In this document: positions 1 through 64,000 of the stretch, piece after piece | How the letters are laid out: each line of letters starts with the position of its first letter | How positions within the stretch are numbered: the first letter of the stretch is position 1 | DNA from: Escherichia coli | GTDB taxonomy: Bacteria; Pseudomonadota; Gammaproteobacteria; Enterobacterales; Enterobacteriaceae | DNA length: 64,000 nt | Reading direction: 5' to 3' (one strand) | Assembly (NCBI RefSeq): GCF_003334385.1 | Contig: NZ_QOWN01000018.1 | Program-made: the position numbers and the translations under genes | Notes under the pieces: model-generated | Seen by the model: the letters and a program-made list of their open reading frames with translations, nothing else | The model's database searches: none | Told to the model about the DNA's origin: nothing

Positions 1-440
1 AAGTAATTGCGTAATGCCTGGTTCAAATAGGGAAGCAACGTTTGCATCACCGTTTGCATTTTTTCCGGTTGTACCGTCGCATCGACCACTTCCATCTCTT
101 TCAGGAAGATCGCACCTTTTTCTTTATCAAACACGGGCAGCGCTTTCAGCTTCAGTTTCATGGTCGCTTTCTGACTACCGAACAGGGAGTTCATGTCCAG
201 ATTGGCGTCTCCGGTTAGGGTAACCTTATTCGGCTCTTCGCGACCAATTTGGCTGGTCAGGTTTGTCAGAACAATATGGGCGTCAGCCACGCCGGGTAAA
301 CCGATATCTTTTGAGAAATTATTATGTTTCGCAAGCGACTGGTTAATTTCTTGTTCGGTGATGGTGTATTGGGTGAGTTGATTACAGCCAACGAGCAGGC
401 CACTGACGATCAATGCAGCGGCAAATAAAAACTTGTTCAT
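1..440 (-). CDS. yceB: YceB lipoprotein (DUF1439), 3' end truncated by window start
   Basis: Minus-strand ATG at 438-440 translating MNKFLFAAALIVSGLLVGCNQ... (lipoprotein signal with lipobox Cys); position upstream of grxB as in K-12. Confidence 0.8.
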   Translation of the reverse strand, partial: MNKFLFAAALIVSGLLVGCNQLTQYTITEQEINQSLAKHNNFSKDIGLPGVADAHIVLTNLTSQIGREEPNKVTLTGDANLDMNSLFGSQKATMKLKLKALPVFDKEKGAIFLKEMEVVDATVQPEKMQTVMQTLLPYLNQALRNY

Positions 441-573
441 GGTAGTCCTCGACATGAAATCTGCGTCAATATCCTGACACAACGCAGCATGTGTCACCAG
501 CGATAAACTCGCCAGCAGAAAAAACTGAAAACGGCGGCAACCCGCGAATACAGGCTGCCGCGGCGGGTCAGGA

Positions 574-1221
574 TTAAATCGCCATTGATGATAACAAATT
601 GATTTGTGTCTGTTTCGCCATATTATCGCGGTAATCAGCAACGCGGCTTGGCCAGTTAATTCCGGCTACCAGCGTCAGATTACGCAGTAGCGGGAATAGC
701 TGAATATCATCTTCCGAAAGTTCGCCATTCACGGCGTTCGGTTTGACGATCAGTTTGTCCAGCGCACGTAAATCATCGCTGATATTCTTAATCAGACCGT
801 CAGAGTGGGCCAGCAGGTCGGCAAAATTACCCGCGCTGGCCTCTTTCTTGTCGACGAAATATTTGCGCGCGGCGGGAGTAGAAAACTCATCAAATGCCGA
901 TTTGGCAAAACGCGGCAACAGCAGTTTGTTGGCGTAGCCATTGACCTTGCGCAGCCACTCTTCAATGGCAGGGGAACGTTTGCCGGTCAGTAACGGTTTG
1001 CCGTCGAGTTTATCGACATAGTGAACGATGTCCATGCTTTCTGGCATATAGCGGCTGTCATCTTTTTGCAGAATGGGAACCTGTTTTTGACCGACCATCC
1101 GGGTGGGTGTTTCTGCGTCGTCGTTGAGCAGAACATGTAATTCGACGGGGATATTTTTCAGGCCGAAAATCATGCGGGCTTTGAGGCAGTAAGGGCAGTG
1201 ATCGTAAATGTATAGCTTCAC
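574..1221 (-). CDS. grxB: glutaredoxin 2
   Basis: 215 aa ORF MKLYIYDHCPYCLKARMIFGL..., CPYC active site. Confidence 0.95.
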   Translation of the reverse strand: MKLYIYDHCPYCLKARMIFGLKNIPVELHVLLNDDAETPTRMVGQKQVPILQKDDSRYMPESMDIVHYVDKLDGKPLLTGKRSPAIEEWLRKVNGYANKLLLPRFAKSAFDEFSTPAARKYFVDKKEASAGNFADLLAHSDGLIKNISDDLRALDKLIVKPNAVNGELSEDDIQLFPLLRNLTLVAGINWPSRVADYRDNMAKQTQINLLSSMAI

Positions 1222-1284
1222 GTGACTCCTCCATTTGGCTGTCAGTTCACTTTCAGTATGGAGGAGTCAGGGGGGAGTATCAAA

Positions 1285-2493
1285 TCAGGCGTCGCGTTCA
1301 AGCAAACGACGCGCGGCGCGTTTCTGGCTAAACTGCCAACCCAGCGCAAGGAAAGTGAAGATGCCAATAATGCCCAGCATCATCCACGGAAGCTCTGGCT
1401 GGTGCGCCGATTTGCCCAGGTCAAACAGCCAGCCGCCACCGATATAACCAATAGCGCCGCCAATCGCCAGACCCAGACGGCTAAACCCCATATAGCTGCC
1501 GCGAGCTCTTGCGTCCGCCAGCGAAGCACTTAAGGTTTCACGCGCAGGCTCGGCAATGATCGACCCGATATAAAACAGACAAATCAGGGTGAAAAGTTGT
1601 TGCAGGCCGCTGACCATGCCCACCGGCATCATGCTAAATGACATTATCAACAGCCCAGCCATCAACCGGTGTTCCAGACGAAAATGCTTTTCACTCCAGC
1701 GGGCGATAGGGTAGAGCAACGTTAACGACAGACACGCTTCAATGGCATACATCCATTTAACGGCAGAGGGCGCGCCAGCCACGTCGTTGACCATAATTGG
1801 CAGCATCAGCATCACTTGTACAGCCAGCATGTAGTAACCCGCCAGCGTCAGAACATAGGTGACAAAACGCTTGTCACGCATCACGCGGGTCATGCCTTCG
1901 CGAACGGGCGTGCGTACGGTGGAGAGTTTCCATGCTGGTAACAACCACGCATTGAACGCCGCACATAGCACAAATAGAACTGCCCCTGTGGCGCAGACCA
2001 GGCGAAAGTCGTATTGCAACAGCCAGCTCCCCAACAATGCGCCAATGACCGCACCGGCACTGTCCTGCATCATCAACAGCGAGAAAAAACGACCACGCTG
2101 CTGTGGACGGATTAATTTCACCACCAGCGCCGAACGCGGCGGATCAAACAACGTGCCACCGAGTCCCGAGAGCAGGCATGAAAACCACAATAGCCACGGT
2201 TCGTGGGCGATACCCATTGTGGCGAATCCGGCGGCGCGCATCAGCATACCGGTAACAATCATCGGTTTGGCACCAAAGCGGTCGGCAATTGCACCGCCGA
2301 AAATACCCAGACCTTGCTGAATAAATTGGCGTAGACCGAGAGCAATACCGACCATGACGGCGGCCCAGCCCATTTGATCAACGAAGCGGATAGAGATCAG
2401 CGGGAAGACAACAAAGAACCCCAGCACGACCAGCATATTATCGATGAGCAGGAAATATTTACCCAGGTTCCTCGCCTGCGACACGCGGGACAT
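1285..2493 (-). CDS. mdtH: MFS multidrug efflux transporter MdtH
   Basis: ORF 1285-2523; start set at internal [16 protein letters not shown] (402 aa), polytopic MFS-like sequence. Confidence 0.92.
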
Positions 2494-2728
2494 TTCCCCT
2501 CCCGGGAAATAAAAGATGAGCACTTTCTATTCTGCATTGCCGCTAAGACTTTTCCCATCACTTCGGGGACAATATTTTTTTATCAAAACGTCGCTTTGAT
2601 AGAGAGTTTTTATCAAATATGTGAATAATGCAGAAAATGGCATTTTGGACTTTTCACAGGGTCTGGTTGCGCAGGTATAGTAATACTTACAGCGTATTAA
2701 AGACGTTACGGGAAGGAGTAGGTATAGA

Positions 2729-3971
<1,243 letters not shown>

Positions 3972-3972
3972 A

Positions 3973-4896
3973 GTGAAAAAATTACGTATCGGCGTAGTGG
4001 GATTAGGTGGCATTGCGCAAAAAGCGTGGTTACCGGTGCTGGCGGCAGCGTCTGACTGGACGTTACAAGGAGCCTGGTCGCCTACGCGCGCGAAAGCCCT
4101 GCCAATTTGTGAAAGCTGGCGCATTCCTTATGCCGATTCGGTATCCAGCCTTGCCGCCAGTTGCGATGCGGTTTTTGTGCATTCCAGCACCGCCAGCCAC
4201 TTTGACGTGGTCAGTACGTTACTCAATGCGGGGGTACATGTCTGTGTCGATAAACCGCTGGCAGAAAATCTGCGCGATGCTGAACGGCTGGTGGAACTGG
4301 CGGCGCGGAAAAAACTGACGTTGATGGTCGGTTTTAACCGTCGTTTCGCACCACTCTACGGTGAGTTAAAAACGCAACTCGCCACCGCAGCCTCGCTAAG
4401 AATGGATAAACATCGTAGCAATAGCGTCGGGCCACACGATCTTTATTTCACGTTGCTGGATGATTATCTGCATGTGGTGGATACCGCGCTGTGGTTGTCG
4501 GGCGGCAAAGCCTCTCTGGATGGCGGTACGCTACTGACTAACGACGCTGGCGAAATGCTGTTTGCCGAGCACCATTTTTCGGCTGGTCCTTTGCAGATCA
4601 CCACCTGTATGCATCGCCGTGCCGGAAGTCAGCGTGAAACCGTGCAGGCCGTGACTGACGGTGCGCTCATCGACATTACGGATATGCGCGAATGGCGTGA
4701 GGAGCGCGGGCAGGGCGTAGTGCATAAACCGATTCCTGGTTGGCAGAGTACGCTTGAGCAACGTGGGTTTGTCGGCTGTGCGCGGCACTTCATTGAATGT
4801 GTGCAAAACCAGACAGTTCCGCAAACCGCCGGCGAACAGGCCGTGCTGGCGCAACGTATCGTTGACAAGATCTGGCGCGATGCGATGAGTGAATAA
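3973..4896 (+). CDS. yceM: Gfo/Idh/MocA family oxidoreductase YceM (MviM)
   Basis: ORF 3940-4896; probable GTG start at 3973 giving VKKLRIGVVGLGGIAQKAW (Rossmann GxGxxA motif), 307 aa. Confidence 0.88.
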   Translation: MKKLRIGVVGLGGIAQKAWLPVLAAASDWTLQGAWSPTRAKALPICESWRIPYADSVSSLAASCDAVFVHSSTASHFDVVSTLLNAGVHVCVDKPLAENLRDAERLVELAARKKLTLMVGFNRRFAPLYGELKTQLATAASLRMDKHRSNSVGPHDLYFTLLDDYLHVVDTALWLSGGKASLDGGTLLTNDAGEMLFAEHHFSAGPLQITTCMHRRAGSQRETVQAVTDGALIDITDMREWREERGQGVVHKPIPGWQSTLEQRGFVGCARHFIECVQNQTVPQTAGEQAVLAQRIVDKIWRDAMSE

Positions 4897-4918
4897 ACCC
4901 TGTAACATCTGGCGGTAG

Positions 4919-6541
<1,623 letters not shown>

Positions 6542-6550
6542 CAATGCATT

Positions 6551-6571
6551 CCGGCCTGCAGTGCAGGCCGG
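6551..6571. terminator. perfect palindromic hairpin between convergent murJ and flgN (possible bidirectional terminator)
   Basis: ccggcctgca-g-tgcaggccgg; weak U-tract on both strands. Confidence 0.4.
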
Positions 6572-6580
6572 AGATAATCT

Positions 6581-6997
6581 TCAGATCGAAATCTTTTTAC
6601 CGCCGCGATGGGTTGTTGAGGTCTGACCGTTCGCCCCATATAGCGTCGGTTCCTGATGCGGTTTCAACATTTCCAGCGCCTGTTGATTGCGCTCAATCTG
6701 TCCTTCCAGTAACCAGCCGTTATGTTGATTCATTTGGCGTAGTTGCTGCGTTTTCACAGTAATTTCCTGCCAGCGTTGACTAATATCAACGCTATTTGCT
6801 GTATTGGGTTCTTTCCTGCGTAACTGTTCGAGGTAATCCAGCGTCGCCAGCAGTGAGCTTTTTTGTTCTGTAATCCATTGCAACTGGCTGCCGTTGATCT
6901 GCCCCATAGAGAGATGTTGCTGCTCTTGATCCATTACCGTTTTGAGATCGTTAAGCACAGCGGACATCTGGTCGAGGATCTCTGCAAGACGTGTCAT
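6581..6997 (-). CDS. flgN: flagellar export chaperone FlgN
   Basis: 138 aa ORF, downstream of flgM in flgAMN arrangement. Confidence 0.93.
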   Translation of the reverse strand: MTRLAEILDQMSAVLNDLKTVMDQEQQHLSMGQINGSQLQWITEQKSSLLATLDYLEQLRRKEPNTANSVDISQRWQEITVKTQQLRQMNQHNGWLLEGQIERNQQALEMLKPHQEPTLYGANGQTSTTHRGGKKISI

Positions 6998-7001
6998 ACG
7001 A

Positions 7002-7295
7002 TCAGTTACTCTGCAAGTCTTGCTGCGCTTCGTTGATCAGCGCATCGGCAATTTTGCCGGTGTCCATTTTTAGTTCACCGTTACGAATCGCCAGTTTTAA
7101 CGCTTCGACACGTTCAAGATTGATATCACTGCTGCCGGGTTGCATCAGTTTTGCTTGCGCGTCGCTTAACGTCACACTGGTGCTGGTGGAGGCGGTTGTT
7201 TTTGCCGCCCGGCTGTTCGTTACCGGCGCGTCAGTGGTTTCGCGCGGTTGAACGGTGCTTACAGGCTTCAGAGGCGAAGTGCGATCAATACTCAT
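7002..7295 (-). CDS. flgM: anti-sigma-28 factor FlgM
   Basis: 97 aa [25 protein letters not shown]...; sigma-28 promoter motif immediately upstream. Confidence 0.94.
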
Positions 7296-7338
7296 GGTTT
7301 ATTCCTCATTGAGGGCGCTTTTATCATGTGTTGCTTAT

Positions 7339-7365
7339 TTATCGGCAAGGGACGGGTAATCTTTA
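7339..7365 (-). promoter_or_regulatory. sigma-28 (FliA) class 3 promoter of flgM
   Basis: Minus-strand reading TAAA-N15-GCCGATAA (plus strand TTATCGGC 7339-7346, 15-nt spacer, TTTA 7362-7365), exact match to the sigma-28 consensus, between flgA stop and flgM start. Confidence 0.7.
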
Positions 7366-7370
7366 ACAGC

Positions 7371-8030
7371 TTACAGGTTTATAAGAATATTCCCATCTGC
7401 ATCAACAACGCCGCTGACTACCTGTCCCGATACCATGCGCACCCGCGCATTCTGTGCGACGGCTGCATTGTTCAGCGCCTGACCTTCTGCGTTGGCGCTA
7501 AACCCATCACCGCTGGCGATCACATTGACGCGTTGTCCCGCTTTTACCCGCCATGCCTGGCGAAACTGGGTTAACTGGATAGGTTGATCGGGTGATAGAT
7601 CGCGCAGGCTAATGGCATCAACAAGTTGATTGATATCCAGCACCGTACGCGGTGGCAGGGTATCCAGCCGTCCGCGTTTCAGTTTGACATTGCCAGCTTC
7701 CAGCTTTCCTCCCCGCGCAATGGGCATCGCGGCAACCACATAATTTCCTGTGGCCTGTACATTAACCTGTAAATATCGTTTGTCGTTACCGCAGCGTGCC
7801 AACACATTCACATTGCCCCACAGGCGGGAATTATTGCTCATCGAAAGCAATGGCTGCTCGCATGGCGGTAGTAGATTGGGCGCTGTACGAATAGAAACAC
7901 GAACCTCATCACTTACCCCCGCGAGTTGGGCGCTAAAAAAGTTGTGCAATTGCGATGTGAGATTGCTCGCCGTACTTAACGGACTGAACAGTATCGCGAT
8001 GATCGCCACGCTACGTTTTATTATCAGCAT
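7371..8030 (-). CDS. flgA: flagellar P-ring assembly chaperone FlgA
   Basis: 219 aa ORF with N-terminal signal peptide, divergent from flgB. Confidence 0.93.
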   Translation of the reverse strand: MLIIKRSVAIIAILFSPLSTASNLTSQLHNFFSAQLAGVSDEVRVSIRTAPNLLPPCEQPLLSMSNNSRLWGNVNVLARCGNDKRYLQVNVQATGNYVVAAMPIARGGKLEAGNVKLKRGRLDTLPPRTVLDINQLVDAISLRDLSPDQPIQLTQFRQAWRVKAGQRVNVIASGDGFSANAEGQALNNAAVAQNARVRMVSGQVVSGVVDADGNILINL

Positions 8031-8184
8031 TTTCGCCCCCAGCCATTTCTACAACGTGAATTGTACCTGTCCGCAATGACCATCAACGGCATAAATAGCG
8101 ACCCATTTTGCGTTTATTCCGCCGATAACGCGCGCGTAAAGGCATTTAAGCTGATGGCAGAATTTTGATACCTGCGGAGGAGAT
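8031..8184. promoter_or_regulatory. divergent flgA / flgB class 2 (FlhDC-dependent) promoter region
   Basis: Intergenic region between divergently transcribed flgA and flgB; assignment from established flagellar regulon architecture, no motif resolved by eye. Confidence 0.5.
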
Positions 8185-8601
8185 ATGCTCGATAAGCTCG
8201 ACGCCGCCTTACGTTTTCAACAAGAGGCGCTCAATCTGCGCGCCCAGCGTCAGGAAGTGCTGGCAGCAAACATCGCCAATGCCGATACCCCTGGTTATCA
8301 GGCGCGCGATATCGATTTTGCCAGTGAACTTAAAAAAGTCATGCAACGTGGACGGGATGCAACCAGTGTGGTTGCACTGACGATGACCTCAACGCAACAC
8401 ATTCCGGCGCAGGCGCTGACGCCTCCTACCGCAGAACTGCAATACCGTATTCCGGACCAGCCTTCGCTTGACGGTAATACCGTCGATATGGATCGCGAAC
8501 GCACCCAGTTTGCCGATAACAGCCTGCAATACCAGATGAGCCTTAGCGCGTTGAGCGGGCAAATCAAAGGCATGATGAACGTTTTACAGAGCGGAAATTA
8601 A
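8185..8601 (+). CDS. flgB: flagellar basal-body rod protein FlgB
   Basis: 138 aa ORF; first gene of flgB-L operon. Confidence 0.95.
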
Positions 8602-8604
8602 CGG

Positions 8605-9009
8605 ATGGCACTGCTGAATATTTTTGATATCGCCGGGTCGGCGTTAACTGCCCAGTCCCAGCGCCTGAACGTGGCGGCCAGTAATCTGGCGAATGCTGAT
8701 AGCGTGACCGGTCCCGATGGACAGCCATATCGGGCAAAACAGGTGGTATTCCAGGTTAACGCTGCACCAGGTGCTGCGACAGGCGGCGTAAAGGTTGCCG
8801 ATGTTATAGAAAGTCAGGCCCCGGACAAACTGGTTTATGAACCGGGTAATCCGCTGGCAGATGCAAAGGGCTACGTAAAAATGCCGAACGTTGATGTTGT
8901 CGGAGAGATGGTTAACACCATGTCGGCGTCACGCAGCTATCAGGCCAATGTTGAAGTGCTCAACACGGTGAAAAGCATGATGCTGAAAACCCTTACGCTC
9001 GGTCAATAA
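8605..9009 (+). CDS. flgC: flagellar basal-body rod protein FlgC
   Basis: 134 aa [25 protein letters not shown]... Confidence 0.95.
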
Positions 9010-9020
9010 AGGAGAAAGCT

Positions 9021-9716
9021 ATGTCCATTGCGGTAACCACCACCGATCCGACAAATACCGGCGTCAGTACCACCAGCAGTAGTTCGCTCACGGGCAGCAA
9101 CGCCGCAGATTTACAAAGCAGTTTTCTGACTTTGCTGGTGGCGCAGCTGAAAAACCAGGACCCGACCAATCCAATGGAAAACAACGAGCTGACGTCGCAA
9201 TTGGCACAAATCAGCACGGTCAGCGGGATTGAAAAACTCAATACCACGCTCGGATCTATTTCCGGACAGATTGATAACAGCCAGTCGTTACAGGCCAGTA
9301 ACCTGATCGGTCACGGCGTGATGATCCCCGGCACCACTGTTCTTGCGGGAACCGGCAGTGAAGAAGGGGCTGTGACCACGACCACGCCGTTTGGTGTTGA
9401 GCTGCAACAGGCGGCAGACAAAGTTACGGCCACCATCACCGATAAAAATGGCGCGGTTGTGCGCACCATTGATATTGGTGAACTGACCGCCGGAGTTCAC
9501 AGTTTCACCTGGGACGGTACGTTGACTGATGGCAGCACTGCGCCGAACGGTTCTTACAATGTAGCGATTAGCGCCAGTAACGGTGGTACACAACTGGTTG
9601 CCCAGCCGCTGCAGTTTGCTCTGGTGCAGGGTGTGATCCGCGGCAACAGCGGTAATACGCTGGATCTCGGCACTTACGGCACCACCACCCTCGACGAAGT
9701 ACGGCAGATAATTTAA
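9021..9716 (+). CDS. flgD: flagellar hook capping/assembly protein FlgD
   Basis: 231 aa ORF, Ser/Thr-rich N-terminus, operon position. Confidence 0.94.
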   Translation: MSIAVTTTDPTNTGVSTTSSSSLTGSNAADLQSSFLTLLVAQLKNQDPTNPMENNELTSQLAQISTVSGIEKLNTTLGSISGQIDNSQSLQASNLIGHGVMIPGTTVLAGTGSEEGAVTTTTPFGVELQQAADKVTATITDKNGAVVRTIDIGELTAGVHSFTWDGTLTDGSTAPNGSYNVAISASNGGTQLVAQPLQFALVQGVIRGNSGNTLDLGTYGTTTLDEVRQII

Positions 9717-9740
9717 GCCTTCACATTTCAGGAGTCAGTC

Positions 9741-10949
9741 ATGGCCTTTTCTCAAGCGGTTAGCGGATTAAACGCTGCCGCCACCAACCTCGATGTTATT
9801 GGCAACAATATCGCCAACTCCGCCACCTACGGCTTTAAATCAGGCACGGCCTCTTTTGCCGATATGTTTGCCGGTTCGAAAGTGGGACTGGGGGTAAAAG
9901 TTGCCGGTATCACTCAGGACTTTACCGATGGCACGACCACCAACACCGGGCGAGGTCTGGACGTTGCTATCAGCCAGAACGGTTTTTTCCGTCTGGTAGA
10001 CAGCAACGGTTCGGTGTTCTACAGCCGTAACGGACAATTTAAGCTGGATGAAAACCGTAACCTGGTGAATATGCAAGGTTTACAGCTGACGGGTTACCCG
10101 GCAACCGGTACGCCGCCGACTATTCAGCAAGGGGCGAATCCGACCAATATTTCGATCCCGAATACCCTGATGGCAGCGAAAACTACCACCACGGCATCGA
10201 TGCAGATCAACCTGAATTCCAGTGATCCGCTTCCTACTGTTACGCCATTCAGCGCCAGCAATGCGGATAGCTATAACAAAAAAGGTTCGGTGACTGTTTT
10301 CGACAGTCAGGGTAATGCTCATGACATGAGCGTCTACTTTGTGAAGACCGGGGATAATAACTGGCAGGTCTACACCCAGGATAGCAGTGATCCAAACAGC
10401 ATTGCGAAGACAGCGACAACACTGGAATTTAATGCTAATGGCACATTAGTGGATGGTGCGATGGCGAATAATATCGCAACCGGCGCAATTAACGGTGCAG
10501 AACCCGCCACGTTTAGTCTGAGCTTCCTCAACTCCATGCAGCAAAATACCGGCGCTAACAATATTGTGGCAACCACCCAGAACGGCTACAAACCGGGCGA
10601 TCTGGTGAGTTATCAAATCAATGATGACGGTACGGTTGTCGGCAACTATTCCAACGAACAAACCCAACTGCTGGGGCAGATTGTACTGGCGAACTTTGCC
10701 AACAACGAAGGTCTGGCATCCGAAGGCGACAACGTCTGGTCTGCGACGCAATCTTCTGGCGTGGCGCTGTTGGGGACAGCCGGGACGGGAAACTTTGGCA
10801 CCCTGACCAACGGTGCGCTGGAAGCGTCCAACGTCGATCTCAGTAAAGAACTGGTCAATATGATCGTTGCCCAGCGTAACTATCAGTCTAACGCCCAGAC
10901 CATCAAAACCCAGGACCAGATCCTCAACACGCTGGTTAACTTACGCTAA
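9741..10949 (+). CDS. flgE: flagellar hook protein FlgE
   Basis: 402 aa ORF MAFSQAVSGLNAAATNLDVIGNNIAN..., conserved rod/hook termini. Confidence 0.95.
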   Translation: MAFSQAVSGLNAAATNLDVIGNNIANSATYGFKSGTASFADMFAGSKVGLGVKVAGITQDFTDGTTTNTGRGLDVAISQNGFFRLVDSNGSVFYSRNGQFKLDENRNLVNMQGLQLTGYPATGTPPTIQQGANPTNISIPNTLMAAKTTTTASMQINLNSSDPLPTVTPFSASNADSYNKKGSVTVFDSQGNAHDMSVYFVKTGDNNWQVYTQDSSDPNSIAKTATTLEFNANGTLVDGAMANNIATGAINGAEPATFSLSFLNSMQQNTGANNIVATTQNGYKPGDLVSYQINDDGTVVGNYSNEQTQLLGQIVLANFANNEGLASEGDNVWSATQSSGVALLGTAGTGNFGTLTNGALEASNVDLSKELVNMIVAQRNYQSNAQTIKTQDQILNTLVNLR

Positions 10950-10968
10950 TCGCTGACGGGATAGCTCA

Positions 10969-11724
10969 ATGGATCACGCAATTTATACCGCGATGGGAGC
11001 AGCCAGCCAGACACTGAATCAACAGGCGGTAACCGCCAGTAATCTGGCCAATGCCTCAACGCCCGGTTTTCGCGCGCAGTTGAATGCTTTACGCGCGGTG
11101 CCAGTGGAAGGGCTTTCTCTGCCCACGCGCACGTTGGTCACGGCGTCAACGCCGGGCGCAGATATGACGCCCGGCAAAATGGATTACACCTCGCGCCCGC
11201 TGGACGTCGCGTTGCAGCAGGATGGCTGGCTGGCCGTGCAGACCGCTGACGGCAGCGAAGGGTATACGCGTAATGGCAGCATTCAGGTTGATCCCACCGG
11301 GCAACTGACAATTCAGGGGCATCCGGTGATAGGCGAGGCTGGGCCAATTGCTGTGCCGGAAGGGGCGGAAATCACTATTGCTGCCGATGGCACAATCTCG
11401 GCGCTCAATCCGGGCGATCCGGCAAATACGGTTGCGCCAGTAGGGCGTCTTAAACTGGTGAAAGCCACGGGCAGCGAAGTGCAGCGCGGTGACGACGGCA
11501 TTTTTCGTTTAAGCGCAGAAACCCAGGCCACGCGTGGGCCGGTACTGCAGGCAGATCCAACCTTGCGTGTGATGTCGGGGGTTCTGGAAGGCAGTAACGT
11601 CAATGCCGTTGCGGCAATGAGCGACATGATTGCCAGCGCGCGGCGTTTTGAAATGCAGATGAAGGTGATCAGCAGCGTCGATGATAACGCAGGCCGTGCC
11701 AACCAACTGCTGTCGATGAGTTAA
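10969..11724 (+). CDS. flgF: flagellar basal-body rod protein FlgF
   Basis: 251 aa ORF MDHAIYTAMGAASQTLNQQAV... Confidence 0.95.
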   Translation: MDHAIYTAMGAASQTLNQQAVTASNLANASTPGFRAQLNALRAVPVEGLSLPTRTLVTASTPGADMTPGKMDYTSRPLDVALQQDGWLAVQTADGSEGYTRNGSIQVDPTGQLTIQGHPVIGEAGPIAVPEGAEITIAADGTISALNPGDPANTVAPVGRLKLVKATGSEVQRGDDGIFRLSAETQATRGPVLQADPTLRVMSGVLEGSNVNAVAAMSDMIASARRFEMQMKVISSVDDNAGRANQLLSMS

Positions 11725-11816
11725 TTGAAAGGATACATGACAAGTATAAGTTGCCCGATGCGCAAGTTTATCGGGTCTATGGGGGCAATCGCAATTTATC
11801 GATTTTGCGAGCACTT

Positions 11817-11852
<36 letters not shown>

Positions 11853-11877
11853 GAAGACATATGCACTTTGTCACTAA

Positions 11878-12678
<801 letters not shown>

Positions 12679-12730
12679 GGCTTAACCGGTGGCAGGTTCA
12701 CCGGTTTACTGATTTTTGAAGATGATAGCC

Positions 12731-13429
12731 ATGCAAAAAAACGCTGCGCATACTTATGCCATTTCCAGCTTGTTGGTGCTTTCACTAACCGGCTGCGCCT
12801 GGATACCCTCCACGCCGCTGGTGCAGGGGGCGACCAGTGCACAACCGGTTCCCGGTCCGACGCCCGTCGCCAACGGTTCTATTTTCCAGTCTGCTCAGCC
12901 GATTAACTATGGCTATCAACCGCTGTTTGAAGATCGTCGACCACGCAATATTGGCGATACGCTGACCATCGTGTTGCAGGAGAACGTCAGCGCCAGCAAA
13001 AGCTCCTCTGCGAATGCCAGCCGTGACGGTAAAACTAATTTTGGCTTTGATACTGTGCCGCGCTATTTGCAGGGGCTGTTTGGTAACGCTCGTGCCGATG
13101 TCGAAGCCTCCGGTGGTAACACGTTCAACGGAAAGGGCGGGGCCAATGCCAGCAATACCTTTAGCGGCACGTTGACGGTGACGGTTGACCAGGTACTGGT
13201 CAACGGCAACCTGCATGTGGTGGGTGAAAAACAGATTGCCATTAATCAGGGTACCGAATTTATTCGCTTCTCTGGCGTGGTTAATCCACGCACTATCAGC
13301 GGCAGCAATACCGTACCGTCTACTCAGGTGGCGGATGCGCGCATTGAATACGTAGGCAATGGCTACATTAACGAAGCGCAAAATATGGGCTGGTTGCAGC
13401 GTTTCTTCCTTAACCTGTCGCCAATGTAA
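12731..13429 (+). CDS. flgH: flagellar L-ring lipoprotein FlgH
   Basis: ORF 12716-13429; start at ATG 12731 ([22 protein letters not shown] lipobox), 232 aa. Confidence 0.93.
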
Positions 13430-13440
13430 GTGAGGCTGTG

Positions 13441-14538
13441 GTGATTAAATTTCTCTCTGCATTAATTCTTCTACTGGTCACGACGGCGGCTCAGGCTGAG
13501 CGTATTCGCGATCTCACCAGTGTTCAGGGGGTAAGGCAAAACTCACTGATTGGCTATGGTCTGGTGGTGGGGCTGGATGGCACCGGTGACCAGACAACCC
13601 AGACGCCGTTTACCACACAAACGCTTAATAACATGCTCTCACAGCTGGGAATTACCGTTCCGACGGGCACCAATATGCAGCTAAAAAACGTCGCTGCGGT
13701 AATGGTGACAGCGTCACTTCCTCCGTTTGGACGTCAGGGGCAAACCATCGATGTGGTGGTTTCTTCCATGGGAAATGCCAAAAGCTTGCGTGGAGGTACG
13801 TTGTTGATGACACCGCTTAAGGGCGTTGACAGTCAGGTGTATGCGCTGGCGCAGGGCAATATTCTGGTTGGCGGCGCAGGAGCCTCCGCTGGCGGTAGCA
13901 GTGTTCAGGTTAACCAACTGAACGGTGGACGGATCACCAATGGTGCGGTTATTGAACGTGAATTGCCCAGCCAGTTTGGCGTCGGGAATACCCTTAATTT
14001 GCAACTTAACGACGAAGATTTCAGCATGGCGCAGCAAATCGCTGACACCATCAACCGCGTGCGTGGATATGGCAGCGCCACCGCGTTAGATGCGCGGACT
14101 ATTCAGGTGCGCGTACCGAGTGGCAACAGTTCCCAGGTCCGCTTCCTTGCCGATATTCAGAATATGCAGGTTAATGTCACCCCGCAGGACGCTAAAGTAG
14201 TGATTAACTCGCGCACCGGTTCGGTGGTGATGAATCGCGAAGTGACCCTCGACAGCTGCGCGGTAGCGCAGGGGAATCTCTCAGTAACAGTTAATCGTCA
14301 GGCCAATGTCAGCCAGCCAGATACACCGTTTGGTGGTGGACAGACTGTGGTTACTCCACAAACGCAGATCGATTTACGCCAGAGCGGCGGTTCGCTGCAA
14401 AGCGTACGTTCCAGCGCCAGCCTCAATAACGTGGTGCGCGCGCTCAATGCGCTGGGCGCTACGCCGATGGATCTGATGTCCATACTGCAATCAATGCAAA
14501 GTGCGGGATGTCTGCGGGCAAAACTGGAAATCATCTGA
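13441..14538 (+). CDS. flgI: flagellar P-ring protein FlgI
   Basis: ORF from 13438; GTG start at 13441 gives 365 aa with signal peptide; stop overlaps flgJ start. Confidence 0.93.
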
Positions 14539-15479
14539 TGATCAGCGACAGCAAACTACTGGCAAGTGCGGCCTGGGATGCGCAATCACTCAACGAACTA
14601 AAGGCGAAAGCGGGCGAAGATCCGGCGGCAAATATCCGTCCGGTGGCCCGTCAGGTGGAAGGGATGTTCGTGCAGATGATGTTGAAAAGCATGCGCGACG
14701 CTTTACCAAAAGATGGCCTGTTCAGCAGCGAGCACACTCGCCTGTATACCAGTATGTATGACCAGCAGATTGCCCAACAGATGACGGCGGGCAAAGGTCT
14801 GGGGCTTGCAGAGATGATGGTTAAACAGATGACGCCAGAACAACCATTGCCAGAGGAGTCCACGCCAGCAGCACCGATGAAATTCCCGCTCGAAACTGTG
14901 GTGCGTTATCAAAATCAGGCGCTTTCGCAGCTGGTGCAAAAGGCCGTGCCACGTAACTACGATGATTCGCTGCCGGGTGACAGTAAAGAATTCCTCGCGC
15001 AACTCTCGCTGCCCGCCCAACTGGCAAGCCAGCAAAGCGGTGTGCCACATCATTTGATCCTCGCTCAGGCGGCACTGGAATCTGGTTGGGGGCAACGGCA
15101 AATCCGCCGCGAAAACGGCGAGCCGAGCTATAACCTGTTTGGTGTCAAAGCCTCTGGCAACTGGAAAGGGCCAGTTACTGAAATCACCACGACTGAATAT
15201 GAAAACGGCGAAGCGAAGAAAGTAAAAGCGAAGTTTCGCGTCTACAGCTCGTATCTGGAAGCCTTGTCGGATTACGTTGGGCTGTTAACGCGTAACCCGC
15301 GCTACGCCGCCGTGACGACCGCCGCGAGTGCGGAACAGGGGGCGCAGGCCCTACAGGACGCGGGCTATGCCACCGATCCTCACTATGCCCGCAAACTCAC
15401 CAACATGATTCAGCAGATGAAATCGATAAGCGACAAGGTGAGCAAAACCTACAGTATGAACATTGATAATCTGTTCTGA
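14538..15479 (+). CDS. flgJ: flagellar rod assembly protein / peptidoglycan hydrolase FlgJ
   Basis: ORF 14508-15479; ATG at 14538 overlapping flgI stop (ctgATGatc), 313 aa with C-terminal glucosaminidase-like region. Confidence 0.93.
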   Translation: MISDSKLLASAAWDAQSLNELKAKAGEDPAANIRPVARQVEGMFVQMMLKSMRDALPKDGLFSSEHTRLYTSMYDQQIAQQMTAGKGLGLAEMMVKQMTPEQPLPEESTPAAPMKFPLETVVRYQNQALSQLVQKAVPRNYDDSLPGDSKEFLAQLSLPAQLASQQSGVPHHLILAQAALESGWGQRQIRRENGEPSYNLFGVKASGNWKGPVTEITTTEYENGEAKKVKAKFRVYSSYLEALSDYVGLLTRNPRYAAVTTAASAEQGAQALQDAGYATDPHYARKLTNMIQQMKSISDKVSKTYSMNIDNLF

Positions 15480-15480
15480 A

Positions 15481-15511
15481 TAACTCAAGTCCGGCGGGTC
15501 GCTGCCGATAA
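15481..15511 (+). promoter_or_regulatory. putative sigma-28 class 3 promoter for flgKL
   Basis: GCCGATAA at 15504-15511 with imperfect -35 (TCAA/TAAC) 15-19 nt upstream, 34 nt before flgK start. Confidence 0.45.
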
Positions 15512-15544
15512 TACTCTGTAATTGAAGGCTTATAAGGAACCTCC

Positions 15545-17188
15545 ATGTCCAGCTTGATTAATAACGCCATGAGCGGACTGAACGCGGCCCAGGCGGCGTT
15601 AAATACGGCAAGTAATAATATCTCCAGCTATAACGTTGCCGGATATACCCGCCAAACCACTATTATGGCGCAGGCCAATAGCACGTTGGGCGCTGGCGGC
15701 TGGGTTGGCAATGGTGTCTACGTTTCTGGTGTGCAGCGTGAGTATGATGCGTTTATTACCAACCAGTTACGTGCGGCGCAGACGCAAAGTAGCGGTCTGA
15801 CTGCCCGCTATGAGCAGATGTCGAAAATCGACAATATGCTCTCCACCAGTACCTCTTCGCTGGCAACACAGATGCAGGATTTCTTCACCAGCCTGCAAAC
15901 GCTGGTGAGTAACGCGGAAGACCCGGCAGCGCGCCAGGCGCTGATTGGGAAATCAGAAGGATTGGTGAATCAGTTTAAAACCACCGATCAATATCTGCGC
16001 GACCAGGACAAACAGGTCAATATCGCGATAGGTGCCAGCGTTGATCAGATCAACAACTACGCTAAACAAATTGCCAGCCTGAACGATCAAATCTCGCGCC
16101 TGACAGGCGTGGGGGCAGGGGCGTCACCTAACAATCTGCTGGATCAACGCGATCAACTGGTGAGCGAATTAAACCAGATTGTTGGTGTAGAAGTCAGCGT
16201 TCAGGATGGCGGCACTTATAACATCACGATGGCCAATGGTTACTCACTGGTTCAGGGAAGTACGGCGCGGCAACTGGCGGCAGTTCCTTCCAGCGCTGAC
16301 CCTTCTCGTACGACTGTCGCTTATGTTGATGGGACGGCAGGCAATATTGAGATCCCGGAGAAATTACTGAATACCGGGTCGCTGGGCGGCATTCTGACAT
16401 TCCGTTCTCAGGATCTGGACCAGACGCGTAATACGCTTGGACAACTGGCGCTGGCATTTGCCGAGGCTTTCAACACCCAACACAAAGCCGGATTTGATGC
16501 TAACGGCGATGCCGGTGAAGATTTCTTTGCTATCGGTAAGCCCGCGGTTCTGCAAAACACGAAAAACAAAGGTGACGTTGCGATCGGTGCCACGGTAACT
16601 GATGCCTCCGCGGTACTGGCGACAGATTACAAAATCTCGTTCGATAATAATCAGTGGCAGGTCACCCGCCTTGCCAGCAATACCACTTTTACGGTGACGC
16701 CGGATGCCAACGGTAAAGTGGCATTTGATGGTCTGGAGTTGACGTTTACAGGAACGCCTGCCGTTAACGACAGCTTCACGCTGAAACCAGTAAGTGACGC
16801 CATCGTCAACATGGATGTATTAATCACCGACGAAGCGAAAATAGCGATGGCGAGCGAAGAAGATGCGGGTGATAGCGATAACCGCAACGGTCAGGCCCTG
16901 CTGGATCTGCAAAGCAACAGTAAAACGGTGGGCGGTGCGAAATCCTTTAACGACGCTTATGCCTCGTTAGTGAGTGATATCGGTAATAAAACCGCGACGT
17001 TGAAAACCAGTAGCGCCACGCAAGGTAATGTGGTGACGCAGCTTTCCAATCAGCAGCAGTCGATTTCCGGTGTCAATCTCGATGAGGAGTACGGAAATCT
17101 GCAACGTTTTCAGCAGTATTACCTGGCGAATGCGCAGGTTCTGCAGACGGCAAACGCGATTTTTGATGCGCTGATTAACATTCGCTAA
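15545..17188 (+). CDS. flgK: flagellar hook-associated protein 1 FlgK
   Basis: 547 aa ORF MSSLINNAMSGLNAAQAALNTASNNISSYNVAGYTRQ... Confidence 0.95.
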   Translation: MSSLINNAMSGLNAAQAALNTASNNISSYNVAGYTRQTTIMAQANSTLGAGGWVGNGVYVSGVQREYDAFITNQLRAAQTQSSGLTARYEQMSKIDNMLSTSTSSLATQMQDFFTSLQTLVSNAEDPAARQALIGKSEGLVNQFKTTDQYLRDQDKQVNIAIGASVDQINNYAKQIASLNDQISRLTGVGAGASPNNLLDQRDQLVSELNQIVGVEVSVQDGGTYNITMANGYSLVQGSTARQLAAVPSSADPSRTTVAYVDGTAGNIEIPEKLLNTGSLGGILTFRSQDLDQTRNTLGQLALAFAEAFNTQHKAGFDANGDAGEDFFAIGKPAVLQNTKNKGDVAIGATVTDASAVLATDYKISFDNNQWQVTRLASNTTFTVTPDANGKVAFDGLELTFTGTPAVNDSFTLKPVSDAIVNMDVLITDEAKIAMASEEDAGDSDNRNGQALLDLQSNSKTVGGAKSFNDAYASLVSDIGNKTATLKTSSATQGNVVTQLSNQQQSISGVNLDEEYGNLQRFQQYYLANAQVLQTANAIFDALINIR

Positions 17189-17199
17189 GGGGAGATAAG

Positions 17200-18153
17200 A
17201 TGCGTTTCAGTACACAGATGATGTACCAGCAAAACATGCGTGGTATCACCAATTCTCAGGCAGAATGGATGAAGTACGGCGAACAGATGTCGACGGGTAA
17301 GCGAGTCGTTAACCCTTCTGACGATCCCATTGCTGCATCACAAGCCGTAGTTCTCTCCCAGGCACAGGCGCAAAACAGCCAGTACACGCTGGCGCGTACT
17401 TTCGCCACTCAAAAAGTGTCACTGGAAGAGAGTGTACTTAGCCAGGTCACCACTGCTATCCAGAATGCTCAGGAAAAAATTGTCTACGCCAGCAATGGCA
17501 CCTTGAGTGACGATGACCGGGCCTCGCTGGCTACGGATATTCAGGGGCTTCGTGACCAGTTGCTGAATCTGGCAAACACCACTGACGGTAACGGGCGCTA
17601 CATTTTTGCCGGTTATAAAACAGAGACTGCGCCGTTTAGCGAAGAGAAAGGGAAATACGTCGGTGGAGCAGAAAGTATTAAACAACAGGTCGATGCTTCG
17701 CGTTCGATGGTGATAGGGCACACGGGTGACAAAATTTTCGACAGTATTACCAGCAACGCGGTAGCGGAACCAGACGGTAGCGCTTCTGAAACCAATCTTT
17801 TTGCCATGCTGGATAGTGCCATCGCAGCCCTGAAAACGCCGGTCGCGGATAGCGAAGCGGATAAAGAAACCGCCGCTGCGGCGTTAGATAAAACCAACCG
17901 CGGACTGAAAAACTCGCTGAACAATGTGCTGACTGTTCGCGCGGAATTAGGCACGCAGCTGAACGAACTGGAGTCGCTGGATTCATTAGGTAGCGATCGC
18001 GCTTTAGGGCAAACGCAGCAGATGAGCGATCTGGTTGATGTGGACTGGAATGCAACTATTTCATCTTACATCATGCAGCAAACGGCATTGCAGGCATCGT
18101 ATAAAGCATTTACCGATATGCAGGGATTGTCGCTCTTCCAGCTCAGCAAATAA
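17200..18153 (+). CDS. flgL: flagellar hook-associated protein 3 FlgL
   Basis: 317 aa ORF immediately after flgK. Confidence 0.95.
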   Translation: MRFSTQMMYQQNMRGITNSQAEWMKYGEQMSTGKRVVNPSDDPIAASQAVVLSQAQAQNSQYTLARTFATQKVSLEESVLSQVTTAIQNAQEKIVYASNGTLSDDDRASLATDIQGLRDQLLNLANTTDGNGRYIFAGYKTETAPFSEEKGKYVGGAESIKQQVDASRSMVIGHTGDKIFDSITSNAVAEPDGSASETNLFAMLDSAIAALKTPVADSEADKETAAAALDKTNRGLKNSLNNVLTVRAELGTQLNELESLDSLGSDRALGQTQQMSDLVDVDWNATISSYIMQQTALQASYKAFTDMQGLSLFQLSK

Positions 18154-18301
18154 TTTCGCTTTAAAACATATCATGAAACTGGGTATGTTTTGTCTGCCTG
18201 CTCTGGGATCGCTGGGGCGGGCATTTTTTTGCCTATTTTGCATTGTTGGTTAGCAAGGATGCCATTCGATGAATTTTAATATGTTGATTCAAAGATGAAA
18301 T

Positions 18302-18327
18302 AAAAAAGCCCTGGCAGTTACCAGGGC
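18302..18327 (-). terminator. intrinsic terminator of rne (hairpin shared with flgL on the other strand)
   Basis: gccctgg-cagtta-ccagggc stem-loop; A6 run on plus strand gives U-tract on minus strand 20 nt after rne stop. Confidence 0.7.
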
Positions 18328-18348
18328 TTGATTACTTTGAGCTAATTA

Positions 18349-21300
18349 TTACTCAACAGGTTGCGGACGCGCAGGAGCGGCAGAGGCATGATGTGTTGCC
18401 GTATGACCACCTGCGGCACCTTTACCTTCGAAGGCAAAAGTAGGGCGCTGCCAGTCACTGTGACGCGGTGCCTCCGGAACATATTCCGGTGCTGGAGCGC
18501 GCGTCATTGGCGCGGTAGCGTGGTTATGCTCAACGGTGACCTCAGGTTCGACCGCAGCTACCGTTTCAACTTCTGCTGCGACTTCAGCGACTACTGGCGC
18601 GGCAGGTTGAGCAACAACTTCAGGTTCAGCAACTACAACCTCAGCAGTTTCGACAACTTCTTCAATATCTGCCGTCTCTTCCTGCGGTTCAACCACCGGT
18701 TCTGCTTGTTCTGCAACTTCCTGGGCTACGGCAACATCAGACTCGGTAATCACCTGCGGCTGTTCAGTTACCGCGGCAGCGATCACTTCAGGATGCGTCG
18801 TTTCAACCACTTCCGGTTGCGGTTCGGCAACCTGAACGGGGGCTTCTACGACACCGGCCACTTCTTCAACAACTGGCGCGCTAACAACCGGTTCGATAGC
18901 GGCGGCGACAGGGACCTCAGTCACCATCGGCTGCACATGTACTTCTTCCTGTTCGCGCTGCTCTTCAACCTGTACATCTTGCGGACGTACAATTGGATAG
19001 CGGATCCAGACTTTGCCAGAGGCCAGTTCCGGAGACGCGCACGCTACGGTCAACGGCATTGGCGACTGGGTTGGATAACGCTCGTCACGATAGCGACGAC
19101 GACGCTGACCACTTACGCGCAGGTGACGAGGCGAGCGGCGAGAACGACGCGGCATGCCACCGTTGTCACGGTTATCAGCATTGTTCTCTTCTTGCTGTTC
19201 TGGTGCAGTTTGCGCTACGACTGGCAGCGGGACTTTCACCAGTTCTGTGCGTGGAGCTGGCGCTTCCTGAACAATTGGTTCGGCAGCGACAGTTTCTTCA
19301 ACCACCGGTGCGACTACCGCTTCTTCGGCTACGCTTTGCTCGTAACGCACTTTCTGATTGAGCTGACGCTGTTTACGACGCGGCTGAACCGGACGTACAC
19401 GTTCTTCCTGTTCGGTTTCCTGAACAGATTGCTCTTCAACATTCAGCGCCTTCGCTTCTTGTTGCGCCTGACGTTTATCATCATTACGGCGGCGGCTACG
19501 TTCACGACGCGGCGCTTGCTGCTCGTCGGCGGTACGCGCTTTTTCCGTTACCTCAGCCTGCTGACGGCTCTCACGCGTCTCGGCAGTCTGCTGCTGTGCC
19601 TGGCGACGATTACGACGGTTTTCTTCGCGATTATCGCTGCCTTCAGTACGTTCACTACGGGTGTCGCGGCGCTCATTACGGTCACGGCGGTTGTTCTGAC
19701 GAGGCTTGCGACGATCCTGTTGACGTTCCGGTTTCGCTTCTGCTTTCGGTGCTGGTTGCTCGGTCGGTTTGGTTTCTTCACCACCGCTGAACAGCGCTTT
19801 CAGTGCGCCGAAGAAGCGGCTCAACAGCCCAGGTTGTGCAGGAGCTGCTGGTGTTGCCGGTGCAGCTTTCGGTGCTGGAGCTACAACAGGCGCGGCAGGT
19901 TCAGCTGGCGTTGGCGCAGGCGGCACATCCGGCATGGCAAAGGTTGCCAGCGCAGGTTGTTCCGGACGCTTACGTTCAGCGAACTCTTCTTCAGACGGCA
20001 GCGCCATCGCTTCTTCATGCAGCTTCGGCAGCATGTAGCTTAAGGTTGGGGTTTCTTCCCCTTTACGCACGCGCAGCACGTGGTAGTGCGGGGTTTCCAT
20101 CTGATCGTTTGGCACAATTACACAGCGCACACCGTCCTGACGAGTTTCAATGGCATTTACCGCAGAACGTTTTTCATTCAGCAGGTAAGAAGCGATTGGC
20201 ACAGGAACAATGGCGTGAACTTCCTGGGTGTTCTCTTTCAGCGCTTCTTCTTCGATCAGACGCAGAATAGAGAGCGACAGCGATTCGTTGTCACGCACGG
20301 TGCCAGTACCAGAACAACGCGGACAAACGTGATGACTGGATTCACCCAGTGATGGGCTCAGGCGCTGACGGGACATTTCCAGCAGGCCAAAGCGAGAAAT
20401 ATGGCTGATTTGAATACGCGCACGGTCCTGACGCACCGCTTCACGCAGACGGTTTTCTACCGCACGCTGGTGGCGTACTGGCGTCATGTCGATGAAGTCG
20501 ATAACAATCAGGCCGCCGAGGTCACGCAGGCGCAGCTGACGAGCAATCTCATCGGCAGCTTCGAGGTTAGTGTTAAACGCGGTTTCTTCGATATCGCCGC
20601 CGCGGGTCGCGCGTGCGGAGTTGATGTCGATGGCCGTTAACGCTTCGGTGCTGTCGATAACAATGGAACCACCAGACGGCAGACGAACTTCACGCTGGAA
20701 GGCGGACTCGATCTGTGACTCGATCTGGTAGTGGCTGAACAGCGGGATCTCGCCGGTGTACAGTTTGATTTTGCTGCTGAAATCCGGGCGACCTAATGCA
20801 GCGATATGCTGACGTGCCAGTTCGAGCACTTTCGGGTTATCGATAAGGATTTCGCCGATGTCCTGACGTAAGTAATCGCGGAATGCGCGAACGATTACGT
20901 TGCTCTCCTGATGAATCAGGAACGGGGCCGGGCGGCTTTCAGCGGCTTTTTTGATGGCTTCCCAGTGTTTCAGACGGAAGCTTAAATCCCATTGCAGCGC
21001 CTCAGCAGATTTGCCGACGCCAGCGGTGCGCACGATAAGCCCCATGCCTTCCGGCAGTTCAAGGCTTGCCAGTGCTTCTTTTAATTCGGTACGGTCGTCG
21101 CCTTCGATACGGCGAGAAATGCCACCCGCGCGCGGGTTGTTCGGCATCAGAACCAGATAGCTACCCGCCAGACTGATAAAGGTGGTTAATGCCGCGCCTT
21201 TGTTGCCGCGCTCTTCTTTATCGATCTGAACAATGACTTCCTGACCTTCACGCAACACATCTTTAATGTTGGGACGACCATGAGCACTGTAGTTAGCAGG

Positions 21301-21534
21301 GAAATATTCGCGGGCAATTTCTTTTAGTGGGAGGAAACCGTGACGTTCAGCGCCGTAATCAACAAAAGCAGCTTCCAGACTCGGTTCAATGCGGGTGATT
21401 TTACCTTTGTAGATGTTTGCCTTTTTCTGCTCGTGCCCTGGACTTTCGATATCCAGGTCATACAGACGCTGCCCATCTACAAGGGCAACGCGCAACTCTT
21501 CCTGCTGAGTTGCGTTGATTAACATTCTTTTCAT
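18349..21534 (-). CDS. rne: ribonuclease E
   Basis: 1061 aa ORF; N-terminal S1/catalytic region [30 protein letters not shown]..., Arg-rich and acidic low-complexity C-terminal scaffold. Confidence 0.97.
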
Positions 21535-21895
21535 CGTAACTTACTCATTATTCTTACATTGACGACTAAGCTGCGGGCAAAGTAACGCCTTTCCGGGTGT
21601 GAACCGATGGCCTCGTGTCTAGTCGCGTCGCCAACCTCACGGTTATCGTCAGCTCAAAGAGGCGCAGAGTGTCGGTTGCCCGTTTTTCATGCGGAAAAAC
21701 AGCGCAATTATCAAAGAAACAGACTGGGTATTACTCTCCAGAAATATTTCCATCTACCGGTAAGGACTGCAACCCGCAGCCCGCTAACTGCCTGAAAGAT
21801 CAATACGTCTTACGCCATTGCTGCGTGGATGATCGGTCGGGCAAAATGGGTTATTCCGTAAAATTTCTTGTTTTAACAAGGATGGACACGGAAAC
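21535..21895 (-). promoter_or_regulatory. rne long 5' UTR / autoregulatory leader (approximate)
   Basis: 572 bp non-coding gap upstream of rne start codon; K-12 rne is known to have a ~361 nt structured leader mediating RNase E autoregulation. Confidence 0.5.
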
Positions 21896-22106
21896 GGCCT
21901 CATTATTCCACTGCAAGCCTTGTTATAGCAAGATGACTTTTACCATTTATCACCCGCTTACTCACAGTTTTTTCACTTCTTGCTGGTGATTGGTTTAATA
22001 ACCATCAATAAAGTGATCACGCAGTGAAGTAATAAGGTGCAAAAGTAAATATAAGCATAGAAAAATGAGTGGCGCGAATCCTGTTGGCTAATTAGAATCG
22101 CCAACC

Positions 22107-23066
22107 ATGAAAACAGAGACTCCATCCGTAAAAATTGTTGCTATCACCGCTGACGAAGCGGGGCAACGTATCGATAACTTTTTGCGTACCCAATTGAAAG
22201 GCGTACCAAAAAGTATGATTTACCGTATTTTGCGTAAAGGCGAAGTGCGGGTGAACAAAAAACGTATTAAGCCTGAATATAAACTCGAAGCGGGTGATGA
22301 GGTGCGTATTCCACCGGTTCGCGTTGCTGAGCGGGAAGAAGAGGCGGTTTCGCCACATCTGCAAAAGGTGGCGGCGCTGGCGGACGTCATCTTATATGAA
22401 GATGATCACATCCTGGTGCTGAATAAACCTTCCGGTACGGCGGTACATGGCGGCAGTGGTTTAAGCTTCGGCGTTATTGAAGGTTTGCGGGCGTTGCGCC
22501 CGGAAGCGCGGTTCCTTGAACTGGTTCATCGTCTTGACCGGGACACCTCAGGTGTTTTGCTGGTAGCGAAAAAACGCTCGGCGTTGCGTTCTCTGCATGA
22601 GCAATTACGTGAAAAAGGGATGCAAAAAGATTACCTGGCGCTGGTGCGCGGTCAGTGGCAGTCGCATGTGAAGAGCGTTCAAGCACCGTTACTGAAAAAT
22701 ATTCTGCAAAGCGGCGAACGTATCGTGCGTGTGAGTCAGGAAGGCAAACCGTCGGAAACACGCTTTAAAGTGGAAGAACGCTATGCATTTGCCACCCTGG
22801 TGCGTTGTAGCCCGGTAACAGGGCGTACTCACCAGATCCGTGTGCATACACAATATGCGGGTCATCCGATTGCCTTTGACGATCGCTACGGTGACCGTGA
22901 ATTTGACAGGCAGCTCACTGAAGCAGGCACGGGATTAAATCGCCTGTTCCTGCACGCTGCAGCGTTGAAGTTTACTCATCCGGGGACCGGTGAGGTGATG
23001 CGTATCGAAGCTCCGATGGATGAAGGTTTGAAGCGTTGTTTGCAAAAGCTGCGTAACGCGCGCTAA
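22107..23066 (+). CDS. rluC: 23S rRNA pseudouridine synthase RluC
   Basis: 319 aa ORF with S4 domain N-terminus and HRLDRDTSG catalytic motif. Confidence 0.95.
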   Translation: MKTETPSVKIVAITADEAGQRIDNFLRTQLKGVPKSMIYRILRKGEVRVNKKRIKPEYKLEAGDEVRIPPVRVAEREEEAVSPHLQKVAALADVILYEDDHILVLNKPSGTAVHGGSGLSFGVIEGLRALRPEARFLELVHRLDRDTSGVLLVAKKRSALRSLHEQLREKGMQKDYLALVRGQWQSHVKSVQAPLLKNILQSGERIVRVSQEGKPSETRFKVEERYAFATLVRCSPVTGRTHQIRVHTQYAGHPIAFDDRYGDREFDRQLTEAGTGLNRLFLHAAALKFTHPGTGEVMRIEAPMDEGLKRCLQKLRNAR

Positions 23067-23094
23067 TACAAGCATATAAACCTGATAATGGGCG

Positions 23095-23172
23095 GTTGGC
23101 CTGATAAGGCGTTTACGCCGCATCAGGCCGCCAGCACCGATTGCCGGATGCGACGTAACCACATCCGGCGCA
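23095..23172. repeat. BIME (two REP units) between rluC and yceF
   Basis: ggcctgataaggcgtttacgccgcatcaggcc and tgccggatgcgacgtaaccacatccggcg. Confidence 0.8.
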
Positions 23173-23177
23173 AAAAA

Positions 23178-23762
23178 CTATCCCATCAGCGGGTTTTTCC
23201 CTTCCCGACGTAACATCTGACACAGCGCGATTAGCGGTAAACCAACCAGCGTGTTAGGATCACGCCCCTCTAAACGCTCAAACAGCGTAATGCCAAATCC
23301 TTCACTCTTAAAGCTACCCGCGCAGTGCAGGGGATGCTCTTTACGCACGTAATTATCAATCTCCGCCTCGCTCAGGTGACGGAAATGGACGTCAAAAGGC
23401 TCCACTTCTGTTTGCAGATGCCCATTCGCCGAATTAAACAACGCCAGTCCAGTATAGAAGGTGACGATATTGCCGCTGGCTTTGCGTAATTGCAGACGGG
23501 CATTTTCTTCCGTTAACGGTTTACCGGTGATTTCGCCATCAAGAACACATACCTGGTCTGAACCAATAATTAAATGATCCGGATAACGTGACGCCAGAGA
23601 TTGCGCTTTTTCTTGTGCCAGTCGAAGCACCAACTGTCGCGGTGATTCGTCGCTGCGTGGGGTTTCGTCGACCTCTGGTGCTGCACATTCAAAAGAGATT
23701 TGCAGTTTTTCCAGAAGAGCGCGACGCCATGGCGAGGTGGAGGCTAAAATAAGTTTAGGCAT
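23178..23762 (-). CDS. yceF: Maf-like nucleotide pyrophosphatase YceF
   Basis: ORF 23178-23801; start at [20 protein letters not shown] (194 aa). Confidence 0.9.
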
Positions 23763-23769
23763 ATTTTTT

Positions 23770-23930
23770 TCCATCAGATATAGCGTATTGATGATAGCCA
23801 TTTTAAACTATGCGCTTCGTTTTGCAGGTTGATGTTTGTTATCAGCACTGAACGAAAATAAAGCAGTAACCCGCAATGTGTGCGAATTATTGGCAAAAGG
23901 CAACCACAGGCTGCCTTTTTCTTTGACTCT
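23770..23930 (+). ncRNA. sraB: probable SraB small RNA (yceF-yceD intergenic), approximate bounds
   Basis: Established knowledge places SraB in the yceF/yceD intergenic region in K-12; here a 7-bp stem (aaaggca...tgccttt, ~23897-23919) followed by tttttcttt provides a plus-strand intrinsic terminator; 5' end not determinable from sequence. Confidence 0.35.
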
Positions 23931-23948
23931 ATGACGTTACAAAGTTAA

Positions 23949-24482
<534 letters not shown>

Positions 24483-24521
24483 TTGGTGCTCCCCGTTGGA
24501 TCGGGGATAAACCGTAATTGA

Positions 24522-24707
<186 letters not shown>

Positions 24708-24787
24708 TCACGCATCTGCGTGATGAAGCTTAGTGAGGATTTTCCCCAGGCAACTGGGGAAAGACCAAACCGGGCGGCGACGATACC

Positions 24788-25858
24788 TTGACACGTCTAA
24801 CCCTGGCGTTAGATGTCATGGGAGGGGATTTTGGCCCTTCCGTGACAGTGCCTGCAGCATTGCAGGCACTGAATTCTAATTCGCAACTCACTCTTCTTTT
24901 AGTCGGCAATCCCGACGCCATCACGCCATTACTTGCTAAAGCTGACTTTGAACAACGTTCGCGTCTGCAGATTATTCCTGCGCAGTCAGTTATCGCCAGT
25001 GATGCCCGGCCTTCGCAAGCTATCCGCGCCAGTCGTGGGAGTTCAATGCGCGTGGCCCTGGAGCTGGTGAAAGAAGGTCGAGCGCAAGCCTGTGTCAGTG
25101 CCGGTAATACCGGGGCGCTGATGGGGCTGGCAAAATTATTACTCAAGCCCCTGGAGGGGATTGAGCGTCCGGCGCTGGTGACGGTATTACCACATCAGCA
25201 AAAGGGCAAAACGGTGGTCCTTGACTTAGGGGCCAACGTCGATTGTGACAGCACAATGCTGGTGCAATTTGCCATTATGGGCTCAGTTCTGGCTGAAGAG
25301 GTGGTGGAAATTCCCAATCCTCGCGTGGCGTTGCTCAATATTGGTGAAGAAGAAGTAAAGGGTCTCGACAGTATTCGGGATGCCTCAGCGGTGCTTAAAA
25401 CAATCCCTTCTATCAATTATATCGGCTATCTTGAAGCCAATGAGTTGTTAACTGGCAAGACAGATGTGCTGGTTTGTGACGGCTTTACAGGAAATGTCAC
25501 ATTAAAGACGATGGAAGGTGTTGTCAGGATGTTCCTTTCTCTGCTGAAATCTCAGGGTGAAGGGAAAAAACGGTCGTGGTGGCTACTGTTATTAAAGCGT
25601 TGGCTACAAAAGAGCCTGACGAGGCGATTCAGTCACCTCAACCCCGACCAGTATAACGGCGCCTGTCTGTTAGGATTGCGCGGCACGGTGATAAAAAGTC
25701 ATGGTGCAGCCAATCAGCGAGCTTTTGCGGTCGCGATTGAACAGGCAGTGCAGGCGGTGCAGCGACAAGTTCCTCAGCGAATTGCCGCTCGCCTGGAATC
25801 TGTATACCCAGCTGGTTTTGAGCTGCTGGACGGTGGCAAAAGCGGAACTCTGCGGTAG
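24788..25858 (+). CDS. plsX: phosphate acyltransferase PlsX
   Basis: 356 aa [28 protein letters not shown]... Confidence 0.95.
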
Positions 25859-25925
25859 CAGGACGCTGCCAGCGAACTCGCAGTTTGCAAGTGACGGTAT
25901 ATAACCGAAAAGTGACTGAGCGTAC

Positions 25926-26879
25926 ATGTATACGAAGATTATTGGTACTGGCAGCTATCTGCCCGAACAAGTGCGGACAAACGCCGATTTGGAAAAAATG
26001 GTGGACACCTCTGACGAGTGGATTGTCACTCGTACCGGTATCCGCGAACGCCACATTGCCGCGCCAAACGAAACCGTTTCAACCATGGGCTTTGAAGCGG
26101 CGACACGCGCAATTGAGATGGCGGGCATTGAGAAAGACCAGATTGGCCTGATCGTTGTGGCAACGACTTCTGCTACGCACGCTTTCCCGAGCGCAGCTTG
26201 TCAGATTCAAAGCATGTTGGGCATTAAAGGTTGCCCGGCATTTGACGTTGCAGCAGCCTGCGCAGGTTTCACCTATGCATTAAGCGTAGCCGATCAATAC
26301 GTGAAATCTGGGGCGGTGAAGTATGCTCTGGTCGTCGGTTCCGATGTACTGGCGCGCACCTGCGATCCAACCGATCGTGGGACTATTATTATTTTTGGCG
26401 ATGGCGCGGGCGCTGCGGTGCTGGCTGCCTCTGAAGAGCCGGGAATCATTTCCACCCATCTGCATGCCGACGGTAGTTATGGTGAATTGCTGACGCTGCC
26501 AAACGCCGACCGCGTGAATCCAGAGAATTCAATTCATCTGACGATGGCGGGCAACGAAGTCTTCAAGGTTGCGGTAACGGAACTGGCGCACATCGTTGAT
26601 GAGACGCTGGCGGCGAATAATCTTGACCGTTCTCAACTGGACTGGCTGGTTCCGCATCAGGCTAACCTGCGTATTATCAGTGCAACGGCGAAAAAACTCG
26701 GTATGTCTATGGATAATGTCGTGGTGACGCTGGATCGCCACGGTAATACCTCTGCGGCCTCTGTCCCGTGCGCGCTGGATGAAGCTGTACGCGACGGGCG
26801 CATTAAGCCGGGGCAGTTGGTTCTGCTTGAAGCCTTTGGCGGTGGATTCACCTGGGGCTCCGCGCTGGTTCGTTTCTAG
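25926..26879 (+). CDS. fabH: 3-oxoacyl-ACP synthase III
   Basis: 317 aa [28 protein letters not shown]... Confidence 0.96.
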
Positions 26880-26894
26880 GATAAGGATTAAAAC

Positions 26895-42287: not shown

Positions 42288-42309
42288 CCCTGGCTTATGT
42301 GAGGAAGCG

Positions 42310-42852
42310 ATGATTATCTATTTACACGGTTTTGACTCTAACAGTCCGGGTAACCACGAGAAAGTCTTACAATTGCAGTTTATTGACCCGGATGTACGCT
42401 TGATAAGCTACAGTACGCGGCATCCGAAACATGATATGCAGCATCTGCTTAAAGAAGTGGACAAAATGTTGCAACTGAACGTTGACGAGCGTCCGCTAAT
42501 TTGCGGCGTTGGCTTGGGCGGATACTGGGCGGAACGGATTGGTTTTCTTTGCGACATCCGCCAGGTGATCTTCAACCCTAATTTGTTCCCTTATGAGAAC
42601 ATGGAAGGCAAGATTGATCGCCCGGAAGAGTATGCCGATATTGCCACTAAGTGTGTGACCAACTTCCGTGAGAAGAATCGCGATCGTTGCCTGGTGATTT
42701 TGTCGCGTAATGATGAAGCGCTTAACAGCCAGCGGACATCTGAAGAGTTGCATCATTATTACGAGATTGTCTGGGACGAAGAGCAGACGCACAAATTCAA
42801 GAATATCTCCCCGCATTTACAGCGCATTAAAGCGTTCAAAACCCTCGGGTAA
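42310..42852 (+). CDS. ycfP: UPF0227 alpha/beta hydrolase-like protein YcfP
   Basis: ORF 42253-42852; start at [11 protein letters not shown] (180 aa). Confidence 0.9.
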
Positions 42853-42859
42853 ATGCCCT

Positions 42860-42985
42860 CGTCGCATCAGGTAACCTTGCCGGTACCTGATGCGCTCCGA
42901 ATTCTGTGGGTCGGATAAGGCGTCCACGCCGCATCCGACAGTCGAGCATCAATGCCTGATGCGCTTCTTATCAGGCCTACCGAAC
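42860..42985. repeat. BIME (three REP-like units) between ycfP and ndh
   Basis: gcatcaggtaaccttgccggtacctgatgc; gtcggataaggcgtccacgccgcatccgac; gcctgatgcgcttcttatcaggc. Confidence 0.75.
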
Positions 42986-43101
42986 GCCCTGCATACACCC
43001 CTCACTCTATATCACTCTCACAAATTCGCTCAAATAATAAACAATAAACTCTGTTTTTTGATCTCACCCGGTAAAGTCGCCTATCTTTTCAGCAACAAAA
43101 C

Positions 43102-43115
43102 TTGATTAACATCAA
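43102..43115 (+). promoter_or_regulatory. FNR binding site upstream of ndh
   Basis: Perfect TTGAT-N4-ATCAA (ttgattaacatcaa) ~140 bp upstream of ndh start; ndh is a known FNR-repressed gene. Confidence 0.6.
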
Positions 43116-43251
43116 TTTTGGTATGACCAATGCACCATTCATGTTATTCTCAATAGCGAAGAACATTTTCATTGCTGTAACCTGTTGTTAATTAAGAGCT
43201 ATGTTAATAACCATTAATTAACAATTGGTTAATAAATTTAAGGGGGTCACG

Positions 43252-44556
43252 TTGACTACGCCATTGAAAAAGATTGTGATTGTCGGCGGCGGTGCTGGTG
43301 GGCTGGAAATGGCAACACAGCTGGGGCATAAGCTGGGACGCAAGAAAAAAGCCAAAATTACGCTGGTCGATCGTAACCACAGCCACCTGTGGAAACCGCT
43401 GCTGCACGAAGTGGCGACTGGCTCGCTTGATGAAGGCGTCGATGCGTTGAGCTATCTGGCCCATGCGCGCAATCATGGTTTCCAGTTCCAGCTGGGTTCC
43501 GTCATTGATATTGATCGTGAAGCGAAAACAATCACTATTGCAGAACTGCGCGACGAGAAAGGTGAACTGCTGGTTCCGGAACGTAAAATCGCCTATGACA
43601 CCCTGGTAATGGCGCTGGGTAGCACCTCTAACGATTTCAATACGCCAGGTGTCAAAGAGAACTGCATTTTCCTCGATAACCCGCACCAGGCGCGTCGCTT
43701 CCACCAGGAGATGCTGAATTTGTTCCTGAAATACTCCGCCAACCTGGGCGCGAATGGCAAAGTGAACATTGCGATTGTCGGCGGCGGCGCGACGGGTGTA
43801 GAACTCTCCGCTGAATTGCACAACGCGGTCAAGCAACTGCACAGCTACGGTTACAAAGGCCTGACCAACGAAGCCCTGAACGTAACGCTGGTAGAAGCGG
43901 GAGAACGTATTTTGCCTGCGTTACCGCCACGTATCTCTGCTGCGGCCCACAACGAGCTAACGAAACTTGGCGTTCGCGTGCTGACGCAAACCATGGTCAC
44001 CAGTGCTGATGAAGGCGGCCTGCACACTAAAGATGGCGAATATATTGAGGCTGATCTGATGGTATGGGCAGCCGGGATCAAAGCGCCAGACTTCCTGAAA
44101 GATATCGGTGGTCTTGAAACTAACCGTATCAACCAGCTGGTGGTGGAACCGACGCTGCAAACCACCCGCGATCCAGACATTTACGCTATTGGCGACTGCG
44201 CGTCATGCCCGCGTCCGGAAGGGGGCTTTGTTCCGCCGCGTGCTCAGGCTGCACACCAGATGGCGACTTGCGCAATGAACAACATTCTGGCGCAGATGAA
44301 CGGTAAGCCGCTGAAAAATTATCAGTATAAAGATCATGGTTCGCTGGTATCGCTGTCGAACTTCTCCACCGTCGGTAGCCTGATGGGTAACCTGACGCGC
44401 GGCTCAATGATGATTGAAGGACGAATTGCGCGCTTTGTATATATCTCGCTATACCGAATGCATCAGATTGCGCTGCATGGTTACTTTAAAACCGGATTAA
44501 TGATGCTGGTGGGGAGTATTAACCGCGTTATCCGTCCGCGTTTGAAGTTGCATTAA
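43252..44556 (+). CDS. ndh: type II NADH:quinone oxidoreductase (NDH-2)
   Basis: ORF from 43225; likely TTG start at 43252 giving [18 protein letters not shown] (FAD GxGxxG), 434 aa. Confidence 0.94.
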
Positions 44557-44570
44557 TCGACGTACACTGG

Positions 44571-44600
44571 CGGATGTGGCATAAACGCCTCATCCGCCCT
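44571..44600. repeat. REP-like palindromic unit downstream of ndh
   Basis: ggcggatgtggcataaacgcctcatccgcc. Confidence 0.55.
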
Positions 44601-44765
44601 TGAGGAACAGCGCGATCGGCAGCCGCGTTGTATCAGGCATCCTTTCAGACTCCTCCGAATCCTTAAGTATTTCCAGCCATTCCCGCGCTTTTCATCTTCT
44701 GTCTGATAGCTGCTTTTCTCCTTCGCTTGCATGATTGGCATAACTGCAAAGAAGGAGGTGTTCCC

Positions 44766-45305
44766 GTGAATAAATCAATGTTGGCGGGTATCGGGATTGG
44801 TGTCGCAGCTGCGCTGGGCGTAGCGGCAGTGGCCAGTCTGAACGTGTTTGAACGGGGCCCGCAATACGCTCAGGTTGTTTCTGCAACCCCAATCAAGGAA
44901 ACGGTTAAAACACCGCGTCAGGAGTGTCGCAACGTCACAGTGACCCATCGTCGACCGGTGCAGGATGAAAATCGCATTACCGGGTCGGTGCTCGGCGCTG
45001 TTGCTGGCGGCGTGATAGGGCATCAGTTTGGTGGTGGTCGCGGTAAAGATGTCGCCACTGTTGTGGGGGCGCTGGGTGGTGGATATGCCGGTAACCAGAT
45101 CCAGGGCTCTCTCCAGGAAAGCGATACTTACACGACTACGCAACAGCGTTGTAAAACGGTGTATGACAAGTCAGAAAAAATGCTCGGTTATGATGTGACC
45201 TATAAGATTGGCGATCAGCAGGGCAAAATCCGCATGGACCGCGATCCGGGTACGCAGATCCCGCTAGATAGCAACGGGCAACTGATTTTGAATAACAAAG
45301 TATAA
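44766..45305 (+). CDS. ycfJ: glycine-zipper (17 kDa surface antigen-like) protein YcfJ
   Basis: ORF from 44727; GTG start at 44766 (VNKSMLAGIGIGVAAALG), 179 aa, GxxxG-rich segment. Confidence 0.88.
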   Translation: MNKSMLAGIGIGVAAALGVAAVASLNVFERGPQYAQVVSATPIKETVKTPRQECRNVTVTHRRPVQDENRITGSVLGAVAGGVIGHQFGGGRGKDVATVVGALGGGYAGNQIQGSLQESDTYTTTQQRCKTVYDKSEKMLGYDVTYKIGDQQGKIRMDRDPGTQIPLDSNGQLILNNKV

Positions 45306-45327
45306 CAAGGCTGTACTCTGCAATTTG

Positions 45328-45362
45328 GCCCCTCATTCGCTCAGGCTGAGGGGCTTTTTTTG
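45328..45362 (+). terminator. intrinsic terminator after ycfJ
   Basis: gcccctca-(loop)-tgaggggc hairpin followed by ttttttt. Confidence 0.75.
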
Positions 45363-45366
45363 CGAC

Positions 45367-45999
45367 TTATTTCACCAGTTCGGGCCATAAACGCAAAGTC
45401 GTTCCGGCAATCTGCATCAGTTTTTCCAGCGATGCACCTTCGCGTGCGCTGATCGACATCCCCTGAATAATACAATTAAGGAATTCTGCCAGATGTGTCA
45501 CGTCACAGTGGGGCGGGATTTCCCCGCGCGCTTGTCGTTGACATAAAAACTGCTGCAAAGTGCGCTCTTGCATCGCATGGCGTGATTTCAACGTATTGGC
45601 GATATCTCCTGAATCTGGGGAGAGGGTGGTGCAGTTGTTGATCATGAAGCAGCCTGCCGGGGTGTCTTTGCTGGTAAAGCAGTTGGCGATGGCAGCAAAA
45701 TAGTCAGCCAGCGCAGACTCCACGCTTTTCTCTTCACAAAACAGCTGTGCTTCATGCTTAGCGGCAAAACGATCGATATAGCGGTCGAGAACGGCACGAA
45801 ATAACCCCTCTTTGTTGGTAAATTCCGCGTATAGCGTGGGCGCTTTGGCTCCGGTCGCTTCGACGAGGTCCGCAAGAGAAGTCGCTTCATAACCGTGTTG
45901 CCAGAACAATTTCATGGCCTTATCAAGCGCGGCATCCCTGTCGAACACTTTTGGGCGGCCACGGCTTTTTTTTACACATTGTGTTGAGTCAGTTGCCAT
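45367..45999 (-). CDS. comR: TetR-family copper-responsive repressor ComR (YcfQ)
   Basis: ORF 45367-46077; start at MATDSTQCVKKSRGRPKVFDRDAALDKAMKLFWQHGYEATSL (TetR HTH), 210 aa. Confidence 0.9.
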   Translation of the reverse strand: MATDSTQCVKKSRGRPKVFDRDAALDKAMKLFWQHGYEATSLADLVEATGAKAPTLYAEFTNKEGLFRAVLDRYIDRFAAKHEAQLFCEEKSVESALADYFAAIANCFTSKDTPAGCFMINNCTTLSPDSGDIANTLKSRHAMQERTLQQFLCQRQARGEIPPHCDVTHLAEFLNCIIQGMSISAREGASLEKLMQIAGTTLRLWPELVK

Positions 46000-46154
46000 G
46001 ATGCCGTTGTACCTGGTGACTGTGAATGAAAGGTTATTATAAAAATAATCACCTCCGTTCACCAGTCCAGATCCCATAAAAATAATTGCTTTCTATTTAA
46101 CTGAAATTTAAAGATTTTTAAATTAATTAATGATTGTTATAAAAAATATCTTGT

Positions 46155-46172
46155 ATGTGATCCAGATCACAT
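46155..46172. promoter_or_regulatory. perfect 18-bp palindrome ATGTGATCcaGATCACAT in comR-bhsA divergent promoter region (candidate ComR operator and/or CRP-type site)
   Basis: Exact inverted repeat; TGTGA-N6-TCACA core matches the CRP consensus half-sites; lies between the divergent TetR-family repressor gene comR and its known target bhsA. Confidence 0.45.
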
Positions 46173-46239
46173 CTATCATTTAGTTATCGATCGTTAAGTA
46201 ATTGCTTGCGACGTCATTCATCTGCATAAGGCCACTATT

Positions 46240-46497
46240 ATGAAAAACGTAAAAACCCTCATCGCTGCGGCGATTTTAAGCTCCATGTCATTTGCCAGCT
46301 TTGCGGCTGTCGAAGTTCAGTCAACGCCAGAAGGCCAACAAAAAGTCGGTACAATCAGTGCTAACGCGGGGACAAATCTGGGATCGCTGGAAGAGCAGCT
46401 GGCGCAAAAAGCGGATGAGATGGGCGCAAAATCTTTCCGTATTACTTCTGTAACCGGTCCGAATACCCTCCATGGAACAGCAGTAATTTATAAATAA
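46240..46497 (+). CDS. bhsA: YhcN-family stress/biofilm outer membrane protein BhsA (YcfR/ComC)
   Basis: 85 aa ORF with signal peptide MKNVKTLIAAAILSSMSFASFA; divergent from comR. Confidence 0.92.
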   Translation: MKNVKTLIAAAILSSMSFASFAAVEVQSTPEGQQKVGTISANAGTNLGSLEEQLAQKADEMGAKSFRITSVTGPNTLHGTAVIYK

Positions 46498-46536
46498 GCA
46501 TTAACCCTCATTAATGCCTGCTACTGCTGATTTTTT

Positions 46537-46570
46537 CCCCGCGACATGCCGTGTCGCGGGGATTTTTTTA
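46537..46570 (+). terminator. intrinsic terminator after bhsA
   Basis: ccccgcgaca-tgcc-gtgtcgcgggg hairpin followed by atttttttat. Confidence 0.8.
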
Positions 46571-46578
46571 TCCGGGCT

Positions 46579-47544
46579 TTACAGCGTTTGTGGGCTCACT
46601 TGATGACGGCGGACATCCACCGGCATCCCGGAACGGACATCCATCACATGTTGCATCACTTCAGCGTCAGTTTGTGCTGCATCTTTAAATGATTGCATTG
46701 CGCTATTCAGCGTAATTGGCAGCAGCTGCGGATCGTCATCAATCTTCTCTGACAGCGGCTGATGTACTTCAACCAGACGCGCACCGTTTGGTTCGGCAGA
46801 GACTTTTATCGGAGTGTTGATGATATTCACTTTGGTGCCTGGGGTGACCTGGCTAAAGAGTGTTTTGATATCGTCATCCCGCAGACGAATACAGCCAGAA
46901 CTTACCCGCATGCCAATGCCGAAATCGGCGTTCGTACCATGAAGCAAATAAACGCCGCCATAGGCCGCCAGACGAATCGCATGATGGCCCATTGGGTTAT
47001 CCGGTCCAGCCGGCACTACCGCAGGCAACTCAATTCCCTGTGCTTTATAACGGGCGCGGATGTTTGCCGTTGGCGTCCAGGTTGGGTTTGCACGTTTGTC
47101 TGAAACGGTGGTCACCATTGTCGGTGTCAGCGTGTCACCACCTAACTGACCAATACCTATTGGATACACGGTTACCGAATTTTTACCCGGCGGGTAGTAA
47201 TAGAGACGCAGCTCCGCAATGTTGATCACAATGCCTTCGCGCGGCGCATCTGGAAGTAGGGTTTGCAACGGGATCGTTAACACGCTGCCCGCGCGCGGTA
47301 CGTAAGGATCAACGCCGGGGTTAGCCTGTAACAGAGCGAGAAAGCCGACGTTGTATTTTTTGGCGATGGCTTCCAGAGAACCACCGTCATTTTCCACCAC
47401 ATGAAATTTGTTTTCGCCAACCAGACGACTGCCCGCTGGCGGCAGCGGCCAGGTGTTGGCTTTTGCCGGTAGCGCCAGCGCCACGGCAGCGGCGAACGTA
47501 AAAAACGTTAGCCAGCGAGAAAAACGCGTTTTGATCATCACCAA
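46579..47544 (-). CDS. ldtC: L,D-transpeptidase LdtC (YcfS)
   Basis: 321 aa ORF with signal peptide and L,D-transpeptidase active-site motif HGT...SSGCIRL; true start may be GTG at 47541. Confidence 0.92.
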   Translation of the reverse strand: MVMIKTRFSRWLTFFTFAAAVALALPAKANTWPLPPAGSRLVGENKFHVVENDGGSLEAIAKKYNVGFLALLQANPGVDPYVPRAGSVLTIPLQTLLPDAPREGIVINIAELRLYYYPPGKNSVTVYPIGIGQLGGDTLTPTMVTTVSDKRANPTWTPTANIRARYKAQGIELPAVVPAGPDNPMGHHAIRLAAYGGVYLLHGTNADFGIGMRVSSGCIRLRDDDIKTLFSQVTPGTKVNIINTPIKVSAEPNGARLVEVHQPLSEKIDDDPQLLPITLNSAMQSFKDAAQTDAEVMQHVMDVRSGMPVDVRRHQVSPQTL

Positions 47545-47684
47545 AAATCCATAATAAATATAAGGTTATTGTAATAAACAGATAAGCCTGAATTATGGAT
47601 GGTGACAGTGTCGGATAGTGCAGGGAAGTGCAAAGAATTTGTAAATGTTGCAGATGGGGGCGCAGAAACGCCCCCGATTTACCA

Positions 47685-50600
47685 TTAAGCGATCGCGTTC
47701 TCTTCCAGTTCACGCATAAACTGGCGTACCCATTCGATACGCGTTTTCCGCTCACTCAAATCCTGAATAAATTTCAGGCGCGTCGGACCATCAAGGCGGT
47801 AATGCTGCGGCTGTTTTTGCAGCAAACCAATCAACCAGGCCGGATTAACGTGATTCTTCTCGGCAAATTCGATCACCCCGCCTTTCTCATTACCTTCCAG
47901 CTTCCTGATCCCCAGTTTCTGCGCTTGCTGGCGCAGACGGGCAATATCCAGCAGGGTACGCGCCGGATCTGGCAGCAGGCCGAAGCGATCGATAAGCTCG
48001 ACTTTGATCTCTTCCAGTTCGTTTTCCGTTTTGGCGCTGGCAATACGTTTGTAGAACGACAGACGCGTGTTCACGTCAGGGATGAAATCATCTGGCAATA
48101 GCGACGGCATCCGCAGCTCGACTTCTGTTTGCTGGCTGGTGAGATCTTCCAGCGACGGCTCGCGTCCGGCTTTCAGTGCATCGACGGCGTTTTCCAGCAA
48201 CTCCATATACAGCGAGAAACCGATGGTTTCCATTGAGCCGCTTTGTTCTTCGCCAAGCAGTTCACCCGCGCCGCGAATCTCCAGATCGTGCGTTGCCAGC
48301 GCAAAACCTGCCCCGAGATCTTCCAGCGAGGCAATTGCTTCAAGACGTTTTTGTGCATCGGTAGTCATCGCTTTTGGATGCGGTGTCAGCAACCATGCAT
48401 ATGCCTGATGATGCGAACGTCCGACGCGACCGCGTAACTGGTGCAGCTGCGCCAGACCGAAGTGATCCGCGCGTTCAATGATAATAGTGTTGGCTGTCGG
48501 GATGTCGATCCCGGTTTCGATAATGGTTGTACAAACCAGCACGTTGAAACGTTGATGATGGAAATCATTCATCACCCGTTCCAGTTCGCGCTCGCGCATC
48601 TGCCCGTGACCGATGGCGATCCGCGCTTCTGGCACCAGTTCTGCCAGCCGTTCGGCGGCTTTCTGAATGTTTTCCACATCATTGTAGAGATAATAAACCT
48701 GTCCTCCGCGCAAAATTTCACGCAGGATCGCCTCCCGGACCACCATGCTGTCATACTCACGGACAAAGGTTTTAACTGCCAGACGACGGGCGGGCGGCGT
48801 GGCGATAATCGACAGGTCACGCATTCCGCTCATTGCCATATTCAGCGTACGTGGGATCGGCGTTGCAGTAAGCGTCAGAATATCCACGTTCGCGCGCATC
48901 GCTTTAATGCGCTCTTTATGACGCACCCCGAAGCGGTGTTCTTCATCGACAATCAGCAGGCCTAAATCTTTAAACTTGACGTCACTTTGCAGCAGTTTGT
49001 GCGTACCGATCAGAATATCGATTTTCCCTTCCGCCACTTCCGCAAGGATTTGCGTCTGCTCTTTGGCGCTGCGGAAACGGGAGATCATTTCGATACGTAC
49101 CGGCCAGTTGGCGAAACGGTCGCGGAAGTTGTCGTAATGCTGCTGCGCGAGAAGGGTGGTAGGCACCAGCACCGCCACCTGCTTGTGGTTATCTACTGCC
49201 AGGAAAGCTGCGCGCATCGCCACTTCTGTTTTACCAAAGCCAACATCGCCGCACACCAGACGATCCATTGCCAGCGGCTGACACATGTCGCTAAGTACCG
49301 CATTAATGGCCTGCGCCTGATCCGGCGTGGTTTCAAACGGGAAGCTGTCGCAGAACAACTGATACTGCTCACGATCGTGTTTAAACGCGAAGCCCTCTTT
49401 GGCGGCGCGTTGCGCGTAGATATCCAGCAATTCCGCCGCCACATCACGCACTTTTTCCGCCGCTTTCTGCCGCGCGCGTGACCACGCATCGCCGCCAAGT
49501 TTATGCAGCGGGGCGTTTTCTTCCGCGCCACCTGCGTAACGGCTAATCAGATGCAGTGACGACACCGGAACATACAGTTTGGCGTCGTTGGCATAGGTGA
49601 GCATCAGATACTCGCCAGTAATGCCACCCGCTTCCAGCGTGGTCATTCCGGCATAACGACCGACGCCGTGCTCCAGATGGACCACCGGCTGACCAATATG
49701 CAGTTCCGCAAGGTTACGGATCAGTGTATCGGGGTTGATGGTGCGGCGAGAATCCTGACGACGACGGGCAACGCGTTCACCGAGCAGATCGCTTTCGCAA
49801 ATCAGCGCCAGATTACGCACCGTATCGACAAAACCATGTTCGGCAGCGCCAATCATCAGATAACGCCCACGGTCGCTGGCTTCATCAAGACGCATAATGC
49901 GTTGCGGAGCAATTTTAATTCGTGCGAGCAGTTCACCCAGCGCTTCACGGCGACCTTCACTTTCTACCGAGAACACCACCGGACCGTCGAAAGTCTCGAG
50001 GAACTTACGCAGCGCATCCAGCGGCGCTTTTTGTTGTGCCTGAACGGCCAGGTCTGGCAGTTTCTGGAAACCTAAATTGGCATTCGCGGCTTTTGTCGGT
50101 AAATGTTCAGTTTTTAGCTGCACCCGGGGCCAGTTTTTCAGCTCTGAGAAGAGCTCGTCCACCCGCAGCCAGAGCGATTGTGGTGGCAACAGCGGGCGCA
50201 TCGGATCGACGCCGCGATTCTCAAAACGCGCCAGCGTGTCAGCCTGGAAACGTTCGGCACTGGTTTCCAGATCGCCAGTATTCACGAGCAAGGTATTGGC
50301 AGGGAAATAACTGAACAGCGGCGGCAGTGGTTCGCTGAAGAACAATGGCTGCCAGTACTCGATCCCGGCAGGTAATGTGCCTTTACTCACTTGCTGGTAA
50401 ATATGTTCTGGATCGCGCTTCACTTCGAAGGTATCGCGCCACTGGCTGCGGAACAGTTCAATTGCCGCTTTATCGGTCGGAAATTCGTGCGCGGGCAGCA
50501 GATTGATCGCTTCTACTTCCTCCAGCGTGCGCTGGCTGTCGACGTCAAACACCCGCAGGCTGTCGATTTCATCATCAAAGAAATCAAGACGATAAGGCAG

Positions 50601-51131
50601 CTCACTCCCCATCGGGAAGAGATCCAGCAACGCGCCGCGCGTGGCGTATTCGCCGTGCTCCATCACCTGGTCAACATGGCGATAACCGGCGCTGTCCAGT
50701 TGGGTTCGTAATGCATCTCGTGACAGGCGCTGACCTTTTTTCATCACCAGCGCATGACCGTGGAGAAAACTGTGTGGGCAAACGCGCTGCATAAGCGTAT
50801 TCACCGGAACAATCAGTACGCCACGCTGCATCGTCGGTAGCTGGTAAAGGGTGGAAAGGCGCGAGGAGATAATGTCCTGATGAGGCGAAAAACTGTCGTA
50901 GGGAAGAGTTTCCCAGTCCGCCAGATTCATCACCATTTGATCGGTAAACTGGCTGATTTCATCATGCAAACGCAGAGCATTTTGCATATCTGGTGCAATG
51001 AGTACCACCGGACCGGCGTGACGTTCGGCAATTTCCGCTACCAGCGTTGCACAGGCTGCGCCGGTTAACTCGCCCAGCAGACGCTGCTCACCCGCTTTGA
51101 CGGGCAGCGTATAACGATATTGTTCAGGCAT
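47685..51131 (-). CDS. mfd: transcription-repair coupling factor Mfd
   Basis: ORF 47685-51194; start at MPEQYRYTLPVKAGEQRLLG (1148 aa); Walker A GDVGFGKTEV and DEEHRFG helicase motifs. Confidence 0.96.
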   Translation of the reverse strand: MPEQYRYTLPVKAGEQRLLGELTGAACATLVAEIAERHAGPVVLIAPDMQNALRLHDEISQFTDQMVMNLADWETLPYDSFSPHQDIISSRLSTLYQLPTMQRGVLIVPVNTLMQRVCPHSFLHGHALVMKKGQRLSRDALRTQLDSAGYRHVDQVMEHGEYATRGALLDLFPMGSELPYRLDFFDDEIDSLRVFDVDSQRTLEEVEAINLLPAHEFPTDKAAIELFRSQWRDTFEVKRDPEHIYQQVSKGTLPAGIEYWQPLFFSEPLPPLFSYFPANTLLVNTGDLETSAERFQADTLARFENRGVDPMRPLLPPQSLWLRVDELFSELKNWPRVQLKTEHLPTKAANANLGFQKLPDLAVQAQQKAPLDALRKFLETFDGPVVFSVESEGRREALGELLARIKIAPQRIMRLDEASDRGRYLMIGAAEHGFVDTVRNLALICESDLLGERVARRRQDSRRTINPDTLIRNLAELHIGQPVVHLEHGVGRYAGMTTLEAGGITGEYLMLTYANDAKLYVPVSSLHLISRYAGGAEENAPLHKLGGDAWSRARQKAAEKVRDVAAELLDIYAQRAAKEGFAFKHDREQYQLFCDSFPFETTPDQAQAINAVLSDMCQPLAMDRLVCGDVGFGKTEVAMRAAFLAVDNHKQVAVLVPTTLLAQQHYDNFRDRFANWPVRIEMISRFRSAKEQTQILAEVAEGKIDILIGTHKLLQSDVKFKDLGLLIVDEEHRFGVRHKERIKAMRANVDILTLTATPIPRTLNMAMSGMRDLSIIATPPARRLAVKTFVREYDSMVVREAILREILRGGQVYYLYNDVENIQKAAERLAELVPEARIAIGHGQMRERELERVMNDFHHQRFNVLVCTTIIETGIDIPTANTIIIERADHFGLAQLHQLRGRVGRSHHQAYAWLLTPHPKAMTTDAQKRLEAIASLEDLGAGFALATHDLEIRGAGELLGEEQSGSMETIGFSLYMELLENAVDALKAGREPSLEDLTSQQTEVELRMPSLLPDDFIPDVNTRLSFYKRIASAKTENELEEIKVELIDRFGLLPDPARTLLDIARLRQQAQKLGIRKLEGNEKGGVIEFAEKNHVNPAWLIGLLQKQPQHYRLDGPTRLKFIQDLSERKTRIEWVRQFMRELEENAIA

Positions 51132-51258
51132 AACGGTTGTCAGATTCTCGTTAGGATATGCCTCAACATATGGGGGCATATCTCTGATAAGCAATGCTGT
51201 TCATTATCCGTAATCGACATGGTTTAGCAAATTGAATCGCCCCGGCTGGGGCGATGGC

Positions 51259-52332
51259 TTAGCGGGAGTAACTGACGGCAGCGGGCAGTGAAGGCGGGGA
51301 GAACAACAGATCGCTGAATGCACGCTGTGAAAGTTTTCTTACCAGCAAGCCCGCAACAGTACAGATGAACAAACTGACAAAGGGATAAACCAGCAGGAGT
51401 GTCAGTTCGACTTGCGGCGACCAGCGTGCTGCGTTCATTTGCGCAAGCAGAGTTAAGCTGAATATTTCAACCAGAATGCGATGGGTGGTGTAGATAGCAA
51501 TGGTGTTGGAGCCAATCACATTCAGCAGGCTGGTGGAGCGCATACCGAATCGTTGCTCGTATTGATAAAACAGCTTCATGATCACCACAATCGATACCAG
51601 CGACAACAGCAGCGAGATAGTAAACAACCAGGCACCGACCGCCAGAACGGTAAGCAAAGAAGCCATCAGCAGATGGCGGCGCAACGGCACCTCTTTAACA
51701 CAGGTCATTATTGTTGCGCCAAACCATGCGCCAAGGCTGTAATAAGGCAAATTGCGGATCACACTGTTCATTCCCCACCACGGCGTGGGAACGAAATTAA
51801 CCGCCACACTCAGCAGTACAAACAAGGCGAATAGTGGCAGCGCCAGACGGCTAAAAATTTTACATACCACGAAATAGACAATTAACGCATACAGATACCA
51901 CAAGCTGGTGCTGGCGGTGATCATCCCGTGCAGGAACTCACCGGTGGAATCGGCATAAGCGGCATTGGAGGCATTGCTTAAATCGCGCTCAGGTGCCAGC
52001 CACTGGTTCAGCGCACTTAACGCCAGCCACTGCACCACGCCCCAAAGCGCCAGCACCCAGAAGATGTTCCAGATCCGTTTATCGAGACAATTTCCCCACG
52101 GTACGCTGTCGATATAGCGGCGAATCAAATAGCCGGATATAAAGAAAAAAACCGGCATACGAAAGGGGGCAAGGTAAAGATTGAAATAGATCCAGCATTT
52201 GCTCAGGACTTCCGATAACGGATGCTGAAAAGTGGTCAGATGCGGATAAAAGGTAATGACCGAGTGATAAATCACCACCAGACAAATACATAACCCTTTG
52301 ATCTGGTTAATCCATAGCTCTTTTTGTTTCAT
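51259..52332 (-). CDS. ycfT: acyltransferase-3 family inner membrane protein YcfT
   Basis: 357 aa polytopic membrane ORF MKQKELWINQIKGLCICLVVIYHS... Confidence 0.9.
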   Translation of the reverse strand: MKQKELWINQIKGLCICLVVIYHSVITFYPHLTTFQHPLSEVLSKCWIYFNLYLAPFRMPVFFFISGYLIRRYIDSVPWGNCLDKRIWNIFWVLALWGVVQWLALSALNQWLAPERDLSNASNAAYADSTGEFLHGMITASTSLWYLYALIVYFVVCKIFSRLALPLFALFVLLSVAVNFVPTPWWGMNSVIRNLPYYSLGAWFGATIMTCVKEVPLRRHLLMASLLTVLAVGAWLFTISLLLSLVSIVVIMKLFYQYEQRFGMRSTSLLNVIGSNTIAIYTTHRILVEIFSLTLLAQMNAARWSPQVELTLLLVYPFVSLFICTVAGLLVRKLSQRAFSDLLFSPPSLPAAVSYSR

Positions 52333-52482
52333 CAGGACAACACGCTCTTTTTTAATTTACATGCGGTTGATCCTGCGGGTTATGACCCGAGGTGTAATGG
52401 GTATCTGTCTGTATTGGATGATTTTTCAGATTAAGATCAGGCGGCAAGATTGATGATAAAACATGGCAATTTAGCCGATTGA

Positions 52483-55731
<3,249 letters not shown>

Positions 55732-55759
55732 AGGCAGTACATTAAAACAAGGAGCGGCA

Positions 55760-56671
55760 ATGTATTACGGGTTTGATATTGGTGGAACAAAAATTGCGCT
55801 TGGCGTGTTTGATAGCGGTCGGCAGTTGCAGTGGGAAAAGCGGGTGCCGACACCGCGTGACAGCTATGACGCATTTTTAGATGCAGTGTGTGAGCTGGTA
55901 GCTGAAGCTGACCAACGTTTTGGCTGTAAAGGTTCTGTCGGCATCGGTATTCCGGGAATGCCGGAAACAGAAGATGGTACGCTGTATGCCGCCAATGTCC
56001 CCGCTGCCAGCGGTAAACCGCTGCGTGCCGACCTGAGCGCACGTCTTGATCGCGATGTACGCCTTGATAACGATGCCAACTGTTTTGCCCTTTCAGAAGC
56101 CTGGGATGATGAATTTACTCAATATCCACTGGTGATGGGGTTGATTCTCGGCACCGGTGTTGGCGGCGGGCTGATTTTCAACGGCAAACCGATTACCGGT
56201 AAAAGCTACATTACCGGCGAGTTTGGCCATATGCGTCTGCCGGTTGATGCGTTAACCATGATGGGGTTGGATTTCCCGTTACGCCGCTGCGGCTGTGGTC
56301 AGCATGGCTGCATTGAAAATTATCTGTCTGGTCGCGGTTTTGCGTGGCTGTATCAACACTATTATCATCAACCGTTGCAGGCTCCCGAAATTATTGCGCT
56401 TTATGATCAAGGCGATGAGCAGGCAAGGGCGCACGTTGAGCGTTATCTGGATTTATTAGCGGTTTGTCTGGGAAATATCCTGACCATCGTTGACCCTGAC
56501 CTGGTCGTCATTGGTGGTGGCTTATCGAATTTCCCGGCAATCACAACGCAACTGGCGGACAGGCTGCCTCGTCATCTCTTACCTGTAGCTCGTGTTCCGC
56601 GCATTGAACGCGCGCGCCACGGTGATGCGGGAGGAATGCGTGGTGCGGCCTTCCTACATCTAACCGATTAA
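55760..56671 (+). CDS. nagK: N-acetyl-D-glucosamine kinase
   Basis: ORF 55700-56671; start at [18 protein letters not shown] (ROK family), 303 aa. Confidence 0.94.
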
Positions 56672-56686
56672 ACAACAGAGGTTGCT

Positions 56687-57526
56687 ATGCTGTCGCGTCG
56701 GGGTCATCGGTTAAGTCGTTTTCGTAAAAATAAACGCCGCCTGCGCGAGCGTTTGCGTCAGCGTATTTTTTTCAGAGATAAAGTGGTGCCGGAAGCAATG
56801 GAAAAACCAAGAGTACTCGTACTGACAGGGGCAGGAATTTCTGCGGAATCAGGTATTCGTACCTTTCGCGCCGCAGATGGCCTGTGGGAAGAACATCGGG
56901 TTGAAGATGTGGCAACGCCGGAAGGTTTCGATCGCGATCCTGAACTGGTGCAAGCGTTTTATAACGCCCGTCGTCGACAGCTGCAGCAGCCAGAAATTCA
57001 GCCTAACGCCGCGCATCTTGCGCTGGCTAAACTGCAAGACGCCCTCGGCGATCGCTTTTTGCTGGTGACGCAGAATATCGACAACCTGCATGAACGCGCA
57101 GGTAATACCAATGTGATTCATATGCATGGGGAACTGCTGAAAGTGCGTTGTTCACAAAGTGGTCAGGTTCTCGACTGGACAGGAGACGTTACCCCAGAAG
57201 ATAAATGCCATTGTTGCCAGTTTCCGGCACCCTTGCGCCCGCACGTAGTGTGGTTTGGCGAAATGCCACTCGGCATGGATGAAATTTATATGGCGTTGTC
57301 GATGGCCGATATTTTCATTGCCATTGGCACATCCGGGCATGTTTATCCGGCGGCTGGGTTTGTTCACGAAGCGAAACTGCATGGCGCGCACACCGTGGAA
57401 CTGAATCTTGAACCGAGTCAGGTTGGTAATGAATTTGCCGAGAAATATTACGGCCCGGCAAGCCAGGTGGTGCCTGAGTTTGTTGAAAAGTTGCTGAAGG
57501 GATTAAAAGCGGGAAGCATTGCCTGA
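56687..57526 (+). CDS. cobB: NAD-dependent protein deacylase CobB (sirtuin), long isoform
   Basis: 279 aa ORF; Arg-rich N-terminal extension then sirtuin core [10 protein letters not shown]...; internal alternative start at [11 protein letters not shown] (56798). Confidence 0.93.
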
Positions 57527-57620
57527 TGCACTACGCTTATCAGGCCTGCAAGGGGACGCAATTAATTGAATTTGCGGGTTTTGTGGGCCGGATAAGGCGT
57601 TCGCGCCCCATCCGGCATAA
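57520..57620. repeat. BIME (two REP units) between cobB and ycfZ
   Basis: gcctgatgcactacgcttatcaggc and gggccggataaggcgttcgcgccccatccggc. Confidence 0.8.
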
Positions 57621-57645
57621 TACACGCGCACTTTTCCGGCCTCTT

Positions 57646-58434
57646 TTATCGTTTACTCGTCAATAACAATGCGGCAATAAACGTACAGACACCAATTAGC
57701 CCTGCCCAGAGTGGCGATATTCTGGTAATCGCAAAGCTATTATCGATATACAAACATAAAGCCTGATAACCCATATTGGCAATAGTCATCGCCACTGCAA
57801 ATTTTAACGCATAAATAAAACGAGTCGTGTAGTAAAAGATCCTGGAAAATAAGATAAACGTCGCAGCCCAGGCGATAAAACCTAATGTGTTGGTGCTGCC
57901 GGGGGGAGCATTTTCATGCTGTTGTCCTGGATGCGGATAATACGTTAGTGGCGGCGTCGATTGTTTTAATATCTGTGCTTGTAGAACAGCCAATGCATTA
58001 TTGATTCCCTGATACCAGAGATCTGCATTTAAATAAGCCAGCGTGTGATTTTCTATCAGAAGGCCGAGATGTTTATCGTCCAGACCACTTTCAACCTGGC
58101 CGTTGGTGATCATAATTAACCGTGGTTCGCGGGTAGTAAATAGTAACAGAACACTTCCTTTTACATCACTCAATGAAGATGACGCATGCGCCAGCATCGC
58201 TTTACCATTTTGTCTGAGACTGGCTTCATTATTAATGTCGGGTAAAACCACAATAAACGGTGCAATTCCCGTTTGTTGGCGAAAAAGCTCGGCTTTATGC
58301 GCGATCTCTTCAGCATCTGGTACAGTACCGGTAACGTCCGTAAAAAGTGTCTTCATTATTGGAATTAATGGCTTGCTGGCTGCTGTCAGAGGCAGGAGTA
58401 TCAGTAAACTGAGCAGTATAATGAATTTTTTCAT
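57646..58434 (-). CDS. ycfZ: inner membrane protein YcfZ
   Basis: 262 aa [25 protein letters not shown]...; 4-bp overlap with ymfA stop. Confidence 0.88.
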
Positions 58435-58892
58435 GGGCGGGACTTCCGTTTCCTGCGTGATTTTTTAGAGGAGGGCATACTTATTAATAAACCGACGGCG
58501 ATAAAAATAACGCCCATAATGCCGATAAACCCCCATTTAAAAAAATTAACCCACGGGTTATTTATCTCAGCCTTTTCAGGATGCCCGGGAGAATAATAAA
58601 CATTAACTTTATCGCCTTCGCTGTCTTCATAAAAATCGCTGCCGATACTCGAATTGAAAATTAGCGTGTAATCTGGCGTCGGTCGAAAGGCAACGACGGG
58701 ATACCACGAACCATCTTTACCCGTGCGATGAGAATGACTGGAGTGCCAGACGGTATCAACAATGACGCCTTCGGTATGAATCGCGTCTTTGCTATAGGTG
58801 AACTGGTTATAAAAGACAACAACAGAAATGAGGATCAGTACCAGACCGATACCGAGGAATATACGAAAGAAAACTTTACTGTCCTGACTCAT
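58431..58892 (-). CDS. ymfA: DUF3592 inner membrane protein YmfA
   Basis: ORF 58431-58901; start at [16 protein letters not shown] (153 aa). Confidence 0.88.
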
Positions 58893-58949
58893 TAGCCACA
58901 TCCTTGCTAACTAAAAAACGGGCGGTAATACCACCGCCCGCTTGCTGAA

Positions 58950-59996
58950 TTAACGTCCTGCTTTCAGCTTCTGATAATACTCTTCATAAATGCTGCTGGC
59001 TGCGCCAACGTCATTCTGCCATTCGCCATTTTTAATGGTTTCAGCATCCGGGTAGAGTGTTTTATCGTTCGCCACTTCTGGACTTAACAGCTTACGCGCC
59101 GCAAGGTTTGGCGTTGGATAACCGATAGTTTCAGCAACCTGTTTTGCCACATCCGGGCGCAGCAGGAAGTTGATCAATTTCAGCGCGCCTTCTTTGTTTT
59201 TGGCATTTGCCGGGATCGCCAGGCTGTCCATCCAGAAAATGCCGCCTTCTTTCGGCCACACCACGTCAATTGGCGTACCCGCCTGGCGTGCAACGAAAGC
59301 AGAACCGTTCCAGATCATGCCGAGGTTAACTTCGCCTTCCATGTACGGGTTCGCCGGGTTATCGGAGTTAAAGGCTGCCACGTTTGGCATCAGTTTTTTC
59401 AGCTCGTTATATGCAGCTTCAATCTCTTTCGGATCGGTGGTGTTACCGGAGTAGCCCAGCTTACGCAGCGCCATCTGGAACACTTCACGGGCATCGTCGG
59501 TCAACAGCAGGCTGCCTTTGTACTCTGGCTTCCACAGATCGGCCCAGCTGGTGACAGATTTCGGATCCACCGCATCACCGTTAACACCAATCGCCGTCGC
59601 ACCCCAGATATACGGAATGGAGTAGTCGTTATTCGGGTCAAAAGGCTTGTTGAGCATGTCTGGATCGAGATTGCTGAAGTTTGTTAACTTCGACTTGTCG
59701 ATCTTCTGGATCATCCCTTCTTTACGCATTTTATCAACGTAATAGGTTGAAGGAACCACCAGATCATAGGCACCGTCTTTGTATGTTTTCAGCTTGGCGT
59801 ACATGGTTTCGTTCGACTCGTAAGTCGAATAGATAACCTTAATACCGGTTTCTTTGGTGAACTGTTCAAGCAGTCCTGGCGGCACGTACTCGGTCCAGTT
59901 GTAGAAATACAGCGTGTTGTTGTCATCGGCGTGAGCGGCGCTCATGCCCAGTGCCAGAGCACCCGCCGCGAGCAGGTGGCGTGACCATTTTTTCAT
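58950..59996 (-). CDS. potD: spermidine/putrescine ABC transporter periplasmic binding protein PotD
   Basis: 348 aa ORF with signal peptide MKKWSRHLLAAGALALGMSAAHA. Confidence 0.96.
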   Translation of the reverse strand: MKKWSRHLLAAGALALGMSAAHADDNNTLYFYNWTEYVPPGLLEQFTKETGIKVIYSTYESNETMYAKLKTYKDGAYDLVVPSTYYVDKMRKEGMIQKIDKSKLTNFSNLDPDMLNKPFDPNNDYSIPYIWGATAIGVNGDAVDPKSVTSWADLWKPEYKGSLLLTDDAREVFQMALRKLGYSGNTTDPKEIEAAYNELKKLMPNVAAFNSDNPANPYMEGEVNLGMIWNGSAFVARQAGTPIDVVWPKEGGIFWMDSLAIPANAKNKEGALKLINFLLRPDVAKQVAETIGYPTPNLAARKLLSPEVANDKTLYPDAETIKNGEWQNDVGAASSIYEEYYQKLKAGR

Positions 59997-60787
59997 TTAA
60001 CGTCCCCTGTGTTACCTTTCGTTTTATCACGAGCAATAAGCTGGCTGGCAATAACCATCACCAGCGACAGCACCAGTAATATGGTTGCCAGCGCGTTAAC
60101 TTCCGGCGATACGCCGACTTTGACCATCGAATAAATTTTTAACGGCAGAATTTCATAACTTGGTCCGGTGACGAACGAAGAAACTACCACATCGTCCATC
60201 GACAGGGTAAAGCTTAACACCCAGCCCGCCGCCACCGCTGGCATTGCCAGTGGCAGAATGATTTTTCGCAGAATGGTAAATTCGCTGGCACCGAGATCTT
60301 TCGCCGCTTCCAGCATTCGCACGTCAAAACCTTTCAGGCGCGAATACACCGTCACCACCACAAATGGCAGGCAGAAGGTGATATGCGAGAACAGCAGCGA
60401 CCAGAAGCCAAGCTGAATACCCAGCAGCATAAACAGCACCAGCAGCGAAATCGCCATCACGATATCTGGTGACATCATCACCACAAACAGCATTCCGCTA
60501 ACGAACGGCTTACCACGAAAGCGATAACGGTACAGCGCAACTGCCGTCAGTGAACCGATAAGCGTAGCAAACGTCGCCGAAAACACCGCCATTGTTAGTG
60601 AATGCTGCGCTGCCTGTAACAGGCTGTCGTTGTTCATCAGCAGGCTATACCATTTGGTGGTAAAACCCTGCCAGTTGATGCCAAAGCGCGAGCTGTTAAA
60701 GGAGTTCACAATCAAAATAATGATTGGGATATACAGGTACGCGTAGATAGCGGTCATAAAACCGCCGCGAAGCAGTCGACCGATCAT
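59993..60787 (-). CDS. potC: spermidine/putrescine ABC transporter permease PotC
   Basis: 264 aa ORF MIGRLLRGGFMTAIYAYLYIPIIILIVNSF...; 4-bp overlap with potD. Confidence 0.96.
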   Translation of the reverse strand: MIGRLLRGGFMTAIYAYLYIPIIILIVNSFNSSRFGINWQGFTTKWYSLLMNNDSLLQAAQHSLTMAVFSATFATLIGSLTAVALYRYRFRGKPFVSGMLFVVMMSPDIVMAISLLVLFMLLGIQLGFWSLLFSHITFCLPFVVVTVYSRLKGFDVRMLEAAKDLGASEFTILRKIILPLAMPAVAAGWVLSFTLSMDDVVVSSFVTGPSYEILPLKIYSMVKVGVSPEVNALATILLVLSLVMVIASQLIARDKTKGNTGDVK

Positions 60788-60810
60788 TCGAGTTCCACCT
60801 TCTTATTCAT
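60784..60810 (-). pseudogene. potB: potB 3'-terminal remnant (last ~8 codons, ...MNKKVELE-stop overlapping potC ATG); rest of potB replaced by prophage DNA
   Basis: Minus-strand frame upstream of potC reads MNKKVELE then TGA overlapping potC ATG (cgaATGAtc); further upstream the same frame is non-PotB-like and hits a stop at 60904-60906. PotB C-terminus recalled from memory as ...NKKVELE. Confidence 0.5.
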
Positions 60811-60953
60811 AAGGTGGAGCACTTTCAGGATTTTGAATTTATTCAATTTTTTCCTTTCTCCAAAATCTCTCCAAAACTTTTCCCCAAAACAAGGCCACGC
60901 ATTTTACAACACTTTTTTCCTGAGATGGTGACGGATATTCCATATGGTGTTTG
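60788..60953. other. probable attL region (prophage/chromosome junction) containing potB tail, potC RBS and A-tract repeats
   Basis: Interval between int stop codon and potC start; potB identity is lost upstream of ~60810; the core cannot be delimited without attR. Confidence 0.45.
60855..60892. repeat. three phased tccaaaa / ccccaaaa A-tract repeats (~11-13 bp spacing) in the attL arm
   Basis: ctccaaaatctctccaaaacttttccccaaaac; helical-repeat spacing typical of intrinsically bent DNA or arm-type/IHF sites in lambdoid att arms. Confidence 0.4.
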
Positions 60954-62072
60954 TCAAATAACCAACTTAACCCATTCCTGACCTCGAGTATCGTTATAGC
61001 GATCGGTGGTAGCCTGGACTTTATGTCCCAGTAATGTTTTTGTATCGACACCCTGTGCGCGGTACAACCGTTCTGACAGGGAGCGTTGTTCATGAAATGT
61101 TGGCGGTGTTTTTCCTGCTGGTGGAATTATTCCAGCCAGATCTCGCGCTTTGGCGAAGTAATCGCTCAGGTTGTCTTTACTCATCGGTTTTGGTTGTTTC
61201 TGGTGCCTACTATGGATTAGGTATGGACTCAACATTCTGTCCCTGCATCCATCAATAACTTCTTTTAACGATACCCCAATTTCATCGCATCGTAGCGTAA
61301 GAGGTAAGGCCAGACGCATTCCGGTTTTTCCTTGGGTTATATGTAGATGTCCATTCCATACATCTGAAAAACGCATGTGGCAAATGTCATCACGGCGCTG
61401 ACCAGTAACAATCGCAAGAAGCATTGCGTTACGGATAAAGTGTTTTTCTGGCGTTGCATTATAAATTTTTTGCCAGTCTTCCAGGGTGAGTCTGGATCTG
61501 GTCACTTTAGGGATCGGTTTACGGGTAGCCTCCAGAGGATTCCATCCAGGAGGAACTTCTCCCGCATGCTGTGCTTCTTTATAAATATCAACCCATAATC
61601 CGCGATTTACTCTTGCTGTGCTGACCATGTCTTTATCCATCCACTCGTCCAGTATTAATGCAAAGTCTCTTACCTCCAGTTCTTTCAATGGGTGGTTTCC
61701 CAGGCGGGAAACCAGGTATGCAGCCATTCGCACTTTTTCTTTGTGGGTTGTAGCTGCAATGTCTCCATTTTTCAGTCGCGAATCCTGTATTTTCAGATAT
61801 CGATCAACCCATGCCTTTAATCTGATACCCCGACGTTTTGTTGCTGATGGACTTTCATCAATTTTGCGCATGAAATATTCTGCTTCTGCTGCAGCTATTC
61901 GCTGATTGGCTGTTGCAGCGATTTTTTCTGCCTTGACTTTGTCTGTCCCAAGTCCGTGAAATTTTCCAGTCACAGGATTTTTATACTGGTAGTAAACCTT
62001 GCCAGTTCTGCGATCAAACTTTTCGTAAAGAGCTGCTACGTCAGTACTGTTTTTTCGTGGCCTCGGTGACAT
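60954..62072 (-). CDS. int: lambda-family tyrosine integrase
   Basis: 372 aa ORF; C-terminus ...FHEQRSLSERLYRAQGVDTKTLLGHKVQATTDRYNDTRGQEWVKLVI closely parallels lambda Int catalytic tail (H-x-x-R, catalytic Tyr); N-terminal arm-binding-like domain. Confidence 0.9.
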   Translation of the reverse strand: MSPRPRKNSTDVAALYEKFDRRTGKVYYQYKNPVTGKFHGLGTDKVKAEKIAATANQRIAAAEAEYFMRKIDESPSATKRRGIRLKAWVDRYLKIQDSRLKNGDIAATTHKEKVRMAAYLVSRLGNHPLKELEVRDFALILDEWMDKDMVSTARVNRGLWVDIYKEAQHAGEVPPGWNPLEATRKPIPKVTRSRLTLEDWQKIYNATPEKHFIRNAMLLAIVTGQRRDDICHMRFSDVWNGHLHITQGKTGMRLALPLTLRCDEIGVSLKEVIDGCRDRMLSPYLIHSRHQKQPKPMSKDNLSDYFAKARDLAGIIPPAGKTPPTFHEQRSLSERLYRAQGVDTKTLLGHKVQATTDRYNDTRGQEWVKLVI

Positions 62073-62310
62073 GGGTTAAAATCTCCTTCAGTGCGTCATC
62101 ATCGCCAGTATGAATTTCCGGCGCAATTCCAGCTTCACCCGGTCCAACAAAGACTGCGCGGCGATCTATTAGCCAGCGACCACGAATTTTTTGTGGTCTT
62201 GGTACGATGTATCCAAGTTTTCCGTATTTCACCAGGGTAGTGTTTGTTATTGGGAGACTGAACCGCTTAGGTTTCCACTCGTCGAGCGTAATCAGGTACT
62301 GTTCGCTCAT
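62041..62310 (-). CDS. xis: excisionase (Xis-like winged-helix DNA-binding protein)
   Basis: 89 aa from ATG at 62310 (MSEQYLITLDEWKPKRF..., compare lambda Xis MYLTLQEWNARQ); directly upstream of and overlapping int by ~30 nt, as in lambda. Confidence 0.7.
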   Translation of the reverse strand: MSEQYLITLDEWKPKRFSLPITNTTLVKYGKLGYIVPRPQKIRGRWLIDRRAVFVGPGEAGIAPEIHTGDDDALKEILTHVTEATKKQY

Positions 62311-62371
62311 GACCATCACTCCGGAACGCGCCAGTTGCAGAATACCAACTACAACCGGCGACGGTTGAACA

Positions 62372-64000
62372 TTAAAAATCAGCCTGATTCGGGAACAGTT
62401 TTTGCCAGATAGCTGAAACGTATTTTGCCTGGTAACGCGCATCGTGCAGGGCATTATGGCGTTCACCCTCAAATGTGATGACACTTCGAGCATCGAAATC
62501 CATCACCAGCCCCAGGGCAACAATCGTTCTTACATCACGATCATTGGTGTAACGCCACGGGCAGGGGATCTCCTGCCGTTCATATGAACGGCGTAAAATC
62601 ACGTTGTCGAAGTTGGCTCCATTTCCCCAGACCTGAACAAAAAATTCACCGGAGTTTTCGTCGATAAATTCCCGTAATTGCAACAGTGCGTCATCCAACG
62701 GGATTTCATCGGTCAGAATGGCTGATTGTGCTTCCCGTGACTGTTTCAGCCACCACTTAATGGTGTCCCGATCGATGACTCCGCCTGCGGTTTCCAGATC
62801 GATAGTTTTGCTGAATTCTGGCCCCATCTCTCCGGTTGCCGGATCAAAAAACTTACCGGCCAGAGAGTTTATTGGCGCATCAGGATTTTTGCCCATTGTT
62901 TCAAGGTCAATCATCAGATGGTGCCACAACCTGCTGGTGGATGTGATAATGTGATGACCGTTCACCGTAATTAAGGGATCTGCCGTCTCGCCAGTTTCAC
63001 TATCGCTGGCGTGATCCTGAGCGCTGCCAGCATTCTCCTTGTGTGGATGTTCAGCGCCTTCCATTTCCTTCGGATCATTTTCCTGAACTTCAACCTGATT
63101 CTCTTCATCGAATGTTTCTTGGTATGTTGCGTCGCCCATCACCGCGCCACAATCAGGGCAGTTGCCGCCGCCGGTCTGACCGCAGGCGGTGCAGATCTTT
63201 TCCGGTTCCTGTTGCACTACTGGTTCAGGTTGTTTCGTTTCTGGCTCGTTTTGTAACGCATTTGGACTGTTTTGTTCCGCTTTCTGGTCGTTCTGTTCCG
63301 ATTCTTGCTGGTTCTGGTTTACAGAATCGCGGGTTTCAATCCCCTTTACCCATTTCGGATCATTCGGGTCGCTAATCCCTGCAACAAATTCTCCGCGAGA
63401 GGCAGCAAGCAACTTATCGGCGTCAGGCTGGCTGATATTGGCTGCCTGCATAATTTTGTTTACTTCGTCAGCGGTAACTTTTACCGGCTCTGGTTGTGCG
63501 GTCGTGTCAGATGCACCAGTATTTTGTTGTGAACCTGAGTACGTGCCGTTTTTACGTGCGAAGTATTCCTCTTTTGTGATTTCCGTAGCTCCCAAGGCTA
63601 GTGCTTTTTCCAGACCAGAAAGTTTGTTTGCGCGACCGTATTTTTCGCCATCCTTGTCGGTGAAGAGGAAGTAGAACGGCCCCTCACGCTCTACAGATGG
63701 TTCAACTTCCACTTTGCATTCGGTTTTTTCGTTGCCCGGAATTGCCGTTTCCACTGCATCAGTTTCTGGTACTGGCGACGAGAGAGTATCAGTTGCGCTC
63801 TGATTTCTTCCTTCATCTTCAAACACGCCCTTTGTAGTCAGGTATTCAGTAATGTATTTGTTCAGTGCCACAGGGTCTTTGTGAATGTCGATCGGACGTT
63901 CACGGACAAGGCCAAAAATAGTCTGGCGGTCGTAGCGAAGGGCATCAGGCTGTTTGCGCATTGATGCCGAGATACGCTTCCAGTCTTCGCGGTCGTTGTC
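62372..64000 (-). CDS. phage modular protein with C-terminal DEDDh (DnaQ-like) 3'-5' exonuclease domain; N-terminal part runs off window (frame open to 64000)
   Basis: Continuous minus-strand frame with no stop to the window edge; exo motifs I (LMIDLETMG), II (WGNGANFDNV), III (HNALHDARYQA); C-x2-C-x7-C-x2-C zinc ribbon (ICTACGQTGGGNCPDCG); acidic/Gln-rich low-complexity linker. Confidence 0.75.
   Translation of the reverse strand, partial: DNDREDWKRISASMRKQPDALRYDRQTIFGLVRERPIDIHKDPVALNKYITEYLTTKGVFEDEGRNQSATDTLSSPVPETDAVETAIPGNEKTECKVEVEPSVEREGPFYFLFTDKDGEKYGRANKLSGLEKALALGATEITKEEYFARKNGTYSGSQQNTGASDTTAQPEPVKVTADEVNKIMQAANISQPDADKLLAASRGEFVAGISDPNDPKWVKGIETRDSVNQNQQESEQNDQKAEQNSPNALQNEPETKQPEPVVQQEPEKICTACGQTGGGNCPDCGAVMGDATYQETFDEENQVEVQENDPKEMEGAEHPHKENAGSAQDHASDSETGETADPLITVNGHHIITSTSRLWHHLMIDLETMGKNPDAPINSLAGKFFDPATGEMGPEFSKTIDLETAGGVIDRDTIKWWLKQSREAQSAILTDEIPLDDALLQLREFIDENSGEFFVQVWGNGANFDNVILRRSYERQEIPCPWRYTNDRDVRTIVALGLVMDFDARSVITFEGERHNALHDARYQAKYVSAIWQKLFPNQADF

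Follow-up and report, generated by a model that had tools for sequence, protein, structure and literature searches.

In the flagellar hierarchy of Escherichia coli, FlhDC switches on the class 2 genes, fliA and flgM included. The sigma factor FliA (sigma28) remains inactive under the control of FlgM. Once FlgM has been exported through the hook-basal body, the FliA set free guides RNA polymerase to its promoters.

Two operons encoding products of this pathway, flgMN and flgKL, carry FliA promoters of their own in K-12, and Hollands et al. (PMC2859248) count eight well-characterised sigma28 promoters in that strain, these two included. Work on the Salmonella counterpart of the flgKL promoter goes back to Kutsukake and Ide (1995, as cited in PMC4183435), and Wozniak et al. 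(2010, as cited in PMC4183435) attributed effects on swarming and on the regrowth of sheared flagella to it. In E. coli, Fitzgerald et al. (2014; PMC4183435, Table 2) found the 28-mers TAAAGATTACCCGTCCCTTGCCGATAAA (flgMN) and TCAAGTCCGGCGGGTCGCTGCCGATAAT (flgKL) under FliA ChIP-seq peaks. The structure of E. coli sigma28 (bioRxiv 2020.01.02.893370) has strong contacts in the -10 and weak ones in the -35, where phosphates alone are contacted, while the P. aeruginosa structure has some base-specific -35 contacts (PMC12784957).

The sequence-only reading of the DNA studied here (the window, a stretch of 64,000 nucleotides) took the motifs preceding flgM and flgK as sigma28 promoters, an attribution upheld by FliA ChIP-seq (PMC4183435) and by RpoF SELEX (PMC5493296). 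We are as good as certain that the two motifs are the genuine and well-characterised FliA promoters of flgMN and flgKL. Since both were already known, finding them again is a textbook re-identification, which leaves the model of flagellar gene control as it was. What the present analysis contributes is that the TCAAG form of the flgK -35 element is common to 29 of 31 genera of Enterobacterales.

Genomic setting

The window is a piece of K-12-like E. coli chromosome, with 13 SNPs relative to MG1655 across 60.8 kb (up to position 60,809). Window positions are obtained by subtracting 1,122,833 from the NC_000913.3 coordinate. None of the 13 SNPs falls in the flgM promoter and, given the near-identity of the window to MG1655, published MG1655 data apply to it directly. 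All 5,426 complete E. coli genomes match a 2.2-kb stretch around the promoters, many of them at 100% identity. According to both the open reading frames and the RefSeq annotation, the minus strand encodes flgN, flgM and flgA, and the plus strand the genes from flgB to flgL. The coordinates of the relevant features are given in Table 1.

Two structured RNAs expected in this region of K-12 were matched above the Rfam gathering threshold: the rne5 element of the RNase E 5′ UTR (21559-21895, minus strand, 260 bits) and the small RNA SraB (23756-23924, plus strand, 211 bits). The match to MG1655 ends at the potC/potB junction. The remainder, 60810-64000, is one end of a lambdoid prophage, with genes for an integrase (ORF 60954-62072, minus strand), an excisionase and an exonuclease; its best match among deposited phages is 91% identical and its best full-length match in E. 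coli 95.9% identical.

Table 1. Features of the flgMN and flgKL promoter regions, in window coordinates.
Feature	Position	Strand	Basis or remark
flgMN operon (flgM 7002-7295, flgN 6581-6997)	6581..7295	-	ORFs, RefSeq annotation; driven by flgM promoter
Inferred flgM class 3 transcription start (A), 36-nt 5′ UTR	7331	-	From reporter design in PMC7549644
flgM class 3 promoter, extended -10 plus -10 octamer GCCGATAA	7339..7346	-	Consensus; core CCGAT columns invariant across 31 genera
flgM class 3 promoter, -35 octamer TAAAGATT	7358..7365	-	7/8 matches to TAAAGTTT; FliA ChIP-seq motif (PMC4183435, Table 2)
flgA, class 2 gene; FlhDC-dependent transcript reads through into flgMN	7371..8030	-	Annotation; flgAMN/flgMN overlap in PMC4183435
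flgK class 3 promoter, -35 octamer TCAAGTCC	15485..15492	+	5/8 matches to TAAAGTTT, C at position 2; FliA ChIP-seq motif (PMC4183435)
flgK class 3 promoter, -10 octamer GCCGATAA	15504..15511	+	Consensus
Predicted flgK class 3 transcription start, 5′ UTR about 25-27 nt	15518..15520	+	By analogy with flgM (GCCGATAA at -15 to -8)
flgK (15545-17188) and flgL (17200-18153) coding sequences	15545..18153	+	ORFs, annotation
FlgO small RNA (flgL 3′ UTR), including flgKL terminator stem 18195-18223	18153..18230	+	MG1655 flgO annotation 1140986-1141063; terminator scan

The flgM promoter

The minus strand at 7365-7339 reads TAAAGATTACCCGTCCCTTGCCGATAA, which is the exact TAAA-N15-GCCGATAA that the sequence-only reading had reported ahead of flgM. 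The site is on the coding strand, within the 75 bp of intergenic DNA that separate the flgA stop codon (7371-7373) from the flgM ATG (7295-7293). Its -35 begins 5 nt past the flgA stop and its -10 ends 42-43 nt from the ATG. The latter distance is 56-65 nt in Citrobacter, Enterobacter and most relatives vs 42-43 nt in Escherichia, so that the Escherichia flgM leader is about 17 nt shorter.

The flgM start site can be deduced from the design of a published reporter (PMC7549644), described as "+1 to 105" and ending after the first 23 codons. This implies a leader of 36 nt and a +1 at window 7331, relative to which GCCGATAA, counted on the sequence, occupies -15 to -8. Transcription thus starts downstream of the motif, as a sigma28 promoter at this place had been expected to show. 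At flagellar FliA promoters in general, 18-22 bp separate the motif centre from the start site (bioRxiv 188474).

Cho et al. (2014) reported a single 5′ end for flgMN, at 1129417 (minus strand, NC_000913.2), which they assigned to sigma70, finding no sigma28 motif, in a poorly motile strain. This position converts to about window 7361 (minus strand), 10 nt after the flgA stop codon, using a 777-bp shift between genome versions that was checked against the rne P1 start in the same table. Fitzgerald et al. (PMC4183435) criticised the dataset for both false positives and false negatives. Represented by 21 reads, assigned to sigma70 and situated inside the sigma28 -35, this end was rejected as the sigma28 start of flgMN. 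A minor sigma70 start could account for it, as could processing of the flgAMN transcript.

The flgK promoter

On the plus strand, positions 15485-15511 read TCAAGTCCGGCGGGTCGCTGCCGATAA. This element, too, is intergenic and on the coding strand, its -10 ending 33 nt before the flgK ATG (15545). The sequence-only reading had credited flgK with a consensus -10 and an imperfect -35, and such is the case: the -10 is GCCGATAA, and the -35 tetramer in the N15 register is TCAA (15485-15488), with one mismatch. The interval given in that reading starts 4 nt too early, at a TAAC (15481-15484) that is not conserved; the conserved element is the TCAAG at 15485-15489. Transferring the geometry of the flgM promoter to flgK, we predict that class 3 transcription starts within 15518-15520.

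Compared with the consensus sigma28 promoter, TAAAGTTT-N11-GCCGATAA (Ide et al. 1999; Koo et al. 2009; as cited in PMC2859248), flgM and flgK both agree exactly in the -10 octamer and in spacer length (11 bp). They differ in the -35 octamer, which agrees with the consensus at seven of the eight positions in flgM and at five of eight in flgK (TCAAGTCC). The flgK variant keeps T1, A3, A4 and G5. In the Salmonella flgM promoter, -32T, -30A and -28 have been reported to matter; by alignment through the aer octamer, these are among the positions that flgK retains (PMC2859248).

Motif matches across the window

An exact TAAA-N15-GCCGATAA occurs twice in the window vs 0.01 expected from dinucleotide shuffles; with up to two mismatches there are 16 matches vs 5.2 expected. 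In a scan with a weight matrix derived from 23 published FliA sites other than these two, flgM scored 27.4 bits, the highest value in the window, and flgK 16.1 bits, the sixth. Leave-one-out matrices from 50 published sites gave 24.6 bits for flgM and 18.7 bits for flgK. The deficit of flgK lies wholly in the -35 octamer, which contributes 3.7 bits vs 9.2 bits in flgM.

The second exact match (TAAAAATAACGCCCATAATGCCGATAAA; 58502-58529, plus strand) lies inside the minus-strand gene ymfA, antisense to codons F-I-G-I. At 21.7-22.6 bits it scores above flgK, yet the 52 published FliA ChIP-seq sites do not include it. In its -35 it has TAAAAATA, with A for G at position 5, the octamer of the aer224 mutant, in which the activity of the aer promoter fell from 223 to 50 units (PMC2859248). 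The 66-mer around the ymfA match is at least 99% identical in just 2282 of the 5426 E. coli genomes and finds no match in 2060. Poor conservation, together with absence from the reported FliA sites, indicates that the simple motif alone is insufficient for binding. Three further matrix matches exceed flgK, at 17.7-18.1 bits: 9419-9446 (plus strand, in flgD, sense), 31055-31082 (minus strand) and 41194-41221 (plus strand). None of the three is among the published FliA ChIP-seq sites.

Taken alone, GCCGATAA is present in 11 copies in the window vs 1.9 expected. Eight of these copies are in coding sequence, four of them antisense to Ile-Gly (ATC GGC), two in Ala-Asp (GCC GAT) and two in other frames. 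Codon usage, which dinucleotide shuffles do not model, largely explains the excess. The idea that it reveals hidden FliA sites was rejected, since eight copies are coding. In the class 2 control region between the divergent genes flgA and flgB, one copy (8121-8128, plus strand) precedes flgB by 56 nt. It was considered as a third FliA promoter and rejected, having no -35; it is present in two of 78 loci, both from Escherichia. Transcription of flgB is not rescued by FliA overexpression, and the gene is not transcribed by FliA (PMC4183435).

The match in ymfA, lacking a reported FliA peak, and the inflation of GCCGATAA by codon usage in coding sequence are what could be said in favour of viewing the flgM and flgK motifs as chance occurrences near flagellar genes, devoid of promoter function. 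We attach a negligible probability to this view. Against it stand the expectation of 0.01 exact matches per window and the placement of both sites, which are intergenic, correctly oriented and 33-43 nt from a start codon. Moreover, both are conserved in about 31 genera, and both are bound by FliA in vivo (ChIP-seq) as well as in vitro (SELEX).

FliA binding and FliA dependence

The sequence-only reading went on to call the flgK promoter degenerate and to propose a weaker dependence on FliA for flgKL than for flgMN. A sigma28 site degraded in this manner would account for the single mismatch to TAAA, for the match at five of eight positions of the -35 octamer, and for the lower matrix score (16.1 vs 27.4 bits, or 18.7 vs 24.6 bits with leave-one-out matrices), all of it lost in the -35. 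It also gains some credit from the fact that motif score follows ChIP occupancy to a moderate degree (Spearman correlation 0.47, n=50). Nevertheless, this explanation appears very improbable. Among the same 50 sites flgK is no outlier, ranking 10th both by score and by occupancy; for flgM the ranks are 2 (score) and 9 (occupancy). FliA ChIP-seq signals are equal at the two promoters, at 48-fold above threshold for flgMN vs 47-fold for flgKL (PMC4183435). In vitro SELEX with the RpoF holoenzyme recovers both, with a higher value at flgK (27.2) than at flgM (15.0; Shimada et al. 2017, PMC5493296).

Expression data point the same way. In RNA-seq, deletion of fliA lowered flgK from 318 to 138 (2.3-fold) and flgM from 451 to 318 (1.4-fold), neither change being called significant (PMC4183435). 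Under the exponential-phase conditions of that experiment, most flgMN and flgKL transcription is from class 2 promoters. Overexpression of fliA in a flhD deletion restores both flgM and flgK RNA (PMC4183435). Additional evidence comes from FlgO, a small RNA that is processed from the parental mRNA and is sigma28-dependent on northern blots (bioRxiv 2021.08.05.455139); because of this origin, the level of FlgO reads out flgKL transcription. As to promoter activity as such, lacZ fusions to intergenic sites were FliA-dependent in 15 of 20 cases, the uninformative ones being fliA, fliD, fliL, pntA and cvrA (Fitzgerald et al. preprint, bioRxiv 188474). As neither flgM nor flgK is named among these five, we infer by elimination that both fusions were positive. 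A weaker FliA dependence of flgKL is thus contradicted by occupancy, by in vitro recovery and by the size of the drop upon fliA deletion.

Conservation of the two promoters across Enterobacterales

To assess conservation, a single genome scan was run with FlgG, encoded midway between the two promoters, as its anchor; it yielded 80 Enterobacterales loci. Orthologues of flgM and flgK were located by tblastn, and the 160 nt upstream of each were scored with a matrix from which the two test sites had been left out. A site of at least 15.5 bits precedes flgM in 72 of 73 loci; for flgK, 73 of 77 loci have one that reaches 12.6 bits or more. Control windows from coding sequence averaged 0.5-1.2 bits, with a maximum of 16.0. 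In both promoters (31 genera each), information content is 1.8-2.0 bits in the columns of the -35 and -10 and 0-0.5 bits in those of the spacer, the latter value indicating that divergence is saturated.

The -35 of flgM begins with TAAAG in all 72 scored loci, representing 31 of 31 named genera. That of flgK begins with TCAAG in 71 of 73 scored loci and in 29 of 31 genera; Edwardsiella has TTAAG instead, and Tatumella TCAGG. TAAAG was found at the flgK -35 in none of the 73 scored loci. In the -10, flgK has GCCGATAA in 56 of 73 loci and flgM is often off-consensus, with GCCGATAG in 27 of 72. Across the order, each promoter has one consensus and one off-consensus half, flgM combining the latter with a perfect TAAAG and flgK having its departure in TCAAG. 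Within E. coli, the promoter 66-mer is at least 99% identical in 5117 of 5426 genomes for flgM and in 4930 of 5426 for flgK.

Two possible sources of the conserved C at position 2 of the flgK -35 were considered. An artefact of the scan is excluded, because the scanning matrix prefers A at this position. Coding constraint was rejected as well, the flgK -35 lying outside the flgJ coding sequence, 1-543 nt past its stop codon, in all loci. (Across both promoters there is one exception, a flgM locus whose -35 shares 3 nt with the flgA stop codon; in every other locus the -35 comes after the preceding gene has ended.) With a flgJ-flgK spacer of 130-540 nt, as in Serratia, Yersinia and Hafnia, TCAAG nonetheless remains locked to the -10. 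The persistence of the C in 29 of 31 genera, outside coding sequence and amid randomised spacers, is the opposite of decay and argues that TCAAG is a conserved functional variant which is being maintained. To describe the flgK promoter as degenerate therefore does not seem warranted.

What the variant might serve can be put as a refinement, compatible with the identification of both motifs as FliA promoters: the conserved C of flgK and the conserved A of flgM at -35 position 2 might reflect promoter-specific tuning, a proposal we favour as a tentative guess. Each promoter could, conceivably, be set at its own non-maximal strength or activation threshold, and so govern the timing or amount of FlgK/FlgL and of FlgM/FlgN; we hold this form of the proposal to be possible, short of probable. 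The fixed difference between the promoters (TCAAG in 29 of 31 genera and never TAAAG at flgK, TAAAG in 31 of 31 at flgM) is what such tuning would leave behind. In the same direction go the preference of the scanning matrix for A, the position of the flgK -35 outside coding DNA, its constant distance from the -10 at flgJ-flgK spacers as long as 100-540 nt, and the complementary pattern of the -10 elements, off-consensus in flgM and mostly consensus in flgK. TCAA also recurs at other bound E. coli FliA sites, namely modA, fliL, ybhK and evgS, two of which are intragenic (PMC4183435). On the other hand, -35 contacts limited to phosphates, as in the E. coli sigma28 structure, predict little effect of a single base. 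Conservation could also reflect another, overlapping signal, and the genera counted are not phylogenetically independent. Weighing these points, we consider it an open possibility, somewhat on the doubtful side, that the flgK C and the flgM A are under purifying selection across Enterobacterales and that sigma28 promoters are individually tuned rather than drifting around a consensus. If so, position 2 would set, for example, the FliA threshold, the timing, or the balance of class 2 and class 3 transcription, for the hook-filament junction proteins as against the anti-sigma factor.

Dual class 2/class 3 control

The sequence-only reading assigned both promoters to class 3 of the flagellar hierarchy. 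This stands insofar as each operon has its own FliA promoter, and it is incomplete in that flgMN and flgKL are dual class 2/class 3 operons, not pure class 3 ones, being also reached by read-through from the FlhDC-dependent flgA and flgB promoters. A terminator scan detected no intrinsic terminator between flgA and flgM (minus strand, 7296-7371) or between flgJ and flgK (plus strand, 15300-15545). A strong one, with a 12-bp stem and a T-run, follows flgL at 18195-18223. Overlapping flgAMN and flgMN operons have been described, RT-PCR across the flgJ-flgK junction demonstrates read-through, and flgAMN falls from 319 to 3 in a flhD deletion (all in PMC4183435).

Almost certainly, then, the sequence of events is as follows. 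Early transcription occurs by read-through, from flgA into flgMN and from flgB-J into flgKL. Since FliA is inactive until FlgM is exported, the flgM and flgK promoters fire late, once export has freed FliA. FliA-RNA polymerase then reads GCCGATAA, as extended -10 plus core -10, strongly and the TAAAG or TCAAG of the -35, across the 11-bp spacer, more weakly, with transcription beginning about 8 nt downstream of the -10. Firing of the flgM promoter closes a negative feedback loop.

Comparison with the K-12 promoters

Two points deserve retention from this analysis. The first is a caution: mismatch to the consensus does not predict occupancy by sigma28, given that flgK equals flgM in binding and that a better-scoring match in ymfA is not a reported site. 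The second is that the order-wide TCAAG at flgK and TAAAG at flgM offer a way into the question whether single bases of the -35 time individual promoters of the late flagellar class.

In all other respects the locus reproduces what is known from K-12. The flgM element is identical to the 28-mer TAAAGATTACCCGTCCCTTGCCGATAAA of the K-12 flgMN FliA promoter (Fitzgerald et al. 2014, PMC4183435), and no difference was found in its place between flgA and flgM, its strand or its downstream operon. The flgK element is likewise identical to the 28-mer TCAAGTCCGGCGGGTCGCTGCCGATAAT of the K-12 flgKL FliA promoter, with the same location between flgJ and flgK and no difference in the element itself. Dual class 2/class 3 control is common to the flgK element and the known K-12 flgKL promoter.

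Follow-up and report, generated by a model that had tools for sequence, protein, structure and literature searches.

The divergent rne–rluC spacer of Escherichia coli: very probably a compact control region for rne and rluC, with the yceQ open reading frame as a by-product

RNase E is said to feed back on its own synthesis by binding to hp2, a stem-loop in the 5′ leader of the rne mRNA, a mechanism reportedly described by Jain and Belasco in 1995, by Diwa in 2000 and by Schuck in 2009, and the two later works are said to assign the RNase E-sensing role to hp2. The leader is collected in Rfam as rne5 (RF00040). This leader, the rne promoter P1 and the mis-annotation of yceQ, an open reading frame (ORF) on the opposite strand, are all already known. 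A CRISPRi study offers cases that resemble yceQ, among them sroG/ribB and psrO/pnp: there, too, a gene seems essential in deletion collections since its removal takes away the promoter or leader on which an essential neighbour depends, and strand- or orientation-specific effects reveal the cause. yceQ differs in being a protein ORF antisense to the leader, whereas sroG and psrO are RNA genes on the same strand. Several enterobacterial ORFs carry the name DUF2655 at NCBI, and the ORF considered here is identical in coordinates and sequence to the K-12 entry. On the other side of the same spacer, rluC is counted among the “known leaderless genes” of E. coli (PMC8794815).

The window is the whole stretch of DNA that was analyzed, 64,000 nt of E. 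coli (assembly GCF_003334385.1, contig NZ_QOWN01000018.1). In it, rne (18349–21534, minus strand) and rluC (22107–23066, plus strand) are divergent and are separated by a spacer of 572 nt (21535–22106). At the far end of rne, the 3′ end of flgL carries, in the K-12 record, an annotated small RNA, FlgO (NC_000913.3, 1140986–1141063), just before the convergent 3′ end of rne. The spacer is 100% identical to that of W3110 and of other K-12-type genomes; the window is K-12-like, and the 572-nt query was found in 5426 of 5426 complete E. coli genomes. Across the Enterobacterales, rluC and rne were divergent in each of the 110 loci, among the matches listed, that yielded both genes; the spacer measured ∼552–600 nt in most of these loci and was longer where repeats had been inserted. 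When 99 spacers, each with 300 nt of either flanking gene, were aligned across species, conservation followed the RNA and promoter features and not the yceQ ORF, and positions 21968–22047 formed a variable, poorly conserved stretch. We conclude that the spacer is almost certainly a compact divergent control region, that its functional products are those of the minus strand together with the rluC start, listed as leaderless, and that the yceQ ORF is a by-product.

The minus-strand leader is made up of the following parts.

21535–21895, minus strand: untranslated leader of the rne mRNA, 361 nt in length, cis element of the RNase E feedback (Rfam match, covariation and published length).
21854–21893, minus strand: first stem-loop domain, hp1 by order (projected Rfam consensus structure).
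21788–21844, minus strand: second stem-loop domain, hp2 by order, with the invariant CAGCAAUGGCGUAAGACG (projected Rfam structure).
21568–21782, minus strand: large branched third domain, hp3 by order, with the closing long-range helix GGGCUGCGGGU/GCCCGCAGCUU (RNAalifold and projected structure).
21535–21567, minus strand: single-stranded tail, including the ribosome-binding region of rne (no pairs in the Rfam structure).

The names hp1, hp2 and hp3, reportedly those of Diwa et al. 2000, were assigned by order along the leader, and we take the three domains to be those so named. The Rfam match to RF00040 (21559–21895, minus strand) scored 260.1 bits against a gathering threshold of 180 (E 5.7e-82). 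It spanned model positions 1–333 of 333 without truncation and ended, on the rne strand, 24 nt before the rne ATG (21534). The leader start at 21895 lies 361 nt before this ATG, and the published length of the rne 5′ UTR is 361 nt (PMC10989929).

The structure was examined by covariation, with the Rfam consensus projected on an alignment of 86 distinct Enterobacterales leaders. Pairing was observed in 88.2% of the cells, vs. 32.5–44.6% when the 3′ partners were slid by 1–3 columns. Compensatory changes, on both sides of the pair, occurred in 44 of the 84 leader pairs; doubly changed cells numbered 390, vs. 95–148 in the slid controls, and none of 500 shuffles reached any of the five covariation measures. 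RNAalifold, run de novo on the 86 leaders, agreed in part with Rfam: its fold, too, had the closing helix of long range as well as the 3′ hairpin. Helices 1–2 (hp1) pair in 83% and 61% of the cells, with 9 of 11 pairs covarying, helices 3–6 (hp2) pair in 89–100%, and helices 7–14 (hp3) in 60–100%; within hp3, alignment pair 315/366 is divided between UA (53 leaders) and CG (33 leaders). The hp2 block is the best-conserved part of the spacer (0.96–0.98 identity in Enterobacteriaceae), the leader tail is conserved at 0.96–0.99 in the same family, and the invariant 18-mer CAGCAATGGCGTAAGACG occurs without mismatch in 120 or more genomes or loci of the Enterobacterales. The initial annotation had placed the rne leader inside the 572-bp spacer, and the rne5 match, the covariation and the invariant P1 promoter (see below) bear this out. 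The locus shares with RF00040 its position and strand relative to rne, the three-domain architecture and the invariant hp2 loop sequence, and no difference was found: the spacer holds the E. coli K-12-type sequence of the family.

In other genera, rne5 differs from this type by ERIC-like palindromes inserted in hp1 or in the apical arm of hp3 (helices 9–10), which is the variable part of that domain. These imperfect palindromes measure 89–128 nt, with one double copy of 252 nt, and were seen in the rne leaders of Citrobacter, Kluyvera, Pseudocitrobacter, Enterobacter, Erwinia and Winslowiella. They resemble ERIC/IRU repeats (5–10 mismatches to the 22-nt ERIC primers), and those of 108–128 nt folded with energies of −24 to −57 kcal/mol. 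Three independent insertion sites fall in the transcribed leader, at the equivalents of window positions 21753 (nine loci), 21857 (four loci) and 21732 (one locus); one locus, L105, has palindromes at the equivalents of both 21753 and 21857. At these sites in hp1 and in the hp3 apical arm, large hairpins can evidently be inserted and are tolerated by the rne leader.

Upstream of the leader lie a promoter, a candidate promoter and a double DnaA box.

21902–21931, minus strand: rne promoter P1, with −35 TTGCTA (21931–21926), an 18-nt spacer and a TG-extended −10 AATAAT (21907–21902) (promoter scan).
22048–22078, minus strand: candidate upstream rne promoter, with −10 TATATT (22053–22048) and a start at ∼22041 (relaxed hexamer scan, 8 of 12 matches).
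21946–21967, plus strand: double DnaA box tTTATCACCCgcTTACTCACAg (exact published ChIP-seq sequence located in the window).

The P1 hexamers match the consensus at 9 of 12 positions, and the −10 ends 7 nt short of 21895, the base at which the leader begins. Both hexamers are 100% conserved in 99 of 99 aligned genomes of the order, and a GACTTT block just upstream of P1 is equally invariant in these genomes. The candidate upstream promoter, a weak site, would start about 146 nt upstream of P1; perhaps it is among the extra promoters of rne that Ow et al. reportedly described in 2002. Further rne promoters probably lie, like the DnaA double box, upstream of P1. The rne promoter has already been placed inside yceQ by Goodall 2018 and by Price 2016 (10.1101/038851).

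A DnaA-box pair is defined by two 9-mers, close together and resembling TTATNCACA, to which DnaA binds in vivo. The double box in the spacer is a DnaA ChIP-seq site labelled “(yceQ) rne” in one study, with 5-fold enrichment (PMC11317965). It falls within the yceQ ORF, 51–72 nt upstream of where P1 starts transcription, and is conserved in core Enterobacteriaceae and not in other families. A possibility is that the double box couples the activity of rne P1 to the replication-initiation state.

Two natural IS alleles, with the elements sitting at the variable stretch, were examined. In the viable isolate E. coli O121 strain 201805972, ISEc11 is inserted at the equivalent of 21970–21972, 3 nt past the DnaA boxes and in yceQ codon ∼101, so that the C-terminus is rewritten and the frame becomes one of 157 aa. 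In strain M217, IS1 is inserted at the equivalent of 22048–22056, and everything upstream of 22056 is cut off from rne. Since these insertions occur in viable isolates, ∼75–160 nt upstream of P1 are enough for viability.

The opposite edge of the spacer belongs to rluC.

22069–22106, plus strand: rluC core promoter, with −35 GTGGCG, an 18-nt spacer and −10 TAGAAT (22093–22098) (scan and conservation).

This promoter is conserved at 0.97–1.00 across the order. Between TAGAAT and the ATG of rluC (22107) there are 8 nt, the predicted transcription start (∼22105) lies 2 nt before the ATG, and rluC has no Shine–Dalgarno sequence (SD; anti-SD energy +0.2 kcal/mol). With the leaderless E. coli mRNAs (rhlB, rluC, racR and hprR as well as dicA and cohE), rluC shares a conserved −10 near the ATG and the lack of an SD; this likeness concerns the rluC edge of the spacer, where the start is a predicted one, and not the yceQ ORF. 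Given the published listing of rluC as leaderless, there is no plus-strand leader to be fitted into the spacer. Two order-wide invariant blocks were observed in 22052–22106, TAAGCAyAGAAAAA.G.GTGGCGC and TTTAGAATCGCC..CCATGAAA, and they fit the rluC promoter. The former is longer than the −35 hexamer requires, and may also serve the upstream rne promoter on the other strand. Two further candidates were discarded: an RpoS SELEX peak that is listed beside yceQ has no relevance, for its position is within rluC, and an Rfam mir-316 match at 21956–22034 is a chance one (20 bits vs. 80, E 0.88).

Across the leader and P1, on the plus strand, runs the ORF.

21615–21989, plus strand: ORF of 124 aa from GTG 21615, in all likelihood spurious (ORF list).

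The K-12 record NC_000913.3 annotates its last 321 nt (21669–21989, GTG start, 106 aa) as yceQ, b1085, “DUF2655 domain-containing protein”. In 20 sampled E. coli RefSeq/PGAP records, no gene was annotated under the spacer match, save an IS1 transposase in one of them. The ORF had been described as antisense to the leader, and the coordinates agree: 21615–21895 overlaps the leader, and the remaining 94 nt cover rne P1 and the DnaA double box. Among 2000 dinucleotide-preserving shuffles of the spacer, an ORF of 124 aa or longer turned up in 1.35%, and one of 106 aa or longer in 3.9%; the length of the ORF is only mildly unusual here and is unremarkable genome-wide. A longer chance antisense ORF, of 560 aa from a TTG start, was noticed opposite the rne coding sequence (18361–20043, plus strand).

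The 106-codon frame is kept only in E. coli and E. albertii, and two other Escherichia lineages lack its stop codon. Premature in-frame stops were found in 95 of 95 non-Escherichia genomes, most of which also have indels not divisible by three; in Citrobacter, at 88–89% DNA identity, the frame is already broken by frameshifts and stops. Conservation of the frame across Enterobacteriaceae had been proposed as a check on the ORF, and the outcome is that the frame is lost outside Escherichia. Codon-position entropy gave 0.42/0.34/0.46 for yceQ (p 0.065 for a third-position excess), vs. 0.06/0.02/0.70 for rne (p 3e-40) and 0.19/0.09/1.03 for rluC (p 3e-37).

The ORF had no match in Pfam-A even at E ≤10 and none in NCBIfam at E ≤1, and comparison with PDB sequences returned only insignificant matches to antibody light chains (E 0.3–0.7). 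A single-sequence AlphaFold2 model had a pLDDT of 37 and no confident fold, which is weak evidence. The database “homologs” of yceQ vary from 68 to 156 aa and from 28 to 98% coverage, and their ends wander between frames. All that they share is a 25-residue stretch, which results when hp2 and the closing helix are translated in antisense. Likewise, the ORFs named DUF2655 are fragments of 68–119 aa in different frames that have only the antisense translation of conserved RNA in common, and the RefSeq name “DUF2655” could not be traced to any current Pfam-A or NCBIfam model. yceQ would be open by chance, and parts of the “protein” would look conserved as the antisense translation of invariant helices and promoter hexamers. 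The initial annotation held the ORF to be more likely non-coding than a protein gene; the loss of the frame, the lack of codon periodicity and the lack of a family match uphold it.

The accompanying claim that the ORF has no convincing ribosome-binding site was only partly right. GTG 21615 has no SD, and 39% of random 20-mers do as well as its anti-SD energy of −3.3 kcal/mol. The annotated GTG 21669, however, has a moderate GAGG, in the form of AAGAGG 6 nt upstream, with −5.8 kcal/mol, a value reached by ∼7–13% of random 20-mers. The anti-SD energy at the rne ATG is −2.2 kcal/mol; since the SDs of rne and rluC are weaker than that of either yceQ start, SD strength is uninformative at this locus. 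Furthermore, the conservation of the SD-like GAGGC is explained by the RNA, for one of the covarying leader helices has the complement of GAGGC as its 5′ arm.

Ribosome profiling, which had also been suggested as a check, is already published: Price et al. obtained no YceQ reads in three growth conditions, and the absence is limited to those conditions (10.1101/038851). In the same work, transposon insertions in yceQ were found only where the transposon promoter can drive rne, and the authors concluded that yceQ is not protein-encoding (10.1101/038851). Goodall et al., by TraDIS, reached the same conclusion and attributed the “essential” call of Keio and PEC to removal of the rne promoter. The strand asymmetry of CRISPRi in yceQ was explained by Rousset et al. 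as a block of rne transcription. The Salmonella yceQ ortholog is an annotated pseudogene, yet it is under selection in transposon screens.

During genome recoding, three yceQ codons resisted the changes TCG>AGC or TCA>AGT (PMC7614783). These are most likely yceQ codons 2, 7 and 15 (21672–21674, 21687–21689 and 21711–21713), an assignment made from their spacing, which is 15 and 24 nt here vs. 14 and 24 in the figure legend. In the leader structure, 21672–21674 pairs with 21605–21607 and 21687–21688 with 21694–21695, and 21711–21713 is unpaired. That synonymous recoding was not tolerated points to a constraint at the level of the nucleotide and not of the amino acid; the failed codon swaps presumably alter the rne leader.

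We consider it very unlikely that the plus strand of 21600–21990 is expressed, be it as an Escherichia-specific de novo micro-protein or as a cis-antisense RNA that tunes RNase E autoregulation. In the former case, yceQ would be a genuine and very young protein gene, restricted to Escherichia, overprinted on the rne leader in antisense and expressed at a low level or conditionally. The ORF is indeed open in E. coli, E. albertii and two more Escherichia lineages, but at 96–98% DNA identity an open frame is expected within the genus without selection; substitutions in Escherichia are non-synonymous as often as synonymous (3 vs. 1 in E. albertii), and the stop is lost in two lineages. The ORF is also longer than those in 96–99% of the spacer shuffles (∼98.6% for 124 aa) and is still annotated in NC_000913.3, yet it has no codon periodicity, no family match and a pLDDT of 37. 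The GAGG 6 nt before the annotated GTG is well spaced and reaches −5.8 kcal/mol; the SD-like GAGGC, however, complements one arm of a leader helix, and in any RNA made from the plus strand it would be paired, and no plus-strand promoter-like site was detected upstream at the scan threshold. The experiments point the same way, since no ribosome-profiling reads were obtained in three conditions (10.1101/038851), transposon and natural IS insertions in the ORF are tolerated, and synonymous recoding is not (PMC7614783). A young protein gene is, on this evidence, extremely improbable.

If the ORF is irrelevant, the plus strand of 21600–21990 could still give rise to an antisense RNA that codes for no protein, pairs with the rne leader and so, in the manner of an excludon or cis-antisense regulator, modulates RNase E synthesis. 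Of 58 E. coli RNA-seq samples, at least 50% show the 16 divergent excludons that ExcludonFinder lists, rne–yceQ among them, and this listing implies a degree of plus-strand signal. The method, however, builds transcription units around annotated genes, and the call depends on yceQ being one of these, with which the rne 5′ UTR overlaps by construction, and for this reason we rejected it as decisive evidence of plus-strand transcription. The promoter scan found no plus-strand sigma-70-like promoter upstream of the region, and rluC is transcribed from a promoter of its own close to the ATG, in the direction leading away from the region. The minus-strand RNA fully accounts for the conservation and the covariation, and insertions of transposons that carry an outward promoter are tolerated in one orientation only, the rne-sense one. 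An antisense regulator is accordingly a highly improbable account of the region.

With the spacer read as a divergent control region, RNA polymerase would start at P1 (∼21895) and produce the 361-nt structured leader, in the order hp1, hp2, hp3 and ribosome-binding tail, up to the rne ATG at 21534. RNase E would, according to the literature, bind the hp2 stem-loop and speed the decay of its own mRNA, and the level of RNase E would thereby be kept constant.

Both the Keio and the PEC list gave yceQ as “essential”, and it is still a CDS in the K-12 reference record; it was included among the essential genes in which AGG codons were replaced, and it appears in papers on essential-gene and target lists. 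The only new biological question here is the link between DnaA and rne, and it has been raised already in the literature. The yceQ case is mainly one of annotation hygiene, with a caution for essential-gene lists and genome recoding. The three “synonymous” yceQ swaps that failed in Syn61-type recoding illustrate the practical cost of mis-annotation, and reading the region as the leader and promoters of an essential RNase, together with an rluC start listed as leaderless, prevents such errors.

Follow-up and report, generated by a model that had tools for sequence, protein, structure and literature searches.

The spacer upstream of ndh, the gene for NADH:quinone oxidoreductase II, raises the question of which regulators read it, and of what the AT-rich repeats that immediately precede the start codon represent. 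The sequence analysed was a stretch of 64,000 nucleotides from Escherichia coli (contig NZ_QOWN01000018.1), referred to below as the window. A first-pass annotation, made from the letters alone, had described positions 42990-43251 as the ndh control region. This identification was borne out, as the sequence is identical to that of K-12 and the exact FNR box within it is the mapped FNR repressor site. We conclude with high confidence that the stretch is a composite control region, identical to that of K-12, in which a sigma-70 promoter is read by FNR, PdhR, phosphorylated ArcA (ArcA-P) and nucleoid proteins that share AT-rich DNA.

This is already-known biology. The earlier interpretation is supported, with ArcA and PdhR added to it, and ndh stands as a textbook promoter that integrates oxygen (FNR), the redox state of the quinones (ArcA) and pyruvate (PdhR), so that the locus has little discovery value. 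What is added to the known locus is a cross-genus footprint, the observation that the conserved leader blocks form an inverted repeat and, provisionally, a second FNR site that is specific to one genus.

Locus and reference frame

The ndh coding sequence (43252-44556, plus strand, 434 aa) begins with TTG, as placed by the RefSeq annotation of the identical K-12 sequence and by the open reading frame. Its upstream neighbour is ycfP (42253-42852), leaving a spacer of 399 bp between ycfP and the TTG at 43252. Position 43251, at which the region had been ended in the first-pass annotation, is exactly the final base of the leader (TTG at 43252-43254). A 443-aa reading frame opening at 43225 was discarded as merely an in-frame upstream extension of ndh, the annotated and conserved start being at 43252.

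Window positions 42253-43952 (and 42853-43260), which run across ycfP-ndh, recur without a single difference in E. coli K-12 MG1655 NC_000913.3. The FNR box, for which a disruption relative to K-12 had been raised as a possibility, is therefore intact. Published coordinates were converted utilizing U00096.3 = window + 1,122,833 and U00096.2 = window + 1,122,056. There is no difference from the K-12 ndh promoter studied by Green, Guest and co-workers (1994-1997), by Ogasawara/Ishihama for PdhR, and by Rolfe et al. (2012) and Park et al. (2013) for ArcA; the published K-12 sites (FNR at -50.5, the PdhR box and ArcA at +46/+77) all fall exactly on the window. Among 5426 complete E. coli genomes, 4576 matched a 166-bp core at 99% identity or better.

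The first third of the ycfP-ndh spacer (42855-42985) holds palindromic units of the REP/BIME type, with repeats of CCTGATGCGCT at 42886 and 42955 and several inverted repeats. Matches to the Rfam family naRNA4 (REP-like) were obtained at 42909-42977 on both strands, just under the gathering score (56.5 and 52.5 bits vs 59.5). Other genera have a plain terminator stem and T-run at this position. A 'constitutive' promoter predicted in the spacer by Shimada et al. (2014), CTCACA-17-AACAAT, maps to ∼43017-43045, some 115-140 bp ahead of the accepted start, and is unconserved outside Escherichia (0.30).

Collection of orthologous loci and the conservation footprint

Orthologous loci were retrieved by means of a degenerate DNA pattern that falls within ndh codons 4-21. 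The sample is unbiased toward upstream motifs because this pattern lies in coding sequence. A single scan of one-genome-per-species contigs returned 113 loci, from Citrobacter, Salmonella, Enterobacter, Klebsiella, Raoultella, Kosakonia, Leclercia, Lelliottia, Cedecea, Pluralibacter, Mangrovibacter, Atlantibacter, Phytobacter, Mixta, Biostraticola and others; Yersinia, Serratia, Pantoea, Dickeya and Proteus are absent from it. Motif counts refer to the 102 orthologues for which 200 nt or more of upstream sequence was available, and identity to E. coli was taken from a 101-sequence alignment. Three loci (L019, L063 and L067) were set aside. These are second ndh copies, in Enterobacteriaceae bacterium RIT691, Enterobacter sp. 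10-1 and Raoultella terrigena, with ∼77% protein identity and neither an FNR nor a PdhR box upstream. An enterobacterial ndh, its product 92% identical to E. coli Ndh, also came from a contig labelled Chryseobacterium sp. 18061 (CACSKA010000011.1, L053). All of the FNR, PdhR and leader elements are in place there, and this assembly is probably mislabelled or contaminated.

The 217 four-fold synonymous sites of ndh, utilized as the neutral baseline, gave an identity to E. coli of 0.49. Against this baseline the FNR half-sites stood at 0.99, the PdhR box at 0.98, the extended -10 at 0.95, leader block A (43177-43195) at 0.92, leader block B (43207-43239) at 0.89 and the stretch from the Shine-Dalgarno sequence to the start codon at 0.90. 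The 4-bp FNR spacer gave 0.44, positions +1 to +18 gave 0.52 and the interval between the two leader blocks (43196-43206) gave 0.63. The footprint is clean, with selection on the elements and drift in the intervening sequence. Across the Enterobacteriaceae, the core under selection is made up of FNR I, the PdhR box at its fixed 16-bp distance, the extended -10 and both leader blocks. All motif exceptions among Enterobacteriaceae loci were one-base variants, and the outlying Erwinia typographi (L106) was the sole locus in which the PdhR box was altogether lost.

The FNR operator and a putative second FNR site

The exact TTGAT-N4-ATCAA palindrome TTGATTAACATCAA (FNR I) lies at 43102-43115, where the first-pass annotation had reported it, and is centred at -50.5. 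It was read on the plus strand. It is the sole exact match to TTGATNNNNATCAA in the 64-kb window. Shuffles of the window gave an expectation of 0.12 exact matches, and 12 of 100 shuffles contained at least one, so the count by itself is just marginally beyond chance and the case rests on position and conservation. The exact consensus was present in 96 of the 102 loci with at least 12 different spacers. The half-sites are under selection and the spacer is drifting at the neutral rate.

In K-12 the ndh FNR site is tabulated at -50.5 and the gene is classed as 'directly repressed' (Myers et al., 2013, PMC3688515). The FNR ChIP-seq peak of the same study, at 1,165,151 (U00096.2), corresponds to window 43095, 13 bp from the centre of the site, and an FNR-dependent fall in ndh expression was accompanied by anaerobic loss of sigma-70 occupancy. 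The comparison with the mapped K-12 FNR site that had been proposed as a check therefore ended in agreement. The FNR-repressed promoters of fnr (operator at -0.5) and of can and hisL (-11.5) share with ndh the consensus, the regulator and the anaerobic decrease in sigma-70, but their operators lie over the core promoter, whereas that of ndh is upstream of it. Simple occlusion of the -10 and -35 elements therefore cannot explain FNR repression of ndh.

A putative weak second site (FNR II), TTGATctcaCCCGG, was located on the plus strand 44 bp upstream of FNR I; it retains the left half-site only and has 4 mismatches. It occupies 43058-43071, which we take to be the -94.5 position of FNR II of ndh. 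That repression of ndh needs two upstream FNR sites is the title statement of Meng et al. (1997), as cited in PMC3411108. A TTGAT at the 44-bp offset from FNR I was found in Escherichia loci only (4 of ∼95), mean conservation of 43058-43071 was 0.28, and in other genera this position is taken by the ycfP terminator stem and T-run. On this provisional placement, the reportedly necessary second FNR site is genus-specific. The two-site model of FNR repression may accordingly not generalise beyond Escherichia, because the second site is absent elsewhere and other genera have the ycfP terminator in its place. An FNR-like sequence with 2 mismatches, TTAATAACCATTAA at 43204-43217, was also considered as the second site and rejected, since it lies inside the ArcA repeats described below, which explain it better.

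Just upstream of the FNR box, the sequence TATCTTTTCAGCAnCAAAAC (43072-43101) is moderately conserved (0.58) and has no factor assigned to it in the available literature. A Fis site that we assume to lie near -72 of ndh would fit it. The minus strand of the FNR box itself (43102-43111) contains TGTTAATCAA, an ArcA-type 10-mer with one mismatch, which coincides with the ArcA site predicted at -57 (Rolfe et al., 2012). Because TGTTAATCAA overlaps the FNR box, binding there by FNR and ArcA may be competitive or cooperative.

The PdhR box and the core promoter

The FNR box is adjoined by a palindromic box for PdhR, a pyruvate-responsive GntR-type repressor, which was absent from the first-pass annotation. 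The box, ttTTGGTatgACCAATg, occupies 43116-43132 and is centred at -35, with the core TTGGTATGACCAA at 43118-43130. It matches the PdhR palindrome AATTGGTnnnACCAATT with 3 mismatches (11/14 positions match). Table 1 of Anzai et al. (2020, PMC7660256) gives the PdhR box of ndh as ttTTGGTatgACCAATg at 1,165,180; this converts to window 43124, exactly the midpoint of 43116-43132. A genomic SELEX peak, gel shift and RT-qPCR were reported there for PdhR at ndh, and pyruvate relieved binding. In naphthoquinone-dependent strains obtained by laboratory evolution, mutations fixed in the PdhR box raised ndh expression (PMC12510636).

The core TTGGTnnnACCAA was exact in 93 of 102 loci, and the FNR and PdhR boxes kept a constant 16-bp start-to-start offset in all genera sampled. 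The PdhR boxes of pdhR-aceEF-lpd and cyoABCDE are built on the same AATTGGTnnnACCAATT palindrome. That of ndh differs in that its flanking AAT/ATT is weaker than in pdhR's own box (14/14) and in that it abuts an FNR site.

The promoter is best described as a sigma-70 promoter with an extended -10, TGtTATTCT, and a weak, probable -35, aTGACc. The extended -10 (43142-43150, plus strand) lies 9 nt upstream of the published start point. In the alignment its TG and TATTCT were 95-100% conserved and the base between them ∼60%, and TGnTATTCT was present in 99 of 102 loci. The probable -35 hexamer (43123-43128, plus strand, 4/6 positions) was chosen from its 16-bp spacing to the -10. As it falls inside the PdhR box, repression by PdhR would be explained by occlusion. 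Transcription start (+1) was placed from the literature at 43159, plus strand, because it alone satisfies both published positions, -50.5 for FNR and +46/+77 for ArcA (43204-43235). A generic two-hexamer sigma-70/terminator scan of 42700-43400 called no promoter; such a scan is uninformative at ndh because the promoter combines a weak -35 with an extended -10.

The 5' leader runs for 93 nt on the plus strand, from the transcription start to the base before the TTG (43159-43251). Its Shine-Dalgarno sequence, AAGGGGG (43240-43246, plus strand), lies 5 nt ahead of the start codon and is ∼90-100% conserved. The start codon was TTG in 97 of 112 loci, GTG in 14 and ATG in 1. The GTG starts belong to the Klebsiella/Raoultella group and a few others, and the ATG was found only in Klebsiella pneumoniae ATCC 13883 (L102). 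The near-universal use of a start codon other than ATG suggests selection for weak initiation.

ArcA-type repeats in the AT-rich leader

An AT-rich segment with repeated motifs just before the start codon (43190-43245) had been noted as part of the upstream control region, and the counts agree with that description. The G+C content of the segment is 23.2% vs 51.6% for the window, a value as low as which was found in only 0.15% of 56-nt intervals, at 5 places. The window holds just two copies of GTTAATAA, at 43203 and 43228, and TTAATTAA is present at 43188 and 43214. Four copies of GTTAAT were counted over both strands of 43170-43251, vs 0.23 in dinucleotide-preserving shuffles of that stretch (0/5000 reached four; P<2e-4). 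The motifs do precede the start codon; however, with transcription starting at 43159 they lie within the transcribed leader (∼+28 to +77), downstream of the start point and not upstream of the promoter.

The core of these repeats coincides with an ArcA-P operator of three direct repeats with 11-bp spacing, TTATTAACCAA TTGTTAATTAA TGGTTATTAA, on the minus strand at 43204-43235. The supplementary tables of Park et al. (2013, PMC3798270) list a predicted three-repeat site at 1165260-1165291, minus strand, +46/+77, with the sequence TTATTAACCAATTGTTAATTAATGGTTATTAA, and this 32-nt string is the exact reverse complement of window 43204-43235. With the matrix of that study the three ndh repeats score 3.6, 12.5 and 8.0 bits and the ArcA box 18.7 bits. 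Enrichment of ArcA at ndh was 11.9-fold by ChIP-chip and 11-fold by ChIP-seq (PMC3798270). The ChIP peaks, at 1,165,227 and 1,165,239, correspond to window 43171 and 43183; their centres are ∼40 bp upstream of the predicted three-repeat site and closer to block A, a point that counts against the composite model. The available part of the same paper reports no footprint at ndh.

Phosphorylated ArcA represses ndh transcription in vitro (Rolfe et al., 2012, PMC3411108), and predicted ArcA sites at -57, +36, +52, +57, +66 and +68 are cited in that work. Park et al. entered ndh as 'ND', with no differential expression in the anaerobic arcA comparison (PMC3798270), and earlier array work suggested activation of ndh by ArcA. 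Reports on ArcA control of ndh in vivo thus disagree in sign and size.

A motif scan was run with WGTTAATTAW, which we take to be the ArcA consensus 10-mer of Lynch and Lin. Exact matches were returned at 43186-43195 on the plus strand and at 43214-43223 on the minus strand. The first of these, TGTTAATTAA, is contained in leader block A, GTAACCTGTTGTTAATTAA (43177-43195, plus strand), which may be a further ArcA site and to which the site predicted at +36 belongs; the second lies in the three-repeat operator, the conservation of which was 0.85 in the alignment. ArcA-P direct-repeat elements are the best explanation for the GTTAAT(T/A)A repeats. The multi-repeat ArcA-P operators of icdA, acs and astC (Park et al., 2013) share with ndh three direct repeats at 11 bp centre-to-centre, a strong central repeat and strong ChIP signals. 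Unlike these, the ndh operator is situated in the leader at +46/+77 and has a second exact 10-mer, inverted, 28 bp upstream. A possible leader peptide, from an ATG at 43201 and reading MLITIN-stop, was rejected, as G43203 is retained in just ∼10% of species.

Nucleoid-associated proteins as possible readers of the leader

The first-pass annotation had read the repeats as fitting multi-factor anaerobic repression by FNR and nucleoid proteins. Such repression is documented, but the repeats are not a tract for nucleoid proteins alone, given their match to ArcA-P elements, and PdhR had been omitted. The stronger form of that reading, in which the AT-rich tract mainly serves IHF, Fis, H-NS and HU for binding and bending, and the ArcA-like motifs are incidental to AT-richness, draws on several reports. 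H-NS binding is listed for the ycfP-ndh spacer (PMC3946193), and HU binding to the ndh promoter is attributed to Green et al. (1997) as cited in PMC2634741. Overlapping sites for six factors have been described at ndh in vivo, with IHF, PdhR, NsrR and ArcA named as likely occupants (PMC8282354); the literature search yielded no site position for NsrR.

Matches to the IHF core WATCAANNNNTTR with one mismatch were found at 43178-43190 (minus strand), 43219-43231 (plus strand) and 43222-43234 (minus strand), although such matches are common in AT-rich DNA. The first two of them, IHF-like TAACAAnnnnTTA matches, are centred at +26 (minus strand, in block A) and +67 (plus strand), and an H-NS-like TTAATAAATT lies at +75. 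Proteins of this kind tolerate drift, yet blocks A and B are conserved at 0.89-0.92, above both the neutral 0.49 and the 0.63 of the equally AT-rich stretch between them. The conserved cores are moreover exact ArcA 10-mers, ArcA gives strong ChIP enrichment, and ArcA~P represses in vitro on its own. We consider it doubtful that serving nucleoid proteins is the chief role of the tract, and favour ArcA-P as the main reader of the repeats; the two readings are not mutually exclusive.

The leader inverted repeat and a possible RNA hairpin

Blocks A and B are the arms of an imperfect inverted repeat of ∼24 bp, near-invariant in more than 25 enterobacterial genera, at 43178-43231 on the plus strand (+20..+73). 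The arms, 43178-43202 and 43207-43231, are complementary at 20/25 positions in E. coli, whereas no inverted repeat in 1000 shuffles exceeded 17 matches. ArcA-type repeats arranged as a conserved inverted repeat in a leader leave room for a role at the RNA level. The blocks could thus matter mainly as RNA, as a hairpin of ∼24 bp that ends 9 nt before the Shine-Dalgarno sequence and, together with the weak UUG/GUG start, sets mRNA stability or translation, or docks a protein or small RNA. This we regard as unlikely.

The E. coli leader RNA folds with the hairpin at -23.4 kcal/mol (z = -2.2), and in most other genera the helix runs on through 43196-43213 to ∼24 pairs. When this 24-pair helix was scored in 95 distinct leaders, 93% of cells were paired vs 22-53% with slid partners, and 20 cells carried double changes vs 5.6 ± 2.1 in shuffles, a count reached in 0/500. 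The retention of a start other than ATG in 111 of 112 loci would also suit control of translation. Most of the pairing is however explained by the invariance of the arms, 12 of the 24 pairs being at least 94% unchanged in primary sequence. This invariance exceeds the needs of a helix and so fits sequence-specific protein recognition, by way of the mirror-image ArcA 10-mers and the IHF-like TAACAAnnnnTTA. Measures robust to relatedness were not significant, the observed number of double-change pairs being reached in 58/500 shuffles and that of pair types in 34/500.

The covariation signal, weak overall, comes mostly from the pair 43192-43217 (UA 52, UG 13, CG 9, AU 2, GC 1, unpaired 18). Its five paired states occur in several unrelated genera, and the pairs 43196-43213 and 43197-43212 vary via G-U wobble, as a maintained helix would allow. 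Against this, 18 of 95 leaders break the pair 43192-43217 and 53 have a C-A mismatch at 43199-43210. RNAalifold on the 95 leaders did not recover the long helix, returning only a trivial 8-bp local palindrome with a consensus energy of -0.25 kcal/mol. An Rfam search of 42700-43500 gave no match in the ndh leader (43000-43500, E<=1), its sole matches being those to naRNA4 at 42909-42977, and a literature search found nothing on post-transcriptional control of ndh or on its mRNA with a small RNA. The arms are, in addition, exact ArcA consensus 10-mers with ChIP support.

An RNA-level function of the leader repeat is accordingly of low probability. It is likewise improbable, in our estimate, that the leader DNA has two functions, acting both as an ArcA/IHF operator and, through a hairpin at +20..+73 that would end 9 nt before the ribosome-binding site, as a post-transcriptional element, so far undescribed, that limits synthesis of Ndh-II. 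The notion that the FNR box and the repeats are functionless chance features of AT-rich intergenic DNA has next to no probability, for although an exact FNR consensus turned up in 12/100 window shuffles, it is already refuted by half-sites that are invariant around a neutral spacer in ∼100 species, by the published ChIP-seq occupancy (PMC3688515) and by a repeat count that 0/5000 local shuffles reached.

Proposed control of ndh

The model preferred here takes the site positions, in vivo occupancy and in vitro repression from the literature on the identical sequence, and the conservation from the present analysis. What we infer is the -35 assignment, the part played by block A, and how FNR (from -50.5) and ArcA-P (from +28..+77) act. 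Sigma-70 RNA polymerase would recognise the extended -10 (43142-43150) and the weak -35 aTGACc and initiate at 43159. Under anaerobic conditions [4Fe-4S]-FNR on the palindrome at 43102-43115 lowers RNA polymerase occupancy from its position at -50.5, and in E. coli the weak second site ∼44 bp upstream may help it to do so. PdhR on TTGGTATGACCAA at -35 blocks the promoter unless pyruvate is present.

ArcA-P would bind the GTTAAT(T/A)A repeats of the leader, namely the three direct repeats at +46/+77 on the minus strand together with the mirror-image exact 10-mer at +28/+37. Repression would presumably follow from a block downstream of the start, acting on elongation or promoter escape, or from wrapping of the DNA. 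Nucleoid proteins also occupy this AT-rich DNA, with H-NS in the spacer, HU at the promoter and, more tentatively, IHF and Fis.

A single genome among the 5426 complete E. coli genomes, that of strain P276M (NZ_CP044293.1, L115), has ∼165 bp of the control region (window 43013-43178) replaced by divergent sequence, with both flanks 100% identical. The patch retains TGgTATTCT but lacks the PdhR box and the right half-site of the FNR box (TTGATTAACGGCAC). Either a natural variant with derepressed ndh or an artefact of assembly may account for it.

Follow-up and report, generated by a model that had tools for sequence, protein, structure and literature searches.

Canonical CRP sites in Escherichia coli (consensus AAATGTGATCTAGATCACATTT; mtlA, galP and caiT are examples) have a TGTGA-N6-TCACA core, and in the canonical arrangement they lie at −41.5 or −61.5. 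CRP can also work as a repressor; at the CRP-repressed promoters gal P2 and cyaA P2 the CRP site overlaps the −35/−10 region, and CRP occupancy would exclude RNA polymerase. Operators of TetR-family proteins, exemplified by TetR/tetO and QacR/IR1, are found between divergent genes, with the dyad placed over the promoter of the target. MerR-type sensors, such as CueR at copA, employ a dyad between the −35 and −10 elements of a copper-responsive gene; promoters under MerR control typically have a spacer of 19-20 bp.

The region between the divergent genes comR and bhsA contains an inverted repeat that can be compared with each of these systems. This dyad is almost certainly a cAMP-CRP binding site. 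The explanation favoured here, which we hold to be moderately probable, combines repression by CRP from within the spacer of the predicted bhsA promoter with binding of ComR to an adjacent dyad. Coordinates are those of the window, i.e. the whole 64-kb stretch of DNA that was analysed.

45367-45999, minus strand: comR (ycfQ), encoding a TetR-family repressor of 210 aa.
46036-46041, minus strand: TATAAT, candidate −10 element of comR, in an invariant block at 46035-46048 (each position conserved in 73-75 of 75 related spacers).
46155-46172, no strand: the reported dyad, ATGTGATC-CA-GATCACAT, corresponding to MG1655 1,168,988-1,169,005.
46240-46497, plus strand: bhsA (ycfR/comC), encoding a DUF1471 stress protein of 85 aa.

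The locus is from E. coli, and its comR-bhsA spacer is identical to that of K-12 MG1655. The initial annotation had named the two genes as bhsA and the TetR-family regulator comR, and both identities hold: the BhsA open reading frame scores 137 bits against model NF047859, ComR matches the TetR family, and both names appear in the RefSeq annotation of the matching DNA in 5,423 of 5,426 complete E. coli genomes. The longest comR open reading frame starts with an ATG at 46077 and comprises 236 aa, 26 codons more than the annotated, conserved 210-aa form. Three lines of evidence place the start at 45999 instead: this is the annotated start of the 210-aa protein, all 80 ComR relatives align from its residue 1, and the extension (46050-46077) is not conserved in related spacers. 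The spacer is 240 bp long (46000-46239); the 162 bp given previously had been based on the longest open reading frame. Nor does the dyad occupy the middle of the spacer, as had been claimed: measured from its centre, the comR ATG is 164 bp away and the bhsA ATG 76 bp.

The dyad itself (ATGTGATCCAGATCACAT) is an 8+2+8 inverted repeat. It had been described as a perfect 18-bp palindrome; the sequence and the perfect complementarity of the 8-bp arms stand, but the central CA is not self-complementary, and 16 of the 18 positions are palindromic. The TGTGA-N6-TCACA spacing that had also been pointed out is exact, at 46156-46171. The dyad spans 68-85 bp upstream of the bhsA ATG, with its near end at 68 bp and its centre at 76 bp. 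The full pattern is unique in the 64-kb window, where 0.01 matches would be expected at up to two mismatches. Perfect inverted repeats with 8-bp arms and a spacer of 0-6 are less exceptional: the window contains 28, five of them with a spacer of 2, as against about six in shuffled sequences. Inverted repeats of this type are thus not rare, and what goes beyond chance is the match to CRP.

Several other features of the locus may be recorded. Three GATC (Dam) sites fall within 34 bp (46159-46162, 46165-46168 and 46189-46192); of these, the last two are kept in 74-75 of 75 related spacers, and the first is largely specific to Escherichia (C46162 in 41 of 75). It is conceivable that bound CRP or ComR shields GATC sites from methylation. 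A/T blocks resembling (T)ATAAAAATAA occur as three conserved copies in the spacer (46039-46048, 46076-46085 and 46138-46147). A perfect inverted repeat, AATTTAAA-N4-TTTAAATT, is located at 46105-46124, and the adjacent TGAAA (46102-46106) is conserved in 64-75 of 75 spacers. A genomic SELEX study flagged binding of H-NS and of the RpoD holoenzyme in the comR-bhsA spacer. At the other end of bhsA, the small RNA BhsB, as annotated in MG1655, overlaps the 3′ end of the gene and its terminator (46470-46569; stem-loop at 46536-46562); an Rfam search of 46470-46569 gave sub-threshold matches only, and these were driven by the terminator.

The dyad falls within a longer element that corresponds to a complete CRP site.

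46153-46174, no strand: cAMP-CRP site, GTATGTGATCCAGATCACATCT (22 bp), with its core at 46156-46171 and its centre at 46163.5.

This site agrees with the CRP consensus at 18 of 22 bases overall and at all 10 core bases. For quantitative comparison, a CRP matrix was built from 106 other 16-mers taken from CRP ChIP-seq peaks of enterotoxigenic E. coli (ETEC) H10407 (PMC4287617, Table 1), with the comR-bhsA site itself excluded. The dyad scores 21.28 out of a maximum of 21.83 bits, which is above all 106 training sites; the next-best score in the 64-kb window is 12.28 bits, 9 bits lower, and none of 200 shuffled sequences reaches 21.28 bits. Few E. coli sites come closer to the CRP consensus than this dyad. 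In the H10407 ChIP-seq data, this site appears in reverse complement (TGTGATCTGGATCACA) in the peak at 1274886, which is assigned to ycfQ/bhsA and has a fold-above-threshold value of 4 at the high-stringency cut-off (PMC4287617). PMC5521740 credits Zhang, Garcia-Contreras and Wood (2007) with a gel shift in which CRP bound DNA from upstream of ycfR, and in supplementary tables derived from RegulonDB 8.5, ComR has one site and one operon, while CRP and ComR are entered as a pair with one operon in common (PMC4280137). The earlier CRP reading is thus well supported, by a near-consensus matrix score, a published ChIP-seq site, a reported gel shift and catalogued co-regulation. Comparison with published binding data, which had been proposed as a check for both regulators, speaks for CRP (ChIP-seq peak, gel shift) and not for ComR, whose ChIP-exo data show no peak here.

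Both CRP binding at this site and co-regulation by CRP and ComR are known and catalogued; it is an ordinary regulatory site in a well-studied genome. As side observations, other DUF1471 paralogues (ybiJ, yahO and yjfY) also have CRP ChIP-seq peaks (PMC4287617, Table 1), and a CRP-regulated DUF1471 gene occurs in Klebsiella as well; small DUF1471 stress proteins may be under CRP control as a family.

Conservation across the Enterobacteriaceae was assessed by a scan for ComR in species-representative genomes, which yielded 80 loci; loci from Klebsiella and Salmonella enterica were added. The genera covered include Escherichia, Citrobacter, Enterobacter, Lelliottia, Leclercia, Kosakonia, Salmonella (S. 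arizonae), Yokenella, Siccibacter, Cedecea, Buttiauxella and others, and column counts are based on the 75 spacers with the divergent comR-bhsA arrangement. In every one of these 75, the best match to the CRP matrix occupies the equivalent position, at a distance of 76-84 bp from the bhsA start codon. The related sites have a median score of 19.6 bits (as compared with a median of 4.7 bits for the runner-up match elsewhere in the same spacer), and 74 of the 75 exceed the median of the ChIP-seq sites.

The pattern within the element is instructive. G46157, T46158, G46159 and A46160 are conserved in 73-75 of 75 spacers, and the positions from G46165 to A46171 in 72-75, while 46161-46164 are free to vary. 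At the outer end of the left arm, A46155 is replaced by G in 61 of 75 spacers, whereas its partner T46172 stays T. Likewise, TC in the left arm (46161-46162) changes to CC, TG or CG, without a mirrored change in the right arm (46165-46166). Because the arm bases drift asymmetrically and only GTGA and GATCACA are constrained, the CRP core is to be regarded as the ancestral constrained element, and the perfect 8-bp arms as specific to Escherichia. Judged by the aligned sequences, this is the pattern of an evolving CRP site, conserved across at least 15 genera, and unlike that of a dimeric TetR operator with 8-bp arms.

Further information comes from genomes with a different gene content. Four species have comR without bhsA, and in these both the CRP site and the neighbouring dyad (see below) are lost; only the comR-proximal block 46035-46048 is retained. 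The CRP site hence travels with bhsA, as it is missing from comR-bearing species that have lost this gene. The four loci (L058, L062, L072 and L073; upstream of comR, at about 1200-1500) belong to two Enterobacter sp., Pseudescherichia vulneris and Escherichia sp. ESNIH1; ComR in these species is either an orphan or directed at a different target. Loci with bhsA and without comR were also sought. Klebsiella and Salmonella enterica both have comR; E. fergusonii, which is reported to lack ycfQ, had no member in the cluster look-up.

The location of the CRP site relative to the promoter suggests how it might work. Two elements that bracket its core stand out in the alignment.

46151-46156, plus strand: predicted bhsA −35 element, TTGTAT in Escherichia; in other genera TTGACG, at columns 46150-46155.
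46174-46179, plus strand: predicted bhsA −10 element, TATCAT (T in 74, A in 75, T in 71, variable, A in 73 and T in 75 of 75 spacers).

The predicted −35 columns (46150-46155) are conserved in 61-75 of 75 spacers. A bracket of the form TTGnnn-17/18-TAnnnT surrounds the CRP core in 74 of the 75, most commonly as TTGACG-18-TATCAT; the promoter spacer measures 17 bp in 20 cases and 18 bp in 54. An A-tract (46140-46148) lies at the position of an UP element relative to this predicted promoter. The arrangement looks like a strong σ70 promoter whose spacer is filled by a CRP site, with a predicted start at about 46186 and the CRP centre at about −22.5 from that start. A simple promoter scan of the E. 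coli sequence did not call this predicted promoter, since TTGTAT matches at only three of six positions. The bhsA promoter predicted by Shimada, TTCACC-17-AATAAT, which the scan also returned, was rejected because its −35 element is not conserved in related spacers.

On balance, CRP probably binds within the spacer of the bhsA promoter and represses the gene. CRP bound between the −35 and −10 elements would most likely block RNA polymerase, so that bhsA would be held down at high cAMP and released with glucose. The ycfR deletion phenotype in Zhang's 2007 work was reportedly seen with glucose present, which fits repression by CRP.

Activation is less likely, although still credible. As a class II activator, CRP would be situated at about −42 to −43 relative to a start at about 46205-46207, with a weak −10 element, TAAGTA/TAAGTT, at 46195-46200. 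TAAGT(T/A) is well conserved (T in 75, A in 75, A in 75, G in 54 and T in 72 of 75 spacers), and the distance to the CRP centre comes near class II geometry; in the ETEC study, CRP sites were most often found about 40.5 bp upstream of transcription starts (PMC4287617). Against this, the spacing departs by 1-2 bp from the canonical −41.5, and the conserved TTGAC upstream and TATnAT downstream of the site would be left without a role. Moreover, TAAGT is part of a longer invariant dyad, and its conservation may reflect binding of a repressor instead.

This longer dyad is the second element of the favoured explanation, in which CRP represses from within the promoter spacer and ComR binds next to it. 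A partial second copy of its motif is found further upstream.

46177-46204, no strand: imperfect 28-bp dyad, with halves CATTTAGTTATCGA and TCGTTAAGTAATTG (82% complementary) and the core TATCGATCGTTAA at 46185-46197.
46128-46148, no strand: upstream partial second copy of the motif, with the consensus TAACGATCGTTATAAAAA and the E. coli sequence TAATGATTGTTATAAAAAATA, followed by an A-tract.

The 28-bp dyad begins 5 bp downstream of the reported one and overlaps the predicted −10 element and start point of bhsA. Each position of its core TATCGATCGTTAA is identical in 74-75 of 75 spacers, which makes this the most conserved stretch of the spacer. Its arms are also conserved symmetrically, as would be anticipated for a TetR-type operator; those of the dyad at 46155-46172 are not. 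According to the account of Mermod et al. [quoted passage not shown] The distance from the bhsA ATG to the left part of the 28-bp dyad is 60-63 bp. Its invariance, its overlap with the predicted −10 element and start, and its fit to the reported distance make it the preferred candidate, and it is probably the operator of ComR. ComR bound there would cover the predicted −10/+1 region and leave upon copper or other stress, and the bhsA promoter would thereby respond to two repressors whose sites abut.

The upstream copy (46128-46145) has a consensus containing a perfect palindrome, TAACGATCGTTA, which is degenerate in E. coli (TAATGATTGTTA); an exact CGATCG is present in 11 of 75 spacers. It is possible that two operators flank the promoter.

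ChIP-exo of ComR (YcfQ) in MG1655 gave three weak peaks, at cspA, metR and uxuA, and none in the comR-bhsA spacer; bhsA is the only established ComR target, and yet has no peak (PMC8464067). For either candidate operator, this absence is neither support nor counter-evidence. The coordinates of the three ChIP-exo sites were converted to NC_000913.3, and a motif common to them and the spacer was considered and discarded, as the only matches were at chance level (9 of 11 positions). A full-text literature search for TATCGATCGTTAA and variants returned no relevant mention. Among solved structures there is no complex of ComR with DNA, and the nearest homologue of ComR with a known structure is CifR from Pseudomonas (E = 5e-32).

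A more elaborate relationship between the two regulators can be envisaged. CRP (about 46149-46178) and ComR (46177-46204) would occupy abutting or partly overlapping sites and interact sterically or cooperatively, so that bhsA would be turned on only when low cAMP coincides with copper or envelope stress; this logic would be conserved across the Enterobacteriaceae, in a strong promoter whose spacer is a consensus CRP site. In its extreme version, ComR may also touch the right half of the palindrome. In this full form the proposal appears rather unlikely. Two abutting sites for CRP and ComR are in any event possible, and likelier than competition of both proteins for the same site.

Such same-site competition had been put forward in the initial annotation, together with the suggestion that the dyad is the ComR operator; we consider it improbable that the dyad is either an operator for ComR or one shared with CRP. 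An 8+2+8 repeat near the target of a divergently transcribed TetR-family repressor is plausible as an operator, even though this is a weak criterion given how common such repeats are. ComR does bind somewhere in the comC promoter fragment, as far as the account in PMC10141476 goes, and RegulonDB places both regulators on the operon. However, the arms are not conserved as arms and the CRP core alone persists; the dyad, whose near end is 68 bp and whose centre is 76 bp away from the ATG, also disagrees with the reported 60 bp. A better candidate directly adjoins it, and ComR ChIP-exo has no peak here. The proposed ComR operator at the dyad is consequently not supported, and no evidence was found in favour of competition at one shared site.

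It is similarly doubtful that the CRP site mainly serves comR, activating this gene when glucose runs out. A microarray study found ycfQ up-regulated in glucose-limited and stationary cultures, and the ChIP-seq table assigns the CRP peak to both genes (PMC4287617). The rise of ycfQ under glucose limitation could indeed stem from CRP acting also on comR. Yet the candidate comR −10 element is about 134 bp away from the centre of the CRP site; relative to the invariant TATAAT, the site would be at about −134, well beyond the positions from which CRP usually activates. Inspection of the sequence by eye revealed no good minus-strand −10 element at class I or class II distance, and the species that keep comR without bhsA have lost the CRP site.

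Although inverted repeats with 8-bp arms are fairly common in the window, a chance repeat, or an RNA hairpin or terminator without a DNA-binding role, is hardly conceivable: the element is conserved in at least 15 genera with a CRP pattern and occupied by CRP in vivo (PMC4287617), and an RNA structure was ruled out by its weak fold (−5.6 kcal/mol, z = −1.0, no T-run) and the lack of an Rfam match.

Within E. coli, the 60-bp core of the region (46146-46205) is identical in 5,261 of 5,424 genomes, and for a larger region of 341 bp only 4,065 of 5,425 genomes reach 99% identity. Strain E69 has a change at the centre of the dyad (TGTGATCAAGATCACA) that leaves the CRP core intact. Strain P276M (NZ_CP044293.1; locus L094, 201-264) is the sole genome among the 5,424 with less than 95% identity over the 60-bp core. 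It reads TGTAGAGAAGTCCGTTCACA, in which the left CRP half-site is destroyed; a 4-bp insertion is found in the predicted promoter spacer, and the CRP-matrix score drops to −3.3.

The gene concerned is strongly induced by stress, and affects biofilm formation, copper permeability and the attachment of pathogens to produce. A top-ranking genomic CRP site beside a probable ComR operator would explain the effect of glucose on the bhsA phenotype, and would make the bhsA promoter a clean two-input promoter, usable in reporter design. Current understanding is unchanged: both CRP binding and ComR control of bhsA had been published and entered in RegulonDB.

How, then, does the comR-bhsA spacer relate to the described systems? 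With canonical CRP sites, the bhsA site has the exact TGTGA-N6-TCACA core in common, and it also matches the T:A and G:C flanks of the inner GATC repeats; like them, it is occupied in ChIP-seq, keeps its half-sites and varies at its centre. It differs in being closer to the consensus than all 106 ChIP-seq sites in the matrix, and in its predicted location, which falls within the core promoter and not at −41.5 or −61.5. In this respect it resembles gal P2 and cyaA P2, where the CRP site likewise overlaps the −35/−10 region; at bhsA, the 16-bp CRP core would fill the 17/18-bp spacer almost exactly, with repression as the presumed outcome. As for TetR-family operators, the spacer separates a divergent gene pair and has a dyad over the target promoter, but the operator-like evolution is seen in 46177-46204 and not in the reported palindrome. 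Finally, the placement of a dyad between the predicted −35 and −10 elements of a copper-responsive gene recalls MerR-type systems (CueR at copA). A MerR-type spacer operator was nevertheless rejected: the promoter spacer at bhsA is 17-18 bp rather than 19-20 bp, the sequence is that of the CRP consensus, and the neighbouring regulator belongs to the TetR family.

Follow-up and report, generated by a model that had tools for sequence, protein, structure and literature searches.

Gene content and structure of the potB–potC junction

The locus of interest lies at one end of a 64,000-nucleotide stretch of Escherichia coli DNA (hereafter, the window). Read in the pot sense (i.e., along the minus strand), three prophage genes are followed by a short phage arm, the last few codons of potB, and the genes potC and potD. 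The end of the window (position 64000) is also the end of draft contig QOWN01000018.1 (GCA_003334385.1), and falls inside the prophage exonuclease gene. The window holds 3.2 kb of prophage DNA; the remainder of the prophage, and the potAB side of the locus, are on other contigs of the draft assembly. The features of the region, in window coordinates, are:

58950–59996, minus strand: potD, spermidine-binding periplasmic protein, intact (348-aa open reading frame)
59993–60787, minus strand: potC, permease, intact (264-aa open reading frame)
60784–60797, minus strand: host-only potB remnant, codons V-E-L-E and a TGA overlapping the potC ATG (identical to K-12)
60784–60810, minus strand: junction mini-frame ATG-AAT-AAG-AAG-GTG-GAA-CTC-GAA-TGA (MNKKVELE), in which the A of the ATG is phage-derived
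60794–60801 and 60811–60818, no strand assigned: perfect 8-bp inverted repeat, TCCACCTT / AAGGTGGA, on either side of the crossover (repeat search)
60798–60809, no strand assigned: att core of 12 bp, TGAATAAGAAGG in the pot sense and CCTTCTTATTCA on the plus strand (comparison of K-12, near and far junctions)
60810–60953, minus strand: int-proximal att arm (the P' arm in lambda terms), 144 bp from the core to the int stop codon (no similarity to K-12)
60855–60889, minus strand: three tandem arm-type repeats, TTTTGGRGA in the pot sense, at spacings of 11 and 13 bp (repeat search and motif scan)
60954–62072, minus strand: int, lambda-type tyrosine integrase, 372 aa (lambda Int PDB chains, E = 7.7e-56, residues 26–371)
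62041–62310, minus strand: xis, excisionase, 89 aa (phrog_629, E = 4.6e-26)
62372–64000, minus strand: RecE/ExoVIII-type exonuclease gene, cut by the window and contig end (phrog_20376 and phrog_2082)

On the host side, the potD DNA sequence is 100% identical to that of K-12 MG1655, while potC carries a single, synonymous base difference; a preliminary description of this DNA had called potC intact, and this is borne out. With so little divergence from K-12, the comparison carries no signal of selection on either gene. The same description proposed an alignment with K-12 potB–potC. Anchored at the potC start, this alignment is perfect through window position 60809 and random from 60810 onward, placing the breakpoint at 60809/60810. 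Identity with K-12 spans potD, potC and the last seven codons of potB. What is left of potB at the junction is NKKVELE and its stop codon, plus two bases of the Leu codon before them. With the phage base at 60810, this Leu codon becomes an ATG and opens the eight-codon frame MNKKVELE that is also found in the O157:H7 junction alignment. The TGA of the mini-frame (60784–60786) overlaps the potC ATG (60785–60787), and the potB frame is closed upstream by a stop codon at 60904–60906. The K-12 alignment and the reading frames thus agree with two further points of the preliminary description: that only about eight potB codons, with a stop overlapping the potC ATG, precede potC, and that the frame further upstream is non-PotB and ends at 60904–60906.

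The predicted mini-frame has no Shine-Dalgarno sequence ahead of its ATG. That of potC, AAGAAGGTGG (60794–60803), is retained; the sequence upstream of the potC ATG is that of K-12 up to position 60809, and the ribosome-binding sequence straddles the att core and host DNA, with half in each. Neither Rfam nor tRNA scans of the junction area returned anything relevant. Elsewhere in the window, between cobB and ycfZ (57586–57623, plus strand), there is a sub-threshold match to the Rfam family naRNA4 (32.4 bits, where the gathering score is 59.5), which is most likely a REP-type repeat.

On the phage side, Int carries an Arm-DNA-bind_1 domain (Pfam PF09003, residues 1–64, E = 1.3e-21) and a Phage_integrase domain (PF00589, E = 1.4e-18). 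Its catalytic R, K, H-x-x-R, H and Y positions align with those of lambda Int, and the motifs GQR, KTG, TFHExRS, LLGHK and (R/Q)Y(N/R)D are conserved with respect to lambda Int structure 1z1b. The gene had previously been read as a lambda-family integrase pointing toward potC; its length, its position on the minus strand, the lambda Int match and the Pfam domains all accord with this. The xis gene overlaps the start of int by 32 bases. At the position of the truncated exonuclease gene, an 812-aa gene is annotated in related genomes; in other strains, up to nine similar copies of the exonuclease gene are found per genome.

The junction is common among complete E. coli genomes

A search of 5,426 complete E. 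coli genomes with an 801-bp query spanning the int–potC junction (coverage of at least 80%) returned 1,579 genomes; a shorter, 301-bp query returned 1,407. The empty site, in which potB and potC are contiguous, was found in 3,800. The insertion is thus present in about 29–30% of complete genomes. Across the 801 bp of the junction, the window is 100% identical to strain SW070917 (NZ_CM129862.1). The entire 3.2-kb phage part has a best match of 95.6% among the complete E. coli genomes, and SW070917 lacks an exact match to a 132-mer taken from the window end.

The frequency of this join bears on a possibility raised in the preliminary description: that host and phage DNA were joined only in the assembly. 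In favour of such a chimeric join, the draft contig breaks off within a prophage gene that exists in multiple copies, and its last 64 kb are the window. However, the contig continues for 3.2 kb past the host–phage join, exactly the same join recurs in the 1,579 complete genomes (long-read assemblies included), and the junction shows the full anatomy of an att site. Checked against complete genomes in this way, an artefact can for all practical purposes be dismissed. The insertion is real and was correctly read; it is also a common, ordinary prophage insertion.

One variant of the arrangement was observed in strain UTAK-23 (L023 4337–4985), where a hypothetical gene and a DUF2335 gene, both oriented away from potC, sit between int and the P' arm. 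In this strain ~1 kb separates int from potC, which remains intact.

The integrase-proximal junction contains a probable 12-bp crossover core

Far junctions were read in five lysogens, all of them genomes other than that of the window: SW070917, O157:H7 6535NalR, O103:H2 CEC12044, Survcare045 and EH031. The 12-bp sequence TGAATAAGAAGG is found in the K-12 attB, at the near junction, and at the far junction of each of these five lysogens, and matches from non-lysogens terminate precisely at its outer edge, position 60809. A direct-repeat core had been predicted at ~60790–60815; the repeat does exist at both prophage ends (in the five other lysogens), but its extent is narrower, at 12 bp (60798–60809). 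Window positions 60798–60809 are very probably where crossover took place at the integrase-proximal end (the core of attL, in lambda terms) of a lambdoid prophage of the Sp6/CP-933N type.

Two sets of repeats accompany the core. Firstly, the P' arm, which is 96–100% conserved in at least 1,407 complete genomes, contains the three tandem TTTTGGRGA repeats. From their sequence, these are presumed to be bound by Int through its N-terminal, arm-binding domain. Secondly, the arms of the perfect inverted repeat around the crossover are candidate core-type Int half-sites, one host-derived and one phage-derived. Perfect symmetry is not a conserved feature of the site, since O157:H7 keeps only the CCTT/AAGG part of the repeat.

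The cores of O157:H7 themselves differ at one base: TGAATAAAAAGG at the near junction (strain Gim1-1, L010) and TGAATAAGAAGG at the far junction (6535NalR, L006), the two being taken from different strains. This single difference could mean that the strands were exchanged to its right, or that a mutation occurred later.

The site was also sought in its unintegrated form. An intact free-phage attP was not found: among 50,697 phage records, megablast with the rebuilt attP gave half-matches only, in prophage-derived records, and an exact 25-mer across attP has no match in IMG/VR.

The far junction provides a substitute PotB tail in related lysogens

In the empty site of K-12, the C-terminus of PotB reads ...RLLNKK-VELE*. 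At the far junctions of the other lysogens, the segment encoding V-E-L-E and the TGA is replaced by phage sequence, and PotB ends are:

SW070917: KK-ATEIDD*
O157:H7 and O103:H2: KK-ATEIDN*
Survcare045: KK-VSELDD*
EH031: KK-VNELDD*

In all five lysogens, potB remains open and is finished by phage DNA, with four residues swapped for six; its reading frame and length are essentially retained. A phage-derived PotB C-terminus at the far junction had been anticipated in the preliminary description, and is seen in each of these related genomes. In the protein collection, 21,269 index blocks list the ATEIDD form of PotB.

A complete element is seen in SW070917, where a lambdoid prophage of 54,761 bp (core to core) is bordered at its far end by the order potA, potB, phage DNA. 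The distal arm of these related prophages contains a fourth copy of TTTTGGRGA, in the same orientation as the other three and 130 bp past the core. This copy is kept in all distal-arm variants, and in the SW070917 arm a perfect IHF consensus, AATCAAATAGTTA, was found beside it.

Every distal-arm variant also carries a hairpin 52–86 nt past the core (SW070917 L003 13308–13341, with equivalents in L005–L008), directly after the new potB stop codon. The stems differ in sequence and in size (14 bp, 8+6 bp or 7 bp). These hairpins are not canonical intrinsic terminators, because they are not followed by a T-run. The hairpin could stop or process potAB transcripts or, in the free phage, int transcripts; it may be an element similar to lambda sib/tI.

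Past the core, the distal arm bears a degenerate likeness to the potB–potC joint, with acidic tail codons and an ATGAT where potC would start. This resemblance suggests that the distal arm may derive from a host site once captured by the phage. Phages that insert at the 3' ends of genes usually carry such a degenerate copy of their target in one arm.

The SW070917 prophage (L003 13440–20302; L002 24428–25774) carries cargo genes near its potB-side end: a YkgJ-family gene co-oriented with potB, a 1,335-aa autotransporter peptidase of the S6 family (SPATE-type), and a YadA-like adhesin. In O157:H7 and O103:H2, espK is found at the position of this cargo. The SW070917 prophage additionally contains an IS4 insertion near the exonuclease gene.

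A model of integration, and comparison with known prophages

Together, the near and far junctions make it highly probable that a prophage of the Sp6/CP-933N type has integrated into the last codons of potB, separating potAB from potCD, by the following scheme. Int, which combines an arm-binding N-terminal domain with a tyrosine-recombinase core, would recombine attP with an attB in the last potB codons; xis lies immediately upstream of int. Of the arm sites proposed for attP, three would stand in tandem on the side of int and a single one, accompanied by an IHF consensus, on the opposite side. Integration would (i) place potC, potD and the potC ribosome-binding site downstream of int, (ii) displace potA and the body of potB by about 48–55 kb, and (iii) give PotB, from the distal arm, a substitute acidic tail and stop codon (VELE being replaced by ATEIDD/N or V[S/N]ELDD), followed by the hairpin. 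The window's own potB would accordingly end in ...CGTTTGCTGAATAAGAAGG, and then continue into a phage arm with a substitute tail. As the displaced PotB tail is resupplied by the phage, all four pot genes would be intact, while no longer forming one transcription unit. This agrees with the earlier view of a prophage that sits at the 3' end of potB and splits the operon, insofar as the junction itself is confirmed; the "entire prophage" of that view lies outside the window, which contains 3.2 kb of it.

The insertion site has been documented repeatedly. Sp6 of strain Sakai is situated between potC and potB (PMC8190617; PMC7609406), prophage J of O104:H4 is listed at "potB/potC" (PMC3486847), a review names potC as an Stx-phage site (PMC8065619), and a potC/potB insertion site is given in the literature for several Stx2 phages. 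In the part of the text of Steyert et al. (2012) that was accessible, a paper cited by others for the potC site, potC is not mentioned. In EDL933, Z1763 (potC) adjoins Z1764 (int) of CP-933N, while Z1830 (potB) lies at the opposite end (PMC4048457 supplement). The element is also mobile: Sp6 excises spontaneously, forms circles, is transferred to K-12, and integrates at the same locus (PMC2669165).

The window prophage shares with Sp6/CP-933N the potB–potC insertion point, the gene order int–xis–ExoVIII and, in an alignment with O157:H7 Gim1-1, the same breakpoint. Its Int is 95% identical (amino acids) to the integrase adjoining potC in Gim1-1, and its P' arm differs from that of O157:H7/EDL933 at five positions (~97% identity). 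Given that the phage part is at most 95.6% identical to any complete genome, the window prophage appears to be another mosaic member of the Sp6/CP-933N type, a comparison made from int, xis and part of exo (3.2 kb). The site, the type of phage and its mobility are already published; with the site listed in the literature and an Int 95% identical to that of O157:H7, the finding is already known. What is refined here is the anatomy at base level: a 12-bp core, a swap of the PotB tail rather than a truncation, and a lambda-like arrangement of the arms. We found no report in the searchable literature of this anatomy (the position of the core in the potC ribosome-binding region, the exchanged PotB tail, and the arm sites).

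The likeness to lambda extends to full-length Int homology, the catalytic residues, the arm-binding domain, an xis that overlaps int, three tandem arm-type repeats on the int side, an arm repeat and IHF consensus on the other side (in related prophages), and a short core that is identical in K-12 attB and at both ends of the five other lysogens. Lambda itself integrates between gal and bio, outside of genes, with a core of 15 bp. Unlike that of lambda, the 12-bp core of the pot site lies inside both a coding sequence and an operon. The hairpin of the pot site is within the distal arm (+52 to +86) and is without a T-run, whereas lambda tI/sib is located further out. A second parallel is provided by phage 21 and e14 in icd, where insertion also occurs inside the 3' end of a gene. 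In that established case, the phage arm gives icd an alternative in-frame 3' end, and so the gene stays functional. Two differences separate the cases. Firstly, the replaced stretch at the pot site (four codons, replaced by six) is much shorter than that in icd. Secondly, icd is monocistronic, whereas potB is the second gene of a four-gene operon, the downstream genes of which lose their promoter upon integration.

Transcription of potC and potD in lysogens

What retains some interest at this locus is the transcription start of potCD in carrier strains. Since the insertion is found in ~29% of genomes, should it alter the stoichiometry or the regulation of PotABCD in any way, the outcome would be a widespread strain difference in polyamine uptake. 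The preliminary description held that potCD must be expressed by read-through from int or from a phage promoter, a statement founded on logic only.

The region ahead of potC was scanned for both terminators and promoters. No terminator was found between int and potC, which are separated by 166 nt: the P' arm folds no better than shuffled sequences (z = -0.65). A consensus scan of positions 60500–62500 gave no sigma-70-like promoter. Upstream of potC, the top-scoring site of a weight-matrix scan, TTGGAG-16-TAAATT (60863–60836), reached 7.6 bits, compared with a median best score of 8.6 bits in shuffled sequences and 12.0 bits for the K-12 potA promoter as a control; no better promoter-like site was found in the pot sense in the rest of the 3.2 kb of phage DNA. 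With no promoter-like site scoring above chance, a start site proximal to potC is a proposal without sequence support.

Published transcript data provide more direction. Strand-specific RNA-seq of EDL933 in LB gave RPKM values of 5 for potA, 11 for potB, 18 for potC and 46 for potD, with a background of 0.14 (PMC4048457). In the same data set, int and xis were at 0 RPKM in each of the 11 conditions, zeros that could partly reflect the handling of repeated prophage reads, on which the paper is silent (PMC4048457). As potC and potD are transcribed while int and xis are at zero, a start close to potC appears more likely than read-through from int, with read-through possibly adding to it upon induction. 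In the uninduced lysogen, potCD would be modestly transcribed from such a start, within either the P' arm or the 3' end of int. Once the prophage is induced, early leftward transcripts could continue through xis and int into potCD, since nothing terminator-like intervenes.

Two alternatives to a start close to potC were weighed against these data. In the first, most potCD mRNA would stem from int transcripts that start at pL or a pI-like promoter and run on, such that spermidine uptake follows early leftward phage transcription. Integration of lambda-type phages shifts the element downstream of int to the other end of the prophage, and in pot-site lysogens it is the distal arm that carries a hairpin, while int and potC are co-oriented, close together and have no terminator-like hairpin between them. 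In EDL933, potC rises under the prophage-inducing "LB-antibiotics" condition (logFC +1.8; PMC4048457). Yet the zero values for int and xis, set against those of potC and potD in LB, argue against read-through from int, as does the lack of any promoter-like site in the pot sense anywhere in the 3.2 kb of phage DNA. Furthermore, the two opposite-oriented genes between int and the P' arm of UTAK-23 coexist with an intact potC. We consider read-through as the main source of potCD transcripts to be rather unlikely.

The second alternative is that potCD is effectively silent in lysogens. This would leave ~30% of E. coli without spermidine uptake by PotABCD, a loss that would have to be tolerated. 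Such tolerance is conceivable, because E. coli makes spermidine itself and PotABCD is non-essential. Moreover, potCD is severed from the potA promoter, with no promoter-like sequence above chance upstream. On the other hand, potC and potD transcripts in EDL933 are more than 100 times background and not below those of potA and potB (PMC4048457), and an EDL933 array found potABCD together to be higher in rpoS mutants (PMC2907692). Both genes are intact in the window, and potC and potD are ordinary, unflagged coding sequences in the lysogen feature tables read. Silence of potCD therefore seems a very improbable outcome.

A more specific form of the preferred reading, a start close to potC, can be put forward tentatively: that a start in the P' arm drives potCD independently of potAB and the potA promoter, could be modulated by Int or IHF bound at the overlapping arm sites, and could be boosted by early leftward read-through upon prophage induction. 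Although we rate this as doubtful in its entirety, it would mean that ~30% of strains carry a host operon rewired by a prophage, instead of a neutral insertion. The base-level anatomy described above gives exact primers and constructs with which to address potCD expression.

Follow-up and report, generated by a model that had tools for sequence, protein, structure and literature searches.

The three short direct repeats beside the integrase gene in this Escherichia coli DNA are, in our reading, the putative P'1, P'2 and P'3 arm-type sites of a prophage integrase (Int), and the window (the whole 64,000-nucleotide stretch analysed) holds the attL-type junction (B-O-P'), on the int side, of a lambdoid prophage lying in the last codons of potB. 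Judging from sequence comparison, we put the probability of this reading at roughly 85%. It is supported because Int has an arm-binding domain, the P arm holds a further copy of the repeat, the sites are laid out much as in lambda, a homologous triple is annotated in phage 21 and such triples recur across the Int clade. The gene potB was already known as a prophage site, for example for PhiPotB of CFT073 (PMC3573123).

At its right end the window carries, in this order, cobB, ycfZ, ymfA, potD, potC, a 166-bp spacer, int, xis and an exonuclease gene, with the following features:

58950-59996, minus strand: potD
59993-60787, minus strand: potC, the host gene next to the junction; in uninterrupted strains the potB stop and the potC start ATG overlap
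60954-62072, minus strand: int, encoding a tyrosine integrase of the lambda family (372 aa) whose N-terminal residues 1-64 form an Arm DNA-binding domain
62041-62310, minus strand: xis (excisionase), overlapping the int start and named from the annotation of identical or near-identical records

Domain searches matched Int to PF09003 (Arm-DNA-bind_1; residues 1-64, E = 1.3e-21) and to the PF00589 catalytic domain (E = 1.4e-18), and the protein aligns with the lambda Int structure 1z1b over 346 residues (E = 8e-56). Its closest counterparts in true phage records are those of Kp4865-4 (49.5% identity), PPompW (45%), phage 21 (43.7%) and lambda and HK022 (37%). A lambda-type Int with an arm DNA-binding domain needs arm-type sites.

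We searched 5426 complete E. coli genomes and found that those with an intact potABCD match the window only up to 60809, while at least 1396 of the 5426 (at least 26%) carry the full potC-spacer-int junction. The first-pass annotation had pointed out that the motif cluster would be chromosomal coding sequence if it stood in the uninterrupted potB of prophage-free strains; YCCAAAA is absent there, the K-12-type attB (L002) reading ...GAGTTCCACCTTCTTATTCAGCAAACG.... The repeats are phage DNA, not host sequence. One genome, NZ_CM129862.1, shows no difference from the window across the 601 bases searched, and its other prophage junction, about 55 kb away, reads ...TTTCGGTTGCCTTCTTATTCAGCAAACG.... 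From its two junctions we rebuilt attP, which is also present as a contiguous sequence in IMG/VR contigs L054, L057, L058 and L081. Because attB and the two junctions were compared, the core can be set as follows and all DNA rightward of it assigned to the phage:

60798-60809: common core CCTTCTTATTCA, within the potB 3' end, common to attB, both prophage junctions and attP

In the lineage of L057 the common core is 14 bp long (60796-60809). This block of attP/attB identity lies on the potC side of 60850, where the core had been correctly placed, and the repeats do fall between it and the int stop at 60954, as first described. Two phage GenBank records, ON470612.1 and ON470619.1 (L001 and L003; >93% identity), were rejected as sources of free attP since host genes from ycfZ to potC are still attached; with their host flanks (ycfZ, ymfA, potD, potC), they are prophage predictions, not packaged genomes.

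A repeat search of the window returned one family of three 11-nt direct repeats at 60855-60889, bearing out the three tccaaaa-type units first noticed at 60855-60892. In the list below, as for all att sites, plus and minus positions are counted from the presumed overlap centre, 60806 in the window:

60855-60865, plus strand: repeat 1, TTTCTCCAAAA, P'1-like putative arm-type Int site; core TCTCCAAAA at 60857-60865, +51 to +59
60866-60876, plus strand: repeat 2, TCTCTCCAAAA, P'2-like putative arm-type Int site; core TCTCCAAAA at 60868-60876, +62 to +70
60879-60889, plus strand: repeat 3, TTTCCCCAAAA, P'3-like putative arm-type Int site; core TCCCCAAAA at 60881-60889, +75 to +83

The 9-nt cores, beginning at 60857, 60868 and 60881, share the form TCYCCAAAA. 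Start-to-start spacing is 11 and 13 bp (mean 12), so the spacing is regular, as had been claimed, but approximates the helical repeat of 10.5 bp only loosely. YCCAAAA is under-represented in the window, with six occurrences on both strands against 23 expected from shuffles, and half of the six are the repeats themselves. When we scanned for three 9-mers with at most two summed pairwise mismatches and 9-15 bp spacing, 60855-60889 emerged as the sole near-identical triple in the 64-kb window, and none was found in 40 random first-order Markov sequences. The region is AT-rich and non-coding, as would suit low-complexity sequence that arose by chance and has no function; set against a triple that is unique in 64 kb, a motif that is under-represented elsewhere and its conservation across Ints, such an origin is barely credible. 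The triple is real and non-random. Among close relatives, the 27 core-motif positions carry no substitutions, compared with 9 variable sites elsewhere in the arm, a difference that is not significant alone (P ~0.15).

Phased A4 tracts could also shape the P' arm without sequence-specific Int binding, in which case the repeats would mainly be intrinsically curved DNA. We ran the curvature prediction suggested in the first-pass annotation, using a wedge model with Bolshoy/Trifonov parameters. Curvature peaked at 60867 with 24.5 degrees per 30 bp, which is the highest value in 60790-60960 and lies at the 99.5th percentile of the window (mean 8.9). However, a phased A6 control reached 35 degrees, and the 11/13-bp spacing puts the third tract about 90-100 degrees out of phase. 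Curvature also leaves unexplained the conserved non-A half (TCTC/TCCC), the single P-arm copy at a conserved distance and the way in which the 5' half changes between Int groups while CAAAA and the 11/13-bp spacing stay fixed. As the main account of the repeats it is very unlikely. A static bend may contribute; the predicted curvature is high and looks secondary.

The reconstructed attP has a fourth copy of the repeat, ATTCTCCAAAA, in its P arm and in the orientation of the triple, so that the motif occurs in both arms, once in P and three times in P'. After its first 30 bp, the P arm of L054, L057, L058 and L081 is largely dissimilar to that of NZ_CM129862.1, yet in a gap-free alignment TTTCTCCAAAA occupies the identical P-arm position in both lineages. 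Both also carry YAANNNNTTGATW, an exact reverse-strand match to the IHF consensus WATCAANNNNTTR, 17 bp further in than TTTCTCCAAAA at -118 to -106, and a 1-mismatch IHF site, TAANNNNTTGAATAT, at about -49 to -37. The other island kept in this alignment consists of the phage-supplied last potB codons. Such short islands kept between diverged P arms are the strongest internal evidence for function. The P arm of the L057 lineage holds a second, 1-mismatch copy of the arm motif. A search of attP for an inverted P2-like site gave none that was convincing, the best being TATCCATAA at -105 to -97, with 2 mismatches and in one lineage only. The P' arm offers one tentative IHF candidate:

60841-60853, plus strand: weak H'-like IHF candidate ATTCAATTTTTTC, +35 to +47, with 2 mismatches to WATCAANNNNTTR

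Its position and orientation are those of lambda H', and its sequence is not conserved in the related IMG/VR contigs L165-L168.

Another reading makes the repeats sites for an accessory protein (excisionase/RDF, IHF or Fis) rather than for Int. RDFs often bind tandem direct repeats with T/A tracts, and the xis gene adjoins int. For IHF, no match to WATCAANNNNTTR at up to one mismatch overlaps 60855-60889, and IHF-consensus sites lie elsewhere in attP. For Xis, the lambda sites are confined to the P arm, whereas the potB-phage motif is present in both arms, at the positions of lambda P1 and P'1-3. The phage 21 record, moreover, labels the homologous triple as Int attP subsites. We consider an accessory-protein role very unlikely. 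Of the three options put forward in the first-pass annotation, arm-type Int sites are strongly supported, IHF sites fail for the repeats for want of a consensus match, and curvature is compatible with the data but does not explain the sequence-specific conservation.

The repeat search also returned a perfect inverted repeat, TCCACCTT-N9-AAGGTGGA (60794-60818), that brackets the core:

60794-60801, plus strand: B core-type half-site candidate TCCACCTT, on the side of the host, where it overlaps both the end of potB and the ribosome-binding site of potC
60811-60818, plus strand: C' core-type half-site candidate AAGGTGGA, phage side; pairs with 60794-60801; the AAGGTG element here recurs in L165-L168

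The inverted repeat is made up of one host and one phage half-site, and its halves are likely the B and C' core-type sites. The phage half-site varies between relatives whose Ints are 96% identical (AAGGCGGG; positions 60815, 60818 and 60819), and because this half is polymorphic among close relatives, the half-site symmetry is not conserved. Both candidates are unrelated to TCYCCAAAA. From the symmetry of the inverted repeat we infer a 7-bp overlap, TTATTCA, at 60803-60809, which is supported by its fit to the lambda layout; it ends exactly at the end of attP/attB identity.

Binding of the repeats by Int, the division of the sites between integration and excision and the exact points of cleavage are inferences. 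By analogy with lambda, Int would use its small N-terminal domain to bind the high-affinity arm repeats, while the C-terminal domains of the same protomers would bind the weak core-type sites flanking the 7-bp overlap, at about 60794-60818. IHF would bend the DNA between arm and core, allowing each Int to bridge both, and the single P1-like copy about 135 bp beyond the core, together with the IHF-consensus sites near -118 and -49, would complete the intasome.

The extent of the P' arm can be judged from a variant prophage in which a two-gene module is inserted between 60917 and int and the triple is intact beside the core. Since the insert lies outside the triple, the functional arm is bounded to about 60810-60917. 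More generally, prophages whose Ints are 95-98% identical carry differing cargo modules directly after the int stop (L101/L150; L123/L124/L147/L156; L145; L173), examples being a hypothetical gene with a DUF2335 gene and other, unrelated inserts. The L173 module (2918-3821) separates int from the P' arm and leaves the arm sites beside the core. The int-proximal spacer thus appears to be a hot spot for the insertion of cargo genes (morons). At the P-arm end of the NZ_CM129862.1 prophage (L004/L005; 3109439-3116301 and 3158540-3159886) we noted an S6-family autotransporter peptidase (4 kb), an adhesin with a YadA C-terminal domain and a YkgJ-family gene; in the same prophage an IS4 copy adjoins the exonuclease gene.

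The prophage splits potABCD and leaves potC and potD about 55 kb from potAB. The repeats might serve host expression by giving potCD, severed from the potAB promoter, a promoter or UP-like element or an RNA element. The potC gene, which shares its strand with int, starts 70 bp from the repeats, and no minus-strand terminator-like site separates the two genes. Against such a role, our search of 60700-61200 for promoter-like sites and minus-strand terminators found none of either; there is no Rfam match, the fold of the int-potC spacer is ordinary (z = -0.03), and the triple is also found in relatives beside unrelated genes and in free attP. A host-expression element is highly improbable. Because 60700-61200 holds no promoter-like site and no minus-strand terminator-like site lies between int and potC, potCD may depend, in lysogens, on read-through from int (window 60787-60954, minus strand).

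At the other junction, potB stays open after integration: phage-supplied ATEIDD takes the place of its last four codons (VELE), and the product is 287 aa long instead of 285 (L005 8412-9275; window 60788-60809), and the second P-arm lineage (L057) supplies SELDD after V. Phage 21 follows the same strategy of gene-end substitution at icd. Each P-arm lineage also has a hairpin some 35-60 nt beyond the stop codon that the phage supplies to potB (L005 9307-9340; L057 ~3836-3856), shared in place and unrelated in sequence, with a 14-bp stem in one lineage (z = -3.7) and a 7-bp stem in the other; neither is followed by a T-run. These hairpins could terminate potAB or int transcripts or insulate them, or could be a sib-like processing site.

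Literature searches found no paper dissecting the att arms of potB phages, and a search with the literal motif returned unrelated, mostly eukaryotic papers. Our analysis provides a putative attachment-site anatomy for a very common E. coli prophage family, comprising the core, probable overlap, core-type half-sites, and arm-type and IHF sites. It could be used in calling prophage boundaries, designing potB-targeted integration vectors and predicting Int cross-reactivity among lambdoid prophages.

In lambda, arm-type sites are bound by the Int N-domains and core sites by the C-terminal domains, with IHF bends uniting both, and in the integrative complex three N-domains occupy the P' arm and one (B-NTD) occupies P1 (PMC4880445). 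The putative sites of the potB phage compare with those of lambda as follows:

P1: potB phage -135 to -127, lambda -142 to -134
H1: potB phage -118 to -106, lambda -126 to -114
H2: potB phage -49 to -37, lambda -48 to -36
H' (weak in the potB phage): potB phage +35 to +47, lambda +32 to +44
P'1: potB phage +51 to +59, lambda +54 to +62
P'2: potB phage +62 to +70, lambda +64 to +72
P'3: potB phage +75 to +83, lambda +75 to +83

The sites follow one another in nearly the same order in the two phages and at nearly equal distances from the overlap centre, with IHF sites between arm and core; both have a heterobivalent Int with a PF09003 N-domain, and in both int adjoins the P' arm. In contrast, the Ints are only about 37% identical and the motifs are unrelated (C/AAGTCACTAT in lambda, TCYCCAAAA in the potB phage). 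The P' spacing is 10/11 in lambda and 11/13 in the potB phage, lambda P'3 overlaps the int stop whereas the potB-phage triple is 64 bp from it, and a clear inverted P2 site was not found in the potB phage. The lambda RefSeq record (NC_001416.1) places the misc_binding feature 'int 4' at 27814-27854, while consensus matches to P'1-P'3 lie at 27786-27815, and its annotation looks offset.

Comparison with the attP arms of related phages, the other check that had been suggested, bore out the arm-type reading: phage 21 is annotated with a like triple, and 11/13-bp triples recur across the Int clade. In the phage 21 record (OL657228.1), a depositor's note marks a misc_feature at 27563-27599, just before the int stop, as attP with '3 subsites P1P2P3; consensus YYTTCCCCAAAA'. 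Repeat 3 of the window (TTTTCCCCAAAA) fits this consensus, and repeats 1 and 2 differ from it by one change in the CCCC block. The phage 21 triple itself reads CTTCCCCAAAA CTTTCCCCAAAA CCCTTCCCCAAAA, with 12 and 13 bp spacing, and the P arm of this phage has an exact TCCCCAAAA at -127, counted from where icd homology begins; a further copy is inverted and has 2 mismatches. Both phages thus have three tandem CCAAAA-ending repeats in the same orientation between the core and the int stop, and a further copy, about 127-135 bp away from the core, in the distal arm; the core of repeat 3, TCCCCAAAA, is identical to that of phage 21, and the Ints show full-length homology (44% identity). They differ in that two of the three window repeats have TCTCCAAAA instead of TCCCCAAAA, in spacing (12/13 in phage 21, 11/13 in the potB phage), in target (icd versus potB) and in the Int N-domain, which is only about 44% identical. 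The triple is about 50 bp from the core here, whereas phage 21 has a 165-bp icd substitute and a terminator in between. In phage 21 and PPompW, the arm triple directly follows a long phage-borne 3' copy of the target gene (165 bp of icd plus terminator; 121 bp of ompW), and their P' arms would be far longer than those of lambda and the potB phage if crossover took place at the far end of that copy. For the phage 21 icd copy, crossover at the far end is suggested by the P1 distance of -127.

Five other relatives have NNNNCAAAA direct-repeat triples adjoining int with 11/13-bp spacing:

Klebsiella Kp4865-4: triple TTATCAAAA, with a further copy that lies 129 bp short of the record's far end
PPompW: triple TCTGCAAAA
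Providencia PSTCR8lys and Klebsiella ST13-OXA48phi12.4: triples of TCCCCAAAA, the middle copy being CCNCCAAAA (CCACCAAAA or CCTCCAAAA)
IMG/VR contigs L165-L168: three exact copies of TCTCCAAAA; Int 64-65% identical, host junction different

The last of these came from a second scan of viral contigs, by Int alignment, in which most hits were close relatives ending at the int stop and only L165-L168 were informative; they have AAGGTG 46-47 nt before the first repeat, as does the window. The 21-like relatives differ from the potB phage in the 5' tetranucleotide (TTAT, TCTG or TCCC) and in their host targets, and the repeat motif persists even where Int identity is as low as 44%.

Where the arms carry TCTCCAAAA, the Ints share 74-80% identity in the N-domain versus 64-65% overall (L165-L166). 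Int N-domain groups seem to track motif groups, a suggestive pattern in a small sample whose members are not phylogenetically independent. One possible, though doubtful, extension is that the arm site of the 21-like Int clade is modular, combining an invariant CAAAA half and a fixed 11/13-bp triple with a 5' tetranucleotide (TCTC, TCCC, TTAT or TCTG) that tracks the N-domain subgroup. The potB phage would then carry a mixed set, two TCTC and one phage-21-type TCCC, partly readable by the Ints of co-resident 21/e14-like prophages. If so, excision and integration cross-talk could arise between prophages with different core specificities; lambda and HK022 share arm sites and show cross-talk despite different core specificities. 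The attP design described here is that of the lambda intasome with a different arm motif, one that is essentially the motif annotated for phage 21, and it changes no concept.

Follow-up and report, generated by a model that had tools for sequence, protein, structure and literature searches.

Lambda Xis is 72 aa long, and the crystal structures show no order for its last 18 residues. This C-terminal tail points at the arm-binding domain of Int. The xis gene of lambda is directly upstream of int and overlaps it by 23 nt. The filament formed by lambda Xis recruits the N-terminal domain of Int to P2 (PMC7145599). A longer excisionase, the 94-aa Xis of Gifsy-1, combines a DNA-binding core at its N-terminus with an unstructured C-terminal tail, residues 73–94, which is sensitive to protease (PMC2603039). 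The Apl protein of phage 186 is described as a recombination directionality factor which doubles as a regulator (bioRxiv 10.1101/784983).

The excisionase gene analysed here is found in a 64-kb stretch of Escherichia coli DNA, called the window below. As in lambda, it is placed directly upstream of a gene for a tyrosine integrase with an arm-binding domain, is co-oriented with it and overlaps it, and its relatives are arranged alike. The genes are as follows.

62372–64000, minus strand: exonuclease gene upstream of xis, which runs off the window end
62041–62310, minus strand: xis, for an 89-aa excisionase (recombination directionality factor), identical to WP_000003739.1
62041–62072, minus strand: xis/int overlap of 32 nt; the last 10 xis codons and the stop codon are int codons 1–11 in another frame
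60954–62072, minus strand: int, for a 372-aa lambda-type tyrosine integrase with an N-terminal arm-DNA-binding domain at residues 1–64

The xis frame runs on the minus strand from the ATG at 62310–62308 to the TGA at 62043–62041, and its product is MSEQYLITLDEWKPKRFSLPITNTTLVKYGKLGYIVPRPQKIRGRWLIDRRAVFVGPGEAGIAPEIHTGDDDALKEILTHVTEATKKQY. Residues 5–12 are YLITLDEW, and the N-terminus of lambda Xis, translated from NC_001416, is MYLTLQEW; the motif YL(I)TL.EW is common to both. An earlier note on this DNA had given these coordinates, the length of 89 aa and a lambda-Xis-like N-terminus, and all of them are correct on re-reading of the minus strand. The same note had considered that an internal start might make the protein much shorter. 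Three lines of evidence support the start at 62310. It has GGAG 8 nt upstream, and an ATG is kept at the matching position in the diverged xis homologues, each with a purine-rich, Shine-Dalgarno-like stretch (GGAG, GAGAG, GGAGA, or AAGGG). The RefSeq CDS is the same 270 nt, in a strain 99.9% identical across the region. The in-frame sequence upstream of the ATG is unconserved among the homologues, and an in-frame stop is seen at most 13 codons upstream of the start in three of the nine. Judging from the profile matches given below and the purifying selection in diverged homologues, the xis ORF exceeds chance expectation. The 150-aa ORF at 62041–62493 is only the mechanically longest frame, and it overlaps the 3' end of the exonuclease gene.

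Xis matches the excisionase profile PHROG 629 with an E-value of 4.6e-26, between residues 4–85 of 89 and profile positions 2–81 of 82. It also matches Pfam Exc (PF07825), the lambda Xis family, at residues 7–58 with an E-value of 9.1e-5. By pairwise BLASTP, the identity to lambda Xis is 29% with an E-value of 0.004. A phmmer search of Xis against PDB sequences missed lambda Xis and returned chance matches only (nitrite reductase, E about 0.1). The relationship is thus remote at the sequence level, and profiles and fold comparison are needed. NCBIfam profiles match neither Xis nor Int, and the close-alignment search for related loci returned only copies with 98–100% identity. The RefSeq protein WP_000003739.1, with which Xis is 100% identical, is named "excisionase".

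The AlphaFold2 model of Xis, based on an alignment of 21 sequences, has a mean pLDDT of 81.7, with values of 89–94 over residues 11–50. Its topology is beta-alpha-alpha-wing, followed by a low-order linker and then a helix at residues 72–86. The protein can be divided into two parts.

62146–62295, minus strand: winged-helix DNA-binding domain, codons 6–55, with a strand at 6–8, helices at 9–16 and 23–31, and a wing of strands 40–42 and 45–49 (AlphaFold2, Foldseek and Pfam Exc)
62044–62145, minus strand: C-terminal tail, codons 56–89, with a Gly/Pro linker at 56–69, the acidic patch DDD at 70–72 and an amphipathic helix at 72–86

When the model is compared with the PDB by Foldseek, the best six matches are all Xis of lambda or HK022, with probabilities of 0.93–1.0. 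The superpositions give target-normalised TM scores of 0.72–0.79 and rmsd values of 1.8–2.1 Å over 51 columns. The winged-helix fold predicted here is therefore in common with that of lambda and HK022 Xis (PDB 1LX8, 1RH6, 2IEF, 2OG0, and 1PM6).

Winged-helix proteins of this size are versatile, and some recombination directionality factors double as regulators, as seen for Apl of 186. It could be considered that the protein is mainly a transcriptional regulator, a small DNA-binding protein similar to AlpA, Cox, or Apl, rather than a dedicated excisionase. However, in all relatives examined the gene overlaps int at the position canonical for xis, and the families and structures that it matches best are those of lambda-type Xis rather than of Cox, Apl, or AlpA. 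A mainly regulatory protein is highly improbable. The reading as an excisionase of the lambda Xis kind, proposed in the earlier note, is supported by PHROG, Pfam Exc, the fold model, the position next to int and the RefSeq name; the prediction of a winged helix and the alignment with Xis families, which that note had named as checks, both came out in its favor. The gene is already annotated and belongs, as a very common member, to the lambda Xis (Exc) family.

The tail starts from G56 and is 34 aa in length. It is rich in Gly, Pro, and acidic residues, as the earlier note had described, and carries a net charge of −4; that of the basic winged helix is +7. The corresponding tail of lambda Xis is 18 aa in length with a charge of +6. 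The extra length relative to lambda is mostly the Gly/Pro linker, GPGEAGIAPEIH, and a longer helix. The amphipathic helix is ALKEILTHVTEA. Its conserved face consists of L74, I77, L78, V81, and A84, which are at i, i+3, i+4, i+7, and i+10. These residues would form one hydrophobic helix face, as expected for protein contact.

It had been proposed that such a tail is not typical of minimal excisionases of ~70 aa. Within its own family, the tail is typical. The close full-length relatives from E. coli, Salmonella, and the Enterobacter cloacae complex are all 87–89 aa and all contain the matching tail, ...PEIHxDDD(D/E)xL(K/R)xILxxV(T/A)xATKK, and the 82 positions of the PHROG profile cover it. 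L74, I77, L78, and A84 are invariant in relatives which are 59–86% identical overall, and the relatives conserve the tail better than the DNA-binding domain. The members of the PHROG 629/WP_000003739.1 family in E. coli, Salmonella, and Enterobacter also share the same type of Int and mostly the same integration site at potC.

The resemblance extends beyond the close relatives. Distant Exc-family members of 73–93 aa contain the acidic patch and the L-[KR]-x-I-L motif in the alignment. The motif D-D-x-L-K-x-I-L of this tail aligns with D-P-x-L-[KR]-[RK]-I-L of relatives of 74–80 aa and with G-G-L-L-K-R-I (LLKRI) of the lambda Xis tail; an L-K-x-I motif is thus present at the aligned position in both this Xis and lambda Xis. 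Since an acidic patch often precedes the L-[KR]-x-I-L helix in the wider Exc family, lambda is the outlier with respect to charge. The tails of Exc-family Xis vary in linker length and charge while the L-[KR]-x-I-L helix is kept, and this helix could guide tail-swap work on the specificity between Xis and Int.

The e14/PPompW XisE-like excisionases, which are about 80 aa, show 46% identity to this Xis over residues 6–78. They share the domain plan, in which an acidic patch is followed by L-K-R-I-L/M, and their genes overlap a lambda-type int by 17–23 nt. Unlike this Xis, they have a shorter linker, a tail ending with ...EDGAxx, and an Int whose N-terminus is MARPRKY.... Gifsy-1 Xis is likewise a longer excisionase with a flexible tail; no sequence relationship between it and this Xis was detected, and both its family and its integrase partner are different.

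The earlier note had placed the end of the tail ~30 nt into int. This extension is real, and its length is 32 nt. In the relatives, the xis stop is 6 nt earlier, at a TAG, which is CAG in the window. The change from TAG to CAG in xis is a change from AAT to AAC in int, synonymous for Asn8, and the xis frame gains QY before the TGA. This stop loss (window 62041–62049) turns a 26-nt overlap into the 32-nt overlap. The E. coli Xis is thereby two residues longer than the relatives from outside E. coli, namely from Enterobacter and metagenome-derived loci, which are 87 aa and end with ...ATKK. The overlap is 17–29 nt in six relatives; the 87-aa relatives have 26 nt, which becomes 29 nt if the gene caller has chosen a GTG one codon earlier as the int start. 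Together with the 23 nt of lambda, these lengths indicate that the xis/int overlap is the usual arrangement of the lambda family.

The ribosome-binding site and the start codon of int are placed inside the tail-coding sequence of xis.

62083–62088, minus strand: int Shine-Dalgarno sequence AAGGAG, within xis codons L74-K75-E76, 10 nt upstream of the int ATG

Given this placement, the tail itself could be functionless, a run-on of the xis frame into int that is kept only for the ribosome-binding site and the start codon of int. The last 9–10 xis codons are dual-coded, and in the overlap the synonymous divergence (pS) collapses to 0.09, compared with about 0.8 elsewhere, the signature of dual coding. 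The stop loss in E. coli, which adds two residues and is synonymous in int, also shows that the extreme C-terminus tolerates change. Yet the codons upstream of the overlap behave differently. Nei-Gojobori proportions across six diverged genes give pN/pS values of 0.31 (winged helix), 0.36 (linker) and 0.19 (codons 70–78). Codons 70–78 are upstream of the int overlap, their synonymous change is saturated (pS 0.89), and their pN/pS is the lowest of the protein. A pN/pS of 0.19 at such a pS outside the overlap indicates that the constraint acts on the protein, not on the nucleotides. In addition, the Shine-Dalgarno sequence of int varies among the relatives (AAGGAG, AAAGGAA, or GCGGGGAA) while L-K/R-x-I-L is kept. 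A mere run-on is very unlikely, and the tail is selected as protein and not merely as the leader of int.

As for the expression of the two genes, the sigma-70 scan of 60700–62500 found no promoter-like site, and no lambda-style CII box (TTGCN6TTGC, up to one mismatch) was found in xis, in which this region differs from lambda. An internal pI-like promoter is thus unsupported by the sequence, and co-transcription from an upstream early promoter is the likely arrangement of xis and int. The two genes would form one leftward operon behind the exonuclease gene. Translational coupling between xis and int, as suggested in the earlier note, is possible; int has an AAGGAG of its own. The predicted RNA fold around the int start is no more stable than that of shuffled controls (z +0.57), which gives no support for coupling by unmasking of the ribosome-binding site. 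Reinitiation would have to bridge a long distance, as 32 nt separate the int ATG from the xis stop downstream of it. The upstream exonuclease, 830 aa in the near-identical strain 2013C-3033, combines a C-terminal 3'-5' exonuclease domain with a CxxC...CxxC motif in its centre (CTACGQTGGGNCPDCG).

The partner of Xis is a lambda-type integrase. Int matches PF09003 at residues 1–64 (E 1.3e-21) and the catalytic domain profile PF00589 (E 1.4e-18). It is 36% identical to lambda Int over the full length, and the positions of the catalytic R, H-x-x-R, H, and Y align. Its N-terminal domain is basic, with a charge of +7. These observations can be combined with those on the tail. The ORF is probably the Xis of a lambdoid prophage at potB/potC, whose winged helix binds the P arm of attR and whose tail contacts the arm-binding domain of Int. 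The N-terminal 55 residues would be a lambda-Xis-type winged helix which binds and bends the P arm of attR. The tail, which would be the counterpart of the C-terminal tail of lambda Xis, would most likely contact the basic N-terminal arm-binding domain of the cognate Int through its helix. This contact would recruit Int to an arm site specific for excision and direct recombination towards excision. The analysis shows the gene, its family and predicted fold, the conserved and selected tail, the overlap, the lambda-type Int and the att core, whereas the DNA binding at attR, the contact between the tail and Int, and any translational coupling are inferred. As the charge of the tail is −4 and that of lambda is +6, the mode of contact, as well as any DNA contact proposed for lambda tails, need not carry over.

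Two further observations can be related to the tail–Int contact. In the model of a fusion, Xis-(GGGGS)6-Int 1–75, the pLDDT of residues 71–80 rises from 80 in Xis alone to 92, and that of residues 61–70 from 68 to 81; this comparison concerns pLDDT only, and contacts are not visible in it. The pLDDT of the winged helix drops in the fusion model because the alignment is shallower. The rise in the tail is indirect and only suggestive evidence of docking on Int. The other observation is a natural hybrid, P0013 (L087:535–1894), in which residues 1–56 are identical to this Xis and are followed by a XisE-type tail. P0013 is followed by an Int of the XisE/ompW-site type, and the recombination junction falls within the linker that joins the DNA-binding domain to the tail. 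The hybrid fits the pairing of the tail with Int, although the physical linkage of the tail codons to int explains it equally well.

The acidic nature of the tail might also point to another or an additional role. The tail could fold back on the basic winged helix and restrain non-specific DNA binding before Int engages, could mark Xis for degradation and so keep it short-lived, or could contact a host factor. The charge of the tail is opposite to that of the lambda tail and to the +7 of its own winged helix, the DDD(D) patch is conserved, and the tail helix has a pLDDT of about 80 even when Int is not included in the model. On the other hand, an acidic patch before L-[KR]-x-I-L is common in the Exc-family tails which accompany lambda-type Ints. 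Considered together with the charge of the Int N-terminal domain, this fits a shared role in contacting Int, and roles of the former kind are unlikely. It can be speculated, with still less probability, that the tail is an intramolecular DNA mimic which masks the basic winged helix until the basic arm-binding domain of Int displaces it. If true, this excisionase family would have a built-in switch that lambda Xis is without. The locus is of little significance beyond its correct annotation.

The other elements of the recombination module are found between int and the end of the prophage.

60857–60889, minus strand: TTTTGGRGA in three tandem copies, spaced by 11 and 13 nt, in the arm next to int (P'); candidate binding sites of the Int arm type
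60798–60809, minus strand: att core (attL), 12 bp, TGAATAAGAAGG, inside the 3' end of potB (last codons), 22 nt upstream of the potC ATG

The homology to prophage-free genomes, which have empty sites, ends at 60809. The 12-bp core is common to attB, to attR of NZ_CM129862.1, and to the window. TTTTGGRGA has only three matches in the window, and the pattern was derived from those same repeats. A fourth copy is seen in the opposite (P) arm of the NZ_CM129862.1 lysogen, about 130 nt from the core. By analogy with lambda, these repeats are likely arm-type sites of Int, arranged like P'1–P'3. Xis would bind in the P arm, which belongs to the far prophage end and is not reached by the window. The P arm of a related lysogen (L099) was searched for repeats, and no convincing repeats could be assigned as Xis sites.

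The element is a common lambdoid prophage at potB/potC, with int next to attL as in lambda. The int-xis module is present, at a coverage of at least 80%, in 1,626 of the 5,426 complete E. coli genomes. The intact, lambda-style int-xis-att module in such a very common E. coli prophage suggests that the prophage is probably able to excise. potC and potD are downstream of int. No sigma-70-like promoter is seen between int and potC, so the expression of potCD may depend on read-through from the prophage.

Several other features of the prophage and its host are noted here. The insertion, seen at the core and over 60785–60953, separates potAB from potCD by a whole prophage. The C-terminus of PotB in a related lysogen is changed from ...NKKVELE to ...NKKATEIDD. 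The P arm of the L099 lysogen contains a perfect 14-bp inverted repeat, GGCATGCTTTTTAC / GTAAAAAGCATGCC, at L099:14308–14341, with a distance of about 65 nt to the core. This repeat would be downstream of int in the circular phage, and in the prophage it is separated from int; the arrangement recalls the retroregulation by lambda sib/tI. In 2013C-3033, which is the closest strain (L096, NZ_CP027323.1 1034976–1036499), the far end of the prophage abuts yodB/zinT, not potB. This junction suggests a rearrangement between prophages. The phage record ON470612 ends within a tail fibre gene. The attR-proximal cargo of strain SW070917 (L099:15195–21302) encodes an S6-family (SPATE-type) autotransporter peptidase and a YadA-like adhesin. 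Elsewhere in the window, the only Rfam matches at the gathering threshold are the rne 5' UTR element (21559–21895, minus strand) and the SraB sRNA (23756–23924, plus strand), both of which are ordinary features of the E. coli chromosome.

Follow-up and report, generated by a model that had tools for sequence, protein, structure and literature searches.

A RecE-type scaffold with a predicted DEDDh exonuclease head in a lambdoid prophage of Escherichia coli

Introduction

RecE and RecT are a workhorse of recombineering, and in linear-by-linear recombination full-length RecE outperforms its nuclease domain. The N-terminal region of RecE, which is more than 550 residues long, has been described as 'of unknown function' (PMC11611040). 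The window analysed here, a 64,000-nucleotide stretch of Escherichia coli DNA, ends inside a prophage gene in which a region of this kind appears to be joined to a nuclease of another class. Indeed, the initial annotation proposed a layout resembling that of RecE but with a DEDDh exonuclease domain (3'-5') instead of the PD-(D/E)XK domain of RecE (5'-3'; PF06630 or PF12684). What is this protein, how is it related to RecE, and what might it do for the phage that carries it?

Results

The gene and its neighbours

The reading frame occupies positions 62372-64000 on the minus strand and comprises 542 sense codons and a stop, with no closure before the window edge, in keeping with the open frame of at least 540 residues that had been claimed beside xis. 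The first in-frame ATG of this fragment is found at 63961. Downstream, xis (excisionase; 62041-62310, minus strand) starts 61 nt away and is followed by int (tyrosine integrase; 60954-62072, minus strand), both assigned from the list of open reading frames and the annotation of equivalent loci, and the prophage end abuts potC. In relatives the gene order is dicB-ydfD-exo-xis-int, and the proteins are intact, 812-830 amino acids long and 91-94% identical. The window protein is 91% identical to residues 282-823 of the 823-amino-acid product of locus L001, and its head is 99.3% identical in DNA to that of locus L007, whose intact product has 812 amino acids. Since the N-terminus lies beyond the window and exact 44-mer scans of genome and metagenome contig collections gave no match to the window allele, the full length was deduced from such relatives, L007 included; the N-terminal ~ 280 residues of the window copy fall outside the window and an interruption there is conceivable. 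Taken together, the window encodes all but the N-terminal third of an early-left-operon protein, and the lambdoid prophage to which it belongs is integrated beside potC.

A DEDDh exonuclease head

The head of the protein (62405-62923, minus strand) carries, in order, the three motifs of the DEDDh superfamily (D-x-E, D and H-x4-D), each of them where the initial annotation had placed it in the C-terminal part: Exo motif I, LMIDLETMG, with the catalytic D and E (62891-62917), Exo motif II, WGNGANFDNV, with the catalytic D (62600-62629), and Exo motif III, HNALHDARYQA, with the catalytic H-x4-D that includes the 'h' of DEDDh (62426-62458), all on the minus strand. Their catalytic columns are invariant in five aligned homologues, while a set of 70 unique relatives has the catalytic residues of motifs II and III without exception and the motif I pattern in 62 members. 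Furthermore, fragment residues 360-532 align with the complete model (1-177 of 177) of Pfam family PF16473 (Rv2179c-like) at an E-value of 1.9e-60, and the corresponding match in the full-length relative reaches 2.3e-64. Given this match and the motifs in place, both a chance match and a frameshift that would have undone the motifs are excluded, all three being in frame. An unusual patch of the head, INSLAGKFF in its second strand, was also considered as a compensated frameshift or sequencing error; this reading was dropped given that the patch is in frame and the same allele is present in L007, and similar alleles recur in IMG/VR.

AF2 models the head (residues 360-535) as an RNase H-like alpha/beta fold with a pLDDT of 82-95. 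The top Foldseek match is T4 DexA (8KEN/8KEL; E = 4e-11, TM 0.64-0.74), further matches being RNase T, Orn (oligoribonuclease) and REXO2, over a range of E-values from 4e-11 to 1e-5, and phmmer of the head against PDB sequences returned DexA only (E = 4e-7). DexA is the solved structure closest to the head by sequence and by fold, at an identity of only 22-25%. Rv2179c from Mycobacterium tuberculosis, the single-domain cellular protein after which the fully matched Pfam profile is named, gave no phmmer match at E <= 1 against PDB sequences and is hence a distant relative.

Stand-alone exonucleases of the same Pfam family from phages and prophages, namely mEp460 gp26, Salmonella phage g341c gp29 and Bas106_0031, are 51-60% identical over the whole head with conserved motifs; they lack the scaffold, and their sequence opens directly with strand one of the fold (MNNLMIDLET...). 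The mEp460 gene is found in the same slot as the window gene, directly upstream of xis. In P22-like phages stand-alone homologues lie between erf-ssb and abc2, and elsewhere they adjoin xis or int, or a DNA polymerase and a Cas4 exonuclease. These neighbourhoods tie the head to recombination modules.

Kinship of the scaffold with RecE

The sole NCBIfam match of the protein is the RecE equivalog NF007259, and it involves non-catalytic profile positions only, with scores of 273 bits (positions 309-603) and 264 bits, both within positions 261-603 of 877 and below the cut-off of 1269. BLASTP against K-12 RecE aligned residues 262-625, in the numbering of the full-length relative and not of the window fragment, with RecE 278-591 at an E-value of 1e-57, the zinc ribbon included. 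The PD-(D/E)XK Pfam families PF06630 and PF12684 were found neither in the fragment nor in the full-length relative. With a score under the cut-off, no PD-(D/E)XK domain and no recT neighbour in the relatives, the protein is not a RecE equivalog. Thus, the proposed RecE-like layout with DEDDh in place of PD-(D/E)XK holds, and the reading of the gene as a routine RecE orthologue falls away. Matches to the scaffold in AFDB50 are exclusively Enterobacterales proteins named 'Exonuclease' or 'Exodeoxyribonuclease VIII', and near-identical proteins carry the precomputed Pfam domains YdfE_N (PF27430) and YdfE_C (PF27432), the YdfE_N part lying outside the window. A homology of YdfE_N with the N-terminus of Rac RecE was rejected at an hhalign probability of 0.05%, obtained with shallow profiles.

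From its N-terminal side, the fragment begins with the last part of a folded helical domain (63827-64000, minus strand; ~ 247-340 of the full length), delineated by AF2, by BLASTP to RecE and by the NCBIfam RecE profile; AF2 on 20 diverse sequences gave a pLDDT above 90 for residues 247-340. A small unit of beta-hairpin and helix follows (EREGPFYFLF...EEYFARKNG; 63545-63691, minus strand), with strands at 109-124, helices at 127-150 and a pLDDT of 58-70. Nothing in K-12 RecE corresponds to it convincingly, BLASTP being gapped or unmatched there. The conserved helical segment ending in GISDPNDPKWVKGI (63338-63484, minus strand) is common to RecE and near-identical in the K-12 protein. Conservation is also seen for GISDPNDPKWVKG, present in 66 of the 70 unique relatives, and for a G.SDP.D motif, present in 20 of 42 diverse scaffold representatives.

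The next three segments, all on the minus strand, lead to the head. A low-complexity segment rich in Q, N, E and P (63194-63337), recognised by composition and by a pLDDT below 50, precedes the C-x2-C-x7-C-x2-C motif, whose zinc-ribbon-like sequence CTACGQTGGGNCPDC lies exactly at 63149-63193 and which together with its conserved tail GAVMGDATYQETF covers 63110-63193. The four cysteines are kept in 68 of 70 unique relatives and the motif is also present in K-12 RecE, while it occurs in only 5 of 42 diverse family representatives. Its assignment as a zinc ribbon is putative, with a weak match to Pfam DZR (E = 0.27) and low AF2 confidence. The acidic linker (62969-63109) then runs up to the end of DNA homology with RecE at ...ETGETADPLI; taken as a whole, from fragment residue 221 to 358, the linker region counts 29 D/E versus 7 K/R, with 26 Q/N, and its pLDDT is below 50. 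The zinc-ribbon motif, at the coordinates given, and the low-complexity linker of the initial annotation are therefore present, but they do not set this protein apart, as both are already in RecE and, judged by sequence, were inherited from it.

The heads borne by the 42 diverse scaffold representatives are Exonuc_VIII in 21, DUF3799 in 12 and Rv2179c-like in 5. Conversely, the DEDDh head is found on at least four to five different N-terminal types, and in some alleles with this head the kinship extends to the N-terminus of RecE (56-58% identity over RecE 42-591). At the level of sequence, the protein belongs to the RecE/ExoVIII scaffold family as one of its modular forms, sharing with Rac RecE the central scaffold with its conserved helical segment, zinc-ribbon-like motif and acidic tail. 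It would consist of a folded N-terminal part made of YdfE_N and YdfE_C and a mostly disordered region with one short conserved segment, after which the zinc-ribbon-like motif, the acidic tail and finally the head would follow. We consider this architecture, together with the predicted 3'-5' exonuclease chemistry, very probable.

Exchange of the head and absence of an annealase

DNA homology to the RecE-type locus L006 and to K-12 recE stops at nt 1031 of the fragment (window position ~ 62970); in the L001 gene the same junction falls at nt 1874, and beyond it comes the DEDDh head. With either head, DEDDh or PD-(D/E)XK, the scaffold is 88-95% identical over a query of 629 amino acids, as in a pair of siblings of 823 and 900 amino acids. 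The operon slot is also that of RecE, between the kil/dicB region and xis-int, and dicB and ydfD are present in 77 of 80 IMG/VR loci. In contrast, what lies downstream differs. RecE-type loci have recT, lar/ralR and rcbA there: L006, the sole PD-(D/E)XK-headed locus examined closely, shows recT-lar-DUF1187, and the sampled genome matches to the RecE head are annotated as recE with recT. These genes are absent after the DEDDh-headed gene, which in L001, L003, L005 and L007 has xis directly downstream.

The search for a RecT/Bet-like partner covered relatives, as the upstream side of the window copy lies beyond the window edge. No such partner was found in any of 84 loci with the DEDDh head, be it a homologue of RecT or Erf by tblastn (0 of 80 IMG/VR loci) or an annealase by annotation (L001, L003, L005 and L007). 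A recombination junction in the acidic tail has very probably replaced the PD-(D/E)XK 5'-3' nuclease of RecE by a DexA/Rv2179c-like DEDDh domain, and the same exchange would have removed the downstream recT-lar-rcbA genes.

Abundance, selection and previous cataloguing

Among 5426 complete E. coli genomes, 4042 (74%) have a match to the DEDDh head and 1736 to the RecE head, which makes the former the commoner of the two in E. coli. With such a frequency, the gene does not deserve to be called the least 'core' coding element of the window. Intact open reading frames are seen in 76 of 80 IMG/VR copies, and the dN/dS ratio is 0.10-0.13 for the head, 0.11-0.16 for the N-terminus and 0.12-0.26 for the middle, where one pair gives 0.41. 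Purifying selection acts on every module.

The family is catalogued as PHROG 2082, under Pfam YdfE_N and YdfE_C, and in PGAP, while no functional study of the family or the fusion, biochemical or genetic, was found in the searchable literature. The view of the gene as not well described thus applies to its function and not to its existence. K-12 has the family only as a decayed remnant, the ydfE pseudogene, which is probably why the gene escaped study. The 'exodeoxyribonuclease VIII' labels given to DEDDh-headed genes are misleading.

Discussion

The best explanation overall, to which we assign a probability of roughly 0.55, is a RecE-type scaffold with a swapped DEDDh head, that is, a tethered 3'-5' exonuclease with an early lytic role. 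The head would use two-metal-ion hydrolysis to strip nucleotides from free 3'-OH ends and, by analogy with T4 DexA, its substrate is probably DNA rather than RNA. On its flexible tether, the head would be held by the scaffold, which may localise it or bind partners just as in RecE. Production would occur from the early-left (pL-type) transcript after induction and not in the lysogen; a crude consensus scan of the coding strand from dicB to xis in L001 returned no promoter-like site. Given that a 3'-5' exonuclease would destroy the 3' tails on which annealases and RecA act, and that there is no annealase gene, the classical mechanism of exonuclease plus annealase is ruled out. As for the role itself, we tentatively suggest that in the lytic phase the protein processes the 3' ends of DNA, be it linear or replicating, independently of RecT and in connection with recombination or replication, the label 'recombination-linked' being drawn solely from gene neighbourhood.

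A wider and more speculative idea, which we hold with little conviction, is that the RecE-type scaffold could be a general delivery module bringing interchangeable nuclease heads to one cellular target, for instance a DNA end, a replication fork or a host protein complex. The DEDDh form would then do an undescribed, RecT-independent job. By removing 3' tails it might control what happens at the ends of phage DNA, be it SOS signalling or host recombination; alternatively, it might destroy 3'-ended nucleic acids that defence systems use.

Exclusion genes are frequent in prophages, and those of E. coli very commonly carry the present gene. It could be proposed that the head degrades incoming modified-cytosine phage DNA ('HREX') or other foreign 3' ends and protects the lysogen, which we find unlikely. 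EcD, the one DexA homologue from E. coli to have been tested, behaved as an anti-T4 nuclease: in vitro it cut 5hmC-DNA and left unmodified dsDNA uncut, and from a plasmid it protected against T4 (PMC12153337). In DexA, D169 is said to read 5hmC and W152 to be needed for activity on T4 DNA (PMC12153337). The window head keeps the catalytic DEDDh residues of DexA and, in one pairwise HMMER alignment, has D at the D169 equivalent, as expected for exclusion; in the same alignment the W152 equivalent is T in the window copy, and it is Y in 65 of 70 relatives, which argues against it. EcD (HAK9828821.1) itself is probably a different protein, judged by the termini MIDTET... and ...TIPETY, known here from its cloning primers alone, and a scan of IMG/VR with the primer 20-mers gave one chance match on an unrelated contig. 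Moreover, DexA and EcD stand alone at ~ 180-230 amino acids, whereas the window head tops a protein of ~ 820 amino acids, and exclusion leaves the retention of the RecE scaffold unexplained. The position of the gene inside a repressed early-left operon, with no promoter-like site in the L001 scan, also speaks against this reading, and PADLOC gave only a weak generic match to a CRISPR-associated DEDDh (E = 7e-4), which was not taken as evidence of defence.

More doubtful still is a 3'-5' exoribonuclease acting on RNA 3' ends, whether of phage or host transcripts, of small RNAs from the dicF/dicB region or of RNA-phage genomes. The Pfam family is named after Rv2179c and described as a 3'-5' exoribonuclease, and RNase T, oligoribonuclease and REXO2 are the next folds after DexA. 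Furthermore, TONDO proteins, likewise prophage-encoded DEDDh exonucleases with a variable auxiliary domain, block RNA phages by trimming 3' UTRs, according to a preprint (PMC13344964). This is an analogy only, as TONDO proteins were found as ISG20 homologues, have no RecE link and bear auxiliary domains described as without detectable homology, and the paper mentions neither Rv2179c nor DexA (PMC13344964). The closest solved relative of the head, in sequence and in fold, is nonetheless a DNA exonuclease, T4 DexA; the head took the place of a DNA exonuclease on a DNA-recombination scaffold, and its stand-alone homologues are found within DNA recombination or replication modules.

The established roles of T4 DexA include host-DNA scavenging, and homology in sequence and similarity in fold to DexA could suggest that the head turns DNA fragments into mononucleotides which feed phage replication. 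This is very improbable in our opinion: we know of no host-DNA breakdown by temperate lambdoid phages, no endonuclease partner gene was seen in the operons of L001, L003, L005 and L007, and a scaffold of ~ 630 amino acids under purifying selection would be left unexplained. Finally, the gene could have no function and simply hitch-hike in prophages, having arisen when a RecE-type phage underwent mosaic recombination with one that bore a stand-alone exonuclease next to xis. This would account for the clean junction inside the low-complexity linker, the mEp460 exonuclease in the same xis-proximal slot and the decayed K-12 copy, but is hardly credible given that 76 of the 80 copies are intact, that dN/dS is 0.10-0.26 in nearly all comparisons and all modules, that catalytic and Cys residues are conserved and that the head is present on several different scaffolds.

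What was known already is the catalogued prophage family; what is added here is the exchange of the RecE head for a DEDDh head on the same scaffold, the absence of an annealase and the abundance of the gene. In the preferred reading of a tethered 3'-5' exonuclease, the scaffold kept under purifying selection although its nuclease has the opposite polarity and an annealase is absent amounts to a natural experiment, and the role of the scaffold would be independent of 5'-3' resection and of RecT. If the head were to keep out modified-DNA phages, in the way reported for EcD, the family would be among the most widespread prophage-borne defences of E. coli. If, on the other hand, the scaffold is a delivery module, a comparison of the two heads found on it would reveal the job of the RecE N-terminal region.

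RecE scaffold and DEDDh head

The exonuclease gene occupies 62372-64000 on the minus strand, where translation gives one uninterrupted frame of 542 codons and a stop, its 5' part lying beyond the window edge. All elements listed in the initial annotation were found in place, namely Exo motifs I (LMIDLETMG, 62891-62917), II (WGNGANFDNV, 62600-62629) and III (HNALHDARYQA, 62426-62458), a C-x2-C-x7-C-x2-C motif (63149-63193), all on the minus strand, and the linker; the acidic Q/N/P-rich stretch around and beyond the Cys motif comprises 138 residues (29 D/E, 7 K/R, 26 Q/N). The proposed DEDDh exonuclease module was borne out, since fragment residues 360-532 match the whole Pfam Rv2179c-like model (E 1.9e-60). 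AF2 modelling of the fragment gives high confidence to this head alone (pLDDT 82-95), with values below 50 for residues 58-106, 154-203 and 217-355. A segment of ~ 49 residues, EREGPFYFLFTDKDGEKYGRANKLSGLEKALALGATEITKEEYFARKNG (63545-63691, minus strand), is modelled as a small hairpin-helix unit within the disordered region (residues 109-150, pLDDT 58-70), to which nothing in K-12 RecE clearly corresponds. Foldseek against the PDB places T4 DexA first (E 4e-11), followed by RNase T, oligoribonuclease and REXO2, all matches falling on the head, and DexA is the only match of phmmer against PDB sequences.

The rest of the protein supports the earlier reading of a RecE-like layout with DEDDh in place of PD-(D/E)XK. 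Indeed, residues 262-625 align by BLASTP to K-12 RecE 278-591 (E 1e-57), with near-identity across GISDPNDPKWVKGI, the Cys motif and GAVMGDATYQETF, and the sole NCBIfam match is the RecE equivalog, at non-catalytic profile positions 261-603 of 877 only and far under the family cut-off. Pfam names this scaffold YdfE_N and YdfE_C. DNA homology between DEDDh-headed and PD-(D/E)XK-headed genes, as well as with K-12 recE, ends before the head, at nucleotide 1874 of the gene for the 823-aa relative (window ~ 62970), within the acidic tail. Hence, the gene is a RecE scaffold and a DexA-like DEDDh head joined at a defined mosaic junction.

A search with the 629-aa scaffold gave 88-95% identity among the 120 proteins listed, the majority of them with the Rv2179c-like head (812-831 aa in complete proteins) and the smaller share with a PD-(D/E)XK DUF3799 head (886-1057 aa, mostly 900). 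One protein of 1057 aa (P0027) has the same scaffold, 93% identical, and a third type of head; its C-terminal region matches PF12684 but is much longer and unlike the 900-aa RecE-type head in sequence. Among 42 diverse long scaffold representatives the heads are Exonuc_VIII (21), DUF3799 (12) and Rv2179c-like (5). In their alignment (A3), one of the 42 has a Pfam RecT domain in the same polypeptide (E 2e-42), which may reflect either a fusion of scaffold and RecT or two genes called as one. With 243 of 1.84 billion clusters, the scaffold family is narrow, and according to AFDB annotations it is nearly restricted to Enterobacterales.

Downstream of the PD-(D/E)XK-headed sibling gene lie recT, lar and DUF1187, then xis, so that the swapped cassette is the PD-(D/E)XK head with recT, lar and rcbA against the DEDDh head. 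The N-termini are exchangeable as well: two DEDDh-headed loci (L005 and L007) and one representative (P0131) combine the DEDDh head with an N-terminus of the Rac RecE type, and homology between the two N-terminal types was not detectable.

Gene neighbourhood

The excisionase gene xis (62041-62310) lies 61 nt downstream of the exonuclease gene and is followed by the integrase gene int (60954-62072), which adjoins potC. The host flank beside the integrase (potC, potD, ymfA, ycfZ) matches E. coli chromosomes at 100% identity, and the operon genes ahead of potC, potB and potA, are absent from the window; thus the prophage apparently sits at the potB/potC boundary. The gap between potC and the integrase (60788-60953) presumably contains the attachment-site junction. 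Elsewhere in the window, Rfam recognises rne5, an element of the RNase E 5' UTR (21559-21895), and the small RNA SraB (23756-23924), both ordinary content of this chromosomal region.

Relative loci and two phage records share a constant order, from the repressor region to dicB, ydfD, exonuclease, xis and int. In IMG/VR, dicB and ydfD lie upstream of the exonuclease gene in 77 of 80 loci, and its ORF is intact (821-830 aa) in 76. The RecT/Bet-like partner considered earlier did not appear in relatives, as none of the 80 DEDDh-headed loci has a RecT or Erf homologue; in these loci the DEDDh-headed gene is without an annealase partner. No promoter-like site was found on the coding strand from dicB to xis in the locus of the 823-aa relative, which is weak evidence but consistent with co-transcription from the early-left promoter. 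In the same locus, a related potC prophage, a toxin-antitoxin pair of the higBA type lies between the repressor region and the early-left genes (positions 12813-13477 of that locus), outside the present window.

Abundance, selection and stand-alone relatives

Of 5426 complete E. coli genomes, 4042 contain matches to the DEDDh head, at 7970 places and with as many as 7 in one genome; the RecE head is matched in 1736 (1827 places). Pairwise comparisons give dN/dS values of 0.10-0.13 in the head, 0.12-0.26 in the middle region (one pair 0.41) and 0.11-0.16 in the N-terminus, and 70 unique relatives show almost no variation in the catalytic residues, the four Cys or the GISDPND segment. A functionless hybrid is thus unlikely; this is a real, very common prophage gene under selection. 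In the K-12 Qin prophage (L094, 6079-6999), where the order is dicF-dicB-ydfD-ydfE and then intQ, the annotated pseudogene ydfE, cut by IS2E, is an N-terminal remnant of the same family; hence K-12 has no intact copy.

Stand-alone proteins 51-60% identical to the head occur in several phage settings, and 736 phage records match it in total. The homologue is immediately upstream of xis in mEp460, adjoins int in a Vibrio phage, and in a Rhodobacter phage has a DNA polymerase and a Cas4 exonuclease as neighbours. In P22-like phages it lies between erf-ssb and abc2 (L008, 4028-4576; L009, 3998-4546), roughly where P22 itself carries abc1. If that position holds, DEDDh exonuclease against abc1 would be a further module exchange in the recombination cassette.

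Possible function

The protein is predicted to be a Mg2+-dependent 3'-5' exonuclease, most likely acting on DNA. It would be made early after induction, its flexible acidic linker would tether the head to the scaffold, and the scaffold may target it the way RecE is targeted. Given the 3'-5' polarity and the lack of an annealase, RecET- or Red-type working would be impossible, and RecT-independent processing of DNA 3' ends is the candidate role that we rank first.

Exclusion of modified-DNA phages ranks second. The 2025 paper that solved the T4 DexA structure reports that EcD, an E. coli DexA homologue, cuts 5hmC-DNA only and, when plasmid-borne, protects against T4, with no mention of prophages or RecE fusions (PMC12153337). 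However, the termini of EcD, as judged from its primers, differ from those of the head, and of the mapped 5hmC-reading residues of DexA, D169 is kept as D whereas W152 is T in the window copy and Y in most copies. RNA 3' trimming comes third: ISG20-like DEDDh proteins with auxiliary domains block RNA phages (2026 preprint, PMC13344964), a resemblance by analogy only. Nucleotide scavenging is the least favoured.

The initial annotation had seen in the gene the window's best candidate for something not well described. As a sequence family it is already catalogued (PHROG 2082; Pfam; PGAP '3'-5' exonuclease'), its DEDDh-headed members being often mislabelled 'exodeoxyribonuclease VIII'; no study of a RecE-scaffold/DEDDh fusion was found in the literature searched. 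In biological terms, the fusion is a previously undescribed variation on RecE. According to a 2023 review, the RecE N-terminal domain has no known function, and linear-linear recombination works better with full-length RecE (PMC11611040). The fusion is of value mainly as a handle on this unexplained N-terminal region and as a predicted prophage nuclease that is very widespread.
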